A stretch of DNA of 64,000 bases, from NCBI GenBank assembly GCA_965216325.1, contig OZ244160.1, forward strand, positions 768,001-832,000, read 5' to 3'. Source of the DNA: Coraliomargarita sp. (lineage in GTDB: Bacteria > Verrucomicrobiota > Verrucomicrobiia > Opitutales > Coraliomargaritaceae). The notes beneath the pieces are model-generated. The model made no database searches. It saw nothing but the letters and a program-made list of their open reading frames with translations, and was not told the origin of the DNA. The translations under genes and the position numbers were made by a program. Below are positions 1 to 64,000 of this stretch, piece by piece. Each line of letters starts with the position of its first letter. Position 1 is the first letter of the stretch.

Positions 1-246
1 CTTTCGAACCTTCAGGAGCGACGCTCTGAGCTGGAAAAAATCATAGCTGAATTAGGCTACGATTCCCTATGGTCACAGGATGCTTTTGAAGCCAAGCACG
101 CTGGAAGTTTCGCGATGTTTGTAGAGGAGGGGCGAGTCCGTGATGCACCCTCAAGACCTGAATCCGGTAAGGAGCGCCTCTGGTATGAGTGCACTATGGA
201 AATTGAGAAAATCGATATGATCCTGAAGGCCCGAACACAGAAATAG
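1..246 (+). CDS. Partial hypothetical protein (C-terminal ~81 aa, 5' end outside window)
   Basis: Frame 1 is open from base 1 to TAG at 244-246, 3 nt before the cupin ATG. Confidence 0.55.
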   Translation, partial: LSNLQERRSELEKIIAELGYDSLWSQDAFEAKHAGSFAMFVEEGRVRDAPSRPESGKERLWYECTMEIEKIDMILKARTQK

Positions 247-249
247 ACA

Positions 250-630
250 ATGATTCAGGCTGAGATTTTAAAGGCGGATCAAGCGGATGAGTTTGAAACT
301 GTAGAGCGCTGCGCAATTCTTGAACTGGCAAATGACGCAAGAGATCCTGCGCTATCGATTGCGCGTGCACGGGTTGCGCCCGGTGTCACAACTGCTTGGC
401 ACAAGCTGGAGGGGGTCGCGGAGCGCTATGTGATTGTTTCCGGCCGCGGGCGTGTTGAAGTGGGCAGTTTGCCGGCGACTGAAGTGGAGTCGGGCGATGT
501 CGTGCGGATTCCTGCTGGCGTTCGTCAGCGTATTACTAATGTCGGCGACGATGATTTGATTTTCTTCGCACTGTGCACGCCACGCTTTACTCCTGAGTGT
601 TATATTGATTTGGAGAATAGGAACACATGA
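250..630 (+). CDS. Cupin domain protein
   Basis: Cupin motifs PGVTTAWHKL..ERYVIVSGRG and GDVVRIPAG. Confidence 0.85.
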   Translation: MIQAEILKADQADEFETVERCAILELANDARDPALSIARARVAPGVTTAWHKLEGVAERYVIVSGRGRVEVGSLPATEVESGDVVRIPAGVRQRITNVGDDDLIFFALCTPRFTPECYIDLENRNT

Positions 631-1073
631 TGAAACCATTTATAGCCTGCATCTTATTGACTGCTTGTTTGGTGAGTGGTTGTGGGAAGTCGCCCAAGCA
701 GAAAGCTGAAGCGGTGTTTTCAGTGCAGGAGATCGAACAAGGCCTCCAATTGTTGCCGACCTATTGTAATACCTGTCACGGAGTTGGAGAGCGTGAGATC
801 GATGAAATGCTCTCACCGCCCCTATGGGCGATTCGGGACTTTTATTTGGACCAGTATCCCGAGCCTGAGCCGTTTGTGGATGCGATGGTTGAATTTATGC
901 AGTTCCCGAGAGAGGAGAATGCATTGATGCCGTCTGAAGTGAAGAACTATGGTTTGATGACGACCGTTTCCTTAAGTGAGGCTGATCTGCGTGCGACTGC
1001 GATTGTAATTTATGCGGGTCTGATTGAGCGCCCGTCATGGTATCGTGATTACGAAAAGCTGCATAGGAAATAG
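627..1073 (+). CDS. Monoheme cytochrome c lipoprotein
   Basis: Lipobox-like LVSGC, CNTCH heme motif, distal Met (ALMP); ATGA overlap with cupin gene. Confidence 0.75.
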   Translation: MMKPFIACILLTACLVSGCGKSPKQKAEAVFSVQEIEQGLQLLPTYCNTCHGVGEREIDEMLSPPLWAIRDFYLDQYPEPEPFVDAMVEFMQFPREENALMPSEVKNYGLMTTVSLSEADLRATAIVIYAGLIERPSWYRDYEKLHRK

Positions 1074-1137
1074 CCTGTTACGCTGGGTTTTTCCTTGCTG
1101 GCTTTTGTGCGCTTAGAATAGTCGGCTAACGTAACCG

Positions 1138-1572
1138 ATGGAACTGACTTCATTTACAGACTACTCGCTTCGGATCCTTATTTATCTTGCAGATGATACG
1201 GAGCGCTTGTCGTCGATCGATGAGTTGGCAGAGTTCTATCAGTTGTCACGTCACCATGTCGCTAAGATCGTAAAACGTCTCGCGGACTTGGAGTATCTGG
1301 AAACGATTCGTGGTAAGAATGGTGGCCTGCGTTTGGCGAAAGATCCGTCCGAGATCAATGTCGCGGCTGTGATTAAGCAGACGGAACCGCACTTCAATCT
1401 GGTTGAATGTATGTGTGAGGGGAAGACCTCCGCCTGTATGATCCATGGGCATTGTGGCTTAAAGGGAGCACTGGCTACGGCGCGTGGACATTTTTTTGCG
1501 CACCTTGCGAAGTTCTCACTCGCAGACGTTGCAATGAGCAAAAAAGAGTCGTCCAAGCTCGGGATTCGCTAA
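1138..1572 (+). CDS. Rrf2-family regulator, NsrR-like
   Basis: MELTSFTDYSLRILIYLA N-terminus, RGKNGGLRLA wing, Cys cluster ECMC...C...C. Confidence 0.85.
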   Translation: MELTSFTDYSLRILIYLADDTERLSSIDELAEFYQLSRHHVAKIVKRLADLEYLETIRGKNGGLRLAKDPSEINVAAVIKQTEPHFNLVECMCEGKTSACMIHGHCGLKGALATARGHFFAHLAKFSLADVAMSKKESSKLGIR

Positions 1573-1579
1573 GTTTTGG

Positions 1580-1607
1580 ATAAAATCGCACCATGAATGC
1601 GATTTAT
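1580..1607. terminator. Hairpin downstream of Rrf2 gene
   Basis: ATAAAATCGCA...TGCGATTTAT inverted repeat just after the stop. Confidence 0.4.
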
Positions 1608-1673
1608 GGGTTCATTTAAGGCGCTCATCTGAACTTTTTGAGTTTTTTGGGCAGTTTTGGCCTCATTTTTAGA

Positions 1674-1696
1674 AAGTGGTATTCTGTATGCTATTT
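1674..1696 (+). promoter_or_regulatory. Candidate Rrf2/NsrR operator
   Basis: AAGTGGTAT-N5-ATGCTATTT, a 23-bp imperfect palindrome with NsrR-box geometry, ~57 bp upstream of the cytochrome/globin operon. Confidence 0.5.
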
Positions 1697-1752
1697 ATGG
1701 TCTCAGTTTCATCCGAAGCTAACTGAAGATACTAACCTGAGAACACACTATC

Positions 1753-2349
1753 ATGAAGAAAGCGATACTAGTGCTACCCGCGGCCTGGGCTGCGATTGCA
1801 TCCATGCTGTCCTTTACGGGCTGCAATGACTCCGAAGCCTCCGCCTCTACAGGCGTTTCCTATGAAAAACTCACCGATGCCTTGCATATGGTGCTCGAGA
1901 ATGACCGGACTGTTTACACTAAGAAGGTGGTTAACCGACTGGTGAAGGAAGATAAGGTCATCAAGGCGACTGAAGAGTGGGCTGAAGATAAGACTTTGCC
2001 ACTGCCTGCGCAGATGTTCCGCATGGGTGCTGAGTTGACTGCAAGTAAAGATGCGTGGTTCAGTTACTCGCTGCAGTCTCTGTGGCCGATTAACAAGTCC
2101 AATGCGGAAGGCCAAACCGAGGTTGAGAAGGAAGGTCTCCAGTTCGTTGCAGACAACGGTGGCACCGCTCCGTTCTACGGCGAAGAAGAACTCGGTGGTA
2201 AGAAATATTTCACAGCAGTCTATGCGGACGTCGGCGTCGCTCCCGTATGCATCAGTTGCCACAATGAGCACAAGGACAGTCCAAAGACTGACTTCAAGCT
2301 CGGCGACGTGATGGGTGGAGTCGTGATTCGTATTCCAATGGATAGCTAG
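1753..2349 (+). CDS. DUF3365/Tll0287-like heme c lipoprotein
   Basis: Signal peptide ending FTGC, LPLPAQMFR motif, CISCH, C-terminal FKLGDVMGGVVIRIP. Confidence 0.8.
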   Translation: MKKAILVLPAAWAAIASMLSFTGCNDSEASASTGVSYEKLTDALHMVLENDRTVYTKKVVNRLVKEDKVIKATEEWAEDKTLPLPAQMFRMGAELTASKDAWFSYSLQSLWPINKSNAEGQTEVEKEGLQFVADNGGTAPFYGEEELGGKKYFTAVYADVGVAPVCISCHNEHKDSPKTDFKLGDVMGGVVIRIPMDS

Positions 2350-2364
2350 CTCCTACGCTAAGCC

Positions 2365-2766
2365 GTGCGATCTTTTGTATACATAGTGATGTCCATGCTT
2401 CTCCTTGCTGCAGCCTTCAGTGGCTGTGGCAAGGAGGAGCCTAAGGGCTCTGCTGCGGAAGCGGCAAAGCCTTTTGACCCGATGGCCCTTGATTTGACCG
2501 ATCCGAATTTGATTGCGGGGCGGGCAACTTGGGTTGCGACCTGTGGCCAATGTCACGTTCGTGGTCTCGGTGGAGCGCCCATTATTGCTGACAAGGCGGC
2601 GTGGGCGCCACGAATCGCGAAGGGGAAGGGGGCACTCTATGATCATGCGATCAACGGCTTTTCCGGCCCACAAATGAATGAGATGCCACCGAAGGGTGGC
2701 TTTACTGAACTAACTGATGAAGAGGTGAAGCGAGCGGTCGATTTTGTGATCTTCGCCAGCCAATAA
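2365..2766 (+). CDS. Cytochrome c5-like lipoprotein
   Basis: CGQCH, GAP..DKAAWAPRIAKG, MPPKGG typical of c5; exact start uncertain. Confidence 0.85.
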   Translation: MRSFVYIVMSMLLLAAAFSGCGKEEPKGSAAEAAKPFDPMALDLTDPNLIAGRATWVATCGQCHVRGLGGAPIIADKAAWAPRIAKGKGALYDHAINGFSGPQMNEMPPKGGFTELTDEEVKRAVDFVIFASQ

Positions 2767-2798
2767 CCCAACCTTACTAACACACATATTTATATTCT

Positions 2799-3173
2799 AT
2801 GAGCTCAATTTACGAACGTATTGGAGGTGAGCCTGCAATTGATGCGGCTGTTGATTTGTTCTATGTCAAAGTGCTAGCGGATGACCGCATTAAGCACTTT
2901 TTTGATGGCATTCCAATGGAACGCATGCATGGCCACCAGAAGAAGTTTCTGACTATGGCACTTGGCGGCCCAAACAACTACGATGGTCGTGGTATGGCTG
3001 CCGCGCACGCTCGTTTGGTCAATGAAATGGGACTGAATGACACGCATTTTGATGCAGTGATCGAGAATCTTGGAGCGACCCTCACGGAACTGGGTGTCCC
3101 AGGTGATTTGATCGGTGAAGCTGCTGCTGTGGCAGAAAGCACTCGCGAGCAAGTGCTCGGCCGCGCCTCTTAG
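2799..3173 (+). CDS. Group I truncated hemoglobin (trHbN/GlbN-like)
   Basis: SIYERIGG, FYVKVLADD, HQKKFL, GGP..Y.GR.M..AH, HFDAV. Confidence 0.92.
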   Translation: MSSIYERIGGEPAIDAAVDLFYVKVLADDRIKHFFDGIPMERMHGHQKKFLTMALGGPNNYDGRGMAAAHARLVNEMGLNDTHFDAVIENLGATLTELGVPGDLIGEAAAVAESTREQVLGRAS

Positions 3174-3202
3174 TCGGACTCGAATCACTGAGTTTGTGCA
3201 TT

Positions 3203-3226
3203 GCTGGTGGCCTTCGGGCCACCGGC
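3203..3226 (+). other. GC-rich hairpin with C(UUCG)G tetraloop after the globin gene
   Basis: GCTGGTGGCC-TTCG-GGCCACCGGC; no U-tract, so possibly an mRNA stabiliser. Confidence 0.45.
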
Positions 3227-3315
3227 GGGGCTTTGCCATGTTTGTTGGTGGCCCGTGATTTGACCAGTGGTTGATTGTGCCACTTGGCCTAAGACCTGCT
3301 TAGTTGTTTTATTGC

Positions 3316-5298
3316 ATGGCTTCTCCTAAGAACGCATCCAAACCCAGCGCTGAGCCATTGCTGATTGTTGGCAATGGTATGGTCAGTTGGCGCTTGTGTC
3401 AGCAGTTGGTGGAGCGTGGTGTCCATGAGTCTCGACGGATTCTTGTCTTTGGTGAGGAGCCATATGCGGCATATGATCGCGTCAACCTGACTAAGTTCTT
3501 TGAACTTGATGACAGTGATGACTTGTTATTGGCATCGAAAGACTGGTATGCGCAGCATGATATAACGCTGCATACGAATCGACGTATCCTGAAGTTGGAT
3601 ACAGCTCAGAAGCTCGTGGTCGATGACTCAGGCGAAGAGCATTCCTATGGTGACTGTGTGCTGTCTACGGGAAGTAGTGCATTTGTTCCGCCCATTGAGG
3701 GCGTCGATGCCGATAATGTTTTCGTCTACAGAACGATCGAAGATATCGAGCGCATAAAGCACGCAGCGGAAACCGCTAAGTCCGGTGTTGTTATCGGGGG
3801 CGGGCTACTGGGGCTTGAGGCTGCTCAGGTTCTAAAGGATTTTGATCTGCAGACCTGCATTGTTCAGGCTGCGAATACACTAATGAGCCGTCAGTTGAAC
3901 GAGGACGGTGGTAGTTACTTGCTACGTGAAGTCGCCGAGTTGGGCATGTCGGTTCGACTGACTACCAATACGCAACGAATCGTTCCGACTGCACATGGCT
4001 TGGATTTAGAGCTGAATAAGGGTGAGCCTTTGAGTGCGGATCTCGTGGTGATTGCTGCTGGTATTAAGCCACGTGACGAGCTTGCTGTGGATGCTGGACT
4101 TTCAACGGCGACCCGAGGGGGCATTATCGTCAATAACCGCCTGCAGACAGATGATCCGAATGTCTATGCGATTGGCGAATGTGCATCGCACAAGGGTAAG
4201 GTTTATGGACTGGTTGCGCCCGGCTACGAGATGGCTGATGCACTGGCGCGCTCGCTGGCTGGCAAGAAGCGTGTGCGGTATCGTGGCAGTGACGAGTCGT
4301 GCCGACTCAAGCTACTGGGCGTTGAGGTGAGTGTCTTTGGCGATTATATGCAAGAGGGCGATTACCATGTGCATCGTGGTGAGAAGACTTATCGTTCCCT
4401 GGTGCTCAAGCGTGGCAAATTGATCGGTGCGACTGTCATTGGACCATGGGAGCAAGCTGCCGAAATCGAGCGTGCGGTTCGTGAAGAGCGTCGCATCAGT
4501 AAACGTCTGATCGCGGCTTTCGAGCGCACTGGAGATCTCTTTGCCGAACTGGCCATCGACAATGTCTTGGAGTGGTCGGACCTGACCATTGTCTGTAATT
4601 GCACTCGCACGAATTGTATTCAGTTGAAACAAGCGGTGGTTGGTGGCTGTTCATCGGTCGACGCATTGACTGAGTCTACCGGAGCCGGATCGGTCTGCGG
4701 TTCCTGTCGTCCTCAGCTGGCTCAATTTGTGGGTGACTCCTCGGCACGCTTTGTCGATACAGCTTCGCAAAAGGGGGGGCGTCTGTTGATCGTCTCTGCT
4801 ATTGTGGCTCTACTCGCTTTGGCGGCGATCTTCTTTGTGCCGGGATTACCTGCTGCGGAAAGCGTGCAGACTGGCTACTATGAATTTACCTGCCTCTGGC
4901 AGGACTCCCTGACTAAGCAAATCACTGGATTCACCATAGCCGGGCTTTCGCTGATTGCCTTGCTACTGTCTGCGCGCAAGCGCTTACGGTTTCTGAATTT
5001 TGGCAATTATGGTTTCTGGCGTGCGCTGCATTCTTGGTTAGGCGTCACGACTTTGGTTGGGGTGTTCTTGCACACGGGATTACACTTTGGAGACAATCTG
5101 AACCTCTGGCTCTTGCTGTGTTTCCTAGGGCTCAATTTGGCGGGTGGTTTGGCGGCCATTGCGGTTGCCGCGGAGCGACGCTTCGCGGGGCCAGTCGGAG
5201 GACGCATCCGCGCCTTGGCGACCAAGGCGCACATCATTTTCTTTTTGCCGTATCCTGTCCTGCTCGGCTTTCACATCGCTAAGGTCTATATTTACTGA
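3316..5298 (+). CDS. NirB-like FAD/NAD(P)H oxidoreductase with BFD-type [2Fe-2S] domain and C-terminal membrane module
   Basis: IVGNGMV, GGGLLGLEAA, YAIGECA, CNC...GAGSVCGSC; C-terminal hydrophobic helices with His; no siroheme domain. Start set at ATG 3316. Confidence 0.8.
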   Translation: MASPKNASKPSAEPLLIVGNGMVSWRLCQQLVERGVHESRRILVFGEEPYAAYDRVNLTKFFELDDSDDLLLASKDWYAQHDITLHTNRRILKLDTAQKLVVDDSGEEHSYGDCVLSTGSSAFVPPIEGVDADNVFVYRTIEDIERIKHAAETAKSGVVIGGGLLGLEAAQVLKDFDLQTCIVQAANTLMSRQLNEDGGSYLLREVAELGMSVRLTTNTQRIVPTAHGLDLELNKGEPLSADLVVIAAGIKPRDELAVDAGLSTATRGGIIVNNRLQTDDPNVYAIGECASHKGKVYGLVAPGYEMADALARSLAGKKRVRYRGSDESCRLKLLGVEVSVFGDYMQEGDYHVHRGEKTYRSLVLKRGKLIGATVIGPWEQAAEIERAVREERRISKRLIAAFERTGDLFAELAIDNVLEWSDLTIVCNCTRTNCIQLKQAVVGGCSSVDALTESTGAGSVCGSCRPQLAQFVGDSSARFVDTASQKGGRLLIVSAIVALLALAAIFFVPGLPAAESVQTGYYEFTCLWQDSLTKQITGFTIAGLSLIALLLSARKRLRFLNFGNYGFWRALHSWLGVTTLVGVFLHTGLHFGDNLNLWLLLCFLGLNLAGGLAAIAVAAERRFAGPVGGRIRALATKAHIIFFLPYPVLLGFHIAKVYIY

Positions 5299-6647
5299 TG
5301 TTTAATTTTCTCAAACGTAATGGTCTATGGATGTTCCTGTTGGCGGTGCTGACGGGGTATCTTGGTTTTGCGATATCCGGAGGGCAGGAACAAGTCTTCA
5401 TGCCTGGAGAGAGCACACATGGGCACCATCAGATCGAGATGTCTTGCACGGAGTGTCACACCAAGAACATGGGAGTGCGACAAGACGCGTGCACACGCTG
5501 TCATGCTGAGGAATTGGATCGTGTCTCCGATTCGCACCCGGTGATTAAGTTTAAAGATCCGCGTAATGCTTCACGTCTCGAGAAGATCGAAGCAACGAAG
5601 TGTATTACCTGTCACCGCGAACACCAGCCTGAGCTTACCGGCGATATGGGGGTCACGTTGCCCATCGATTATTGTGCGCACTGTCACCAAAAGATCGCCG
5701 AGCAACGTCCGTCACACGTGGGGATGGGCTTTGATACTTGCGCAACTGCGGGTTGTCATAATTTCCACGATAATACTGCACTCTATGAGCGTTTTCTCAC
5801 GGATCATTTGGATGATCCGGACTTTCGCTCGATTGCTCTGATGCGCGTTCGCGATCTGTATGATAGCCCAGAGGCTGCGGCCGGACCGGCACTGGCGAAG
5901 GACCAAGCAGACGTGCCGGAATCGGTCGAATATACGCACCGCATTTTGCATGACTGGTCGACCACTGCGCACGCGGCTGCAGGTGTCAATTGCACCGATT
6001 GTCATAATGCCAAGAATGAGGCGACGGGTGTTGTGGAATGGCATGACCAGCCGAGTTATGAATCCTGCCAGAAATGTCATACGGATGAGACCAAGGGCTT
6101 CCTCGCAGGGAAGCACGGTATGCGCCTTGCTGCTGGACTGAGCCCGATGACGCCGGGGATGGCAAAAATCCCGATGCGTCCCGAAGCGGCGCATCATGAG
6201 CTGAATTGTATTTCCTGCCACAGTAGTCACCGTTTCAATACACAGACTGCCGCGGTCGACTCGTGCTTAAAGTGCCATAACGATGAGCACTCACTCGCGT
6301 ACAAGGGTTCACTGCACTTCCAAACCTATCGTGATGCCTTGTCCGGCGCTAAGCCGGCCGATTCCGCGGTGAGTTGTGCAACCTGCCACATGCCACGTGT
6401 CGAGCGCACGAAATTTGGTGAGACCGTAACCATCGTTGATCACAACCAGAATAACAGTCTACGCCCCAACGAGAAGATGGTGCGGACATCCTGCATGCAA
6501 TGCCATGGTCTGCAGTTCACCCTCAACGCGCTCGCAGATGAGGAACTGATTCGAAACAACTTCCAAGGGCGTCCGAAGGTCCACGTCGAAAGTTTAGACA
6601 TGGCCCGGGAAGAGCTGCGCAAGAGTGAAGCACGCAAGCAGGACTAA
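5298..6647 (+). CDS. Multiheme cytochrome c (10 CxxCH + 1 CxxxxCH)
   Basis: CTECH, CTRCH, CITCH, CAHCH, CATAGCH, CTDCH, CQKCH, CISCH, CLKCH, CATCH, CMQCH; N-terminal TM/signal; overlaps upstream stop. Confidence 0.9.
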   Translation: MFNFLKRNGLWMFLLAVLTGYLGFAISGGQEQVFMPGESTHGHHQIEMSCTECHTKNMGVRQDACTRCHAEELDRVSDSHPVIKFKDPRNASRLEKIEATKCITCHREHQPELTGDMGVTLPIDYCAHCHQKIAEQRPSHVGMGFDTCATAGCHNFHDNTALYERFLTDHLDDPDFRSIALMRVRDLYDSPEAAAGPALAKDQADVPESVEYTHRILHDWSTTAHAAAGVNCTDCHNAKNEATGVVEWHDQPSYESCQKCHTDETKGFLAGKHGMRLAAGLSPMTPGMAKIPMRPEAAHHELNCISCHSSHRFNTQTAAVDSCLKCHNDEHSLAYKGSLHFQTYRDALSGAKPADSAVSCATCHMPRVERTKFGETVTIVDHNQNNSLRPNEKMVRTSCMQCHGLQFTLNALADEELIRNNFQGRPKVHVESLDMAREELRKSEARKQD

Positions 6648-6725
6648 GTCACCAGAAGTCTACAAGCAGTCTTGTCAGATTCGACTGAGAGTGTAGTGTA
6701 GAGCTTACTCTTACGTTCGCTTTTT

Positions 6726-7748
6726 ATGAAATCCTTACCGACGCGTCTGCTCACTCTTGTTTCACTCGGCTCATTACTGGCACTGACTGGTTGTAGTCAC
6801 TTTTCTAACAAATCTCAGCCAGATCGTTATAGTGCGGTGGCAGCTGCCTTAGCCAGTCAGAAGGGGGTCAATTCCATGCCGCTCATGCCACCACGGGAGG
6901 ATGTGCGTGTGGGGGATGTGTTCATCGTTGATGGGGAATCAGGCCAGATTCAGTTTCTAAATGCGGCTTCATGGGCAAGTTTGCCTCTGTTGGAGACAGT
7001 CCAGGAGCACTATGCTCAACGCCCATTGTACCGTAAGACTGATCCAGAGCTCTTTATGGATGACTATGAGGGCGAGGAGATGACGCCAGAGCCCTCAGTT
7101 AGTAATATTGAGCTCCGACCCATGCTAATTGGTCCGCTTGCACATGTGCAGGGGCGCAACGGTTTCTGGAAGTTAGTGCCCCCCGAAGTGCTAGCGTTAA
7201 CGCTGCCCCCGCAGCGTCGCCCAAATGTAGAAGTCTCGGTGCGTGCGAGTGCTGCCCAGTCCTATTCGTTACCGAAGTCAGTAGTGATCGATCGCGCTCT
7301 GAAGGATGGTACTGTAATACCTCTGATTGCGGATAACCTCAATTTAGTCACTAGCACGTCGACAGTCCGACTGTATGTGGTGAGCGAGGTAATCTATTCG
7401 CGTGTTATCAGTATGGGGGTGCGTCCATTGGCAGCCAAGGATCAGCGGAATTATTGGGACTTTCATGATTTTGCGACGGGTCCGACCAAGGGCCTGGACC
7501 GTGCGGCAAATTTGAATCGTCAGCTCCGTGATGAGAATCTGGATGATTTGCCTGGTGGTGAAGTGCGCTTTGTCTCGGTCACGGATGATTTGGTGCTCTT
7601 CCGCGCAACGATGGAAGAGCCGATTGCGATCGGTGTGCGTGGAGTCGTGTTGGACGTCGATCCTGAAACTGGTGAGGTGCTACAAGTCTCACTGACTCAC
7701 AATGCACCACTGCCATTCATTGAAGCAGAATTAGATGACGAGGTTTAG
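6726..7748 (+). CDS. Hypothetical lipoprotein
   Basis: 340 aa ORF, lipobox LALTGC. Confidence 0.65.
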   Translation: MKSLPTRLLTLVSLGSLLALTGCSHFSNKSQPDRYSAVAAALASQKGVNSMPLMPPREDVRVGDVFIVDGESGQIQFLNAASWASLPLLETVQEHYAQRPLYRKTDPELFMDDYEGEEMTPEPSVSNIELRPMLIGPLAHVQGRNGFWKLVPPEVLALTLPPQRRPNVEVSVRASAAQSYSLPKSVVIDRALKDGTVIPLIADNLNLVTSTSTVRLYVVSEVIYSRVISMGVRPLAAKDQRNYWDFHDFATGPTKGLDRAANLNRQLRDENLDDLPGGEVRFVSVTDDLVLFRATMEEPIAIGVRGVVLDVDPETGEVLQVSLTHNAPLPFIEAELDDEV

Positions 7749-7857
7749 TGTCTGACATTGTGCGCGGGCGGGCGACGTTTCCGTGGCGCTAAAATGTAGT
7801 TCACTGGATTCTGCAATTGTCATAGATCAAAGGAGCGCTCAAAAACGCTCCTTTTTT

Positions 7858-8682
7858 ATGCAAGCAGAAGACCTCGAACTCGATTTGATTGATATTTACG
7901 GTGGCACACAGGCACGTATGGCGACCATTGATGAAGCCATTACCAGTTATGCCGATGCAATGCTGGATGGTGCGGTCTTTCCACCAATCGTGGTCTTTTA
8001 CGATGGCTCCAAATATTGGTTGGCTGATGGCTTTCATCGTTTTCTGGCGGCACAACGAATCGAGAAGGCTGAAATTTCTGCAGAAGTGCATGCGGGTTCC
8101 CGCACGGATGCCTTGCGCTTTGCACTGGGTGCAAATGCGACCAATGGCATCTACCGTTCGAATGCTGATAAGCGCAATGCGGTTGAGATCGCTCTGGAAG
8201 AATGGCCGAACATGGCCAATTCGGTCATTGCCGAGCTGTGCAAGGTGTCGGCCGACCTGGTGCGCCGTTGCCGCGTAGAGATGGAACGGGATGAGCGGAT
8301 CGAGCCGCAAACCCGTGTCACGGGGCGCGACGGTAAAGAGTATCCAGCGGGCATTGAGCGTCAGCCACGCGGTGAAGGAAGTGCTCCCAAAGACGATGGC
8401 GGCAGCAATGCCGGGGGTGGTGCTGGTGGCGGCAAGGCCAAGAAGGACGACTTTGGTGCGCCGGGGGGCAGCAATGCCGAGATTGAGGCGGAAGCGCGCA
8501 AAATGATCCGCGAGGGCGAGATTAAGCACTCAGAATTGGACAAGCTCGTCAGCGCGACGGCCTTGGATTATGCTGACACCGCGATCAATGTTTTGGACCG
8601 CATGAAGGATGAAGATCCGCGTCGCCCTGAAGCGATCACTCGCATTGAGCGTTGGTTGGCGAAGCAGAAGGTGGGCGTCTAG
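7858..8682 (+). CDS. ParB/Srx N-terminal domain protein with HTH
   Basis: FPPIVVF..YWLADGFHRFLA, AN..NG..RS.ADKR, IAELCKVS HTH; likely start ATG 7858. Confidence 0.8.
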   Translation: MQAEDLELDLIDIYGGTQARMATIDEAITSYADAMLDGAVFPPIVVFYDGSKYWLADGFHRFLAAQRIEKAEISAEVHAGSRTDALRFALGANATNGIYRSNADKRNAVEIALEEWPNMANSVIAELCKVSADLVRRCRVEMERDERIEPQTRVTGRDGKEYPAGIERQPRGEGSAPKDDGGSNAGGGAGGGKAKKDDFGAPGGSNAEIEAEARKMIREGEIKHSELDKLVSATALDYADTAINVLDRMKDEDPRRPEAITRIERWLAKQKVGV

Positions 8683-8718
8683 CACAGGCAGTGTGACTCA
8701 GGCGGGACGCCTAAGCGA

Positions 8719-9849
8719 TTAGATCTCCCTCGAGCCAACATACACACGAGCGACTCGCTTGGTAATCGAGCAGAGTGCTTCCCAAGGAATCGTATTGGCC
8801 GTTTGGCTAAATTCGACTGCAGTGAGCTCCGCGGTATCGTTGACGCCGATCAAGGTTGCGCGGTCGCCGGACTCAACGCTCTCGAGCTCAGTGACATCGA
8901 CGATGGTTTGATCCATGGTCACGCGTCCGAGAATTGGGCAACGTTGTCCGTGGATCAGTACATGCCCGCGGTTGCTGAGATCCAGTGGCACACCGTCGCC
9001 GTAGCCTGCAGCAAGCACGGCAATACGAGAGTCGCGTGCCAGCTGGGTGGTTCGATTGTAACTAATGTCAGTGCCAGCCGGTAACGACTTCACGATGCCA
9101 ACTCGAGTGTGGAAGCTGAAGACCGGTTCGACGGTAATGTGCCCAAGGGCCGAGTCCGGGTAGGGTTGGACGCCGAATTGCAGTAGGCCCACACGCACTG
9201 CGTTGAATGGACTGTCTTCGCTCAGTGTTTGCAGGCCTGCCGAATTATCTGCGTGGATGATTAGGTCGGTGGTGTCGAGCTGCTCTAAAATTGCTCGGAG
9301 GCGCTCGCGCTGCAATCGGGTAAACTCACGGTCGGTGTCGGCGCTGGAGAAATGGGTATAGATGCCTTCGAGTTGTAGATGTGGGAGAGCGCGAATCGCC
9401 TTGAGCAAGTCCAAGGCCTCGCTGTGCCAAACACCCAGTCGCCCCATGCCGGTGTCGACTTTGAGATGCACCTTGAGTTGTCTGCTGCGCTGTTCGCCCA
9501 GTTGATTCAAAGCCTTTGCTTCGGCGTGGGTGCTAATAGTGGCGGTCAAGTCGTGGTCCACCAATCGATTCAGCTCTTGTGGGAGCACCGGGCTCAAAAT
9601 CAGGATGGGCCAGCCGGCACCCATGTGACGTATTTCCGCGGCTTCCGCGACGTTCGCCACTGCGAAATAATCGACGCCGCTCTGCATCAGACGGCGGACC
9701 ATGTGTGGCATGCCGTGCCCATAGGCATCCGCTTTAACGACTGAGATGTAGCGTACGCGTTGAGGCAGTGCGGCTTGAATGCACTTTAGGTTGCGTTCAA
9801 AAGCCGCGAGATCGATCTCAGCCCAGCAGCGATGTGGAAGGTCTTTTAT
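8719..9849 (-). CDS. alr: Alanine racemase
   Basis: [16 protein letters not shown] (PLP Lys), [24 protein letters not shown]; frame extends upstream of the tracked ATG 9711, candidate start is ATA at 9849. Confidence 0.9.
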
Positions 9850-9862
9850 GGCGGGAGTCGGG

Positions 9863-10546
9863 TTAGGCGTTGGCGCGGTGGCGCTCTGCAGTCCACTTCT
9901 GGAAAGTGTTCACGCCAGAGCTATAGAGTTCGACACCTTCGGTCGGGCGAAGCAATGCATTCCCTGCCAGCACTTCAGGCAGACGCTCCGGGCTATAGTT
10001 GACCGTGGTTGCTCCACTGGGTGGGCTTTGCCAGCCTTTGCGCTGTGGTTGGTGAAAAAGAGCGTTACTCCAGGTCTTGAGGGCCTCGTCGTCCACGACT
10101 TCAGTGCTGCCAATCGTGCCGCTTTCAATTTTTACCGCGTTCCATGCGCCTTTCTTCCAGTCGGTGACGAGCAGGGCCTCGGTGGCCTCGGGATAGTCGA
10201 TCCGGATCAGTTGAGCGCTGAGTTGCAGGCTATTGTAGGCAAATCGCTTGGCGGATTGAGGATAGAGGCGGCTCCAAGTTTCAATTGCCATCGAGCAGAG
10301 GCGCAATCCGAGCACGGAGCCAGGGCCTTCGCTGTAGATATACGCGGCAACTTGATCGAGCGACGACCTTGCGTCAGTCAGCACTTGGTCCACCGCGGTA
10401 AACAGTCCTTCGAGTGCGGGTGCTTCGATACGTTGGTTCGCGAGCCACTGCTGGTTTTGCAGTAGTCCTACAAAGACGGCGTTCCCGCTGGCATCGATCA
10501 CGAGGGCGGGCTTGTCATTGGCAAGGTTGTGCGCAGAATTACTCAT
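9863..10546 (-). CDS. tsaB: tRNA threonylcarbamoyladenosine biosynthesis protein TsaB-like
   Basis: [23 protein letters not shown] motif. Confidence 0.75.
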
Positions 10547-10773
10547 TGTTGGCGCCATCCTGAAGGCAAAGCTTCTGCGCTGGCAAGCGAGAGCTGCTCA
10601 CAATTTACGCAGTTAGATCTAAGGACTTTGCTTTAGAGCCTGTCAAAAAGATGCTCTTAGATCGTGAATAGCTTGTAACAATGGCTTGCAAAGCCTCATT
10701 TACTCGACAATCGACTGGAATATTGACCTGTCCTTTGGCATCTTGAATAAGGTAGCGCAACTAGCACCTCAGG

Positions 10774-11757
10774 ATGATCGGCGGCTGGTTGAAGAATCTT
10801 ATCCAAATGAGTAAAACATCAGAGATTTATAATAGCGACGCATGGGACAGCCTGCGCAAACGATTTGCAGGCTCGGAAATGAGCGATATGGAGCTGCACA
10901 TTCTTGGGCAGAATGCGGGTAAGTCGTGGCCCTTTAAAGGCTCCGATGAGACGCCTGCGAAGTATCTGGAATTCGATTTTGAAGAACTCGGAAGCGTCCC
11001 AGGGCTCATTGGTAAGAAGCGCCGTATTCAGATCCTGATGGATATTCTAACTGAGACTTTAGCGTTTGATGATCCCTTTGCCGATATGGCTGACAAGGTG
11101 GAGGCTGATGGTGAGCATGATGTCACTTATGAGCGGGTAATGGTTCGTTTTGAAATCCCTGAGGCCTATCCCGCCAAGTTCATTGCGTTCGATACAGAAG
11201 GTCGTGAGTTGATTAAGTCTCAGGGCTGCGAGACACTGGGGGAGGTCGTTCGTTTTATAGCCGACTTGCCCTTTGATTCGGTTGGTGCTGCAGATTTGAA
11301 GACCTTCTTGAATTTGCTGGGGCATAAGGACGAGATCGGAATTGGTCGCTACATCCCGTATCGCCGAGGCAAGCCCGGGCTGCATTTGGCCGAGGCGGTT
11401 GGTCTTATTGCAGCCAATCTTCCGGAGAACTTACAGTTGGAACTTCTCAGCCAGACGGGCCTTGAGCTTAAACCTGATGAAAGCGCTCAGTTGGAAGCGG
11501 CTAGCACGCTGACACTTGAAGGGCAGTTGAAGACTGCACTGGAGCAACTTGACGCAATTGCGGAGCATTTCGCTGAGGAAGCCGCAGCATTGCAGCAATT
11601 GATTGAGGAGGGGGGCTCTTACCAACGCTACTTTATTACTATTAACGATTCCCGCACCGAGCGTATTTCACTGGCGCTGGCTCGTATTAAGTTTGGCGAT
11701 CCAACCAAGGAACGCACGGGCTTGATGGCCAAGCTTAGTGGTATTTTTAACAAATAA
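10774..11757 (+). CDS. Hypothetical protein
   Basis: 327 aa ORF with normal composition; start may be 10807. Confidence 0.7.
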   Translation: MIGGWLKNLIQMSKTSEIYNSDAWDSLRKRFAGSEMSDMELHILGQNAGKSWPFKGSDETPAKYLEFDFEELGSVPGLIGKKRRIQILMDILTETLAFDDPFADMADKVEADGEHDVTYERVMVRFEIPEAYPAKFIAFDTEGRELIKSQGCETLGEVVRFIADLPFDSVGAADLKTFLNLLGHKDEIGIGRYIPYRRGKPGLHLAEAVGLIAANLPENLQLELLSQTGLELKPDESAQLEAASTLTLEGQLKTALEQLDAIAEHFAEEAAALQQLIEEGGSYQRYFITINDSRTERISLALARIKFGDPTKERTGLMAKLSGIFNK

Positions 11758-11763
11758 ATTTTT

Positions 11764-12252
11764 ATGTCTACTGCTCCACAATCTGATGAAGGATCCTTCT
11801 GGGATCGCGAAGCATTACTGGCTAAACGCGAAAACGAACTCTTTGAAAAGGAAGAGGAGTTAAAACAGCGTGAGCAGGCGCTCCTGACTGAAGAGGCTGA
11901 ACGCATCGAGAAGAATCGCGATTTGGAGCAGCGCGAGGCGATCGTTGTTGATCGTGAACTTACCTTGCGTGAGACGGAAGCCTTATTGGATGCGCGCGAA
12001 AAAGTGATCAATGCATCCAGCCAAACGGCCGCGCCAATGGATGTTGAAAGTCTCCAAGCTGAGGCGCTTCTCAAAATTCAGGCGCAATTCGATGTGCGTG
12101 AAGCCAAAATGAAAGAAGCGGAGCGTGCCTTGCGTGAGCGTGAGATCTATGTTGAAGAGTGCGAGAACGCCCTGTCTGAGCGCGGGCTACAGATGCAGGA
12201 ACGTGAAGCGCGTATCGAACAAGCCGAAGAAAATCTCTCGCTCGGCTCCTAG
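11764..12252 (+). CDS. Coiled-coil hypothetical protein
   Basis: E/R/L-rich heptad pattern (REQAL, REAIV, REARI). Confidence 0.7.
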   Translation: MSTAPQSDEGSFWDREALLAKRENELFEKEEELKQREQALLTEEAERIEKNRDLEQREAIVVDRELTLRETEALLDAREKVINASSQTAAPMDVESLQAEALLKIQAQFDVREAKMKEAERALREREIYVEECENALSERGLQMQEREARIEQAEENLSLGS

Positions 12253-12340
12253 AGGTAGCACAGGCTCGGCCGTGTTATCCTTAACGCGCCGTAAAAGCTT
12301 TTTCGGCAGTTCGATAGGGATATCGAACCCTACCTTTACC

Positions 12341-13459
12341 TTATCCCAGATCGATCTGTTCGACGATCTCGAGGTCGTAACCGTCTAAGCCCACGACTTT
12401 ACGCTGGGTGCTGGAAAGCAGGCGGATTTGTTTTAAGCCGAGTTCAGATAGAATCTGTGCACCAATCCCGTAGTCACGGAAGTCCATTTTGGCGGGGCCG
12501 ACGTCCTTCATCTGCGTCTCGCCGCCGCGTTCGATAATACGTATGCCGCCTTGTGGCTGTTCGATATAAAGCAAGACGCCGTGCTTTGCTTTAGCGATCT
12601 GTTTCATCGCAGCACTGAGCGCATTGAAACCACCGAGCTCCTTGGATCTGAAAATGTCGCCGAGTAGATTTTCACTCTGCACACGAACCAGGGTTGGTTC
12701 GGCGTTGAGTTCTCCCATCGACAATGCGAAGTGCTGACGGTCATCGAGAATGCTGCGGAACACATGCAGGTCAAAGGTGCCGAACTCAGACTCGAATGGA
12801 CGGGTCAATACGTGCTCGATCAACTTGTCACGGGTGTGGCGATACTCGATCAGGTCGGCGATCGAGATCAGTTTTAGGCCGTGCTCCTCTTTGAATTTAA
12901 TCAAGTCCGGCACGCGGGCGAGGGTGCCGTCTTCGTTCAGAATCTCGCAAATGACACCGCTTGGGTTGAGGCCCGCGAGTTGGGCGAGATCGACCGCCGC
13001 TTCAGTGTGGCCCGCACGTTGCAGAACGCCGCCTGGCTTAGCACGCAGTGGGAACACGTGGCCCGGTTGCACCAGCATGTCCGGATGGGCAGTTGGATCG
13101 CTGAGGATACGAATGGTCTCTGCGCGATCGTAGGCGCTGATGCCAGTGGTGATACCTTCTGCAGCATCGACGGAAATCGCAAAATCAGTCTGATGTGACT
13201 CGCGGTTTTCAGATGCCATTGGGTTGATTCCGAGGCGGCGCAATTGATGACCAAGCATTGGCACGCAGATGAGGCCGCGGGCGTGGAGAATCATCTGATT
13301 CACTGCTTGTGGAGTGACTTTTTCGGCTGCCATCACCAAGTCGCCTTCGTTCTCACGATTTTCGTCGTCGGTCACGATCACGAGCTTACCATCTGCGATG
13401 TCGCGGATGGCATCTTCTACCTTGTCGAAGGCATCGGATTTGTCTTTTGCTTGAGTCAT
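12341..13459 (-). CDS. ribB: 3,4-dihydroxy-2-butanone 4-phosphate synthase fused to a degenerate GTP cyclohydrolase II domain
   Basis: DDENRENEGDL, PGHVFPL, GHTEAAVDL; C-terminal RDYGIGAQIL but Zn-binding Cys absent; start ATG 13459. Confidence 0.9.
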   Translation of the reverse strand: MTQAKDKSDAFDKVEDAIRDIADGKLVIVTDDENRENEGDLVMAAEKVTPQAVNQMILHARGLICVPMLGHQLRRLGINPMASENRESHQTDFAISVDAAEGITTGISAYDRAETIRILSDPTAHPDMLVQPGHVFPLRAKPGGVLQRAGHTEAAVDLAQLAGLNPSGVICEILNEDGTLARVPDLIKFKEEHGLKLISIADLIEYRHTRDKLIEHVLTRPFESEFGTFDLHVFRSILDDRQHFALSMGELNAEPTLVRVQSENLLGDIFRSKELGGFNALSAAMKQIAKAKHGVLLYIEQPQGGIRIIERGGETQMKDVGPAKMDFRDYGIGAQILSELGLKQIRLLSSTQRKVVGLDGYDLEIVEQIDLG

Positions 13460-13516
13460 TATTGCGTTGAATGAATCGGATTCTACGCAACGCGCAACGG
13501 TTATTCCATCCTTTCT

Positions 13517-14497
13517 ATGAGCCTGCCCGAACACGTTCCCGACGAGCACACTGATGCCATGTGGGCCTTATCCGAGCGCCTTGGGCGCTTGGAGTTTGAG
13601 CGGCGACTGGCCAAAGAAGCGCAAATACGCAAGGCACGAGGGAATGGGCATAGTCGTGGAATCTTTCGCCGGGAGCGTCTGCTGAACGTCTACGGTATTC
13701 TTCGTGTTTCCTTGGTCTGCTGTGGTGTATGGCAGCGCGCAGTGCGTAATTACCTGGATGTGCAGCTGACCAATCAAGACTGGCGTTTTGAGCATTTGCC
13801 GAAGGCCTTTGACGGTTATCGCATCTTGCAACTCACCGATTTGCACGCAGACCTACATCCGGACTTTCCGGCGGCGGTGATTTATGCGCTGAATCAGGTC
13901 GAGTATGACCTTCTGGTGGTGACTGGAGATTTTCGAACCTGCACCTATGGTGACCATAGTGGTGCGAATACCGCAGCGATTGAGATCTTACAGCACGCCA
14001 AGGCCCCAGTGTATGCGACTCTGGGGAATCACGACTTCCTGTGCAAGGTGCCGGAGCTTGAAGCTGCAGGCATTCGCTTTTTACTCAACGAGTCTGCTCG
14101 GATCGAACGCGAAGGAGAGTCACTCTACTTGGTCGGTATCGACGACCCCAACTATTATAAGACACACAACTTCAAGCGAGCGGTTGAGGGCATCCCGACG
14201 GAATCCTTCCGTGTGCTACTCTCACACTCGCCGGAAACCTACCGAGAGGCGATGGACTATGGGATGGATTTGCTCTTGGCGGGCCATACGCACGGCGGGC
14301 AGCTATGTCTACCCGGTGGTCACGTGCTGGTTCATGATTCCAGTTCGCCACGCAGGCTCTTGTCGGGGGCGTGGTCGGAAGGATCCTTAAAAGGCTATAC
14401 CAGTCGAGGCACCGGTGCCACTGGTTTGCCCGTGCGCTTGAATTGTCCCGCAGAAATCACGCTGCATACCTTGCGGCGTGATGAACGAATTAAGTAG
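13517..14497 (+). CDS. Metallophosphoesterase (calcineurin-like)
   Basis: TDLH, TGDF, LGNHD, LSHSP, GHTHGGQ. Confidence 0.9.
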   Translation: MSLPEHVPDEHTDAMWALSERLGRLEFERRLAKEAQIRKARGNGHSRGIFRRERLLNVYGILRVSLVCCGVWQRAVRNYLDVQLTNQDWRFEHLPKAFDGYRILQLTDLHADLHPDFPAAVIYALNQVEYDLLVVTGDFRTCTYGDHSGANTAAIEILQHAKAPVYATLGNHDFLCKVPELEAAGIRFLLNESARIEREGESLYLVGIDDPNYYKTHNFKRAVEGIPTESFRVLLSHSPETYREAMDYGMDLLLAGHTHGGQLCLPGGHVLVHDSSSPRRLLSGAWSEGSLKGYTSRGTGATGLPVRLNCPAEITLHTLRRDERIK

Positions 14498-14724
14498 GGC
14501 CTTTGCTTGCAAAGTGCCATCACCGACGGGAGCTCATTGTGAGCGGCATTGTGCGCTTCGACAAACTCAGGACCTTGGCCCTGTCAAATGGCGAGGCGTG
14601 CCTGCGCTATCCGCGTGTTTCTGTAGGATGAGACTTGCCTAATCAATAGATTGACTACTAAGTAGTGACACATCGCTTCCTTTCTGCGGCGTATCCTTTC
14701 ACCCAATACATTATTTTTTCTTGA

Positions 14725-16083
14725 ATGCGCATCGACCGGTATATTGCCCGCACACGTGTGATTGATATCCAAAGCACGGATTTCAAAAGTGCATTGGCTG
14801 AACTGTTAGATGTTTGTGATGTTACCAAGGAGAAGGGGTTGACCAAGAATCGCTTGCTTAAGGATCTGCTTGAACGTGAAAAGCAGATGACGACCTATCT
14901 CGGCAATGGCGTCTGCTTACCACACGCACGTGTGCCGATGAAGCGCAACTACATGATTGCGGTCGGTCGCTGTCCGGATGGCCTGCGCTATGATGGTCAG
15001 AAAGAATACCGTGATATTCGCTATGTCTTTCTGCTGCTCGCATCGGAGAACGCGCGCAGCTATCTCTACAGCTTGGCGTCGCTTGCACGGGTTTTTCAGG
15101 ATAAGTCGCACATGGCGCGCTTAGAAGCTGCGCGATCTCTTCCTGAATTTCGTAGGGAATTAAAGGCTGTATTCGGAGGTGAGGCGACGGCGCCTAAGCG
15201 CCAGCATGACCGCTTCAATAACTTGATCCTGAAGGAGGCTGGTAAGATCGCGCAGGGCTCAAATTGCAGTGCGGTTCTTGTCTTTGGCGATACCTTTGGT
15301 GGTGGCATTGAGCTGGGGGATACCTTTAAGGGCTTTAAGACGGTGTTGATTGCGCATGGCACGTCTGAGGTGGTTAGTGAGCGCGAGGATATTGATGCAG
15401 TCTTGCCGATTCGCTCCTTTAGTAATCAGCGCTTCTCGCAATTGCGCAGCGCGGTGCTGATCGGTCTGACGCGTGGCATCTTCTCGAGTTCCGACCGTTT
15501 GCTTTGTGTCGGTGGGATGCCGCAGAGTAACCAGTTCGACAGTATTACCGTGGTCGATGTCGAGCGCGAGTTCAGCACTATGCTCTTCCATAAGAGCGAG
15601 ATGCTGCCATCGTCCGTGAAGCCGGAAGTCATCGAGCGCGTCTTGGCGATTGCCACCGAGCTAGCAGTCGAGGGACGGGAAGGGCACCCGGTCGGCTGCC
15701 TATTTGCGCTGGGTAACTCCGAGAAAATTTCGGAATATACCAAGCCACTGATTTTGAATCCATTTTTTGGATACAAGGACGAAGACCGCAATATCCTGAA
15801 TCCGTTCATGGATGAGACGGTCAAGGAGCTGTCCTCGATTGATGGTGCCTTCATTATTCGTGGAGACGGAGTGTTGATTTCGGCGGGCTCGCTCATTCAT
15901 GCACCGGATTACAATCACAATTTGCCGAGTGGGCTTGGCAGTCGTCACGCCGCAGCCGCATCGATCACCCAGGCGGTGGATTGTCTCTGTGTCGTGGTTT
16001 CCGGTAGCACCGGACAGGTGACGCTATTCCGCCGCGGCGAGATGCTGCCGCTGATTGAGAAGACCCTGGTTCCTACGAGGTAG
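14725..16083 (+). CDS. PTS EIIA domain-diadenylate cyclase (DisA_N/DAC) fusion
   Basis: N-terminal EREKQMTTYLGNGVCLPHAR (EIIA phospho-His motif); C-terminal EGREG..VG, IDGAF, GSRHAAA, VVSGSTG. Confidence 0.85.
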   Translation: MRIDRYIARTRVIDIQSTDFKSALAELLDVCDVTKEKGLTKNRLLKDLLEREKQMTTYLGNGVCLPHARVPMKRNYMIAVGRCPDGLRYDGQKEYRDIRYVFLLLASENARSYLYSLASLARVFQDKSHMARLEAARSLPEFRRELKAVFGGEATAPKRQHDRFNNLILKEAGKIAQGSNCSAVLVFGDTFGGGIELGDTFKGFKTVLIAHGTSEVVSEREDIDAVLPIRSFSNQRFSQLRSAVLIGLTRGIFSSSDRLLCVGGMPQSNQFDSITVVDVEREFSTMLFHKSEMLPSSVKPEVIERVLAIATELAVEGREGHPVGCLFALGNSEKISEYTKPLILNPFFGYKDEDRNILNPFMDETVKELSSIDGAFIIRGDGVLISAGSLIHAPDYNHNLPSGLGSRHAAAASITQAVDCLCVVVSGSTGQVTLFRRGEMLPLIEKTLVPTR

Positions 16084-16092
16084 AGTGGAGGC

Positions 16093-16184
16093 GTAGCGTG
16101 AAGCTTCAGCAAGCGCTTCACCGAGTATGTGCCTCGCTGCAGTAAGCTTACAACACAGAGGGCGTTTGTTGAAACTGCACGCTA
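16093..16184. repeat. GTAG-family REP-like inverted repeat (diverged copy)
   Basis: GTAGCGTGAAGCTTCAGCAAGCGC...GCGTTTGTTGAAACTGCACGCTA; same family as 29495 and 35640. Confidence 0.7.
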
Positions 16185-16290
16185 GGAGAGCAAACACTCA
16201 GGCGTCTCGGAGTCAGGCTGCTTCTGCAAAGTGTGAAAGTCTGATATCCGACCTTTACACTTTCCCTCCTTCATACCTTCATACACCACG

Positions 16291-17103
16291 ATGAGCACCT
16301 CGCGAATAGTTAACGCCTTTGCCAAAGCCCGGGAAGAGAACCGTGCCGCCTTCGTCGGCTATCTTTGCGCCGGAGATCCCGATTTGGAGACCTCGGTCCG
16401 TGCCTGTCGTGCGGTGATTGAGTCTGGAGTGGATGTTTTGGAGTTGGGTGTGCCGTTTTCTGACCCTTTGGCCGATGGTATGACTAATCAGTTGGCGGCC
16501 CAGCGTGCGCTTGAGAGCGGCAGCACTAGTGAGCGAGTGTTCGAGCTTGTGCGTGCGATTCGCGAGTTCAGCGAGGTGCCGATTGTGTTCTACACCTACT
16601 ACAATCTGGTGTTTGCCAAGGGCAGTGCCGCCTACGCGGAAGAGGCCAAGGCTGCTGGTGTCGATGGCATGCTGACCCTTGACCTGCCACCGGAAGAGGC
16701 GGGCGATCACCTCGAAGCCTGCGATAAGCACGGCATCGAAACAGTCTTCATCGTTGCACCGACCACACCAGACGAGCGTCTCGAAATCATCTGCAAGGCG
16801 ACCACCGGTTTTGTTTACTACGTCTCCCGAGAAGGGGTTACCGGTGAGCGCAGTTCTATGGCCGAAGGCATCGCTGATCGTGTGGCTGTAATCAAACAAC
16901 ACACCGATAAGCCAGTCGTCGTTGGTTTCGGGATTTCCTCCGCCGAGCATGTCAACACAGTCGCGCAGGCAGCCGACGGAGTGGTCGTTGGTAGTGCGAT
17001 CGTGAACTGTATCGCCAACAACTTGGGTGATGCGGACGCAATTGTCGGCGCACTGACTGATAAAATGGGCGAGCTCACTGCAGGCGGGGCTCTCGGAAAG
17101 TAG
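16291..17103 (+). CDS. trpA: Tryptophan synthase alpha chain
   Basis: AGDPD, LELGVPFSDPLADG, VSREGVTG, VGFGIS, GVVVGSA. Confidence 0.97.
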   Translation: MSTSRIVNAFAKAREENRAAFVGYLCAGDPDLETSVRACRAVIESGVDVLELGVPFSDPLADGMTNQLAAQRALESGSTSERVFELVRAIREFSEVPIVFYTYYNLVFAKGSAAYAEEAKAAGVDGMLTLDLPPEEAGDHLEACDKHGIETVFIVAPTTPDERLEIICKATTGFVYYVSREGVTGERSSMAEGIADRVAVIKQHTDKPVVVGFGISSAEHVNTVAQAADGVVVGSAIVNCIANNLGDADAIVGALTDKMGELTAGGALGK

Positions 17104-17269
17104 CCAGAAATTGGCACAAGATCGGCTAATCGCTGTCACGAAAACGCAAGCTATGCAACGGTTTAGCGTTATTCGTCGTTTCGCGCTTTCCTAACCGATT
17201 TTTTTAGTTAATTTGCCATCATTTCCCGCTGAAAAGCGGATCATATAGACCTATATATCGAACAGTCTC

Positions 17270-19810
17270 ATGCCAACATCAGCAGCCAAGAAAACCAAGA
17301 AAGCCGCCACTAAAAAGGCAGCTGCCAAGTCCACCGAGAAGAACGGAAACTGCTTCCGTTTCGAAGTCGGCGGCACGAAAGAGTCGATCAAAACCTCGAT
17401 TTTAAACCACCTGCGCTACACACTCGCGCGTCACGCGGAAAGCGCGACCAAGGACGAGTGGTGGACTGCGACCTGCTATGCGGTGCGCGACCGCTTGCTC
17501 GATCGCTTCATGAAGACGCAGGAAGTGCACCACGAAAAGAAGGTGCGCCGCGCATACTACCTCAGCCTGGAGTATTTGATGGGCCGTCTGATGGTGAACA
17601 ATCTCCATAACGCCGGCCTCTACACTCAGACTCGTGAGGCACTCGAAGAGCTTGGCCAAGATTTCGAAGACATTGCCAGCGAAGAAGCGGACATGGGCCT
17701 CGGTAACGGTGGTCTCGGCCGTCTTGCATCCTGCTTCCTCGACTCGCTTGCGACACTCGATTTGCCAGCGGTTGGTTATGGTATTCACTACGAGTTCGGT
17801 CTGTTCCGCCAAGAGTTCAAGGACGGTCACCAAATCGAGCACCCGGACGTCTGGCAGGAAAAGGGCTGCCCATGGGAAGTCATGCGCCCGAATTTCGCGC
17901 AGGAGATTCAACTCTACGGCCGCGTTGAACACCAGATGGACGATAAGGGCACCTTCCACCCGGTCTGGGTCGACTACAAGACCATCGAGGGCGTGCCCTT
18001 TGATATCGGTATCGTGGGCCACGGCGGTGAGACTGTAAACTTCCTCCGCCTCTGGGATTCCAAGGCATCGCACGAGTTCGACCTCAACATCTTCAACGAA
18101 GGTGGTTACGTCGAAGCTGTCCGAGAGAAGGCCATGGGTGAAACCATCTCCAAGGTGCTTTACCCGAACGACGCGACTGAAACCGGTAAGGAGCTGCGCC
18201 TCGTGCAGCAATACTTCTTCGTCAGCTGCTCGCTGAAGGACATCATCCGCCGCTTCCACAACAACCACAGCGACTGGGCCGACTTCCCTAAGTTCAACGC
18301 GATCCAGCTCAATGACACGCACCCAGCCATCGCGGTGCCGGAGCTCATGCGCCTGCTCGTCGACGAGCACGGTCTGGATTGGGACACCGCTTGGGAGATC
18401 ACCCGTAGCACTTGCAACTACACCAACCACACACTCCTTCCGGAAGCGCTGGAGAAGTGGTCCGTGCCGCTGTTCGAAAAGGTCCTTCCACGCCACCTTG
18501 AGATCGTTTACGAAATCAACCGCCGCTTCCTCGAAGACGAAGTCGAAGCCAAGTGGCCGGGCGACGGCAGTAAGAAGGCCGAGCTTTCCATCATCGAAGA
18601 GGGCTACCCAAAGATGATCCGTATGGCCTACCTTTCCGTGGTCGGTTCGACCAAGGTCAACGGTGTGGCAGCGTTGCACACCGAGCTGCTCAAGAAGCAC
18701 CTCTTCGCGACCTTCCACGAGCTCTATCCAAACAAGCTCATCAACATGACCAACGGCATCACACCACGCCGCTGGTTGCTTGCTTGTAACCAGGGCCTCA
18801 GCGATTTGATCACTGACAAGATCGGCAGTGACTGGCCGAAAGACCTCGATAAGTTGCAGGGCATCGCGAAGTTTGCCAACGATGCCAAGTTTCAGAAGCG
18901 CTTCATGGACATCAAGCGTGCCAACAAGCAGGCCTTTGCCGACTTCGTGCTCGCTGACTCCGGCCTTGAAATCAGCACCGATGCTATTTTTGACATTCAG
19001 ATCAAGCGCCTACACGAATACAAGCGCCAGCACCTCAACTTGCTGCACATTCTGACGCTGTATCGCCGCCTGCTCAACGACCCGAACTACGAGATGAACC
19101 CACGCGTGTTCGTCTTCGGCGCCAAAGCAGCACCGGGCTATGCCCTCGCCAAGAACATCATCCGCGCGATCAACAAGGTCGCCGATAAGGTGAACAACGA
19201 CGAGCGCATCGGTGGTAAGATCAAGATTGTCTTCCCGCACAACTACCGTGTCACCATGGCCGAGAAGATGATTCCGGCAGCCGACGTGTCCGAGCAAATC
19301 TCGACTGCGGGTAAGGAAGCATCCGGCACTGGTAACATGAAGCTCGCACTCAACGGTGCGCTCACCATCGGCACCCTCGATGGCGCCAACGTCGAGATCG
19401 GCGAAGAAGTGGGCGAGGACAACATCTTCATCTTCGGTAAGACTGTTGAAGAAGTGGAAGCGATCCGCGCTGCGGGTTACAACCCATACGATTACTATAA
19501 CAGCAACTGGGAGCTGAAGGCTGTAATCGATTGGTTGCGCTCCGACTACTTCACACCGGGCGAGCACGATGCCTTTGCACCGCTGTGCAGCAGCTGGCTC
19601 GAAGGTGGCGACCCGTATCTCTGCCTTGCGGACTACGCCGACTACGTGCGTGCACAGGAAGACCTCGACAAAGCCTTCAGCGACAAGAAGCGCTGGGCCA
19701 AGATGGCGATCCTCAACACCGCCAAGATGGGCAAGTTCTCCAGCGACCGCACCATCAGCGAATACGCCGAGCACATCTGGAAGCTCAAGTCCGTCAAAAT
19801 CGGCAAGTAG
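17270..19810 (+). CDS. glgP: Glycogen/alpha-glucan phosphorylase
   Basis: [37 protein letters not shown]. Confidence 0.97.
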
Positions 19811-19828
19811 CCAACAAGCAATTCAAGC

Positions 19829-19861
19829 AAAAGGGCGCACTATTTGGTGCGCCCTTTTTTT
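19829..19861 (+). terminator. Intrinsic terminator after glgP
   Basis: AAAAGGGCGCAC-loop-GTGCGCCCTTTTTT. Confidence 0.85.
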
Positions 19862-20109
19862 GTTTTGGGAACCACGAACTGCACGCAGCCGAACCGCTGA
19901 AAGGATTTAACCCGCAATTGCACCAGTTGCTGAGTGTCGGGATGTCAGTAATTCATGTTGAGCAGTCAGCGAATTGTCGCTCAAAATTCGCGGTGTTACA
20001 AAAATGACACTCTTTAACTTTGAGTCCACAGGCGGCTTGTTAACCACTGATCCAGAAGACGATGGAACGTTTGCTTTGCATGCGTATCTTGCGTCCCTTA
20101 GCGGCAGAT

Positions 20110-21417
20110 TTAAATGGCTTTAATGGCCTTAGCCAAGACCTCAGCGGCTTGATCGATGTCCTTTCCTTGGTGGGCGGTGCAAAGGAAGCCGGTTTCATAC
20201 GCGGACGGTGCGAGGTAGACGCCGTTGTCCAAGGCGTAGTGGAAGACTTTGTTATACAGCTCGGTTTCGCTGCCGGTGGCGTCTTCGAAGTTGCGCACGG
20301 GTTTGTCGCTGAAGAACAGCGCAAACATCGAGCCGACCTGTGGCACTTGCAGTGCGAGGCCCTTTTGCTGTGCAGCGTCTACGAGTGCATCGCGGAGTTG
20401 TGCGCCCATGGCCTCAAATAGTGGGTAGGGGTTCTCGTCGCGTAGTTTCTTGAGTGCCGCGATTCCGGCGGCCATCGCGAGTGGGTTACCACTCAGCGTG
20501 CCCGCTTGATAGACGGGGCCGAGTGGAGCGAGGTGATCCATAATTTCAGTCTTGCCGCCGAAGGCTCCGACCGGGAGGCCGCCGCCGATGATCTTACCCA
20601 TTGCCGTGAGGTCAGGTGTGATGCCGACACGTTCCTGCACACCGCCGAGTGCGAGACGGAAGCCGGTCATGACTTCGTCGAAGATCAGCACGCTGCCGTG
20701 CTCGGTGCAGATGTCGCGCAGGAATTGCAGGTAGCCTTCGTCGGGAAGGATGAGACCGCAGTTGGCCGGAAAAGGCTCGACGATGATGGCGGCGATATCG
20801 GCGCTGTGTTCGGCGAAGGTGGTCTTGAGCTGCTCGGTGTCGTTGTAATCGAGCACGAGAGTCTCCGCCGCGAAGGCGGCAGGGATACCCGCGCTGTCGG
20901 GGTTGCCGAGGGTGAGCGCACCCGAGCCGGCTTTGACCAGTAGGGCATCGACGTGGCCGTGATAGCAGCCCGTGAATTTGATGATCTTGTTGCGGCCGGT
21001 GTAGCCGCGAGCCAAGCGAATAGCGGACATGGTGGCTTCGGTACCGCTGTTGCACATGCGCACCTTCTCGACCGAGGGCACGATTTCGACCAACAGTTCG
21101 GCCATCTCGACCTCGTAAGGATTCGGGGTGCCGAAGCTGGTGCCGTTTTCAAGCGCCTTAGCGATTGCCGCGCGGATGTCCGGATCGTTGTGACCGTGAA
21201 TCGCAGGGCCCCAAGTGCAGACGAAGTCGATCAGCTCTTTGCCGTCGGCCGTGGTGAGGTGTGCACCATTGGCACTTTGCGTGAAGAAGGGGGTGCCGCC
21301 GACTGAGCGGAAAGCTCGAACCGGTGAGTTGACCCCGCCCGGGATCAGTTGCTTGGCGCGTTCGAAGAGGTCGTTCGATTGTTGTTGGTTGCTGGTTGTT
21401 GGTTGAGAGCTGCTCAT
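20110..21417 (-). CDS. hemL: Glutamate-1-semialdehyde 2,1-aminomutase
   Basis: [49 protein letters not shown]. Confidence 0.96.
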
Positions 21418-21463
21418 GGGGCAGAGACTCAACGCTCAACGCGCAACTTTCAACTAACAACGT

Positions 21464-23107
21464 TCAACTTACATACTTTTGCACGATGGGGATGCGGCGG
21501 CCGACGCCGAAGGCGAGCGGTGTGGTCTTGAGGCCGGGGGCGGCTTGCTTGCGCTTGTATTCGTTGAGGTCGACTTTGCGCACGATGTCATCCACCACGG
21601 CTTGGTCGTAACCTTTCTCAACGATCTCGACGCGGGACAGACCTTCCTCGACATAGAGACGGAGGATGCCATCCAGCGTTGGATACGGTGGCAGGGAATC
21701 TTCGTCTTTTTGGTCGGGACGCAGTTCGGCGGACGGTGGCTTTTCGATGGTGTTGACTGGCACGACTTCGCGTTCGCGGTTCATGTAGCGGGCGAGGGCG
21801 TAAACCTTCATTTTCGGAAGGTCGGAGATCACTGCGAGACCGCCACACATGTCGCCATAGAGCGTGCAGTAGCCAACTGATATCTCACTTTTGTTGCCGG
21901 TGGTGAGCAGCAGCGCACCAAACTTGTTGGACATTGCCATGAGCAATAGGCCGCGGGCGCGGGCCTGAATGTTTTCTTCAGTCACGTCGGCGGTGCGGCC
22001 TTCGAAGAGGGGGCCGAGGGCGGCTTCGGCAGCGCTGACGGTGTCGGCAATGGCGACTTCGTGATACTCGATGCCAAGGTTCTTGGCCAAGGCGGCGGCG
22101 TCGTCGCGGCTGTGTTGACTGGAAATGGACGACGGCAGCGCGATTCCAATGACGTTTTCCGGACCGAAGGCTTCGGCAGCGAGAGCGGCGACGACTGCCG
22201 AGTCGATACCACCAGAGAGACCAATCAGTGCTTTGCGGAAGCCGCTCTTGTGCGCGTAGTCACGCAGGCCGAGGACGAGTGCATCGTGGGTGGCTGCGTT
22301 GCCGGTTGGATTGAAGTGCTCGGAGATGTTGCCGTTGAGGTCGTAGAGGTCGACGATGCGCTCTTCGGCGCGGAAGGCTGCTAGTCCCGCAATGAGGCCG
22401 CGCTCCGGGTGAGCGACGAGGCTGCCGCCGTCGAAGATGAGCTCATCGTTGCCGCCGACAGCGTTGCAGTAAACGACCGGGCACTTGCAGCGGTCGGCCG
22501 CGTGTTGCACGAGGGGTTCGCGTGCTTCGTTTTTGCCGGCGTGCCAGGGGCTGGCGGAAAGGTTGAGCAGTAGGTCGAGGGACACGCTGGAGAATTTTTC
22601 GATCGGCTCTTCGCTGTAGTGGCGGCTGGTCGGCACATCGGGGTGCACCCAGATGTCTTCGCAAATAGTCAGACCAATGCGCTTGCCGTTCCATTCGACG
22701 ATCGTTGGCTCATCGGCGGGTTCGAAGTAGCGCTCCTCGTCGAAGACGTCGTAGTTGGGCAGGAGGGACTTGCGGCCGATGGCTTTGACCTTGCCGGATT
22801 CACACCATGCGGCCGAGTTGTAGAAGGGACGGCCGACGACGTTGTCAGCGCGCTTTTCAACGTATCCAATCACAGCTGGAACCTCGCCGATTTCGGAAGC
22901 GATTTCGCGCAGGGTGGCTTCGATATCGGTGACGAAGCGACTTTTGAAGAGTAAATCACGCGGCGGATAGCCACAGACGGCCAGCTCGGGAAAGACGACC
23001 AATTCCGCGCCCGAAGCGCAGAGGTTTTGGTAGGCTTTGAGAATCAGGGTTTTGTTGCCTGCGAGGTCGCCGACGGTGGTGTTGATTTGTGCGATTCCTA
23101 TCTTCAT
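21464..23107 (-). CDS. nadE: Glutamine-dependent NAD+ synthetase
   Basis: Nitrilase domain (FPEL, ICEDIW) plus [29 protein letters not shown]. Confidence 0.95.
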
Positions 23108-23346
23108 TCAGCGCGTATGCAAATGCATCGTCTCGCGGGTTGCAACCGCGCAGTGCAGTCCGCTGCGCGGAGTGTTGAGTGATGAGTGAGTGAGGAGAGT
23201 TGTTGTAACTCTTACTCTTAATCGTAATCCTACTCTTAATCTTTCCATTCCTCGGGTGATTATGATTCAGAGTAGGATTAAGATTATGATGGGGGCTTGG
23301 ATTTAAGGTTGTGGTCGTTTGGGAGATGACATTTGCATTGAGGGAC

Positions 23347-23946
23347 ATGATTAACCTTCGCCTGCACCCGAAAAAACTCGTTCTCGCATCGCAATCGCCG
23401 CGTCGTAAAGAATTGCTGGAGCGCTTGGGACTACGTTTCGAGGTCGCGCCGGCGCATGCGGATGAGATCGATACCCACCTGGATGGTCCGGCGCAGATGG
23501 TGTTGTGCAATGCGGCGATGAAGGCCGAGGTACTGGCGGCAGCGCATAACGATGCCTTGGTCTTGGGATCGGATACCACGGTTGTGCTCGGCGAGCGCAT
23601 TTTGGGTAAGCCAAAGGATATGCAGGAGGCGAGGGAGACTTTGATGATGTTGTCCGGTCAGGTGCACACGGTGTATACCGCGGTGGCATTGCGTTGGGAT
23701 ACGCAGAACTTCGTCGATGACTTCGTTGAGGCCAGTCACGTGCGCTTTCGTGTGTTGGATGACGCGACGATTGATGCCTATTTCAAGTTGGTCGACCCGT
23801 TGGATAAGGCCGGTGCGTATGGGATCCAGCAGGGCCGTGAGATGATTATCGAAGCGGTGGAAGGTTCGGTGGAGAATGTGATGGGGTTGCCGATCCAGCG
23901 GCTAGAGTTGCACCTCAAGGAACACGGCTTTAGTTTTCGGGACTAA
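23347..23946 (+). CDS. maf: Maf-family nucleotide pyrophosphatase
   Basis: [30 protein letters not shown]. Confidence 0.92.
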
Positions 23947-24026
23947 AAAATGAATTTTCACGAATAGAGGAGTTCATTAAACCGTCTCTTATCTCTATGC
24001 CCACTATCTGGAATACGATTCTGATG

Positions 24027-24093
24027 CTGCGGGCTTCGCCCCTCGGCAAGTTCGGGGCCTTGAGCTTGTCGAAACGGCAAGCAAAGCCCCTAC
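24027..24093. repeat. REP-like unit containing a nested 39-bp insertion
   Basis: CTGCGGGCTTCGC[39 bp]AAGCAAAGCCCCTAC; uninterrupted form at 40566-40593. Confidence 0.65.
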
Positions 24094-24109
24094 AAGTTAA
24101 GTCTTCATT

Positions 24110-25243
24110 TTGACAGAGCTCAGGACATCAGTAGGCGCTGCCTATTTATTTGATGACAACCGCGCTGAACAGCGTTGGACGGTGTTTTTGGCGCTGGCGA
24201 TTGCGTTGTTTTTGCACGTCGGCTTTGTGCTGGTGATGCCCTCAGAGTTGTTGATGCCCAAAACGCTGCAAAGCAGCTCGGTTGAAGAGGAACTGGAGGT
24301 GGAGTTTTTACCACCGGAGGTGATTCCGCCTGAAGAACTTAAATTTGTGGAGGCCAATCCCGAGGCGCCCGAGAATAAACCGGATCGACAGGACCAGTAT
24401 TCCTTCCGTGATCAGCAGGCGGCCGACATGAGTGAGAGTGAGGAACTGCTGGATGTCCCGAATGTTGATGGCGAGGAAGACTCGCAGAAAATTGTGCAGG
24501 GCTCACTGGCGGAGGCACAGCCGTTGCCACCGGGCACTTACAGCCCGCAGGTGCAGCCGGGCGAAGGCGAGGGCACCGAAGGTGGCAAGGCCGGCCAGCC
24601 CGTAGAGGCGGTAGTGGCTCCACCACAGCCGTTGCCGACACCGGATTTCCTCAAGCAAGAGGCGACCGCAGAGGAGGGCACCGCGAGCAGCATTAATCTG
24701 GAGGGTGAGTCTCCTGAAATCGTCGAGAATCCAACGCAGGAGGCGCCGATCAATGTCTACAAGCCTGAGCCGATGACTCAGCCGACTGAACAGACTCAGG
24801 TCGGTGATGGCGCAGGGGGGCAGCCGGATGCGAAGCCTATGCCCCGTGCACGCCCACGCTTGGACCCAAACTTGATTACCGGCCCCTTGATGCGCTCGGT
24901 GGGCTCGGCCAGCCGTCGCGGCACGCTGGCGATTGACGCGACCTTCAGTGAATTTGGCGAGTATCAGCAGCAGTTTTTTGCAGCCTTGCAGCTCGGTTGG
25001 TATCAGGAAATCGAGTTTTTTCAGCCGATCGACACGGCAGCCCGTGTGGTGGTGCGCTTTACCATGAAGGCAGACGGCAGCATTCATGATATCGAGACTT
25101 TGCACACTTCGGCCGGAGAAGTTGCGACTTTTATCTGTGAAAGTGCGATTAGTAAGCGGTCGCCTTTTCGACCGTGGACGAAGGAAATGGTTGAAGTCTT
25201 TGGCCAAGAGCGGACACTTACTGTTTCTTTTAATTACCGATGA
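24110..25243 (+). CDS. TonB/TolA-like membrane-anchored protein
   Basis: N-terminal TM with ALFLH, Pro/Glu-rich linker, C-terminal VVVRFTMKADGSI...SPFRPW. Confidence 0.75.
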   Translation: MTELRTSVGAAYLFDDNRAEQRWTVFLALAIALFLHVGFVLVMPSELLMPKTLQSSSVEEELEVEFLPPEVIPPEELKFVEANPEAPENKPDRQDQYSFRDQQAADMSESEELLDVPNVDGEEDSQKIVQGSLAEAQPLPPGTYSPQVQPGEGEGTEGGKAGQPVEAVVAPPQPLPTPDFLKQEATAEEGTASSINLEGESPEIVENPTQEAPINVYKPEPMTQPTEQTQVGDGAGGQPDAKPMPRARPRLDPNLITGPLMRSVGSASRRGTLAIDATFSEFGEYQQQFFAALQLGWYQEIEFFQPIDTAARVVVRFTMKADGSIHDIETLHTSAGEVATFICESAISKRSPFRPWTKEMVEVFGQERTLTVSFNYR

Positions 25244-26115
25244 GTATTCATGATACAGAGCTGACTCCCGAAGCCTTGCCGCTTGGTCCAGGTGTGCGTA
25301 TACTGAAGTCCAATCAGGATGGCTTGGTTGCGCTGGAGAAGCCTACCGGAGTGATGTCGCACCCGAACAAGTTGAGCGATCAGCGCCGCTCCTTGCTTAC
25401 GGTGGCCTATAATTATACGGAAGAACGCTACTCTTGGAATGATGAACGGGGTGTGCGCCAGCATGCATGGTTGATCAATCGCTTGGACTCTCCGACCTCG
25501 GGCGTGATCCTCGTCGCCCTCAATGAGGAATTGTGCCATATTATTAAGCAGCAATTTGCCACACACCGCGTGAGCAAAATCTATACAGCGCTGGTGAAGC
25601 ACATCCCGTCTAATGCCGGTGGCATTTGGAATGACCAGCTGAAGAAAGATCTGCAACGTGGCGGGCGAGTCATCAAAGGAGGCCAACGTGTGCAGGCCAA
25701 ATCACGCTATCAGATGATTAAGAGCCCAACCGGAGGTTTTCCAGTTTCGCTTCTGAAGCTGATGCCGGTCACGGGGCGCACCCATCAACTGCGGGTGCAG
25801 TGCATGAAGCACGGCCATCCGATTGTTGGTGATGCAACTTATGGCAGTTTTAGTTTCAACCGTGAGGTGGCTTCTGAAACGGGTGTGAAGCGCTTATTAT
25901 TGCACAGCACTGAGACAGCGTTGAGCTATGCATATAAGGGAGAAGTTCGTGAGTTTTCAGTGAAGTCTGCTTTGCCGGAGGAGTTCAACGAAGTGCTTCG
26001 TTTCCGCCCTGGACTCTATTATGGGACCCAGGCACACCAAGTGAGGAAAGATAAGGAAGCCGAGGAAGGAACGAAGTCGAATTCGGTGCTCTCTGAGCGC
26101 CGCTTTAAGCAATAA
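25240..26115 (+). CDS. RluA-family pseudouridine synthase
   Basis: KPTGVMSHP, NRLDSPTSG, TGRTHQLRV, HPIVGD. Confidence 0.92.
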   Translation: MSIHDTELTPEALPLGPGVRILKSNQDGLVALEKPTGVMSHPNKLSDQRRSLLTVAYNYTEERYSWNDERGVRQHAWLINRLDSPTSGVILVALNEELCHIIKQQFATHRVSKIYTALVKHIPSNAGGIWNDQLKKDLQRGGRVIKGGQRVQAKSRYQMIKSPTGGFPVSLLKLMPVTGRTHQLRVQCMKHGHPIVGDATYGSFSFNREVASETGVKRLLLHSTETALSYAYKGEVREFSVKSALPEEFNEVLRFRPGLYYGTQAHQVRKDKEAEEGTKSNSVLSERRFKQ

Positions 26116-26134
26116 ATTCCGGCGGACACATTAG

Positions 26135-27325
26135 ATGCGCGCAGTATTGATATTGGTTGGGGCATTGATGAGCGGTGTGCTGTTTGCGCAGGGGGTGCTG
26201 CAGTCATTTCCGAATACTGTCCCTTCGGCACCGGTTGAGGTGGATGCAGACGGAGAGACTTTGGAGCAGCGAGTGATACGCTTACGTCGTGAGCTTGCCG
26301 AGGCGGAGCATGCCTTGGCTGCGCAACGTATACAGCAGCAACAGACGATTGTGGACACAACCAGTTCGGACGAGAGTGAGCGGGCCGATGCGAGTCTGTA
26401 TGGAGCGCTGGTTGTTGTCTCAGGCGATCAGTCCGCGGGCTCTGGCTTTATTGCAGAACTGAAAGGGCGCAGTTTTTTGGTGACGAATATTCATGTGCTC
26501 GGCTCGGCTCGTGGCGCGGACTTTGAAACAGTTGAAGGAGTGCATGTCGAACTTGGCTCAGTGGCGTTTTTAAGCCAGACGCGTGACATTGCGATCGTTC
26601 CGATCGACTGGACGGGGGCACGCTTTCAAGTGAGTCGTTCGTTGAGTTACGATGCTGTTGCGGTCGGGCAGGATGTCGTGGTGTTCGGCAATTCGGATGG
26701 CACGGGGGTAACGACCGAGCTTGAGGGCGAGATCCGAGGCCTCGGGCCGGAAACGATCGAGGTTTCGGCGAAGTTTGTGCCGGGTAACAGTGGTAGCCCG
26801 ATCTTTCATGAAGCACTCGGCGTGGTCGTGGGGATTGCATCCTATTTGCGAGATTTCAGCCAGAAGACCAAATGGACTGAGGATTCTGAACTCGCGGATA
26901 TTCGACGCTTTGGCTATCGTTTGGATGGTGAGATCCAGTGGCAGCGGATCACGCTTGAAGAGCTCTTTCATCAGGCCGAAGCCTATCATCGTTTTGAAGA
27001 TCGCACACAGGCTATGTGGGAAATCAGCTACCGCCTTGAGTATGAATCGAAGTTGGTGACGGGCTATCGTGATCACGAGTCATTGGGATACCTGTACGAC
27101 GATATTAATTCTGATTTCAATTGGGGGCGGGGCACGGCATCATCGCGTAACGTGCAGATTTTGAAGCGCTTCGTAAAGCGTATGCAGATCGAGTTGGCCA
27201 ATGATGTTCAGAATACTGAGGAGGTGCTCACTGTAAATTTCTACCGTGAATTGTTCGATGGCTTGAAGCCGATGCGCAAACGTATCGCTAAGAGCTTTGA
27301 GCACTTCGAAACAGTGCGTCTCTAG
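26135..27325 (+). CDS. Secreted trypsin-like serine protease domain protein
   Basis: Signal peptide; GSGF, VTNIHV, RDIA, PGNSGSP triad. Confidence 0.8.
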   Translation: MRAVLILVGALMSGVLFAQGVLQSFPNTVPSAPVEVDADGETLEQRVIRLRRELAEAEHALAAQRIQQQQTIVDTTSSDESERADASLYGALVVVSGDQSAGSGFIAELKGRSFLVTNIHVLGSARGADFETVEGVHVELGSVAFLSQTRDIAIVPIDWTGARFQVSRSLSYDAVAVGQDVVVFGNSDGTGVTTELEGEIRGLGPETIEVSAKFVPGNSGSPIFHEALGVVVGIASYLRDFSQKTKWTEDSELADIRRFGYRLDGEIQWQRITLEELFHQAEAYHRFEDRTQAMWEISYRLEYESKLVTGYRDHESLGYLYDDINSDFNWGRGTASSRNVQILKRFVKRMQIELANDVQNTEEVLTVNFYRELFDGLKPMRKRIAKSFEHFETVRL

Positions 27326-27328
27326 TTA

Positions 27329-27421
27329 TACCGCGTTACAAAAATTTTCAGCCTCGTCATTCAGATGTGCGCTCTTGAAGCGGTTGCGGCGTTCCCCGAT
27401 CCGAATTTTTGTAAAGCGGTA
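27329..27421. mobile_element. Candidate MITE with terminal inverted repeats and TA flanks
   Basis: TA|CCGCGTTACAAAAATT...AATTTTTGTAAAGCGG|TA, one mismatch. Confidence 0.5.
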
Positions 27422-27518
27422 TTATTTGGGCTGCGGGCCGGATATGTTAGAGGCGCAAGTTTTTGTTGCGCTTGGCCCTCGATAAGCAAACATTGCCTGG
27501 TCGATTACCCTTACTGAT

Positions 27519-27869
27519 ATGAATGACGAACAATTCTTTAGCTCCGAAGGCCGCATAGGCGGTGCCACCCTGTTAATCCGCACCATCATTGCCTTGGTCG
27601 CACAAGCGCTGACTGTTGGCCTGTGTGTGTTCCTACTCGAGCTCGCTCATCTGTCGCCGTTTCACGAAGAGCACGCATTTCTGATGCCGCTGTTCTATTT
27701 CTTTGTGATCGTTACTTCGGTGTTTGTGCTGTTTACGGTGATGATGCAGTTGATCAAGCGTCTACATGATATGGGCAAAGGACCGATGCTTGCGGCGCTG
27801 ACCTTTGTGCCGGGTGTTAATGTCTTGTTCCTGCTCTACGCAATCCTCGCTCCTGCGAAGAAGGGGTAA
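27519..27869 (+). CDS. DUF805-like membrane protein
   Basis: FSSEGRIG, IKRLHDMGK, three TM segments. Confidence 0.8.
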   Translation: MNDEQFFSSEGRIGGATLLIRTIIALVAQALTVGLCVFLLELAHLSPFHEEHAFLMPLFYFFVIVTSVFVLFTVMMQLIKRLHDMGKGPMLAALTFVPGVNVLFLLYAILAPAKKG

Positions 27870-27873
27870 ACTC

Positions 27874-27944
27874 GGAGAGCGGACACTCTTGTCCGCTTGA
27901 TTGCGCTCGGCATTTCGTTTGGCGGACAAGAGTGTCCGCCCTCC
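27874..27944. repeat. GGAG-type REP doublet between convergent genes
   Basis: GGAGAGCGGACACTCTTGTCCGC ... GCGGACAAGAGTGTCCGCCCTCC. Confidence 0.7.
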
Positions 27945-28415
27945 TTACTTTCTAACCCAGCGCTCGACGGTAAATTCGTCGTGCTTGAGCATGATTTCAG
28001 CGAGCTCAAACTGGTCTTCGAATTCCGGTAAGAACGCGTCGCCCTCGCACTTGCGGTGGACACGGCTTAGGTAGAGTTCGGAGCACTTGGGCAGCATCTG
28101 GGCGTAGATCTCACCGCCACCGGCGATCCAGATCGTCTTGTCGGTTTCCAAATGGTCGAGCACTTCCAAATTGGTGAAGCTATGCACGCCCGTGATTTCT
28201 CTTGGCTGACGACTGAGCACGTAGGTGTCGCGACCGGGAAGTGGGCGACCGATGGAGTCGTATGTCTTGCGGCCCATCACCAAAATGCCGCCCATCGTGG
28301 TCTGCTTAAACCATTTGAAATCCGCCGGGATGTGCCAGGGGATGTCGCCGCTGTTGCCGATGACTCGGTTCTCCGCCATGGCGGCGATGGCTTTGAAGTT
28401 GTTGGGCTGTGTCAT
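27945..28415 (-). CDS. folA: Dihydrofolate reductase
   Basis: NRVIG...IPWHIPADFKWFK, MGRKTY, RPLPGR, IAGGGEIY, GDAF. Confidence 0.95.
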   Translation of the reverse strand: MTQPNNFKAIAAMAENRVIGNSGDIPWHIPADFKWFKQTTMGGILVMGRKTYDSIGRPLPGRDTYVLSRQPREITGVHSFTNLEVLDHLETDKTIWIAGGGEIYAQMLPKCSELYLSRVHRKCEGDAFLPEFEDQFELAEIMLKHDEFTVERWVRK

Positions 28416-28516
28416 GTTAAAAAGTCTTAATCTGACTCCTAATCGTTAAAGTAGGCAGATTAAGATTATGATTCAGAGGCTTTAGGCCATATTGTGACTT
28501 TATCTGTCATAATTCT

Positions 28517-28581
28517 GGAGGGACGACGTCCTCGTCGTCCTCAGTTAGGTCTGATTCGGACACTGGGGACAGTGTCCCTCC
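28517..28581. repeat. GGAG-type REP-like doublet
   Basis: GGAGGGACGACGTCCTCGTCGTCC ... GGACACTGGGGACAGTGTCCCTCC. Confidence 0.55.
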
Positions 28582-28609
28582 AGTTGCCAGAAAAAGTTAA
28601 AGAGTGGTA

Positions 28610-29404
28610 TTAGACGGCAATGGGTGCTTTAATCGTTGGATGCGGATCGTAGTTGACCAACTCAAAGTCGTCGAAGGTGAAGCCGTCGATTTCTTTGACG
28701 TCGGGGTTGATCTTCATTTGCGGCGCTGGGCGTGGCTCACGAGAGAGCTGTTCTTTAGCCTGTTCGACGTGATTTGCGTAGAGGTGTAAATCGCCAAAGG
28801 TGTGGACGAATTCCTTGGGCTTCAAATCGCAGACCTGTGCCACCATCATCGTGAGCAGGGCGTAAGAGGCGATGTTGAACGGCACGCCTAAGAAGATGTC
28901 GGCGCTGCGTTGGTAGAGCTGGCAGCTGAGTTCGCCATTGGCGACGTAGAATTGGAACAGCGCGTGGCAGGGAGGGAGTGCCATGTGTTTGATCTCGCCT
29001 GGGTTCCACGCGCAGACGATGTGGCGGCGGCTGTCGGGGTTGGTCTTCAGGTCGTGGATGACTTCGGCGAGTTGATCGACACGTGAGCCGTCGGGAGAAG
29101 TCCAGTCGCGCCACTGTGCGCCATAGACGCGACCGAGGTTGCCGTCTTCGTCGGCCCATTCATCCCAGATCGTGACCTTGTTGTCGTTGAGATACTTGAT
29201 GTTGGTCTCGCCCTGAATAAACCACAGGAGCTCGTGAATGATCGAACGCAGGTGGAGCTTTTTGGTGGTCAGGAGCGGGAAATCCGGGTCGAGCGAGAAC
29301 CGTGCTTGTGCGCCAAAAATCGAGTAGGTGCCTGTGCCGGTGCGGTCGTCGCGATAGGTGCCGGTCTCGAGAACCGTGCGAAGTAGGTCAAGGTAGCTTT
29401 TCAT
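28610..29404 (-). CDS. thyA: Thymidylate synthase
   Basis: [31 protein letters not shown]. Confidence 0.97.
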
Positions 29405-29494
29405 TCAGTTTAAGTGCAGTGGTGAATCTTGCAGTTCGCCCGTGCATGTCAACCAATGCCTGCTGCCGAGGGCGGCGCTTTGTTGTGATTGGCC

Positions 29495-29587
29495 GTAGCG
29501 TGCAGCTTCAGCAAACGCTCCACCGGGGAGTGGCAGTATTACTGCAAGCCTACAACGCGAAAAACGCTTGCTGAAGCGGCGCGCACC
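29495..29587. repeat. GTAG-family REP-like inverted repeat
   Basis: GTAGCGTGCAGCTTCAGCAAACGCTC...CGCTTGCTGAAGCGGCGCGC. Confidence 0.7.
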
Positions 29588-29695
29588 GTAGGCTTGTGAA
29601 TCTGCGTAAATCAAATGCTAGAATGTGTGGATTGAAGGTTTTTGGTAGACTTTCGAGCTGTAAGCTTTTATGTGAAAACTATCACTTTTTCAGCG

Positions 29696-30550
29696 ATGCA
29701 CCCCAAACTACAACGCATGGCTGTGTGGCTCCCGCTTTTCTGCACAGTCCACAGTATTTCTTTGGCTGCGATCAACATCATTGGCTACGACCCTCTGGTG
29801 AATGATCGCTTTGCCAATGACGCTTCGTTCATTGCGTCCGGCTTTGATCTGTCCGGTGTCGCGATTGCCGATGATGGGCGCTGGGTGACTATGTTGAGTG
29901 ATAATGTTTTTGTGACTGCCGACCATTTTTATTCGTCGAATGGCACATCGGTCACTTTTTATGGGAGTAATGATCCTTTAGGATCCAGTTTTACCACTAG
30001 TATTGAGTCGAGCGTCCAACTCGGAACTACCGATATTCGGCTGGGGGTCTTGAGTGATGCCCTGCCAACAGGATACTCGAGTTACGATATCTTTAATTAT
30101 CCAATTCCGCCGAATACAAACGCAATTGCGGTAGGCATGTTTGGGCGTTCTCCGAGTGACTATCCGACCTCATTAGATATGTCTATTGGGCAGAATGTGA
30201 TGAACGGTTTTCTTAGCGACTTCACAGCAGACGGGAACACGGGGGATGCGGGTTATACGACCTTCGATATGACTGGAGGCTTGGCGTACGAAGCTCAGTT
30301 GACACCCGGGGATTCCGGCGCGCCGGTAGTTGCCGTGTCAGGAGGTGAGCTGACCATTGTGGGTGTGAATTGGTATATTGCGACCGATACCAGCAACAAT
30401 GAAGTCTCCGGCTTTTCGTATCTGCCAAACTATATTGCTGAGATCGATAGCTTCATCGCGGCGAATGCGTTGACGCCGGTTCCTGAACCAGCAGCTGCTG
30501 CGCTGGTGTTGGGAATGCTAGCTTGCCTTGCGGCAGTGCGTCGACGCTAA
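29696..30550 (+). CDS. PEP-CTERM protein with trypsin-like protease domain
   Basis: TADH, TDIRL, GDSGAP triad; C-terminal VPEP-hydrophobic-RRR; start uncertain (29642-29717). Confidence 0.8.
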   Translation: MHPKLQRMAVWLPLFCTVHSISLAAINIIGYDPLVNDRFANDASFIASGFDLSGVAIADDGRWVTMLSDNVFVTADHFYSSNGTSVTFYGSNDPLGSSFTTSIESSVQLGTTDIRLGVLSDALPTGYSSYDIFNYPIPPNTNAIAVGMFGRSPSDYPTSLDMSIGQNVMNGFLSDFTADGNTGDAGYTTFDMTGGLAYEAQLTPGDSGAPVVAVSGGELTIVGVNWYIATDTSNNEVSGFSYLPNYIAEIDSFIAANALTPVPEPAAAALVLGMLACLAAVRRR

Positions 30551-31350
30551 GAGCGCTGGCGCTTCGCTTCGTAGAGACAAACGGCAGCTGCGGCTGCGAC
30601 ATTGAGCGAATCAGCGCGGCCTGCCATTGGGATGCGAATGCGTTGGTTGGCTGCGTTCAGCCAGAAGTCGGTGAGGCCGTGGCTTTCGCTGCCGAAGAAG
30701 AGGGCGGTCGGCTTGGCGTAATCGACATCCCAGTGCAGACTTTCCGTGTCGGGCGTGGTCGCGATGTTCTGGATTTGGTTTTCCTGTAGCCACTTGGCCA
30801 GTTTGTCCTGTTCGACGCAGACGATGGGCAGGGCGAAACTGAGTCCTTGCGAGGAGCGTATGGCGTTCGGGTTGTAGAGATCGAGCACGCAGTCCACCAA
30901 GAGCACTGCATCCGCACCGGCGCCGTCGGCACTGCGTAGAATCGCGCCGAGGTTGCCGGGCTTTTCAATGCCCTCGAGCACGAGCAGCATGGGATTTTCG
31001 GGCAAGTTGAGCTCGCTGAGCGAGTGGCCCTGTTGTTTGCCGATGCCGATGATGCCGTCCGGGCCTTCGCGGTAGGCGGCCTTTGAGAAGGCCTCTTCGC
31101 TCATGCGAGTGAGCTCCAGCTGACCTTCGCGGCGGCATTGGTCGATAAATTCGCTGTGCGCTTCGGATGGGAACAGTTCGGGGCAAAAATACAGGGTCTC
31201 GATCTCGTAACCGGAGCCAAGTGCGTGACCCAGCTCGCGCAGACCTTCCACGAGGAAGCGCTCCTGGCGGTCGCGGTGCTTGCGTTCACGCAGTTTGACG
31301 AGGTTTTTGACCTGATCGTTCTGTTTGCTCTGTATATACTGTTCGTCCAT
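30547..31350 (-). CDS. TrmH/SpoU-family RNA methyltransferase
   Basis: FLVEG, EKPGNLGAILRSA, GSESHGL, IPM.G..DSLNVA; start ATG 31350. Confidence 0.92.
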   Translation of the reverse strand: MDEQYIQSKQNDQVKNLVKLRERKHRDRQERFLVEGLRELGHALGSGYEIETLYFCPELFPSEAHSEFIDQCRREGQLELTRMSEEAFSKAAYREGPDGIIGIGKQQGHSLSELNLPENPMLLVLEGIEKPGNLGAILRSADGAGADAVLLVDCVLDLYNPNAIRSSQGLSFALPIVCVEQDKLAKWLQENQIQNIATTPDTESLHWDVDYAKPTALFFGSESHGLTDFWLNAANQRIRIPMAGRADSLNVAAAAAVCLYEAKRQRS

Positions 31351-31530
31351 CGAATGAAATTCTGTAGGCTGCGCGGCACTGTCTCGGTGCGCACTGCGTG
31401 GTGTAAGTTCAACTGCCTGATTCGTCATGCGGAGCGAGGGCGCTCCTGCGCTACCAATAAAAATAATCTTGTTGAAGAGGCTGAACTTTCCACTTCCCAC
31501 TGCAAGCATTTCACTACAGAAGAGGAACCA

Positions 31531-32766
31531 ATGGACAAGCAAGTGCCAAAAAATTTCGTTCCCGAGCCCTATGACTATCATCAGGAGCTAGAGTTGACCG
31601 TCGAGAGCCTGACGAATCTCGGCATGGGTGTCTGCCGTGATGCGACCAAGGAGAATTGGGTCATCATGGTGCCCTTCGTTGTGCCTGGCGAGAAGGTGCG
31701 CGTGCGCGTATTCCGCAACTATGCGAACTACTCGGATGCTGATTTGCTCGAGGTGCTTGAAGCTTCCGAAGACCGTGTGGAGCCAAAGTGCGGCCTCTTC
31801 CAAACCTGTGGTGGATGCCAGTATCAGCACATCGACTACCAGCGTCAGCTCAAAGAAAAGACCGCACACGTCAAGGAGCTCATGGAGAAAATCGGCGAGA
31901 TCGATTTTCCAGTCGATCTGGCGATTGGTTCGCCCGAGGTTTACAACTATCGCTCGAAGATCACGCCGCACTACAACCGTCCGAACAAGGACGGCAGCCA
32001 GCCGATTGGTTTTCTACAATATGGTCGCCGTAATCAGATTGTGGATGTCGAGCAGTGCCCGATCGCGACGACTGCGATCAACGAAGCGCTGCCTGAGGCT
32101 CGTGAAGAAGCTCGTGCCTCCGGCGGCAAAAAGCGTCGCCAGCGTGGTGGCACACTGTTGCTTCGTGACGTGCTTGAAGGCGTGATCACGAATCCGAAGG
32201 AGATCGTTTCCGAGCGAGTGGGGGACATCACCTTCCAGTTCAAGGCGGGCGAGTTCTTCCAAAACAACCCGTTCATTTTGCCGCACATGGTGCATCACGT
32301 GGAAAGCGAAGCGTCCTCTCTAGGAGCGCGCTATCTGGTCGATGCCTACTGTGGTTCGGGCTTATTCTCGCTCTCGACGGCGAAATCCTTCGAGCAGGTG
32401 GCCGGGGTGGAAGTTAGCGCAGAAGCGGTCCTCTGGGCGCAGGCAAACTGCCGAATCAGTGGTATCAACAACGCGCGCTTCCTGATCGGCAAGGCCGAGG
32501 CGATCTTCAATGGGCTGAAATTCCCGGCGGAAGAGACGGCGATGGTCATCGATCCACCGCGTAAGGGCTGCGATGAAAGCTTCCGCCAACAATTACTGAC
32601 TTATCGTCCACAGCGCTTGGTCTATGTCTCCTGCGATCCAGCGACACAGGCACGTGATGTGAAGGAATTTGTTGAAGGGGGCTACACGATTACGCGAATT
32701 CAGCCGTTTGATCTGTTCCCGCACACTCGTCACATCGAAAATGTGATCTCCTTGAGTTTGGCTTAA
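31531..32766 (+). CDS. TrmA/RlmD-family RNA m5U methyltransferase
   Basis: TRAM-like N-terminus, CGGCQYQH, FFQNN, DAYCGSG, IDPPRKG, YVSCDP, DLFPHTRHIE; start ATG 31531. Confidence 0.92.
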   Translation: MDKQVPKNFVPEPYDYHQELELTVESLTNLGMGVCRDATKENWVIMVPFVVPGEKVRVRVFRNYANYSDADLLEVLEASEDRVEPKCGLFQTCGGCQYQHIDYQRQLKEKTAHVKELMEKIGEIDFPVDLAIGSPEVYNYRSKITPHYNRPNKDGSQPIGFLQYGRRNQIVDVEQCPIATTAINEALPEAREEARASGGKKRRQRGGTLLLRDVLEGVITNPKEIVSERVGDITFQFKAGEFFQNNPFILPHMVHHVESEASSLGARYLVDAYCGSGLFSLSTAKSFEQVAGVEVSAEAVLWAQANCRISGINNARFLIGKAEAIFNGLKFPAEETAMVIDPPRKGCDESFRQQLLTYRPQRLVYVSCDPATQARDVKEFVEGGYTITRIQPFDLFPHTRHIENVISLSLA

Positions 32767-32775
32767 AGAGAGTCG

Positions 32776-32835
32776 CAGTGGCATCCTGCCGCTTTCAGTT
32801 TGACCAGAGCGGAAGCGGCAAGATGGCGCTTCTAC
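32776..32835. repeat. REP-like doublet ending CTTCTAC
   Basis: GGCATCCTGCCGCTT...AAGCGGCAAGATGGCGCTTCTAC; related half at 62394-62416. Confidence 0.5.
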
Positions 32836-32913
32836 ATTAAAATTAGGGGTTGACGAACGCGCGGATGAGCGCATTTTCACCCTCTTTTCATTCACACTGA
32901 ACCAGAATTTTCC

Positions 32914-33114
<201 letters not shown>

Positions 33115-33156
33115 GTTTATTAGTGCGGGTGCTCACAGCGCTTGCTCTGAACTGAG

Positions 33157-33191
33157 TCCCGGCCCCGCATTTCGCGCGCCGGGATTTTTTT
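33157..33191 (+). terminator. Intrinsic terminator after rpsU
   Basis: TCCCGGC...GCCGGGA followed by T7. Confidence 0.7.
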
Positions 33192-33194
33192 GCC

Positions 33195-34151
33195 ATGTCG
33201 ATTCCCCTCATAGACCGTCTTTCACTGTCCACTTGCTGGTGCTCTGCCCGCCATACCGATGGCTATGCGATGGTGAAGGAAATGGCGGATTTGGGCTTCA
33301 AACAGATTGAGCTCAGTCATGGTATCCGGATTTCATTGGTTCCGGGCATCTTACAGGCCTTGGAAGAAGGACTGGTTAAAGTCTCTACAGTTCATAATTT
33401 CTGTCCTTTGCCTCGTAGCGTGCAGCACGCGGCGCCCAATTTGTATCAGCCCTCAGCGCCGGATGCCCGCGAGCGTATGCTGTGGAAGAATTATACGGAG
33501 CAGACGATGGACTTCGCTCTGAAAGTGAATGCTGAACTCATCGTCATGCACTCCGGTAGTGCTTGGTTTTTCTTTGGCTACCCGGAAGCGAAATTCGATA
33601 AGTGGTTGGAAGAATCGGATCTGCAGATTGCTGACTATTTAGGGGATAAGGCTTTTCTGAAGCAGCGAGACAAAGCGATGAAGCGGATTGGTCGTGCGGC
33701 CAAGAAACTCATGCCGCAAATCAAGCAGTCTTACGAGACGATCTTGCCGAAGGCAAAAGAGCAAGGAATTCGCTTTGGTCTGGAGAATCGCGAAGGCATG
33801 GAAGAGATGCCCTTGGACGATAAGTTTGCGGACTTCCTCGATGATCTCGGTGAGCCGGAGACCTTTAGCTATTGGCATGACACCGGACATGCGCAGATTA
33901 AGCATCAGCTCGGCTTGTTGGATCATCGCGAGCATTTGGAAGCAAATGCCGAGCGCCTAGCGGGCTTTCACCTGCACGATGTCTCTGAGAGTGGGCGTGA
34001 CCATCAAGTGCCAGGCACAGGCACGATCGATTTCAAAATGATTGCCGAATTTGTGCGCCCAGAGCATCTGCTCACCTTGGAATTGAGCCCCAAGCTGACG
34101 ACTCAAGAGGTACTGGCCTCGCGCGACTACATTTTGTCGGTGTTTGAATAG
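33195..34151 (+). CDS. Sugar phosphate isomerase/epimerase (xylose isomerase-like TIM barrel)
   Basis: GLENR, HDTGH, FHLHD, DH.VPGTG.IDF, LEL. Confidence 0.85.
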   Translation: MSIPLIDRLSLSTCWCSARHTDGYAMVKEMADLGFKQIELSHGIRISLVPGILQALEEGLVKVSTVHNFCPLPRSVQHAAPNLYQPSAPDARERMLWKNYTEQTMDFALKVNAELIVMHSGSAWFFFGYPEAKFDKWLEESDLQIADYLGDKAFLKQRDKAMKRIGRAAKKLMPQIKQSYETILPKAKEQGIRFGLENREGMEEMPLDDKFADFLDDLGEPETFSYWHDTGHAQIKHQLGLLDHREHLEANAERLAGFHLHDVSESGRDHQVPGTGTIDFKMIAEFVRPEHLLTLELSPKLTTQEVLASRDYILSVFE

Positions 34152-34168
34152 GGTGCCGGGGTTCCGCC

Positions 34169-34513
34169 TTACCCGAAGGTTTTTCGGTTCCAGCCCCAGT
34201 CTTTGGGGGTGATATCCAGGACGTTGATAAAAATGCGTTCAGGGTGAATCTCTACGGTCGATTCGATGGCTTCGCAGAGTTTGGGCGAGAGTTGTTCGCA
34301 GGCATCTTTAGGGAGACGTAATCCACGGACTTCAACAAAGGCTGTGGGGATGGTGCTTTCGCCGAGGGTCATCTCGGCTTCAGTCCAAGCTGTCATTAAA
34401 TACTGTGTCGACTTGCCAAGTGTTTCGGCGAGCACCTTGGAGCAGGCAGCGAGGCATCGTTGTTTCTCTTCGGGGCTTACGTCAGCATTCGAAGTAATCT
34501 TTAAATAGGGCAT
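34169..34513 (-). CDS. MIF/phenylpyruvate tautomerase family protein
   Basis: Pro after Met (MPYLKITSN), LGK, ERIFI, WGWN..TF. Confidence 0.85.
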   Translation of the reverse strand: MPYLKITSNADVSPEEKQRCLAACSKVLAETLGKSTQYLMTAWTEAEMTLGESTIPTAFVEVRGLRLPKDACEQLSPKLCEAIESTVEIHPERIFINVLDITPKDWGWNRKTFG

Positions 34514-34558
34514 CTTTAGTGACTTGTGATTAGACTGGCCTCTGGCTCTGACTCAGTC

Positions 34559-35500
34559 CTAAGCGTGCGTCAGGTTCTTGAGGAAGCGTTCGCTGCGCGG
34601 TGTGTTTGAGTCGGCCACCCACGCGGTGAGAACAGCTCCCTGTAGGGCCGAGAGTTGCAAGTCCTGTATTTGAACTCCGGATACGTCTTCACTGATGGCT
34701 GCAACCAATTTTTGTTTGAAGAGTGCATTGCCGCTGATGAGGCCACCGCTGAGCGCCAGTGGCAGTTCGTCGAGATCGCTTTTCGCTTTAACAGCTTTGA
34801 CGAGTTCCACGAGTTCGCTGATGGCATTACGCATAATTTTTCTAGATGGGGCATCCCCATCTTCAGCGAGCATGAAAATTTCTGGGCTTAAAGCTGCGAT
34901 TTGGCGAGTGCTGCAGTTCCCTGGGTCAAATGTCGTGATGTCCTGGACAGCTAATGCATGCTCAATTGCTTGGCGCAAGGGTGCCTCGCGGTCCTGGGTT
35001 TTAGCCGCTAGTATCGCTTGTTTTCCAATCCATCCACCGCTCCCTTCATCACCAATTTTAGCGCCCAGGCCTCCGGCACGGTGATGGTTACAAGCATTGT
35101 CTACCGACATACATATGGACCCTGTTCCCGCGATTAGAATACAACCGGGCTTCCCCAGGAAGGCACCGCTGAGCGCAGCTTCAACATCGGTGGTTAAGAT
35201 CGGCTTCAGGGAGAACTTGAACGGGAGGCTTCCTAAAATGCCTTGTAGAATGTCCTGACGCTCTGGTGCTGCGCTGCCAGCGAGGGAGAAGCAGGCTGCT
35301 TGAATCTCGTAGCTTTCGTCTTCGACGCCGAGCAAGGCTTTTCGACAGGCGCTCTTTAAATTCTGCGCGACGATTTCTTCGGAGCTAGTGGTTAGATTGC
35401 TGGGGCCGGAAATAGCCGAGCCAATATATTCGCCGTCGTCATTTACGACTAAGCAACGGGTTTTAGTGCCACCCCCATCTATTCCGAGATACAACTGCAT
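34559..35500 (-). CDS. BadF/BadG/BcrA/BcrD-type N-acetylglucosamine kinase-like ATPase
   Basis: LGIDGGGTKT, LIAGTGS, GG.G..IGDEGSG.WIG. Confidence 0.88.
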   Translation of the reverse strand: MQLYLGIDGGGTKTRCLVVNDDGEYIGSAISGPSNLTTSSEEIVAQNLKSACRKALLGVEDESYEIQAACFSLAGSAAPERQDILQGILGSLPFKFSLKPILTTDVEAALSGAFLGKPGCILIAGTGSICMSVDNACNHHRAGGLGAKIGDEGSGGWIGKQAILAAKTQDREAPLRQAIEHALAVQDITTFDPGNCSTRQIAALSPEIFMLAEDGDAPSRKIMRNAISELVELVKAVKAKSDLDELPLALSGGLISGNALFKQKLVAAISEDVSGVQIQDLQLSALQGAVLTAWVADSNTPRSERFLKNLTHA

Positions 35501-35528
35501 GATTTAGGAAATGCAGGACTTTGGAGCG

Positions 35529-36567
35529 TTTGTCGATGCCTTAGCTTGGGGATTCGATCGCCCCCTCTGATCTAGCCAACGGATGGCTTGATGATGGTTC
35601 ATTGTTACCTTCCAGGAAGATCGGGGTGGTATTCTCTTCGTAGCGTGCCGCTTCAGCAAACGCTCTTCTTCGGTAAGCTTAGGGCATGATTTTCTTACTC
35701 TGGAGGAGCGTTTGCTGAAGCGGCACGCTACGCTATCACAACGGTATGCGCCTGTTTTCAATGCAATATCGTGTGCTGCTGAATTGGATTTTCAAGCAGA
35801 GTGCGTCCACAAGTGGAGCACCTACAGGAGGCCAATCACAATGCTCTAGGCGCCAATTGCTTGAATCAATAGCTTTGTCGATGCCTTAGCTTGGGGATTC
35901 GATCGCCCCCACTGATCTAGCCAACAGATGGCTTGATGATGGTTCATTGTTACCTTCCAGGAAGATCGGGGTGGTATTCTCATCGTAGCGTGCCGCTTCA
36001 GCAAACGCTCTTCTTCGGTAAGCTTAGGGCATGATTTTCTTACTCTGGAGGAGCGTTTGCTGAAGCGGCACGCTACGCTATCACAACGGTATGCGCCTGT
36101 TTTCAATGCAATATCGTGTGCTGCTGAATTGGATTTTGAAGCAGAGTGCGTCCACAAGTGGAGCACCTACGGGAGGCCAATCACAATGCTCTAGGCGCTA
36201 ATTGCTTGAATCAATAGCTTTGTCGATGCCTTAGCTTGGGGATTCGACCGCCCCCTCTGATCTAGCCAACGGATGGCTTGTTGATGGTTCATTGTTACCT
36301 TCCAGGAAGATCGGGGTGGTATTCTCTTCGTAGCGTGCCGCTTCAGCAAACGCTCTTCTTCGGTAAGCTTAGGGCATGATTTTCTTACTCTGGAGGAGCG
36401 TTTGCTGAAGCGGCACGCTACGCTATCACAACGGTATGCGCCTGTTTTCAATGCAATATCGTGTGCTGCTGAATTGGATTTTGAAGCAGAGTGCGTCCAC
36501 AAGTGGAGCACCTACAGGAGGCCAATCACGATGCCCTAAGCGCCAATTGCTTGAATCAATAGCTTTG
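35529..36567. repeat. Tandem repeat, 3 x 345 bp, each with a GTAG REP-like hairpin and the 3' tip of the transporter gene
   Basis: Units start at 35529, 35874 and 36219; TTTG microhomology at 36564; perfect 26-bp inverted repeats at 35640-35731, 35985-36076, 36330-36421. Confidence 0.95.
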
Positions 36568-38149
36568 CCAGCACAATCATGACGATCAGAGCCACCGGAT
36601 AAGCGGATACATAGCTGACAACCGGTACTTGAGAGTCGGTTTTTGCAGTGATTGCCCCCAGGGCTGGGGTCGATGTCATACTGCCGCAGACGCCACCGAG
36701 TGCCTGTAGTGGGTCCAAGCCGAATAGTTTACGTGCAAGCGGCCAGGCAATTATCAATGGCACTACGGTGACTGCCAGACCCAGTCCGAAGAGTGCGAGA
36801 CCGTACTGGTGCACCGTATCCACGAGCGAGACGCCACCCTTGATGCCAGCATTCGCGAGGAAAAAGACCAGTCCAAGCTCTTGTAGCAGGAGACGTGTCG
36901 GGCGTGGAATGTGACCGACAATGCGTCCGACGCGTCCGAAGTGACCAAGGATCAGAGCCACAAAGAGTGGGCCACCCGCAAGGCCGAGTGTAATCGCAGG
37001 GCTATTCGGCAACCCAATGGGCATAATACCGGCGATAATGCCGAGCGTGATGCCTGCAGACAGGGATAGCAGGTCCGTTGCATCGATTGCACTGCTGCGG
37101 TGACCGGTGGCTTTGGCGAATTTCTTGAGGTCCTCACGACGACCGACAGAGGTCAGCGTATCGTTCTGCTCAATGACGGTGGATGCATTGGGCACAAACG
37201 TGAGGCCGAGGCGTGTGATACGTGTAATGACTACGCCATACTCCTTTAGGGGGGCGAGCTCACGGAGGTTTTTCCCGCAGATCTTGCGGTTGGTCACCAG
37301 TAGCTGTTGGCGCTCATTTTCCACGTCTTTGAGTAAGTGGCGTGAACTACGATGTCCGATATAGTCGACCGCAATCTCGATCTCTTTACTGCGTCCCACG
37401 AGCAGGAGCAGTTGTCCTTCGGTATAACTGTCGTCATAGCTCAGCGGCACGAGCTGACCCTCTTTGAAAATACGCGAGACTTGGCAGGCGTTTAAATTCG
37501 TGATGCCCGAGTCGGCGATTTTCTTACCGAACAGGTTTTGGTTGGTTACTTCCACCAGCACATTTTCGACACGGTCTTCCGCGGTATCCGCTTTCTCGTG
37601 TTGGGCCGCAATTGCCTCGAGGTCGTGCTTGAGAATGCGTGGCATTAACTGCACGAAGAGCACGACGCCAATCACGCCAAAGGGGTAGGCGATACCATAG
37701 CCAATACTGACGCCACTCGACCCGCTGGCGACGCCCTCAGTCGCAGCAGCCAAGGCTGGAGTGCTGGTCAAGGCTCCGGCAAAGATACCGGCTGCCAGAT
37801 CGGAAGGGAGGTTGAGCGATTTGGCTCCAATCCAGGTAATCAAGCCGCCACTGCCCACGATAATGAGTGCGAGTTTGGCAAGATTCGCTCCTTCACGTGC
37901 GACGGATGCAAAGAAGCGGCCGCCTGCACCGATACCAACACAATAGACAAACAGTACGAGTCCAAGCGTCCCCACACCTCCGGGGATCGTGTAACCGAGG
38001 TGACCCGCCAGTAAGGCAGAGAACAACACACCAGAGCTGCCGAGGTTGATGCCTTTGATGGTGATGCTGCCGAATAACAGTCCGGTTGCAATGACCGCGA
38101 ATAGGGTGATCATCGGTTGATCCAGTAGGAGAGTGTGAATGGCTTCCAT
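36536..38149 (-). CDS. AspT/YidE/YbjL-family transporter with two TrkA_C (RCK_C) domains
   Basis: LGSSGVLF, AGALTSTPALAA, AYPFG, GLAGGPLFVAL, CGSMTSTPAL. Confidence 0.9.
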   Translation of the reverse strand: MEAIHTLLLDQPMITLFAVIATGLLFGSITIKGINLGSSGVLFSALLAGHLGYTIPGGVGTLGLVLFVYCVGIGAGGRFFASVAREGANLAKLALIIVGSGGLITWIGAKSLNLPSDLAAGIFAGALTSTPALAAATEGVASGSSGVSIGYGIAYPFGVIGVVLFVQLMPRILKHDLEAIAAQHEKADTAEDRVENVLVEVTNQNLFGKKIADSGITNLNACQVSRIFKEGQLVPLSYDDSYTEGQLLLLVGRSKEIEIAVDYIGHRSSRHLLKDVENERQQLLVTNRKICGKNLRELAPLKEYGVVITRITRLGLTFVPNASTVIEQNDTLTSVGRREDLKKFAKATGHRSSAIDATDLLSLSAGITLGIIAGIMPIGLPNSPAITLGLAGGPLFVALILGHFGRVGRIVGHIPRPTRLLLQELGLVFFLANAGIKGGVSLVDTVHQYGLALFGLGLAVTVVPLIIAWPLARKLFGLDPLQALGGVCGSMTSTPALGAITAKTDSQVPVVSYVSAYPVALIVMIVLAKLLIQAIGA

Positions 38150-38233
38150 TTTTGAATTAGTAATGCTTATCCTGGGTTAATTTAAGATAAGATTGTTTTA
38201 TTTCAAGCCTTGTTTCTTAAAACGAGCGAGATG

Positions 38234-38806
38234 CTACTGAGCGAGTTGCCAATAGCAGGCGCGAAACACTTCCCGCACGTTGCCACCGCTTTGCTGAAAT
38301 GCAAGTTTGGCCTGCTCAATTAGTTCGGGGCTACAGTGATCATGGGAGAGTTGTCGCACCAATGTTTCAGTCAGTGGCCAGTCGGGGCTGGTGTGGTGTA
38401 GAATGGCTAATCGGCGCTTGCGGTGCAGTGTCGCGATTAGGGCTAAGTGTTTCCGGCGGGTGATGCGGCGTAGCTGGAATTGCTGCCAGCAGTTGAGCAC
38501 TTCAGCACCGTCGAATAGGCAAACTGTGCCGGAGGACAGGCTACGGAGTCGATGGATTGCTGCGTTACGTTCGTGGTGGGATGAGTCCCGATTCAAGCGC
38601 AGCCAGTGTGTCGGTCGATCACGTGCCGTTAAGAGTGGCTCGAGATCTTCCAAGAGTGTGGTTTTGCCCGTTCCGTGTGGTCCGAGGATGCAGGACCAGC
38701 GTAACTGTAACGCAGATACTGCCAACTGCTGCAGCTCAGGTCCCTCAAGCGAGTAGCGTATGCGCTCAACGTTTGAGGAACGAAAAGGATTTTCGTTTGC
38801 TTTCAT
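38234..38806 (-). CDS. Small P-loop ATPase
   Basis: NPF N-terminus, Walker A GPHGTGKTT, LFDGAE, GNVRE. Confidence 0.75.
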   Translation of the reverse strand: MKANENPFRSSNVERIRYSLEGPELQQLAVSALQLRWSCILGPHGTGKTTLLEDLEPLLTARDRPTHWLRLNRDSSHHERNAAIHRLRSLSSGTVCLFDGAEVLNCWQQFQLRRITRRKHLALIATLHRKRRLAILHHTSPDWPLTETLVRQLSHDHCSPELIEQAKLAFQQSGGNVREVFRACYWQLAQ

Positions 38807-39173
38807 CGGCGACTTGATGGAGGTCCACTGCTTGACCGTGCGGGCTCACAGTGATCGGCAGGCGATACTCGGCCTTGCTTTTTTTGACGTGCAATTCGAG
38901 GGCCCAATTGACCGAGATCAGTGTGCCGGCAAAGGAGTAAGGACTTGGCGGCAGCGTGAACTCAAAGGCTTCTTCCCCGCTGGTTTGTTCGGTTCTCCAA
39001 GTTTGTTCAGCCTCGACCTTGCGGTCCTGAGTGCCTCTGCCTTCGGTGATCCAGCCGAGTGAAAGCGTGAGCTCTTTGGGTGCCTTATCCAGAGCCCATA
39101 GTATCTTACCGGACAGCGTTTGCCCGGGCTCGACCTGTGTTTGTGGTATATCGATAAATAGGTTGGCTTCCAT
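38766..39173 (-). CDS. Hypothetical protein (arrestin/SpoOM-like beta-sandwich)
   Basis: Likely start MEANLF at 39173, coupled to upstream stop; W.TEGRGT.D, FTLPPSPYSF.G.LISVNW. Confidence 0.65.
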   Translation of the reverse strand: MEANLFIDIPQTQVEPGQTLSGKILWALDKAPKELTLSLGWITEGRGTQDRKVEAEQTWRTEQTSGEEAFEFTLPPSPYSFAGTLISVNWALELHVKKSKAEYRLPITVSPHGQAVDLHQVADESKRKSFSFLKR

Positions 39174-40372
39174 TATCTGTGGGAGTCGAGGTGATTGCTG
39201 AGTGGGCGAACGGTAATGGGGTACTGGTCTTTGATATCTGGGTAGCGGGGGATTTCGCCTTCGACCTCTAGCTGCCATTCGATTTGGTTATTACCGCTGT
39301 CAAAGCTGTGCATGCTATCGATTGGAAGGCTGAGCTTGAGGATGCCGCGCTGCTGGCTTGCCGGTTGATCGAGCTCGAGGAGGACCTCTTGATGAAATAT
39401 GGAACGATCAGTGACTGAGTCCGTGCCACGGCGATAAGTAGCCGCTTCCTGCCCGGTTATTTGTATCGTCAATGTTCGCAGGCGGTGCAGTGGCTTATTG
39501 GCGTTCCACTCCAGTTGCACGGGTTCGCCGAGTCGCGGGCTGGCTTCGCTCAGGGTGAGCTCAAGCTTCGGGTTGGCGAGGGCTAGCAGGCTATGGAAAA
39601 TTGCAAAAATCAGGCCGATGCCGATCAGCACAAAGGGAATGATGAAGACGGTCAGAAACCATTCCGGATTGCCGCTCAGGTGGCTTTGAACGGCTATCGT
39701 GACGAAGACACCCGTGATGCCATTCCAAAAGATAGCGGCGAAGGTGGTGCCAATTACTTTGCCGATGCCTGAACTGCTGGGCTTTAATACTTGGGTGCCA
39801 CTTGACTGGGTGCTTACCGGTTGGTGTTGATTGCCAACGCCCAGCTTCCAGCGTTTGGGCAGCAGGCCGATGGCTCCAAGGAGCGCGCCCATGCCGATGA
39901 GCATAAAAATCGAGGTGAAGGGAATGATGATAAAAACGATACGGGGGATATCTCTGCTGATCACCGCGCTTCGCGGGTTGTCGGGATCCACCCAACAAAT
40001 CTGCTGTGAACCTTTGGGGTATTGCGATACTACCTTCGCTTTTCCGCTGCGACCACTTGAGCTGCTATCATCAAAGTTGTAAGTGTTACTGACGTATGCT
40101 TGGCCGTTTACTTCGTAACTGAAGCTGATCTCAATACTGTAAGTGTCGCCGTCGCTACTATCATGTGTTTTAACAGCGCTGGACAGGATCTCGCACTTCG
40201 TTTCCACCCAGTCTTTGCTCCCTAAGGACTTCAGGAGTGGATTCAGCCCCATCATCCAGCAGAAGAGGGCACCCATGCCAAAAAACATGCAACCAAAGAT
40301 CAGTAAGCCGATCCGACCCGAAACTTGTTTGGAGCCGCCGCCGGGACGTATGGATTTGTTGTCTCTAGCCAT
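39173..40372 (-). CDS. DUF3592-domain membrane protein
   Basis: TM, W.ET.CEIL.S..., YEVNGQ.Y, WVDPDNP, further TM segments. Confidence 0.75.
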   Translation of the reverse strand: MARDNKSIRPGGGSKQVSGRIGLLIFGCMFFGMGALFCWMMGLNPLLKSLGSKDWVETKCEILSSAVKTHDSSDGDTYSIEISFSYEVNGQAYVSNTYNFDDSSSSGRSGKAKVVSQYPKGSQQICWVDPDNPRSAVISRDIPRIVFIIIPFTSIFMLIGMGALLGAIGLLPKRWKLGVGNQHQPVSTQSSGTQVLKPSSSGIGKVIGTTFAAIFWNGITGVFVTIAVQSHLSGNPEWFLTVFIIPFVLIGIGLIFAIFHSLLALANPKLELTLSEASPRLGEPVQLEWNANKPLHRLRTLTIQITGQEAATYRRGTDSVTDRSIFHQEVLLELDQPASQQRGILKLSLPIDSMHSFDSGNNQIEWQLEVEGEIPRYPDIKDQYPITVRPLSNHLDSHR

Positions 40373-40565
40373 GAGTAAAGTGGAATGATTGTTGAACCGT
40401 TAATTTACGTTAATTTACGTTAATTTTTAGGAGAGTATCTAGTTAAATTCTCGTTTGCGTATTTCACTTGGTAGCGCAGCACCGTCCTCGGTGCGCACCA
40501 CGTTTTGTCAGCCGTATTGTGTGACTTCGATGCGGCGCCCGTCGCGTCAGAGTCGTCGTTCCAGA

Positions 40566-40593
40566 CTGCGGGCTTCGCAAGCAAAGCCCCTAC
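40566..40593. repeat. REP-like unit (uninterrupted allele of 24027-24093)
   Basis: CTGCGGGCTTCGCAAGCAAAGCCCCTAC. Confidence 0.6.
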
Positions 40594-40758
40594 GGCGAAG
40601 CACAGTTTGGTTCTGATTTTCTCCTTATTCGAGTGCCATCATGGCATGCCTGTAATGGAAAAGGATTCGACCATTTGGTGTGAGTTACTCTTCGGCCTCT
40701 TGAATTACGTGCCATATGTATGCGCATGATTCACGTAAATTAACGTTCATGAACGGTC

Positions 40759-42759
<2,001 letters not shown>

Positions 42760-42943
42760 TCAAAAGCGTTCTATTCGAGAGATCAATATTGAACCCAAAC
42801 GATGCAAATGCGTTTCCGGAATCGATATCATACCGGTTTCTATTGTGTTTGAACCTCTAGTCAGGTCATTGCGGCCTGTCTTTCGGATGCATTAATAACG
42901 GATTTGGAAAGCTTCGGCAGTGTTGACTCGAGCCCGCGTTTGA

Positions 42944-43013
42944 GGAGGACAGGAATGTCCTGCCTCCTGTATCAAGCGCTTCGTTTAAAGGAGGACGGAC
43001 ATTCTTGTCCGTC
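42944..43013. repeat. GGAG-type REP-like pair
   Basis: GGAGGACAGGAATGTCCTGCCTCC and GGAGGACGGACATTCTTGTCCGTC. Confidence 0.55.
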
Positions 43014-43171
43014 TTTCAGTTCATACTGTATTGAAGGTGGTATCAGCGGTGATCTAATGTTGTTTAGAAGATCGTTTGGCCGCTTAGCGAGGGACATTTG
43101 GCCGCAAACGTCCCTGCCGTCTGCACGATATCGGATAGCTGAAAGTGGGGGAGTATTTATTCTATCAGAAC

Positions 43172-44557
43172 CTACAGGGCATCCAACGGGCTGAGTATCT
43201 GATCTGTCTGGTCTTCCATCACGTGCAGATAGATCATTGTGGTCTCCACGCAGGTATGCCCGAGAAACTCTTGAACGGTTCGTATATTGGTGCCGTTTTC
43301 CAGTAGATGCGTGGCGTAGCTGTGCCGCAGCACGTGCGAGTTCGAGCGTTTGGGGATTTCAGCCTCTGCTGCTGCCCTTGAGAGCTGCTTCTGGTAGGCT
43401 CTCGGCAGAACATGATGCCGCCGCTTGGGTGCATCCGGCTCGCCCCGAGGGTCCCTCGATAGCCGGTCCATCGGAAAAAACCAAAACCACGCCCAGCTCT
43501 TTGCGGCTTTCGGCATCTTCTTACCCAATGCATTGGGCAGATAGACGCCGGGCGTATCTGCCTTGCGGTCTGCCTCGTGTAGCGGACGTATCGCCTCTAA
43601 ATGCGCTTCAAGCGACGTCTTCAGTGACTTGGGTAGTGGCACACATCGGTCCTTATTGCCCTTCGAGGCGCGTATGTAGAGTTTGTTGCGTTCCAGATCA
43701 ATGTCCTTGACCCTCAAGCGGCACAGCTCGGAGATACGTAGGCCGCAGCCATACTGTAGCCGTGCCATCAAGGCCCATTTGCCGTGCATTTTGTCGAACA
43801 GTCGCTTGATCTCACCCATCGAATAGACGACCGGGTAATACTTCTTCGGATTTGCCTTCACGTAGTCGCTGAAGTCGCCCAGCTCTAGTTTCCGCACCTC
43901 CCGTAGGAAAAATACACCTGCATTGAGTGCCTGCTTCTGTGTGCTTGCTGCGATGCCTTCTTCCACTGCCAGATAGCTGAGGAAGCGTTTCAGAGCTGCC
44001 TCATCAAAATCCTCCAAGCCATTTTTGCTGCCCAGAAAGCGCTCCATTCGCCGAATCCAGCCAAGGTAGGCCTCCTCTGTCCGGTAAGACTTCTGCTGCA
44101 CCCGCATCAAGCGCACCGTCTCCTCATACCAAGGGTCAATCGGTGCCTGCTTCTGAAGCTCTGCGACTGTGTGTGCATACTGTTGGCGGCCATCCGCAAA
44201 TTCCCGTGCTGCAGTCGCTTCCGCGGATAGGTTTACCTCTCCGCGCTCCTCCCGCGGTTTAGGCCGTGCATTCGATTGTTTGGCCGGCTGCTCCGCAACG
44301 TTCCGGCGCTTTGCTGCCTCGCGGAAAAACCAGTTCAAGCCGTCCATCCACTGTTTTACCTGCCATTCTGCGGGGTGACGCGTCTCCACTAGGTGCTCAA
44401 TGAAATCGCGCGCTGAGGTCGTCGTTGCCGGGCTCGACTCCCGCTTTAAATGCCCCAGGAACCAGTTGATAATGATGCGGTGCCGTTCACGTTCACTCTC
44501 ATGCAGCCGTGCGGATTTGAGAGCCTCGGACCAATTAGGAAATGAGATTGTCGTCAT
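43172..44557 (-). CDS. intI: Integron integrase with N-terminal extension (~461 aa)
   Basis: YRTEEAY..WI, STQKQALNA, CGLRISE, KGNKDR, integron-specific insert GVYLPNALGKK.P.A..SW.WFWFFP....SRDPR..RRHH, HVLRHS, LGH, TTMIY; divergent from cassette array. Confidence 0.95.
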   Translation of the reverse strand: MTTISFPNWSEALKSARLHESERERHRIIINWFLGHLKRESSPATTTSARDFIEHLVETRHPAEWQVKQWMDGLNWFFREAAKRRNVAEQPAKQSNARPKPREERGEVNLSAEATAAREFADGRQQYAHTVAELQKQAPIDPWYEETVRLMRVQQKSYRTEEAYLGWIRRMERFLGSKNGLEDFDEAALKRFLSYLAVEEGIAASTQKQALNAGVFFLREVRKLELGDFSDYVKANPKKYYPVVYSMGEIKRLFDKMHGKWALMARLQYGCGLRISELCRLRVKDIDLERNKLYIRASKGNKDRCVPLPKSLKTSLEAHLEAIRPLHEADRKADTPGVYLPNALGKKMPKAAKSWAWFWFFPMDRLSRDPRGEPDAPKRRHHVLPRAYQKQLSRAAAEAEIPKRSNSHVLRHSYATHLLENGTNIRTVQEFLGHTCVETTMIYLHVMEDQTDQILSPLDAL

Positions 44558-44799
44558 AACCGAAATAGTGCACGTAAGTTCACTTTTCGCAAGTGAGATC
44601 AGCAAAATACCTGAAGTTCAGATCGCAGTGGCGTAGAAGCTCGCGCGCGCGTATTCGGAGACATTCTGACACACTGACTGTCGAGTTATACTGAAACGCC
44701 GCAATCTAAGTATGCTGCAATTCGCTCATATAGAGCAATTAGCGAATTTCTTTTTATTGGTCTTGTAACGTTTTAAGGATGATGCAAATCTTTCAAAAA

Positions 44800-44823
44800 A
44801 TACACTAATAAAAACTGTTATGG
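44800..44823 (+). other. attI core (crossover G|TT at 44817/44818)
   Basis: ACTAATAAAAACT-GTTATGG; GTTATGG is the exact complement of CCATAAC that ends cassette 1. Confidence 0.75.
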
Positions 44824-45260
44824 AAATGAAATTTGAAGAAGTCAAAGATGCCAAAACAGTCCTGAAATATCTTTCCGAATCGGGCATCGGTGGGCTGAAT
44901 GAAAAAGAAATCGACAGGTGCATATCCCTTCTGTGCAAGTCCCACGTTCCATATACCGCAAAATCTGGCGGAGATATGAGAGTCATTGTCGCTTCGCAAC
45001 TTTTGAACACCGCGAAGCAGCAACTTTTTATACAAAGAATAGAAGAAGAAAATCAAAACACTCAGAATTGGTTCAAGGTTCTTGCTATAGGTTCCCTTGC
45101 AATAGGAGCCTTATCATTCCCATGGCAGGCAGGGATAGATACCCACAAATTATGCAGATTTGTCCTACCAGAACATATGACATCCAAATGCGGTGAGCCG
45201 AAGGAAATGGTGGACATCCAAGAGCAACCACAACCCTCTCAATCATCGAAGGAAACCAAT

Positions 45261-45266
<6 letters not shown>
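44820..45266 (+). CDS. Cassette 1: hypothetical protein, one TM
   Basis: ORF fills cassette; stop TAA lies in R'' CCATAAC. Confidence 0.75.
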
Positions 45267-45809
<543 letters not shown>

Positions 45810-45813
<4 letters not shown>

Positions 45814-45871
45814 AACCAGACGCTACGGGGCAACGCCGCTAGCGCGCCGTCGCCCGAGCTTCACGTTATGA
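45810..45871 (+). other. attC site 2
   Basis: CTAGAAC-CAGACGCTACGGG...CCCGAGCTTCAC-GTTATGA. Confidence 0.88.
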
Positions 45872-46431
45872 AGTTAAAAATTGTTTTAACGCTCTTAGCT
45901 GCCACCTCAGCACTTTTTAGTGCTGGCGAGCCGAAGATCTATAAAGAAATCACTCTAGCCTTTGGGGATGTATATGGTGGGAACGATTGGGGAGTTTATC
46001 TCAATGGGGAACGATTGAACGAAACACTCGACGAAGCCCTTGAGAGGTATAGTGATACACCAATCCTATCTGTTATAGTTGAAGTAAACCCTAGATTGCC
46101 ACACAATCGAGGAGTATTAAATGGACATGACTTGTTTGAAGACCCAAACCTCGGTGATCGATATTTGATCAAGCAGGGAGAAGCACGAAAGCTGCGGTTC
46201 GTTCGAACACCTGTAACTCGCACAGAAGCATGGGCGCGCATCAAAGAATATATTCAGGAGCAAGAATTGGACATGAACGAAGTCAGGCTTCAGAGCATTA
46301 GATTTTTACATCGAGAAGAAACCAATCATTACAGATGGCATTTTATTTACCCTCGCAAGAGGGCCAGCGGAAAGCTTACCATATTCTACGATCTACTTAC
46401 CGACGGAATTACCCACGGATACGCCCCTTAA
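45868..46431 (+). CDS. Cassette 3: secreted hypothetical protein
   Basis: Signal peptide; ATG inside the GTTATGA core. Confidence 0.75.
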   Translation: MKLKIVLTLLAATSALFSAGEPKIYKEITLAFGDVYGGNDWGVYLNGERLNETLDEALERYSDTPILSVIVEVNPRLPHNRGVLNGHDLFEDPNLGDRYLIKQGEARKLRFVRTPVTRTEAWARIKEYIQEQELDMNEVRLQSIRFLHREETNHYRWHFIYPRKRASGKLTIFYDLLTDGITHGYAP

Positions 46432-46436
46432 CACAA

Positions 46437-46497
<61 letters not shown>

Positions 46498-46504
46498 AAA
46501 TAAA

Positions 46505-46909
46505 ATGATCATTCTCATTTCAGCCATAGGACTCACGATAGCACTCGGGCTACTCTGCATAGCCGTAAGGAACAAAAGAACCTGGCTACAAATGACCATT
46601 GCAGCGGTGTCAATTTTAGCAGCAGCTATTGTCTCTGGTAATATCGGAGTCGTAGTTGGAAGCAGCTTAGAAGAGAATAAAAATAGAATACTGATTCACG
46701 ATTTAGCATCAGAGCTAAAACGAATACCTGAAGGATCTAGAACATTACTGGATCACTCCTTAATCGATTTAAACGAAGCACACCAAAAGAAAGATGATGC
46801 TGACTTAGTCCAGAAAGACTATGTCTCGATGGCGGAGATAGCTTTGATCTCCAATGCACGATCCTACTCACTAGAAAAGCAGCCCCAACAAGACGGAGTG
46901 AGCAACTAG
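46505..46909 (+). CDS. Cassette 4: two-TM hypothetical protein
   Basis: Two N-terminal hydrophobic helices; ORF reads into attC4. Confidence 0.7.
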   Translation: MIILISAIGLTIALGLLCIAVRNKRTWLQMTIAAVSILAAAIVSGNIGVVVGSSLEENKNRILIHDLASELKRIPEGSRTLLDHSLIDLNEAHQKKDDADLVQKDYVSMAEIALISNARSYSLEKQPQQDGVSN

Positions 46910-46948
46910 TGTGCTGCGCCCACTAGTCGCTCATCCTCGACGTTAGAC
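46883..46948 (+). other. attC site 4
   Basis: CCCCAAC-AAGACGGAGTGAGCAACTAGTG...CACTAGTCGCTCATCCTCGAC-GTTAGAC. Confidence 0.88.
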
Positions 46949-46955
46949 AGAAATA

Positions 46956-47486
46956 ATGAAATCAAAAATCTCAGCACTCTGGAAGTTCATCAACACCCCG
47001 ATAATCATACTGCTGCTTGCGTGTTTAGCACTCCCCCTGGTGTTGCAAACCTTTCTATCAGTCATCTACAGAATCGAGCGGCTTAGTCATTCATACCAAG
47101 ACAATTCCATAGTATTAAATCCAACTCGCTTTAAGGAAGTCAGAGATAAAATCATCTGGTCTCAATTTGAAATGAGAGAAGACTTAGGACGTAAAGACCT
47201 CCTGTTTTTTCCGAAAATCAAAAATGAATCGAACGAAACACTAACAGCAATCAGAGCATCACTCCTAATTTATGACGAAGAAGGGAAACTACTAGACGTA
47301 ACACCTATATTTATTCAGTCAGAGTATTTGTTCCCAGGAGAGGAATACACAGCAAAAATATCGATTAAATATGGCTTTTCTAGCATGCCATCCGCAGATC
47401 TACGTGCAGCTGTAATTGATGGAAAGCAAAAGCTGAAATTTGAAGGCAGGATCGACAACTTCTCAGTTATTCGAGACGTCCGCTAA
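46956..47486 (+). CDS. Cassette 5: membrane-anchored protein with FxLYD-like domain
   Basis: N-terminal TM; IKNES, LIYDEEGKLLD, LFPGEE. Confidence 0.7.
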   Translation: MKSKISALWKFINTPIIILLLACLALPLVLQTFLSVIYRIERLSHSYQDNSIVLNPTRFKEVRDKIIWSQFEMREDLGRKDLLFFPKIKNESNETLTAIRASLLIYDEEGKLLDVTPIFIQSEYLFPGEEYTAKISIKYGFSSMPSADLRAAVIDGKQKLKFEGRIDNFSVIRDVR

Positions 47487-47507
47487 ACTAGAACCGAAGT
47501 AAATTAG

Positions 47508-47563
<56 letters not shown>

Positions 47564-47569
<6 letters not shown>

Positions 47570-47791
47570 GAAAGAATTTTACAGTTCTGAGATCGAAGGC
47601 ATTCAGATTTGAAGGGGAAGAGAATCTAACCAGACGCTGGAAAGAAAAAAGAAGAAGAGAATTTTGTTAGACTCCACACGGCTTCGGTGAGAAAATAAAA
47701 AGAGAAGAAAAGGAAAATTTCAGAATCCAAGATTCACAGTGAGAATCACCATCACAGACAACCACAACCAACTGACTGGAATGGACACATC
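47564..47791 (+). other. Cassette 6 body: ORF-less, purine-rich
   Basis: Starts G|ATGTGT, ends with complementary ACACATC (47785-47791); no ORF of 60 aa or more. Confidence 0.65.
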
Positions 47792-47840
47792 CCTGAAGTT
47801 ATCAATCGCGCGCAGCCGCGTTGATAACTGATTGTTGAAC
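47785..47840 (-). other. Element-borne attC-like site
   Basis: Bottom strand GTTCAAC-AATC-AGTTATCAACGCG...CGCGATTGATAACT-TCAGG-G|ATGTGT. Confidence 0.7.
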
Positions 47841-48139
47841 AAGCCCGCCCTTGGATTAACGGCGCGGCTTAGTATATGCGAAACGCTTTTGGCGGCACTG
47901 CTGGAGGGGCGTTCGGATCGACGCGGCTAGGAGATTTGTAAATCTCAAGCTGCGGCAGGCATGTGGTTTTCCGGCATCATGCCGTAAAACCACATCAGCA
48001 CAGAGAGTTGGTGTGGGCGCAGCTAAATAATGGCGTTTTCGTATCCACGCTACGGATACATCCCAAAAACGGGCACAAGCAAGCACGGCCCAAATCTGAT
48101 GGGATTCGGGGCTGCGGCCTGTCTGTTGAACACGGTTGA

Positions 48140-49243
48140 TCATTTGCGGTAAAGTAAGGCGGTGCTCAGCGGTGGGCCACGGACTGGACGGAGCTTGCCG
48201 ACGCGGTGCAGCTGCCCCTCGCAACAAGGACAACGCAGAGGCTGTTCTTCAGGTAGTTGGATCGCAGGTGCACGGCCGCCGAGCAGGAAGCGCAGCCTGC
48301 GGTATTTATCCCGCGCGGCAGCTGAGAGGGTGCCATAGTGCCGCACGCGTGTCAGCCCCTTGGGCAGAACATGCAGCAGCCAGCGGCGTATCAGCTCGGC
48401 GGGCTCAAGAGCCATCAGCCTGCGCTGGCCCGTAGCCGAATCGGTCCACCATAGCCGCACACGCCCTTGCGCATCGTAACCAGCCAGACGTTCTTCACTG
48501 AAGGCGCTCTTGCCCACATACGCCGCGAGGTAGCGTAGTGCACGTTTGCCACGACCAACCGGTTGAACGTTCACGTTCCAATCCATACGCGCGAGTTGTG
48601 GATCCAGTTCAGCAGACCGGCCCGGATGTTTCTCGCGCAACGCACGCAGGAACTGGTCGCGATAGCTGCGCGCCAGCGCGGCATACGGCAACAGGTAGTT
48701 CTCGTGCTTGGCGCGGATTACTTCGCATCCGCTCTGGCTGAGTGCAGCGGCAGGCACGAGCACGTGCACATGCGGGTGATACTGCACTTGCCGTGTCCAC
48801 GTATGCAGCACCGCCACAAAGCCCGGCTCGCCACCAAAGTGCTTCGGATTGGCAAACAGTTCTTTGATCGCTCCAGAGCTGGCCGCGAACAACAACTGAT
48901 AGGCGACCCGGTCGTAGCGCAGGAAGAACCCGCGCAGTTGCTCGGGCACCGTGAAGGTCAGCATGAAGTATGGCACCGGTAAGCGGCGAGCCTGTTGGCG
49001 TGCTGACCACAGCTGCTGCGTGCGCCCTCCACAACTCGGACAGGCTCGATGGTTGCAGCTGTGATACACATAGTGCTCACGCTCGCAACTGGCACACAGG
49101 TGCACATGCCCGCCCAATCTAGACGTGCGACAACTCAAGACGGCTTCGACTGCTCGCCAGTGTGCGGCAGGGATCTTGTGTGCCCCGCCGCGCGCGCTGA
49201 CATACTCCGGCCAATGCCGCCGCAGTAGATCGGCCAGCCTCAA
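48140..49243 (-). CDS. IS91-family HUH (Y2) rolling-circle transposase
   Basis: Zn-binding CRT..LGG..C..C..SCNHRACPSC, LHTW, HPHVH (HUH), YLAAY (Y2), VRHYG, C-terminal CPCC. Confidence 0.93.
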   Translation of the reverse strand: MRLADLLRRHWPEYVSARGGAHKIPAAHWRAVEAVLSCRTSRLGGHVHLCASCEREHYVYHSCNHRACPSCGGRTQQLWSARQQARRLPVPYFMLTFTVPEQLRGFFLRYDRVAYQLLFAASSGAIKELFANPKHFGGEPGFVAVLHTWTRQVQYHPHVHVLVPAAALSQSGCEVIRAKHENYLLPYAALARSYRDQFLRALREKHPGRSAELDPQLARMDWNVNVQPVGRGKRALRYLAAYVGKSAFSEERLAGYDAQGRVRLWWTDSATGQRRLMALEPAELIRRWLLHVLPKGLTRVRHYGTLSAAARDKYRRLRFLLGGRAPAIQLPEEQPLRCPCCEGQLHRVGKLRPVRGPPLSTALLYRK

Positions 49244-50205
49244 CGCTTGCTGCGCTTCGACAAGGCCGGAGCGATCACACTGTCAAACAGTGCGCTCTGG
49301 CTCTGGCGGCCACCTTCTTCACTTAGCTCGGTTACATGCAGATACACCAGCGTGCTCTTCAGTTCCGAGTGGCCGAGATAGCGACTGACCTGACGAATCG
49401 ACACCCCGTCCTCCAGCAAATGTGTGGCAAAACTATGCCGCAAGGTATGCACCGTGAAGTGCTTGTTGATGCCACTATTGGCGCGGATGATCCGCATCGC
49501 CATCTCCAGCGCCGAGCTGCTCATCGGCTTGGCGCTGCGGTGCATCGCCTGCGCCTGAGAGATGCCTGACTGCTTCCAGCCGCGCCCCACGCCAGGGAAC
49601 AGCCAGTCCGGATTGCGGTGGCACTTATAAAATGCCCGCAACCGCTTGACCATTGCCGGGCAAATCGGCACCTCACGCGCCTTGTTGCCCTTGCCATGGC
49701 GCACGCGAACGACGCCGCGTCCAGAGTCGATATCCGTCGGCTTGAGCTGCAAGGCCTCCTGTAAACGCAAACCACAGTGATAGATCAGCGAGAGCACCGC
49801 CCGAAAGCGACCCTCATGCACACAGGCCAGCACACGCCGCACCTCGTCGCGCGTGAGCACGCTCGGCAAAGGCTCGCGCCGCTGCAGCGTGAACTCCGAC
49901 CACAGCTTCCACTCCCGGGCCAGCACATCACGGTAAAGCGTCCGAATCGGCACCAGCGCCTGATTCACCGTTGACGCGGCCAGCTTTTGGTCGTCGCGCA
50001 GGTAGATCAGATAGTCCAACACCTGACGTTCCGATAGACGGCGCAACCCCGGGCCCTTCGGTTGGTAGTGCTCGCCCAAGCGATTGACCCAATCCAGATA
50101 AGCCTTACGACTACGAGGCGAGTGAGCTTTGCTATGGACATGCGCATAGAACTGTTGATACGTTTGCGAACACTGAGTCTTTGATGATTTGGTATTTTTT
50201 TTCAT
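49240..50205 (-). CDS. Tyrosine recombinase (phage-integrase family)
   Basis: CGLRLQE, GKGNKAR, HTLRHSFATHLLE, LGH, TLVY; lacks the IntI insert; 4-bp overlap with transposase. Confidence 0.93.
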   Translation of the reverse strand: MKKNTKSSKTQCSQTYQQFYAHVHSKAHSPRSRKAYLDWVNRLGEHYQPKGPGLRRLSERQVLDYLIYLRDDQKLAASTVNQALVPIRTLYRDVLAREWKLWSEFTLQRREPLPSVLTRDEVRRVLACVHEGRFRAVLSLIYHCGLRLQEALQLKPTDIDSGRGVVRVRHGKGNKAREVPICPAMVKRLRAFYKCHRNPDWLFPGVGRGWKQSGISQAQAMHRSAKPMSSSALEMAMRIIRANSGINKHFTVHTLRHSFATHLLEDGVSIRQVSRYLGHSELKSTLVYLHVTELSEEGGRQSQSALFDSVIAPALSKRSKR

Positions 50206-50309
50206 CCGGGCAGGTTGGGGCAACTCAGCCTAGCCCGGAACTTTTGACTTTAGAAACCACCCACCAAGACGCCCAAGCACTTAACCAACAGCCGCCGCGC
50301 AGCGGCTTT

Positions 50310-50365
50310 GTTCAACCAGACAGAGTGAGCAACGGCATACGCCGCGCTCATCTTCGACGTTCACT
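50310..50365 (+). other. attC site 6 (hybrid: R'' now supplied by the element end)
   Basis: GTTCAAC-CAGACAGAGTGAGCAACGGC...GCCGCGCTCATCTTCGAC-GTTCACT; body resembles attC4 and attC7. Confidence 0.85.
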
Positions 50366-50374
50366 GGAAAGAAA

Positions 50375-50411
50375 TTGACATTTTAATGTTTTAGCGTTTT
50401 AGTGCTAAATT
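50375..50411 (+). promoter_or_regulatory. TA cassette promoter/operator
   Basis: TTGACA followed by three 8-bp direct repeats TTTTAATG/TTTTAGCG/TTTTAGTG. Confidence 0.55.
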
Positions 50412-50633
50412 ATGAAACGCGCTACCGTATATTTTGAAGAGGACCTCCACCTGGCCCTCAAAATGAAGTCTGCTGAGATTTCAACTCCAGTGTCTGAACT
50501 AGTGAATGACGCTGTCCGTTCGGCACTGCTCGAAGACGCTGAGGACTTAGAAGCATTCAAAGAAAGAGAGAATGAACCCGTAATCGACTTTGAAGCTTTT
50601 GTTGCTGCGCTAAAAGAAGATGGAAAGCTATAA
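50412..50633 (+). CDS. Cassette 7: CopG/RHH antitoxin
   Basis: MKRATVYFEEDLH.ALK...VSELVNDAVR, acidic tail; overlaps toxin gene. Confidence 0.85.
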   Translation: MKRATVYFEEDLHLALKMKSAEISTPVSELVNDAVRSALLEDAEDLEAFKERENEPVIDFEAFVAALKEDGKL

Positions 50634-50880
50634 GATCGTCATCAAGAAATCGGCAGCGAAAGAAATCGAGAAAATCGAAAAGAAAGACCGAATTCGTATT
50701 GTTGAGAAGATTCGAACCCTCGCTCAAGACCCACACCCAGCAGGGAGTAAAAAACTTTCAGGACAAGAAAAATATAGAATCAGACAAGGCAACTACAGAA
50801 TCTTGTATCAGGTTATTGATACAAAATTAGTCATCAATGTTGTTAAAGTGGGACATCGCCGAGACGTCTACAAAAACTGA
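50620..50880 (+). CDS. Cassette 7: RelE/ParE toxin
   Basis: YKIVIKKSAAKEI, P.P.GSKKLSG, YRIRQGNYRILY, VGHRRDVY. Confidence 0.9.
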   Translation: MESYKIVIKKSAAKEIEKIEKKDRIRIVEKIRTLAQDPHPAGSKKLSGQEKYRIRQGNYRILYQVIDTKLVINVVKVGHRRDVYKN

Positions 50881-50940
50881 CGTGAACCAGTCGGAGTGAG
50901 CAACGGGACAATCGCCCCGCGCTCATCCTTTACGTTAACG
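50881..50940 (+). other. attC site 7
   Basis: CGTGAAC-CAGTCGGAGTGAGC...GCTCATCCTTTAC-GTTAACG. Confidence 0.88.
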
Positions 50941-50973
50941 CCGTCGCCACATCTCGACGATCGACGAAAGAAC

Positions 50974-51411
50974 ATGAAGCTCAAGATCCCTATCGTTTTG
51001 ACAATTTTTGCCGCAAGTAACCTCCTTGCGGTCACAGCAACTAAAGAATTGGACGCTGGGTTGTTGTCCATTTTCGAGCAGATGCAGTCAGGTTCGGATG
51101 CTTCAAAGCTCAAAGGAAAAGAATTTTGTGCCGACCTGACAGTGAAGATCGCCACGGAAAAGTTGCTGATATTCACGGATGCTTACCTCCAAGCGGATGA
51201 AGAAACAAAATACCAAATCGGGAAGTGGATATTCACGCCGAATCAAGTTTCTGAAGTCGCAGCAAAGCGTGGAGATGCATTGACAGTAAAGTTTAAGATA
51301 GAAGAGGTCAGAACAGAAGCGCCCTACGCAGACATGCCACACTTTACCGCAACGATCCTATCCATGGAGCCGACAGGAAGCATGGTTGATCCAGTCGATG
51401 GTGGACAATAG
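50974..51411 (+). CDS. Cassette 8: secreted hypothetical protein
   Basis: Likely start MKLKIPIVL at 50974 (signal peptide); stop inside attC8. Confidence 0.7.
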   Translation: MKLKIPIVLTIFAASNLLAVTATKELDAGLLSIFEQMQSGSDASKLKGKEFCADLTVKIATEKLLIFTDAYLQADEETKYQIGKWIFTPNQVSEVAAKRGDALTVKFKIEEVRTEAPYADMPHFTATILSMEPTGSMVDPVDGGQ

Positions 51412-51452
51412 ATTTCGCTGCGCTCATCTATTGCCACATCTCACCGTTGGGG
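51385..51452 (+). other. attC site 8 (ATC-type R'')
   Basis: GTTGATC-CAGTCGATGGTGGACAATAGAT...ATCTATTGCCACATCTCACC-GTTGGGG. Confidence 0.82.
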
Positions 51453-51462
51453 AGAAGAAAAC

Positions 51463-51507
51463 TTGAAAAAAACGGAAAAAGAACTTAATTTAGACTCATT
51501 ATGAGTC
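51463..51507 (+). promoter_or_regulatory. TA cassette promoter and palindromic operator
   Basis: TTGAAA-17-TAATTT; GACTCAT-T-ATGAGTC palindrome over the start codon. Confidence 0.55.
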
Positions 51508-51752
51508 CAATTTTAAGCCCGTATTCGGCCAGTATATCAGAGCTAAAAAAGAATCCCAGCCAGCTTATAGAACAAGCTGACGGTGAAGTAGTTGCCATTC
51601 TAAACCACAATAAGCCAACAGCTTACCTAATCCCAGCAGAGACCTATGAGTGGATTAGCAACCTAATCGAAGATCAGGAACTACGAGATATTATTGAACA
51701 AAGAGAAGCAGAGAAAACACAGGCAAAGGAAATTAGCCTAGATGAGCTATAA
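51501..51752 (+). CDS. Cassette 9: Phd/YefM (StbD-like) antitoxin
   Basis: ASISELKKNP, VAILNHNKPTAYL, ISLDEL. Confidence 0.9.
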   Translation: MSPILSPYSASISELKKNPSQLIEQADGEVVAILNHNKPTAYLIPAETYEWISNLIEDQELRDIIEQREAEKTQAKEISLDEL

Positions 51753-52029
51753 ACTAAAATTCCTACCGAGTGCTCTCAAGGAATGGAATAAAATCGGATC
51801 TACTATCCGAGGGCAGCTAAAAAAGAAGCTGGAGGAGAGATTGAAGGAACCAGTAGTTCCCGGGGACCGACTTCATGGCTTTAAAAATCACTATAAGATT
51901 AAGCTTCGATCCTCCGGTTACAGATTAGTCTACGAAGTCGATGATGGAGAAATCTCAGTCATCGTTATTACCGTTGGGAAGCGAGAGCGGTCAGAAGTCT
52001 ACAGTAAGGCTGAGACGCGCAGCAAGTAA
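51742..52029 (+). CDS. Cassette 9: RelE/StbE toxin
   Basis: YKLKFLPSALKEW, YKIKLRSSGYRLVYEV, VGKRERSEVY. Confidence 0.92.
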   Translation: MSYKLKFLPSALKEWNKIGSTIRGQLKKKLEERLKEPVVPGDRLHGFKNHYKIKLRSSGYRLVYEVDDGEISVIVITVGKRERSEVYSKAETRSK

Positions 52030-52042
52030 CCCCAAACGCCGT

Positions 52043-52510
52043 TTACTGATGGATCAAGGTGAACGCTTGGCTCGTAGACGCGTTTCTCAGGATCGCCATC
52101 GCTTGTTGCTCGGCTGCGCGCATGGCGGCGCGATCTTCGTCATTGCGATCGTCATAACCCGCCAGATGCAGCCAGCCGTGAATTAGATACAGGCTCAGTT
52201 CGTCGCTGAAGGTTTCCTCCAGTTCGGCGGCCTTGGTTTGCGCGTGATCGACGGAGACGATGATTTCTCCAGCGGACTCCATTTCCTCGTCGGCGGGAAA
52301 GGTAATCACATCTGTAGCGGTCGGGTCGTCCATGAAGTCGTCGTGGATTTGGCCGATCTCTTCGTCGCAAACGAAGACAATGGAGAGCTCACCGGGAGTG
52401 ATCGGGAACTGGCCCGATGCTTCGATTGCAGCGAAGAGTGCGCGCGTGGCCGATTCGGGCTCACTTAGGCGCTTATACCGGTTGTTGATTTCCAGCTGTA
52501 TCGCGCTCAT
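52043..52510 (-). CDS. ybeY: Endoribonuclease YbeY
   Basis: TDVITF, GEIIVS, IHGWLHLAGYDD (third His replaced by Asp); start ATG 52510. Confidence 0.88.
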   Translation of the reverse strand: MSAIQLEINNRYKRLSEPESATRALFAAIEASGQFPITPGELSIVFVCDEEIGQIHDDFMDDPTATDVITFPADEEMESAGEIIVSVDHAQTKAAELEETFSDELSLYLIHGWLHLAGYDDRNDEDRAAMRAAEQQAMAILRNASTSQAFTLIHQ

Positions 52511-54884
52511 TAGATGGTTTGGGTTCTTCCTCAGGTTCCTCTTTGTCTTCCTTTGGATACTCAATGCGTGAGTGCAGCATGTTGAGCAGGGTATAGACGA
52601 AGCTTTGCTTGATTTTGTCGAGTTCCTGGAAGGTGAGTGGGCACTCGTCGAGCTGACCATCTTCGATGCGGTCCTTGAAGATATTGTCGATCAGTTCTTC
52701 GATCGCGGGTTGCGAGACTTTCTTCAAGCTACGGCTGGCGGCCTCGAGGCCATCGGCAAAGAAGATGATCGCGCTTTCTTTGAAGGCCGGCTTGGGGCCG
52801 TCATAGCGGTAGGTGCTTTCGTCGACCTTTGTCTGCTCTTGATTACGGCCGTTTTTGTCGGGGAGGGGGGACTTGGTGTTTCCCTTTTCCTTTTGCTGGG
52901 CCTGATAGTAGAAATATTGGATGAGGCTGGTGCCGTGGTGTTGGCGAATCACGTCGGTAATCACGCGGGGCAACTTGTGCTTTTTGGCCATTTCCACGCC
53001 TTCTTTGACGTGCGCTTTAATCACCAGCGCGCTCATCGAAGGGTTTTTCTCATTGTGTGGGTTGATGCCGTCGCGCTGATTTTCAACGAAGTATTCCGGC
53101 TTCACCAGTTTACCGATGTCATGAAAGAAGGAGCACACACGGCAGAGCAGCGGGCTGGCGCCGATGGCGGCTGCAGCATTTTCGGCCAGGTTGGCCACCA
53201 TCAGACTGTGGTGATAGGTGCCGGGGGCTTCCATCTGCATTTGGCGCAGGAGCGGGTGATTGAAATCGGTCAGTTCGAGCAGGGTGATCTCTGTGGTGAC
53301 TTTGAAAATGTGCTCCAGCACCGGTAGAATGCCGATGGCAATCACACTGGTGAGCAAGCCAATGATCAAGGCGATCAGGGCTTGTTGCCAAATGAGTCCG
53401 AAGGAGTAGTTGCTGAGTGCTCCGATGATGGCACCAGCCAGAGCCGCAGTGGCTCCTGCGGTTAGACCTGCTCGGACAAGCTTAGAGCGCTTGCGAATAT
53501 TGGTGGAGAAGTAGCTGCCGACGACTCCGGACAGGAATGCAATCAACATGAAATCGATCGAGTTGTTTTGGATGATACCAAAGAGCACGGACACGATGAG
53601 TGCGCAGATAATCGCTGGAGCGGCACCCACCAGAACGGCAACCAATATCGGAGCCAGCGCATAGGGGGCGATAAACGGAAGCATGCGCACCATTGGTCGA
53701 TCGCTCAGGGCAGCGACTTCGCCAATTTCCATGATCACGCGAATAATCAATAGGTTGATCAGAACGCTGACGGCTGTGATGGCAATGGCACGGTTGCGCT
53801 TATGAATGTTGCCCATGCTTTGCTTAATGTAGAGGTAAACTGCCATGAGCAGAATGGCGGTCAGCATCATCCGTTGGACAAACAAGGGCTCAATGAGCAT
53901 CGAGTCTGTGCCGAGTTCGAGTTCGGCTTTTTGGTAAGCATTAATGCGTTCCAGGTCCAGTTCGGTGATGATAGCACCGGGCTCAATCAGCGTGTCGCCT
54001 TCGGCAAAGCGAATGGGTTCAACGCTAAGTGCGGCGATTGCGCGTTGTTTGGCTTTCTGGGTGCCGGATTCGCTATAAACCAGGTTGACTTGGAGGCCGG
54101 GGCGGAAGACTTCGAACAGTTTTCGCGCAGTTTCTTTATCGCGTGAAAGCGCGTTAATGCGAACGCGTAGTGTGATCAGTGCATCATCCAGTGATTGGGC
54201 TTTGGGCAAGTTGTTTTGCCCGTCTTCATCGATGAGCTGGATAACGGTGAGTTGAGTGAGGCCCTTACTGTTGCTGCTACGATTTGAGTAGATGCCGTCT
54301 TCATAGAGTAACTTCAGCACGGCGAGGGCATCGTTGAGCAGGACCGAGCGTTCTTTGGGGCGGATGGTGGTCGCGACATCGATCATGGCCTGTGCTGGAA
54401 TCTCGATTCCAGAGGCTTCGATTAATTGGTTTGCGACTTTTTCGAATTCGGCCTGCACGACTGTATCGCCTTCGTTTTCGAACTCGATCTGGGTCTTGGC
54501 TAAATTTGAGATTAAGTCTGAGATGACTTTGCGGAAGGCTTGGTAGGGCTCAAAAGTGCGTTTGAAGACCGGGGGAACTTGTGCGCGCACCGCATCCTGA
54601 CGTTTTTCGAGTAATTCGTTGCTGGTATACTCGAAGGGGAATTCGGCAACGACACGGCTGGGGGCTGGCTGCTTGAGGAGCAGTTGCGGCCCCTTGGGCT
54701 TTTGGCCAAGGAAGCAAATCACAACGACTAGTGCCGAAAAGATGAAGAACAGGCCACCTTCGACCAGACGGCTGGTTTCGAAGTAGTGGGTAGTCGCGGA
54801 CTTGTCGGCTCCACGCCCTGCATCCTTTTTTACTGGGTGCTGTTTGTCCTTACGGGACGATTTCTTTTTGAGAAGTTCGACCAT
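52473..54884 (-). CDS. 7TM-HD phosphohydrolase (PgpH-like)
   Basis: Large extracytoplasmic domain, multiple TM, EAPGTYHHS, FHDIGK, QHHGT, YRYDGPKP; phoH-HD-ybeY synteny. Confidence 0.88.
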   Translation of the reverse strand: MVELLKKKSSRKDKQHPVKKDAGRGADKSATTHYFETSRLVEGGLFFIFSALVVVICFLGQKPKGPQLLLKQPAPSRVVAEFPFEYTSNELLEKRQDAVRAQVPPVFKRTFEPYQAFRKVISDLISNLAKTQIEFENEGDTVVQAEFEKVANQLIEASGIEIPAQAMIDVATTIRPKERSVLLNDALAVLKLLYEDGIYSNRSSNSKGLTQLTVIQLIDEDGQNNLPKAQSLDDALITLRVRINALSRDKETARKLFEVFRPGLQVNLVYSESGTQKAKQRAIAALSVEPIRFAEGDTLIEPGAIITELDLERINAYQKAELELGTDSMLIEPLFVQRMMLTAILLMAVYLYIKQSMGNIHKRNRAIAITAVSVLINLLIIRVIMEIGEVAALSDRPMVRMLPFIAPYALAPILVAVLVGAAPAIICALIVSVLFGIIQNNSIDFMLIAFLSGVVGSYFSTNIRKRSKLVRAGLTAGATAALAGAIIGALSNYSFGLIWQQALIALIIGLLTSVIAIGILPVLEHIFKVTTEITLLELTDFNHPLLRQMQMEAPGTYHHSLMVANLAENAAAAIGASPLLCRVCSFFHDIGKLVKPEYFVENQRDGINPHNEKNPSMSALVIKAHVKEGVEMAKKHKLPRVITDVIRQHHGTSLIQYFYYQAQQKEKGNTKSPLPDKNGRNQEQTKVDESTYRYDGPKPAFKESAIIFFADGLEAASRSLKKVSQPAIEELIDNIFKDRIEDGQLDECPLTFQELDKIKQSFVYTLLNMLHSRIEYPKEDKEEPEEEPKPSNERDTAGNQQPV

Positions 54885-54922
54885 GCTATGGAGTTGAGGT
54901 GAGTGTGACAGTGAAGGTGGGC

Positions 54923-55876
54923 TTAAGCTGGGGTATGCTCTGCGTAGGCGGTAATAATACGCTGCACCAGTGGGTGGCGGACGACATCGTCGCCCTCGAA
55001 GTAGAATAAGCGGATGCCATCGATCTTCTTGAGGATGCGGCTGGCTTCCTTGAGGCCGGATTGCTTGGCTTTGGGGAGGTCGATCTGGGTAATGTCGCCG
55101 GTGATCACCATCCGTGCCCCATCGCCCAGGCGTGTGAGGAACATCATCATTTGCTCGTGGGTGGTGTTTTGTGCTTCGTCGAGAACAATAAATGCATTCG
55201 ATAGGGTGCGGCCGCGCATGTAAGCGAGGGGCGCGATTTCAACGATGCCCCGTTCGACGAGCTGATTGACCGTGTCTTTGCCGATCATATCGTTCATCGC
55301 GTCGTAGAGTGGTGTGAGGTAGGGCAGGATTTTTTCCTGTAACTCGCCGGGGAGAAAACCGAGTGCTTCGCCTGCTTCGACGGCGGGGCGGGTGAGGATG
55401 ATCTTCTCGATGTTGCCTTCCAGTAGTTCTTTGAGTGCCATTGCCATCGCCAGGTAGGTTTTACCGGTTCCAGCAGGGCCAATGCCAAAGGTGATCGGAT
55501 TTTTTTCAATGCACTGAAGGTAGCGCTTTTGGCTCAGCGTTTTGGGGATGATACTTTGGCGCTTGAGCTTAATGACCAGAGGGTTGGCGTAGATTTCGCG
55601 CAGCTCTTCGGCACGGCCATCGGCGACAGTGCGTAGGGTGTGATGAAAATCGGAAGTGCGCAGGCGAATGCCTTGCTTTCGAGCTGCTTCCAGCAGTTCG
55701 AAGACTGCCTTGGCTTTGGTGATTGCGGACTCGTCCCCGGTGATCTGCAGCCAATCTTCACGGCTGACAAGCTCGACACCGAGAACGCGCTCGGCTTCTT
55801 CAAGGTTGCGAGTGTCGTTGGAGTATAACTGGCTCAGATGGCGAGCGTTCGGGAAATTGAGAGTCTGTTCAGGCAT
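54923..55876 (-). CDS. phoH: PhoH-family ATPase
   Basis: GPAGTGKTYLA, RPAVEAGE.LGFLPG, YMRGRTL, LDEAQN, TGDITQIDLP. Confidence 0.93.
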   Translation of the reverse strand: MPEQTLNFPNARHLSQLYSNDTRNLEEAERVLGVELVSREDWLQITGDESAITKAKAVFELLEAARKQGIRLRTSDFHHTLRTVADGRAEELREIYANPLVIKLKRQSIIPKTLSQKRYLQCIEKNPITFGIGPAGTGKTYLAMAMALKELLEGNIEKIILTRPAVEAGEALGFLPGELQEKILPYLTPLYDAMNDMIGKDTVNQLVERGIVEIAPLAYMRGRTLSNAFIVLDEAQNTTHEQMMMFLTRLGDGARMVITGDITQIDLPKAKQSGLKEASRILKKIDGIRLFYFEGDDVVRHPLVQRIITAYAEHTPA

Positions 55877-55915
55877 AGGTATCGAGAGGCGACGACGTGC
55901 TTGCAGGTGTGCGTG

Positions 55916-56452
55916 TTAAGCTTCGACGCAGTCGTTGAGACGCGCCCACATGGCGTCCATTGAGTCCGGTAGCACTCGAGTGTCGCCAATCACTGGCATG
56001 AAATTGGTATCCCCGTTCCAGCGGGGCACGATGTGGCAGTGTAAATGGCAGGGGATGCCTGCGCCGCCCGCATGTCCAAAATTGAAGCCGATGTTAAAGC
56101 CGTCGGGTTTGAGTGCTCGAGTTAGAATTTCCTGAGCTTTGACGATCAGGTCCATGAGTTCGTGACGTTCGTCTTCGTTGAGGTCTTCCAGTCCGGGGGC
56201 TTCACGGTAGGGCAGGGCGAGTAGGTGGCCCGCATTGTAAGGGTAGCGGTTCATCACGATGTAGTTCCACTTACCTCGATAAAGAATATATTCGGCTTGG
56301 TCGTCGTCGCTTTGGTGAATTCGCACGAATGGATTGCCCCCCTCATCGGGGTTCTTGGGGGCTAGGATATAGGGCATACGCCAATAGGCATGCAGGCGCT
56401 GCATGGAATCGGGCAGTTCGTTTGCGGCCTTAGTGGAAGTAGATTTCGACAT
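55916..56452 (-). CDS. HIT-family hydrolase
   Basis: NRYPYNAGHL, GFNIGFN, HLHCHIVPRW.GD.NFM. Confidence 0.9.
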   Translation of the reverse strand: MSKSTSTKAANELPDSMQRLHAYWRMPYILAPKNPDEGGNPFVRIHQSDDDQAEYILYRGKWNYIVMNRYPYNAGHLLALPYREAPGLEDLNEDERHELMDLIVKAQEILTRALKPDGFNIGFNFGHAGGAGIPCHLHCHIVPRWNGDTNFMPVIGDTRVLPDSMDAMWARLNDCVEA

Positions 56453-56620
56453 AAATTAACGTCCCATAGTAGAGGTGTCAGACTCTGCCGTCGATTGTTT
56501 TCTCGGAGGGCAAATGTTGTCAAAATCGATGTGCCGGTCGCTTTTTTCTGGATTGCGTTCGCCTTTACTTGAAGCAAGCCTGCGCTGTTTGGGTTCATTC
56601 GTCCTAAACTGAAACCTCCC

Positions 56621-57697
56621 GTGAGCGAAATCGATCAGAATTTAACTTTCAAGCAAGTGCCCAAGGACTTGCGTTATGTAGCCTTTTTGCTGTTAGGCTT
56701 TGTCCTATTCATGGTCTGGGACCAGTGGTTCTGGTGGGGCGATCGTGAGGATTATAGCTTTGGCTATTTGGTGCCGCTCTTTGTGGGCTATGTGCTCTAC
56801 GACCGCTGGCCGCGAATACAGTCTTACTTGGTGAAGGGGCATGCGGCGGATGGCGATGCTGAGCCGTCGAGTTGGGATCGGTTTGTACCACTCCTCACAG
56901 GGATTGCGGTCGCTGCCTTGTGTGCGGGCTTAGCACTTTACATGTTTGGTGCCTTGCTGCGCTCGGTGACCGGTCCGCAAAATCCGACTTCGCTGGCGAT
57001 TGCGCTCGGTTTTGTGCCGATTGCGCTGTGCACATTGTTTTTATTCTCCGGGCAATCTGTGAAGTCGGATCAGATCCCGCTGAAGAACCGAATTGGGTTT
57101 GTCGGCTTGTTTTTGTTCCCGGTTTTGATTTGGCTGATTTCGGCGCCTCTAGTGGGGGTGATCGAGAAGAAATTGTTGGTATTCCTGCAGTCTTGGGTGG
57201 CGTCAGTGGTGTTTAATTCCTTGGATTTACTTGGGTTTGAGATCGAGCGTAAGGGCAGCGTGCTGGTGTTGCCGACTGGAGAGGTTGGTGTCGAGGAAGC
57301 TTGTTCTGGAATTCGTTCGCTGACCGCTTGTATTTTTGCGGGCTCCTTTTTCGCGGCGGTTTTCTTGGACAGTATGAAGAAGAAGCTGCTGCTGGTGCTC
57401 TCGGCGATGGGCTTGGCAGTCCTGACCAATTTGATGCGCAGTATGTTTCTGACACTGTGGGCTTATTATAATGGTGCGAACGCCATCGATGAACACTGGC
57501 ACCTTCCGCTTATCGGTGACATCGGCAGTGTGCACGATGTAACGGGCATGGCGATCCTCGGGTTGACGTGTTTGGGGCTGCTATGCCTGCTGCCGGTATT
57601 TAATTTTAAATTAAGTGATCATATCGATCACGATTTCTTCGAGGATGATGCAGGCAATGGGAACGAAGTCGCGTCGGGGCAGGATCAGACAAAGTAG
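56621..57697 (+). CDS. Exosortase/archaeosortase family protein
   Basis: Multi-TM; VEEACSGIRSL, NLMRS, HD catalytic motifs. Confidence 0.88.
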   Translation: MSEIDQNLTFKQVPKDLRYVAFLLLGFVLFMVWDQWFWWGDREDYSFGYLVPLFVGYVLYDRWPRIQSYLVKGHAADGDAEPSSWDRFVPLLTGIAVAALCAGLALYMFGALLRSVTGPQNPTSLAIALGFVPIALCTLFLFSGQSVKSDQIPLKNRIGFVGLFLFPVLIWLISAPLVGVIEKKLLVFLQSWVASVVFNSLDLLGFEIERKGSVLVLPTGEVGVEEACSGIRSLTACIFAGSFFAAVFLDSMKKKLLLVLSAMGLAVLTNLMRSMFLTLWAYYNGANAIDEHWHLPLIGDIGSVHDVTGMAILGLTCLGLLCLLPVFNFKLSDHIDHDFFEDDAGNGNEVASGQDQTK

Positions 57698-57702
57698 TAT
57701 AA

Positions 57703-59187
57703 ATGGCAGAGAAACGTAAGATTTTCATGGTGGCCCCGGAAGTGGCGCCGTTGGTTAAGGTGGGTGGCTTGGCTGATGTGGCTGGAGCGCTATCGAAGGC
57801 ACTGGATTCTCGTGGGCATGACGTGCGCATTGTGATGCCCAAGTATGCGGGCTTAAAGCATATCGAAGGTGCGATTCCCCATGAGCGCCCATTAATCGTG
57901 CATCTTGGTGGACATGAGGCCTATGCCCGTGTGTGGGAATGCAAATTGCCTGGCTCCAATGCGATTTGCTATCTCCTGGAGCATAACCAGTTTTATGATG
58001 CACCGTCTGTCTATGTTGGCCCCAGTGGCGATGAAATGGATAACGCGCAGCGCTATACCTTTCTCAGCCGCGCAGCGATTGACCTGTGCAACTATTTGGA
58101 TTGGATTCCCGATGTGGTGCATTGCCACGACTGGGCGACTGGGCTGACACCTGTGTATTTGAATACCACTGAGTGGACGAAACCGCTGGGGCGTGCCGCT
58201 TCGGTCATGACACTGCACAATATGCAGCATCAAGGCTGGTTCCATCGAGATACGATTGACTATGCGGGGCTGCCGCAGTCGGTGTTTCGCCCGGATGGTC
58301 TCGAGTCCATGGGCGAGTTGAACATGCTCAAGGGGGGCATTTATCATTCGACTAAAATCACCACGGTGAGCCCGACGTATGCGGGCGAGATTCAACAGCC
58401 AGAAGGGGGCCACGGTCTGCACAATGTGTTGCGCTTCCGTGCTGCAGATTTGATTGGAGTGATTAACGGGATCGATTACACCGAGTGGGATCCTGCGACA
58501 GATGCCTTACTGCCTGAGAATTTCTCGGCTGATGATCTGTCAGGGAAGGCTATCTGCAAGGCGAAGCTGCAGGAAGCCTTTGGTCTCGAAGTAAATGCGA
58601 AGATTCCGCTGTTTACGGTGGTGTCGCGTCTGGTGGACCAGAAGGGCTTGGATTTGTTGGCTGCCATCGGCGATCGCTTGATGGAAGAAATGCAGATTCA
58701 GGTGGCTGTGCTTGGCACGGGAGATCCTGCGCTTGAGGGGGCATTCCGTGGATTGGCAGAACGTCATCCCGGTCGTTTTGGGGCCTATTTGGGCTTCGAC
58801 AATGAGTTGGCTCACCTGGCTGTGGCGGGAGCTGACTTTCTGTTGATGCCGAGTCGTTTTGAGCCCTGTGGTTTGAGTCAAATGTATGCCATGGTCTATG
58901 GTGCCCCACCTATTGTGCGTGCGACTGGCGGCCTGATTGATTCGGTCGAGCAATATATCGAGGGCGAGGGGATTGGCACAGGTTTCCGCTTTGAAGAAGC
59001 CACTCCGGATGCTTTTTACTACACGATCGGCTGGGCTTGCTCGACTTACTACGACCGTCCAGAGGAATATGCGCAGTTGCAACGCAATGGCATGACGACC
59101 GATTTCGGGTGGGGAGTCTCTGCAGGCGTTTATGAAGATGTCTATAAGTGGGCTGTGGATGCACGGCAGAAGTCGTTTGGTGCGTAA
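57703..59187 (+). CDS. glgA: Glycogen synthase
   Basis: KVGGLADV, HCHDW, TVSPTYA, MPSRFEPCGL. Confidence 0.95.
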   Translation: MAEKRKIFMVAPEVAPLVKVGGLADVAGALSKALDSRGHDVRIVMPKYAGLKHIEGAIPHERPLIVHLGGHEAYARVWECKLPGSNAICYLLEHNQFYDAPSVYVGPSGDEMDNAQRYTFLSRAAIDLCNYLDWIPDVVHCHDWATGLTPVYLNTTEWTKPLGRAASVMTLHNMQHQGWFHRDTIDYAGLPQSVFRPDGLESMGELNMLKGGIYHSTKITTVSPTYAGEIQQPEGGHGLHNVLRFRAADLIGVINGIDYTEWDPATDALLPENFSADDLSGKAICKAKLQEAFGLEVNAKIPLFTVVSRLVDQKGLDLLAAIGDRLMEEMQIQVAVLGTGDPALEGAFRGLAERHPGRFGAYLGFDNELAHLAVAGADFLLMPSRFEPCGLSQMYAMVYGAPPIVRATGGLIDSVEQYIEGEGIGTGFRFEEATPDAFYYTIGWACSTYYDRPEEYAQLQRNGMTTDFGWGVSAGVYEDVYKWAVDARQKSFGA

Positions 59188-59244
59188 ATTCTGTTTTACG
59201 CTCGAAGTTGACGTGCTGCACGAGAAAGGTTCAATCCTTGCGCT

Positions 59245-59670
59245 GTGAACGATCCAAATAGAGATTTTAACGAAGTCATCCGCACAATTCGTCAGGATGA
59301 TCCTCGCTATGCGCGAGGCGCCTACTATTTTTTGCGTCAGGCGCTGGATTACAGCCTCAAGGAGCTTCACAAGCGAGGCGACCTGGATCGCTCGAACCAC
59401 TTGACTGGACAGCAGTTGTTGGAGGGCATTCGGCTCTATGCTTTGGACCAGTATGGGCCGATGGCTCGAACTGTGCTCGAGCACTGGGGGGTGAAAAAAT
59501 GCGACGACTTTGGCAATATCGTGTTTAATTTGGTCGAATGCCGAGTGCTCGGAAAAACCGAGAATGACAGTCCTGAGGATTTTAGTGAGGGCTACAAATT
59601 TGAAGAGGCCTTCGATGGTGAGTTTCGACCACAAATGGCGCCGACGACGAAGCGTCCGCGCATGTATTAA
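59245..59670 (+). CDS. Minf_1886-like conserved PVC protein
   Basis: DPRY...AYYF...AL, HLTGQQLLEG, YGPMA..VL..WG, DFGNIVFNLVE. Confidence 0.75.
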   Translation: MNDPNRDFNEVIRTIRQDDPRYARGAYYFLRQALDYSLKELHKRGDLDRSNHLTGQQLLEGIRLYALDQYGPMARTVLEHWGVKKCDDFGNIVFNLVECRVLGKTENDSPEDFSEGYKFEEAFDGEFRPQMAPTTKRPRMY

Positions 59671-59760
59671 TTTTCTGAGGAGTCAGAAGGCATCAGTCAG
59701 GGTTCAGAAGCTGATAATGCCGTTCTGATCCTTGTTCTCTGACCTCTGATATCTGAATTA

Positions 59761-62337
59761 ATGGACCCGATCGAGTTTTCCGCTGCGGCGACGCAGGACG
59801 TTTTAGATCGCTTGTTTAAAGCGCCGATTTCGCGCCGTATCTTACCCAATGGCTTAACGGTGTTGCACCGCCCGGATTTTTCCAGCGAGGTGGTCTCGGT
59901 GCAGGTGTGGGTCAAAACAGGCAGTATCCATGAAGATACGCTGATTGGCTCCGGCCTGTCCCATTATCTGGAGCACATGCTGTTCAAGGGCACCTCCCGC
60001 CGGGACGGCAAATCGATCAGCCGCGAGGTGCATGCGATGGGAGGCGGCATCAATGCCTACACGACCTTCGATCGCACGGTTTACTACATTGATGCCCCGT
60101 CGGCCGCCTTTGAGGGGGCAGTTGATATCTTAGCGGATATCGTCTTACATTCGACACTTCCGGAACAAGAAGTCGAGCGTGAGCGTGATGTGATATTACG
60201 CGAGATCGACATGGGCTTGGACGACCCCGACCGTCAGCTTAGCCAGGCCCTGTTTCGCACTGCGTTCCAGCGCCACCCGTATCGCGAACCAGTGATTGGG
60301 CATCGTGAGCTCTTTGAGCAGGTGACGCGCGAAGAACTCTGGACCTATTACAAGGCACGCTATGTGCCGAATAACATAGTGGTCACTATTGTCGGTGCGA
60401 TTGATTCGGAGACCTGTGAGCGATCTGTCGATGCCGCCTTTGGTTCCGTTTCTCGTGGACGCTTGGCCCCAGTGCAGATTGAGCAGGAGCCCGTGCAACT
60501 CGCTGCACGCCGTGAAGATATTATCGGTGAGTATAATATCTTTCGTGGCGGGCTCGGGTTCAAAGTGCCGCATTTGAGCCACGAGGATTCGCCACGTTTG
60601 GATGCGCTGGCGCATGCCCTCGGAGGAGGGGAGAGTTCGTTGCTATGGGAGCGTCTGCGCAATCAGGAGCAAGTCGTGCATTACATTGACTGTCGGAACT
60701 GGAATCCGGGGGGCAGCGGCTTGTTTTGGATTTCCTACGTTTGCGACCCTGGTGATGAGCAAAAGGCCGAGACTGCGATTCGTTCCATTCTTGCAGAGGT
60801 CGCCGAGGCCGGGCTCGATGAATCGGTTGTGGAAAAGGCCCAACGCCAAGCACTGAGCGGCGAAATTAATGGACGCAAAACCATGAGTGGGCAGGCCTCA
60901 CGCCTTGGACTGGGTGAAGTGGTTCTTGGCGATATTTACTATGCACGCCGCTATCTGAAACGGTTGCAGGCGGTGACTGCCGAGGATTTGCAGCAGGTCG
61001 CTCGCACTTACCTTGTCGATCATACTTTTTCCGCAGTGACCATTGGCCCTCGGGCTGAGGAGGTAACTGGGCCGGTTCAGCAAGAGCTCAGCGCTCCCAA
61101 TGCGGTTGAGCGCCTCGAGTTGGACTGCGGTGCAACATTGCTGCTGCAGGCGGATCATCGCTTGCCGAAAGCTCACCTCAGAGCGGTTCTGCTAGGCGGT
61201 CCAAATTATGAGCCGTCGGATCAGCGTGGAGTGGGGGCGATCTTGGCAGAACTGTTGACGAAGGATACTCAGGCACGTTCTGCGGCTGAGGTTTCCGAGG
61301 CGGTCGAGGGCGTGGGCGGACGCTTCACTGCCAGTGCGGGTAACAATACCTTGAACCTTGCGCTTGAAGTGCTGCCGACTGATCTCGAACTTGCGGTGGC
61401 TCTCTTTACGGACGCACTGACAAGGCCTAGCTTCGATACGAAGACCTTTGAGATCGAGCTGGAAGGGCAGGTCGCTGGACTCAAGGAAGAGGACGACGAA
61501 ATTTTTGAATACGGCTTCCGCAAGTTACGTGAAGCGTTTTTCGAGAGCCACCCATTTGCGATTGGCGCGGATGGTCGGATCGAAGATTTGGAGAAGCTTA
61601 CAGTCGGGCAGGTCCGTGCGCATTTCGAGCAATTGCTGCGCGCTGAAAATCTGGTTATCTCGGTCTGTGGTGATTTTGACCGTGATCAATTAATTGGGTG
61701 GTTGAACGCGGGATTGAGCGGACTCAGTGCGAAAGCTTTTGAGCTGACGACTACGCATGCCTTTGACGGGCCCACGAAGGCTAAGGACCTGAAGCTGGCA
61801 ATGGACCGTGAGCAGGCAGTCGTCTTTCAAGCTTTTCCCGATGTTGGGATTACTGACGACGATTATGTGGTCGGGGAAATGATGAACGAACTCTTTAGTG
61901 GTATGTCGAGCCGCCTGTTTGAGCGTGTGCGCGAGGACAAAGGCATGGCTTACTATGTGGGATCGACTCGTGTGCTTGGCCTGCAGAACAGTATGTTTGT
62001 GCTCTATGCCGGCACGCATCCGGATATGGTCGATGAAGTTTTGAAGGAGATGAATGGTGAAATTGCCCGTGTCATTGCCGGTGATGTGTTGGATGATGAA
62101 CTCACGCGCTGCCGCACACGTCTTAAAGCGGCTCGTCCGATGGGGCGCCAAACGATCGGGGCACGGGCGATGCATGCGGCGATCAATCATACCTATGGGC
62201 AACCGTTGGACGATGATGCGGAGCATGCTGCCAAGGTGGATGCGGTGGATGCGGATGCCTTGGCTTCGTTTGCCAAGCGCTACTTTGCTGCGGATCGCCG
62301 CGTGCAGCTGGTTGTGCAGCCGGATGGTGAGTCATAG
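59761..62337 (+). CDS. M16 (pitrilysin-like) zinc peptidase
   Basis: HYLEHMLFKGT (HxxEH), NAYT; duplicated inactive C-terminal half. Confidence 0.93.
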   Translation: MDPIEFSAAATQDVLDRLFKAPISRRILPNGLTVLHRPDFSSEVVSVQVWVKTGSIHEDTLIGSGLSHYLEHMLFKGTSRRDGKSISREVHAMGGGINAYTTFDRTVYYIDAPSAAFEGAVDILADIVLHSTLPEQEVERERDVILREIDMGLDDPDRQLSQALFRTAFQRHPYREPVIGHRELFEQVTREELWTYYKARYVPNNIVVTIVGAIDSETCERSVDAAFGSVSRGRLAPVQIEQEPVQLAARREDIIGEYNIFRGGLGFKVPHLSHEDSPRLDALAHALGGGESSLLWERLRNQEQVVHYIDCRNWNPGGSGLFWISYVCDPGDEQKAETAIRSILAEVAEAGLDESVVEKAQRQALSGEINGRKTMSGQASRLGLGEVVLGDIYYARRYLKRLQAVTAEDLQQVARTYLVDHTFSAVTIGPRAEEVTGPVQQELSAPNAVERLELDCGATLLLQADHRLPKAHLRAVLLGGPNYEPSDQRGVGAILAELLTKDTQARSAAEVSEAVEGVGGRFTASAGNNTLNLALEVLPTDLELAVALFTDALTRPSFDTKTFEIELEGQVAGLKEEDDEIFEYGFRKLREAFFESHPFAIGADGRIEDLEKLTVGQVRAHFEQLLRAENLVISVCGDFDRDQLIGWLNAGLSGLSAKAFELTTTHAFDGPTKAKDLKLAMDREQAVVFQAFPDVGITDDDYVVGEMMNELFSGMSSRLFERVREDKGMAYYVGSTRVLGLQNSMFVLYAGTHPDMVDEVLKEMNGEIARVIAGDVLDDELTRCRTRLKAARPMGRQTIGARAMHAAINHTYGQPLDDDAEHAAKVDAVDADALASFAKRYFAADRRVQLVVQPDGES

Positions 62338-62423
62338 GTGATCGTAGGGGCGGGCGTTTCGCACGCCCGTCTGCTGGTGTCGGCTCACGAAAAAAGCGGT
62401 AAGATGCCGCTTCTACTTTAAAT

Positions 62424-62460
62424 AAAAAAGAGGCCGAATTGCAGTGCAATCCGACCTCTT
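62424..62460 (-). terminator. Intrinsic terminator for the AP2-like gene
   Basis: AAAAAAGAGG...CCTCTT stem with U-tract on the minus strand. Confidence 0.6.
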
Positions 62461-62483
62461 GAAAGTTTGAAGCGTTTAGCCAA

Positions 62484-62975
62484 TTAAGCCTCACGGGCCT
62501 TCATTTGCTGGCTCAGGCGGCGGTAGAAGTTCGGGCCGTGAATTTCACGCATCATCTTGCGACGGTGATCGACTGCCAACTTGAACGCCTTCTTTTCACC
62601 ATACTTTTTGATGGAGAAAGAGGTGCATTTCTGCACACCAGGCTCTGGACGCCAGCTTACCGAGTAACACTCGTGCTTGGTGCCGTTGGGGCCGATTTTA
62701 GTGGTGCGCGATACGCCGAGCTCACCTGTTGTATTGCGGGAGTCGGATACGACGATGCGGCGCTGGCGTGGCTTCTTCGGAATCGCTTCGAGCTCCTCGT
62801 TCAGCTCATCACGATAAGCCTTTGCTAACTTTTGAGCTTTGCCCTTACCGCCGCATTTACGGTCGCTGAAGAGCTTGGAGTAGGTCTTACCATTGCGGTA
62901 ACCGCGAACGAACCAACCGTGAGTTGACCCGGAATCGATACGGCTAATGCCTTTATTTGCTTTTGATCGTGCCAT
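62484..62975 (-). CDS. Basic protein with two AP2/ERF-like DNA-binding domains
   Basis: GISRI...GWFVR...KLFSD..GG..A..LA..YRD and NTTG.LGVSR...W...FSIKKYGEKKAF.LA...R; start ATG 62975. Confidence 0.7.
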   Translation of the reverse strand: MARSKANKGISRIDSGSTHGWFVRGYRNGKTYSKLFSDRKCGGKGKAQKLAKAYRDELNEELEAIPKKPRQRRIVVSDSRNTTGELGVSRTTKIGPNGTKHECYSVSWRPEPGVQKCTSFSIKKYGEKKAFKLAVDHRRKMMREIHGPNFYRRLSQQMKAREA

Positions 62976-63305
62976 TGTATTATGTGTTTTTGAATAAGGG
63001 GGAACTGTTCCAGACAATTGAAGAACTTAACGTAATAGCGTTTCTTAATTCTTTCAACTAACGAGAACGATTAGTATTTCTAAACAAACCTTACAGAAAA
63101 AAGGTCCTTTTTTAAATTGCAATTTTTTAATCTTCCATCTTGCAGATGCTAAATTACTTACGATTTTTTACATTTGCTCACTATTTGCGTTGTTAATGCG
63201 CTTTTAAGATTAGTTTTTTTATGTTTTTGATCCATGTGGAAGGGCTTATATTTTTACGATTTGTGACATTGCCTAGGAGCACGCTTCGGGGCAGCTTATT
63301 CCAAA

Positions 63306-63950
63306 GTGGATAGGGAACTAAAAGTTAAGGTTTGCGGCCTCACCAGAGAGCAGGATGTGCAACACGTCCTTGAACTCGGTGCAGACTATTGTGGTTTTAT
63401 AGTCTATCCTAAGTCGCCACGTGGGTTGGATTTGGCAACGGCGCAAGGCTTGGCTTTACAAGTTCCTGAGGGAAAGCGTGTAGTGGTTGATGTTGAGCCT
63501 TCAGTTCGGCTGCTGGAGACTTATCTATCTGCAGGCTTTGACTATTTTCAGCTACACACTCGTGGTGGCTTTGATGCGGCTCTCTGTGCGGAATGGAGCG
63601 AATTGGTGGGGCCGGATCGTTTGTGGCTCGCACCGCGTTTGGCGCCGAATGAAGCCTTTCCGCTAGACTGCCTAAGGTATGCACGGACGATCTTATTGGA
63701 TACTTACTGCAAAGATCAGGTTGGTGGCACGGGCAAAACCGGCGACTGGGGCCAGTTCGCTGAACTGTCGCGAGCGCATCCGGACACTACATGGATTTTG
63801 GCGGGAGGCTTAAATCCAGACAATGCGTTAGCTGCGATCGAGCACACCGGAGCGCAGCATCTGGATTTCAACAGTGGCGTGGAATCGGCACCTGGTGTAA
63901 AGGATCACGCCAAGCTCCTCGCTTTGTTTCGACAGTTGGGCCGCGCCTAG
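63306..63950 (+). CDS. trpF: Phosphoribosylanthranilate isomerase
   Basis: KVKVCGLT, SPRG, QLH, LLDT, GGTG, LAGGLNPDN, SGVESAPGVKD. Confidence 0.95.
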   Translation: MDRELKVKVCGLTREQDVQHVLELGADYCGFIVYPKSPRGLDLATAQGLALQVPEGKRVVVDVEPSVRLLETYLSAGFDYFQLHTRGGFDAALCAEWSELVGPDRLWLAPRLAPNEAFPLDCLRYARTILLDTYCKDQVGGTGKTGDWGQFAELSRAHPDTTWILAGGLNPDNALAAIEHTGAQHLDFNSGVESAPGVKDHAKLLALFRQLGRA

Positions 63951-64000
63951 TTGGAACATTACCAACTGCGTGAGGGGGCGACGCGTAAGGTTTCGTAGCG

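Follow-up and report, generated by a model that had tools for sequence, protein, structure and literature searches.

An IS91-family insertion sequence with an upstream tyrosine recombinase gene inserts preferentially at one position of integron attC sites

The window, a stretch of 64,000 nt from contig OZ244160.1 of Coraliomargarita sp. (assembly GCA_965216325.1, positions 768,001 to 832,000), contains a cassette array with its integron integrase gene (43172..44605, minus strand; TIGR02249, 339.5 bits, above cut-off), and the genome holds three IntI genes that score 340–358 bits against this model. No Rfam match was found within the window. The array is interrupted by a complete IS91-family element of 2,525 bp (47792..50316, minus strand) that carries recombinase and Y2 transposase genes and has a GC content of 0.61, compared with ∼0.44 in the cassettes. 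Three near-identical copies are present in the genome, the window copy (L001; G000:C1:815792-818316, minus strand) and two others (G000:C1:1299807-1302331, minus strand; G000:C1:2841919-2844444, plus strand), and their only differences are one substitution and one single-base indel. The two further copies have the same end bases and different flanks; because they stop at identical bases in unlike surroundings, the boundaries of the element are proven. Target duplication was absent, with no repeat in the different flanks of the three copies. Since a C recurs on both sides, three adjacent positions are possible for the junction (a two-base ambiguity). Alternative boundaries, in which the element begins at GAAC and takes a flanking trinucleotide along, fit a tandem pair in genome G323 better, but R′/R′′ complementarity at L001 and at L087 favours the conventional ones.

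The recombinase gene (49240..50205, minus strand) encodes a 321-aa tyrosine recombinase from an ATG at 50205 (PF00589, 1.4e-36; PF13495, 2.5e-16), and its stop codon overlaps the transposase start (TTGA). A run of eight A residues (A8) immediately follows the recombinase ATG. When 26 sequences were aligned, R147, K172, H253, R256, H279 and Y288, which we take to be the catalytic set (R-K-H-R-H/W-Y) of tyrosine recombinases, were invariant or nearly so. The best family match of the protein was the integron integrase model TIGR02249 (192 bits; XerC 142, XerD 136), under the cut-off of 265, and this match covers only model positions 3-180 and 216-306. Positions 181-215 were unmatched in the recombinases of all three copies. 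In agreement, the pairwise alignment with the host IntI (30% identity) is gapped at the IntI-specific domain, which in IntI reads extrahelical bases. The recombinase is thus IntI-like yet lacks the IntI-specific additional domain. Its homologues number >7,000 at E ≤ 1e-20.

The downstream gene (48140..49243, minus strand) encodes a 367-aa Y2-HUH transposase of the IS91 type with an N-terminal zinc-binding domain (PF04986, 4.2e-43; PF14319, 5e-29), which scored 339 bits against NF033538 (cut-off 125). Its HPHVH motif and Y238/Y242 pair were invariant in an alignment of 17 relatives. The recombinase gene was present in 63 of 64 loci that were found by the transposase alone and had at least 1,100 nt upstream. 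A contig scan with the recombinase alignment returned distant recombinases only (≤40% identity), with a neighbouring transposase in 26 of 79 loci.

The terIS-type left end (50290..50316, minus strand) consists of GTTGAAC (50316-50310) followed by a small hairpin, AGCCGC..GCGGCT (50307-50290). At the oriIS-type right end (47792..47840, minus strand), the sense strand reads GTTCAAC (47840-47834), a 4-nt spacer (AATC), a hairpin and a 5-nt spacer (TCAGG, 47796-47792). The hairpin, AGTTATCAA..TTGATAACT at 47797-47829 on the plus strand, has 13 bp and one extrahelical A. Downstream of the transposase gene lies a second subterminal palindrome (47961..47995, minus strand) with 17-nt arms that are 94% complementary, and relatives L114-L120 have, by eye, a hairpin of other arm sequences at the equivalent place. 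When the element ends were joined, they folded at -18.9 kcal/mol (z = -5.6 compared with shuffles) into an outer stem of GTTCAAC/GTTGAAC, unpaired spacers of 4-5 nt and an inner stem that contains a single extrahelical base. The joined ends therefore resemble attC as a two-stem hairpin, in line with the attC-like site that an earlier note made from the sequence had ascribed to the element. Together, the element is an active IS91-family insertion sequence of the subgroup with a tyrosine recombinase gene directly upstream of the Y2-HUH gene.

The element directly follows the R′′ box ACACATC (47785..47791, plus strand) of the interrupted cassette 6 attC. This box is exactly complementary to GATGTGT, which forms the R′ (47563-47569) of the attC before it, and ATC-type R′′ boxes recur among the attC sites of the genome. 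The rest of the interrupted site (50317..50365, plus strand) comprises the spacer, L′′, loop, L′ and the R′ GTTCACT (50359-50365). Excising 47792-50316 joins ACACATC to CAGACAGAGTGAGC..., which aligns full-length with other attC sites of the array. The statements of the earlier note about the sequence itself (the ends, the two genes, the R-box match, the empty-site join and the lack of duplication) all hold to the base. The empty allele that it predicted was not found in the 60 other family genomes searched, in none of which cassette 6 was detected.

The 3.06-Mb genome has ∼21 attC-type sites (nhmmer, E ≤ 0.011), and all three copies of the element occupy such a site. Each copy separates the R′′ box from the remainder of its site, at an identical position and in one orientation, antisense to the cassettes. 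Their flanks beside oriIS are GTTC, GTTA and GATG, and terIS starts with GTTG. A covariance model, built from the 18 uninterrupted attC sites of this genome only, scored two of the three junctions as full attC; the match at L001 (4017-4076, 52.9 bits) reads the terminal GTTCAAC of the element as a substitute R′′. Own copy L002 gave no match to the model and sits in a truncated attC that has R′′ and L′′ without a recognisable L′ or R′, so a complete hairpin is perhaps not required, or this site decayed later. The insertion point lies directly after R′′ on the cassette (top) strand; on the bottom strand, this is the position immediately 5′ of GTTRRRY. In conclusion, the element inserts with strong preference at one attC position, antisense to the cassettes and without duplication, and the proposal of the earlier note that a mobile element targets attC at the R′′ box in a single orientation is supported by every genomic copy.

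The same note had also interpreted the element as a cassette, and this part of its interpretation did not stand. In favour of a genuine integron cassette that host IntI moves via its attC-like end, with the two genes as cargo, we would point to the start after a G with TTGAAC, the end with R′′, hairpin and G, and the presence of the element in three arrays of one genome. IntI inserts cassettes at G|TT of R′ or of attI. Here, insertion is into a resident attC at the border of R′′ and spacer rather than at the IntI crossover in R′, the orientation is antisense, and both halves of the split attC are still in place. Furthermore, the element has a full IS91 end set and an intact HUH transposase, and relatives occur outside arrays (L120, below). 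We regard movement as a cassette as the least probable of the readings considered here.

To relatives, the same ends extend widely: elements of 30-91% transposase identity from several phyla keep them. The left end of relatives is GTTGAAC with a small hairpin, and the motif GTTGAAC-N-AAGC(C)GC with its hairpin was seen in 68 of 122 related elements examined. Their right end has a GTTCAAC-like heptamer, a hairpin, a spacer of 4-8 nt and then a G(T/A)T flank, an architecture that is kept although the hairpin sequences differ. The gene pair also occurs in an alpha/beta-proteobacterial subgroup that is without the conserved GTT at the left end, and a related subgroup with this pair was found on rhizobial plasmids. 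A search of plasmid DNA returned no close relative of the element.

The flanks at 64 distinct right junctions had A or G at position 4 (52 junctions), C or T at position 7 (55), and G at positions 5 (44) and 6 (40); in 16, the flank was exactly GTTAGGC. Positions 1-3 of this flank logo are partly imposed, because the right-end finder demanded G(T/A)T for single-copy elements. These flanks match the attC R-box consensus. A cassette signature, defined as the reverse complement of the flank heptamer 60-2500 nt further on, was present at 19 of 35 testable sites (those with at least 600 nt of flank), with 2.6 expected by chance, and absent at the other 16. The covariance model (R1) gave junction-spanning attC matches at 7 of 57 left junctions of relatives (5 at E ≤ 0.01). 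All seven are on the expected strand; six reach 8-9 nt into the element and the seventh (L122) ends at a contig edge. These approaches (flank consensus, cassette signature and covariance model) replaced an energy-based detection of attC at left flanks, which lacked power. In that analysis, a free hairpin search picked over-long structures, and a strict hairpin grammar gave an underpowered comparison (20/60 sites at ≤-6 kcal/mol versus 11.4% of 3,000 random GTT sites). AAC/GTT closure reached z ≤ -2 at 17/60 sites, yet two certain attC sites of this genome had only z = -1.0 and -1.2.

In relative L118, the nearest attC model match was 26 nt away, and relative L120 (71% identical) is inside a gene, adjoining GTT, with no attC features seen in its flank. 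Homologous recombinase–transposase pairs share both ends and target, so that the element passed the test by which the earlier note would have been refuted. Across these relatives, attC targeting is a strong preference with exceptions such as L120. It could be argued that there is no attC specificity, and that a short GTT(N) rule operates alone while insertions in attC are harmless and hence survive. Such a rule would fit the tetranucleotide targets of the IS91 family, as described in the available part of PMC13181058, the position of L120 outside any attC and the several sites without a cassette signature. It would not account for three of three own copies at the same base and strand of ∼21 sites in a genome for which its length predicts (by expectation, not by count) ∼10^5 GTT trinucleotides, nor for the exclusive use of the R′′ side when the R′ side bears GTT just as well. 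The R-box consensus is followed at flank positions 4-7, where the end-finder imposed nothing, and the excess of cassette signatures over chance is likewise against it. We therefore consider a GTT(N) rule alone to be very improbable.

The layout of the element is that of the IS91 family. According to the part of PMC13181058 available to us, canonical IS91, IS801 and IS1294 carry the tetranucleotide GTTN at terIS, abut a target tetranucleotide on the oriIS side and insert without duplication; IS91 and IS801 have two palindromes at oriIS, and the insertion intermediate of the family is a bottom-strand single-stranded circle. Within the same scope, our element shares with IS91, IS801, IS1294 and IS1294b a Y2-HUH enzyme whose N-terminus is zinc-binding, two unlike ends (terIS and oriIS) and subterminal palindromes, and with the canonical family the lack of target duplication and a terIS tetranucleotide that resembles the target tetranucleotide at oriIS (PMC13181058). 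In the IS91 described there, a small upstream gene, orf121, overlaps the transposase start (PMC13181058), a place taken here by the 321-aa tyrosine recombinase. Whereas the canonical family uses any GTTC/CTTG target, this element preferentially uses the R′′ border of attC hairpins. Also unlike the canonical family, it has a 7-nt terminal/subterminal inverted repeat (GTTGAAC/GTTCAAC), and it is through this repeat that the joined ends mimic attC.

IS91-family members with an upstream tyrosine recombinase are annotated in ISfinder. The PGAP annotation of Rhizobium johnstonii pRL7 likewise contains a 'tyrosine-type recombinase/integrase' and 'IS91 family transposase' pair, and because this pair is in public annotation, the recombinase–transposase architecture is already known. 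The rhizobial and alphaproteobacterial pairs differ from this element in their left end. The IS91-like ISShvi3 is described as 'adjacent to an attC site', and the available part of that paper reports no IS interrupting attC (PMC9229058). Our literature search found no attC target stated for IS91-family members with an upstream tyrosine recombinase, and no published description of an attC R′′-border target rule.

Bacteria capture cassettes mainly by means of integrons. To our knowledge, the only attC-homing elements described are IS1111-attC insertion sequences and group IIC-attC introns. The former (ISPa21, ISPst6) likewise target attC, near its 5′ end and antisense to cassette transcription, as stated in the accessible part of PMC3001079. 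Their enzyme is a DEDD transposase of the IS110/IS1111 type, a family for which RNA-guided target choice is described (PMC11187229, in part), whereas our element has a HUH enzyme and a tyrosine recombinase. Group IIC-attC introns are retroelements, with a ribozyme and a reverse transcriptase and without a DNA transposase. The element behaves as a member of this functional class, with repeated antisense insertion near the attC 5′ end at all three own copies. Neither a DEDD transposase nor a group II intron reverse transcriptase is present, the recombinase and the Y2-HUH transposase being its only genes. It appears to add a third kind to these integron-homing mobile elements.

Two further systems invite comparison. 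As with integron cassettes and IntI, the DNA involved is single-stranded and folds into hairpins that combine R and L stems with unpaired spacers and extrahelical bases, the recombinase belongs to the same broad clade as IntI, and the junctions lie beside an AAC/GTT core. The element differs from IntI in a recombinase that is under the IntI cut-off and without the extra domain, and from cassettes in an R′′-side rather than an R′ crossover and in bringing its own HUH replication-transposition enzyme. IS200/IS605 elements transpose by a Y1-HUH enzyme in single-strand 'peel and paste' reactions with hairpin recognition near the ends, and without a recombinase. Our element resembles them in a HUH enzyme acting on single-stranded DNA and in a target that resembles the element end (PMC5027513, in part). 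The orientation of IS200/IS605 follows the lagging-strand template. By GC skew, the attC top strand is on the lagging-strand template at L001 and on the leading-strand template at L002 and L003; as the three copies disagree, we rejected this template as what sets orientation here.

The mechanism that we favour, with somewhat better than even confidence, is that of an IS91-family element that prefers attC R′′, makes its junctions by HUH chemistry and uses the recombinase as a hairpin-recognising accessory. In this mechanism, the HUH transposase would nick the antisense strand of the element at oriIS, just behind the flanking ...AAC, and rolling-circle replication would peel this strand off up to terIS (...GTTCAAC). 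The transposase would close the peeled strand into a single-stranded circle, whose two ends would fold into the attC-like structure. The same enzyme would then cut the single-stranded target after ...AAC and paste the circle in, while the recombinase would restrict the reaction to attC-like hairpins and terIS without making the junctions. As R′′ arm, spacer and L stem give the top strand of attC this geometry too, at the same relative position, the target would mimic the joined ends. Because the end layout is that of the ordinary IS91 family, the HUH transposase alone could make the junctions. HUH chemistry is also favoured by L120, where the insertion outside attC still adjoins GTT, by the invariant HUH and Y2 residues and by the fold of the joined ends. 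A junction cut at AA|C, as by IntI, fits equally well as one at AAC|. The near-invariance of the putative catalytic residues makes the recombinase look active, which is unexpected of a pure DNA-binding accessory.

The earlier note had proposed a division of labour, tentative in our view and on the unlikely side, in which the HUH enzyme makes the single-stranded circle only and the element recombinase joins the attC-like hairpin of the circle to a folded attC. Single-strand exchange would occur at RYYYAA|C and be resolved by replication, in mirror image to IntI (top strand, R′′). Excision of the element by IntI, which that note also envisaged, may be possible too. In its favour, the junctions allow an AA|C cut, the recombinase is nearly always present (63/64) with putative catalytic residues that vary little or not at all, and among family models it matches that of integron integrases best. 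Like attC, the joined ends also combine an R and an L stem with spacers and an extrahelical base, and the cuts fall at equivalent positions of two similar hairpins, donor and target. Against this, the IS91 family rule, as given in the available part of PMC13181058, explains the layout of ends and target without any recombinase, and L120 is inserted in a gene with no attC features seen in the flank. In addition, the recombinase is without the IntI-specific domain (model positions 181-215), and the same gene pair is found on rhizobial plasmids with a different left end. That a two-enzyme route (HUH copy-out as a single-stranded circle and IntI-like paste-in at folded attC) operates here as one undescribed for any transposon is a doubtful proposition, to which we give a little less credence still.

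If the element is indeed a third kind of integron-homing element, three different transposition chemistries would have arrived independently at folded attC DNA, and the element would offer a natural example of recognition by DNA structure instead of sequence. The subgroup is widespread and combines a rolling-circle transposase with an integron-like recombinase, and the recombinase, so far unexplained in this IS91 subgroup, would gain a role that can be tested. DNA that adjoins terIS is readily carried off by IS91 relatives. As the DNA on the terIS side consists here of the remaining part of the attC followed by the downstream cassettes, an exit route from sedentary chromosomal arrays is suggested, by which neighbouring cassettes could leave through one-ended transposition. 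If the two-enzyme pathway were true, the very abundant recombinases carried by these IS would be functionally akin to integron integrases, and may mark the origin of integron hairpin recombination, or the reverse.

Sequencing runs were examined for the element. Among their assembled contigs, none carried a circle junction of the element and none skipped it to give an empty site. In two isolate runs, the unitig depth of the element was 2.5-4x that of the flanking contigs. A marine metagenome run contained the identical element adjoining a different flank, ...GAGAAC.

The window contains the integrase gene of an integron (43172-44605, minus strand; TIGR02249, 339.5 bits; cut-off 265). After it, the plus strand carries about nine cassettes of low GC content, which extend to approximately 52.0 kb. 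As is usual for such arrays, every R'' box complements the R' box closing the previous attC. The sixth attC is split by a 2,525-bp block with a GC content of 0.61 (47792-50316), which encodes on the minus strand a tyrosine recombinase (49240-50205; PF00589, 1.4e-36; PF13495, 2.5e-16) and an IS91-family Y2-HUH transposase (48140-49243; PF04986, 4.2e-43; PF14319, 5e-29; NF033538, 339 bits), the recombinase stop and transposase start overlapping in TTGA. An earlier note had described this element as inserted backwards in an attC R'' box with cassette-like ends. Re-reading of the sequence confirmed the ends and the hairpin, and removal of the element indeed joins ACACATC, the complement of GATGTGT (47563-47569), cleanly to CAGACAGAGTGAGC....

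The 3.06-Mb host genome carries two further copies, at 1,299,807-1,302,331 (minus strand; L002) and 2,841,919-2,844,444 (plus strand; L003). Both terminate at the same bases as the window copy, which proves the element boundaries, and the three copies differ by only one substitution and one extra A. On sequence evidence, the element is real and active. The extra A lies at element position 114 of L003, where A9 instead of A8 directly after the recombinase ATG shifts the frame; it may be due to homopolymer slippage or sequencing error.

All three copies separate an attC spacer from the sequence complementary to R''; they lie antisense to the cassettes and without target duplication. Written in element sense orientation, the junctions are ...gccgttgctcactctgtctg / IS / gatgtgt, ...gccgttgctcaatgcgtctg / IS / gttcggt and ...gccgttgacccgcgcggctg / IS / gttaggc. 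With a covariance model built solely from the 18 uninterrupted attC sites of the host genome, two of the three interrupted sites scored as full-length attC (52.9 and 44.4 bits), and in both matches the terminal GTTCAAC of the element substitutes for R''. The third site, that of L002, is a truncated attC consisting of R'' and L'' only, approximately 110 nt from the next attC.

Homologues of the recombinase exceed 7,000 (E ≤ 1e-20), and contigs of ∼2.5 kb carry most of them. Public annotation already contains the gene pair (Rhizobium johnstonii pRL7 is one example), and IS91-family entries of ISfinder include it as well. Genomes of the same order, genome contigs and metagenomes yielded 184 loci, and the pair was present in 121 of them; where loci were found by the transposase alone and had enough upstream sequence, the recombinase gene was directly upstream in 63 of 64. 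For relatives present in several copies, right-end boundaries were fixed by copy comparison (five copies each in the genomes G057 and G100, and pairs among metagenome contigs). The left-end motif, GTTGAAC followed by one base and a short AAGC(C)GC hairpin, was found in 68 of 122 elements and is kept down to ∼30% transposase identity, in records named Verrucomicrobiales, Clostridia, Endozoicomonas and Chitinophagales. The right end always consists of a GTTCAAC-like heptamer, 1–5 nt, a hairpin and 4–8 nt before a flank starting G(T/A)T, and the hairpin varies in sequence and length among relatives. An alpha/beta-proteobacterial subgroup (L034, L043, L047, L049, L055, L058, L064, L071 and L200, the pRL7 locus) has the same gene pair and terminal hairpin, with no conserved GTT ahead of GAAC; the right-end hairpin is followed by similar sequence in three of these genomes.

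The genome G323 holds two copies in direct tandem (L101/L090, C2:876611-883119). The downstream copy starts with GATGAAC rather than GTTGAAC and the right flank starts with GATCTAC, as though the element had taken the trinucleotide along. G100 likewise holds tandem copies. The right end of L109 in G057 contains a 19-nt internal duplication (ACTTGATTCGTTGTCCAAC) joining right-end and heptamer sequence, and L088 and L112 show partial right-end repeats outside the element.

Flank consensus, a cassette signature and the covariance model indicate that the targets of the relatives are mostly attC sites. Among 64 distinct right junctions, counting only positions not imposed by the end-finder, the flank followed the attC R-box consensus at position 4 (A/G in 52), position 5 (G in 44), position 6 (G in 40) and position 7 (C/T in 55), and 16 junctions had the exact flank GTTAGGC. 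Since R'' in arrays complements the R' at the far end of the cassette, we took the sites that had 600 nt of flank or more and looked for the flank heptamer, reverse-complemented, 60–2500 nt further on. This signature was present at 19 of 35 sites (2.6 expected by chance), usually followed by attC-like sequence, and missing at the other 16. The host-genome covariance model gave junction-spanning matches on the expected strand at 7 of 57 left junctions of relatives, five of them at E ≤ 0.01; six untruncated matches reach 8–9 nt into the element and the seventh (L122) is cut by a contig end. All seven have the CCGC-type left end (GTTGAAC-N-AAGCCGC). Loci of the other left-end type had no match to this model at any position, an expected outcome given that the model represents the attC family of a single genome. 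Against the attC target rule stand the 16 sites lacking the signature and two individual loci. At L118, the nearest match is 26 nt away. One relative with 71% transposase identity (L120, ∼1943-4451 of a 48-kb metagenome contig) lies inside a coding region, presumably glycoside hydrolase-like, and is still inserted directly 5′ of GTT. A copy identical to the window element, in a marine metagenome run, occupies a fourth site, with a different flank ending ...GAGAAC.

The IS91 family is described as inserting without duplication via a bottom-strand single-stranded circle, with a terIS (left end) that starts with a cleavage tetranucleotide, GTTC (CTCG in IS91 itself), and an oriIS (right end) adjoining a target tetranucleotide GTTC, CTTG or GTCC; in IS91, orf121 overlaps with the start of the transposase gene and makes recognition of terIS more precise (as set out in the relevant sections of PMC13181058, Commun Biol 2026). 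Our element agrees with this rule, having GTTG at terIS and GTTC, GTTA or GATG beside oriIS, and its recombinase gene occupies the position of orf121. When its ends are joined, the computed fold (−18.9 kcal/mol, z = −5.6) has an 11-bp outer stem including GTTCAAC/GTTGAAC and a 13-bp inner stem with a single extrahelical base; the spacers (4 and 5 nt) are unpaired. The joined ends share this geometry with attC, and the element boundary takes the same relative position as the insertion point in host attC sites. On the simplest reading, the target would mimic the element's own closed ends.

The recombinase and the host IntI share 30% identity. Among NCBIfam models, the recombinase matches that of the integron integrase best (192 bits, below the cut-off), with the XerA, XerC and XerD models at 150, 142 and 136 bits; the IntI-specific insert (model positions 181–215) is missing, and the putative catalytic residues are invariant or nearly so. 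Judged by these sequence features, it belongs to the same broad clade as IntI, yet is not itself an IntI. The junction fits either an AAC/ cut, as for HUH, or an AA/C cut that is IntI-like and mirrored onto the top strand. We lean towards HUH chemistry making the junctions, with the recombinase as an accessory; that the recombinase pastes the element in, with which the mirrored AA/C cut is compatible, seems rather unlikely, and minor alternatives share the remaining odds.

The attC-homing elements described so far are the IS1111-attC group and group IIC-attC introns, which insert near the attC 5′ end and antisense to the cassettes, according to the pertinent part of PMC3001079; our element is likewise placed. 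A search of openly accessible full text found no paper stating an attC target for IS91-type elements. The nearest statement, in the relevant passage of PMC9229058, has the IS91-like ISShvi3 adjoining attC and reports no IS interrupting attC sites. Assignment of the element to an attC-homing subgroup of the IS91 family is well supported, and the attC target rule appears to be undescribed so far.

A genome search with a profile of the array's attC gave 21 sites (E ≤ 0.011), which form six clusters (0.55, 0.81, 1.30, 2.27, 2.76 and 2.84 Mb). Three clusters adjoin IntI genes scoring above the curated cut-off (C1 0.811, 2.766 and 2.854 Mb); those at 0.55, 1.30 and 2.27 Mb have no neighbouring integrase. 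GC skew is positive from ∼1.78 Mb through the record start to ∼1.08 Mb and negative only from 1.08 to 1.78 Mb. The implied replichores (∼2.36 and 0.70 Mb) are very unequal, perhaps owing to a large rearrangement or to a problem in the assembly. Replication direction was rejected as the cause of element orientation because, by GC skew, the copies differ in the template strand bearing the attC top strand.

In several host attC sites, GAT/ATC replaces the canonical GTT/AAC core (window 47563-47569 and 47785-47791; genome positions 1302444, 2276219, 2276786, 2765181 and 2848923). Cassette 6 (47570-47784), whose attC carries the element, has this change paired on both sides, as GATGTGT and ACACATC. 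It is 215 nt long and A/G-rich, contains no ORF of at least 50 aa and was not found in a search of 60 further genomes from the family. Directly 3′ of attC 7, an apparent 3′ half of a further attC (50935-50972; CGCCGTCGCCACATCTCGACGATCGACG, repeat family D1/D6) may be the remnant of a lost cassette. Two cassettes encode toxin–antitoxin pairs: an antitoxin-like ORF with a RelE/StbE-family toxin at 50412-50880, and a Phd-family antitoxin with a RelE/StbE-family toxin in the final cassette ahead of ybeY (51501-52029).
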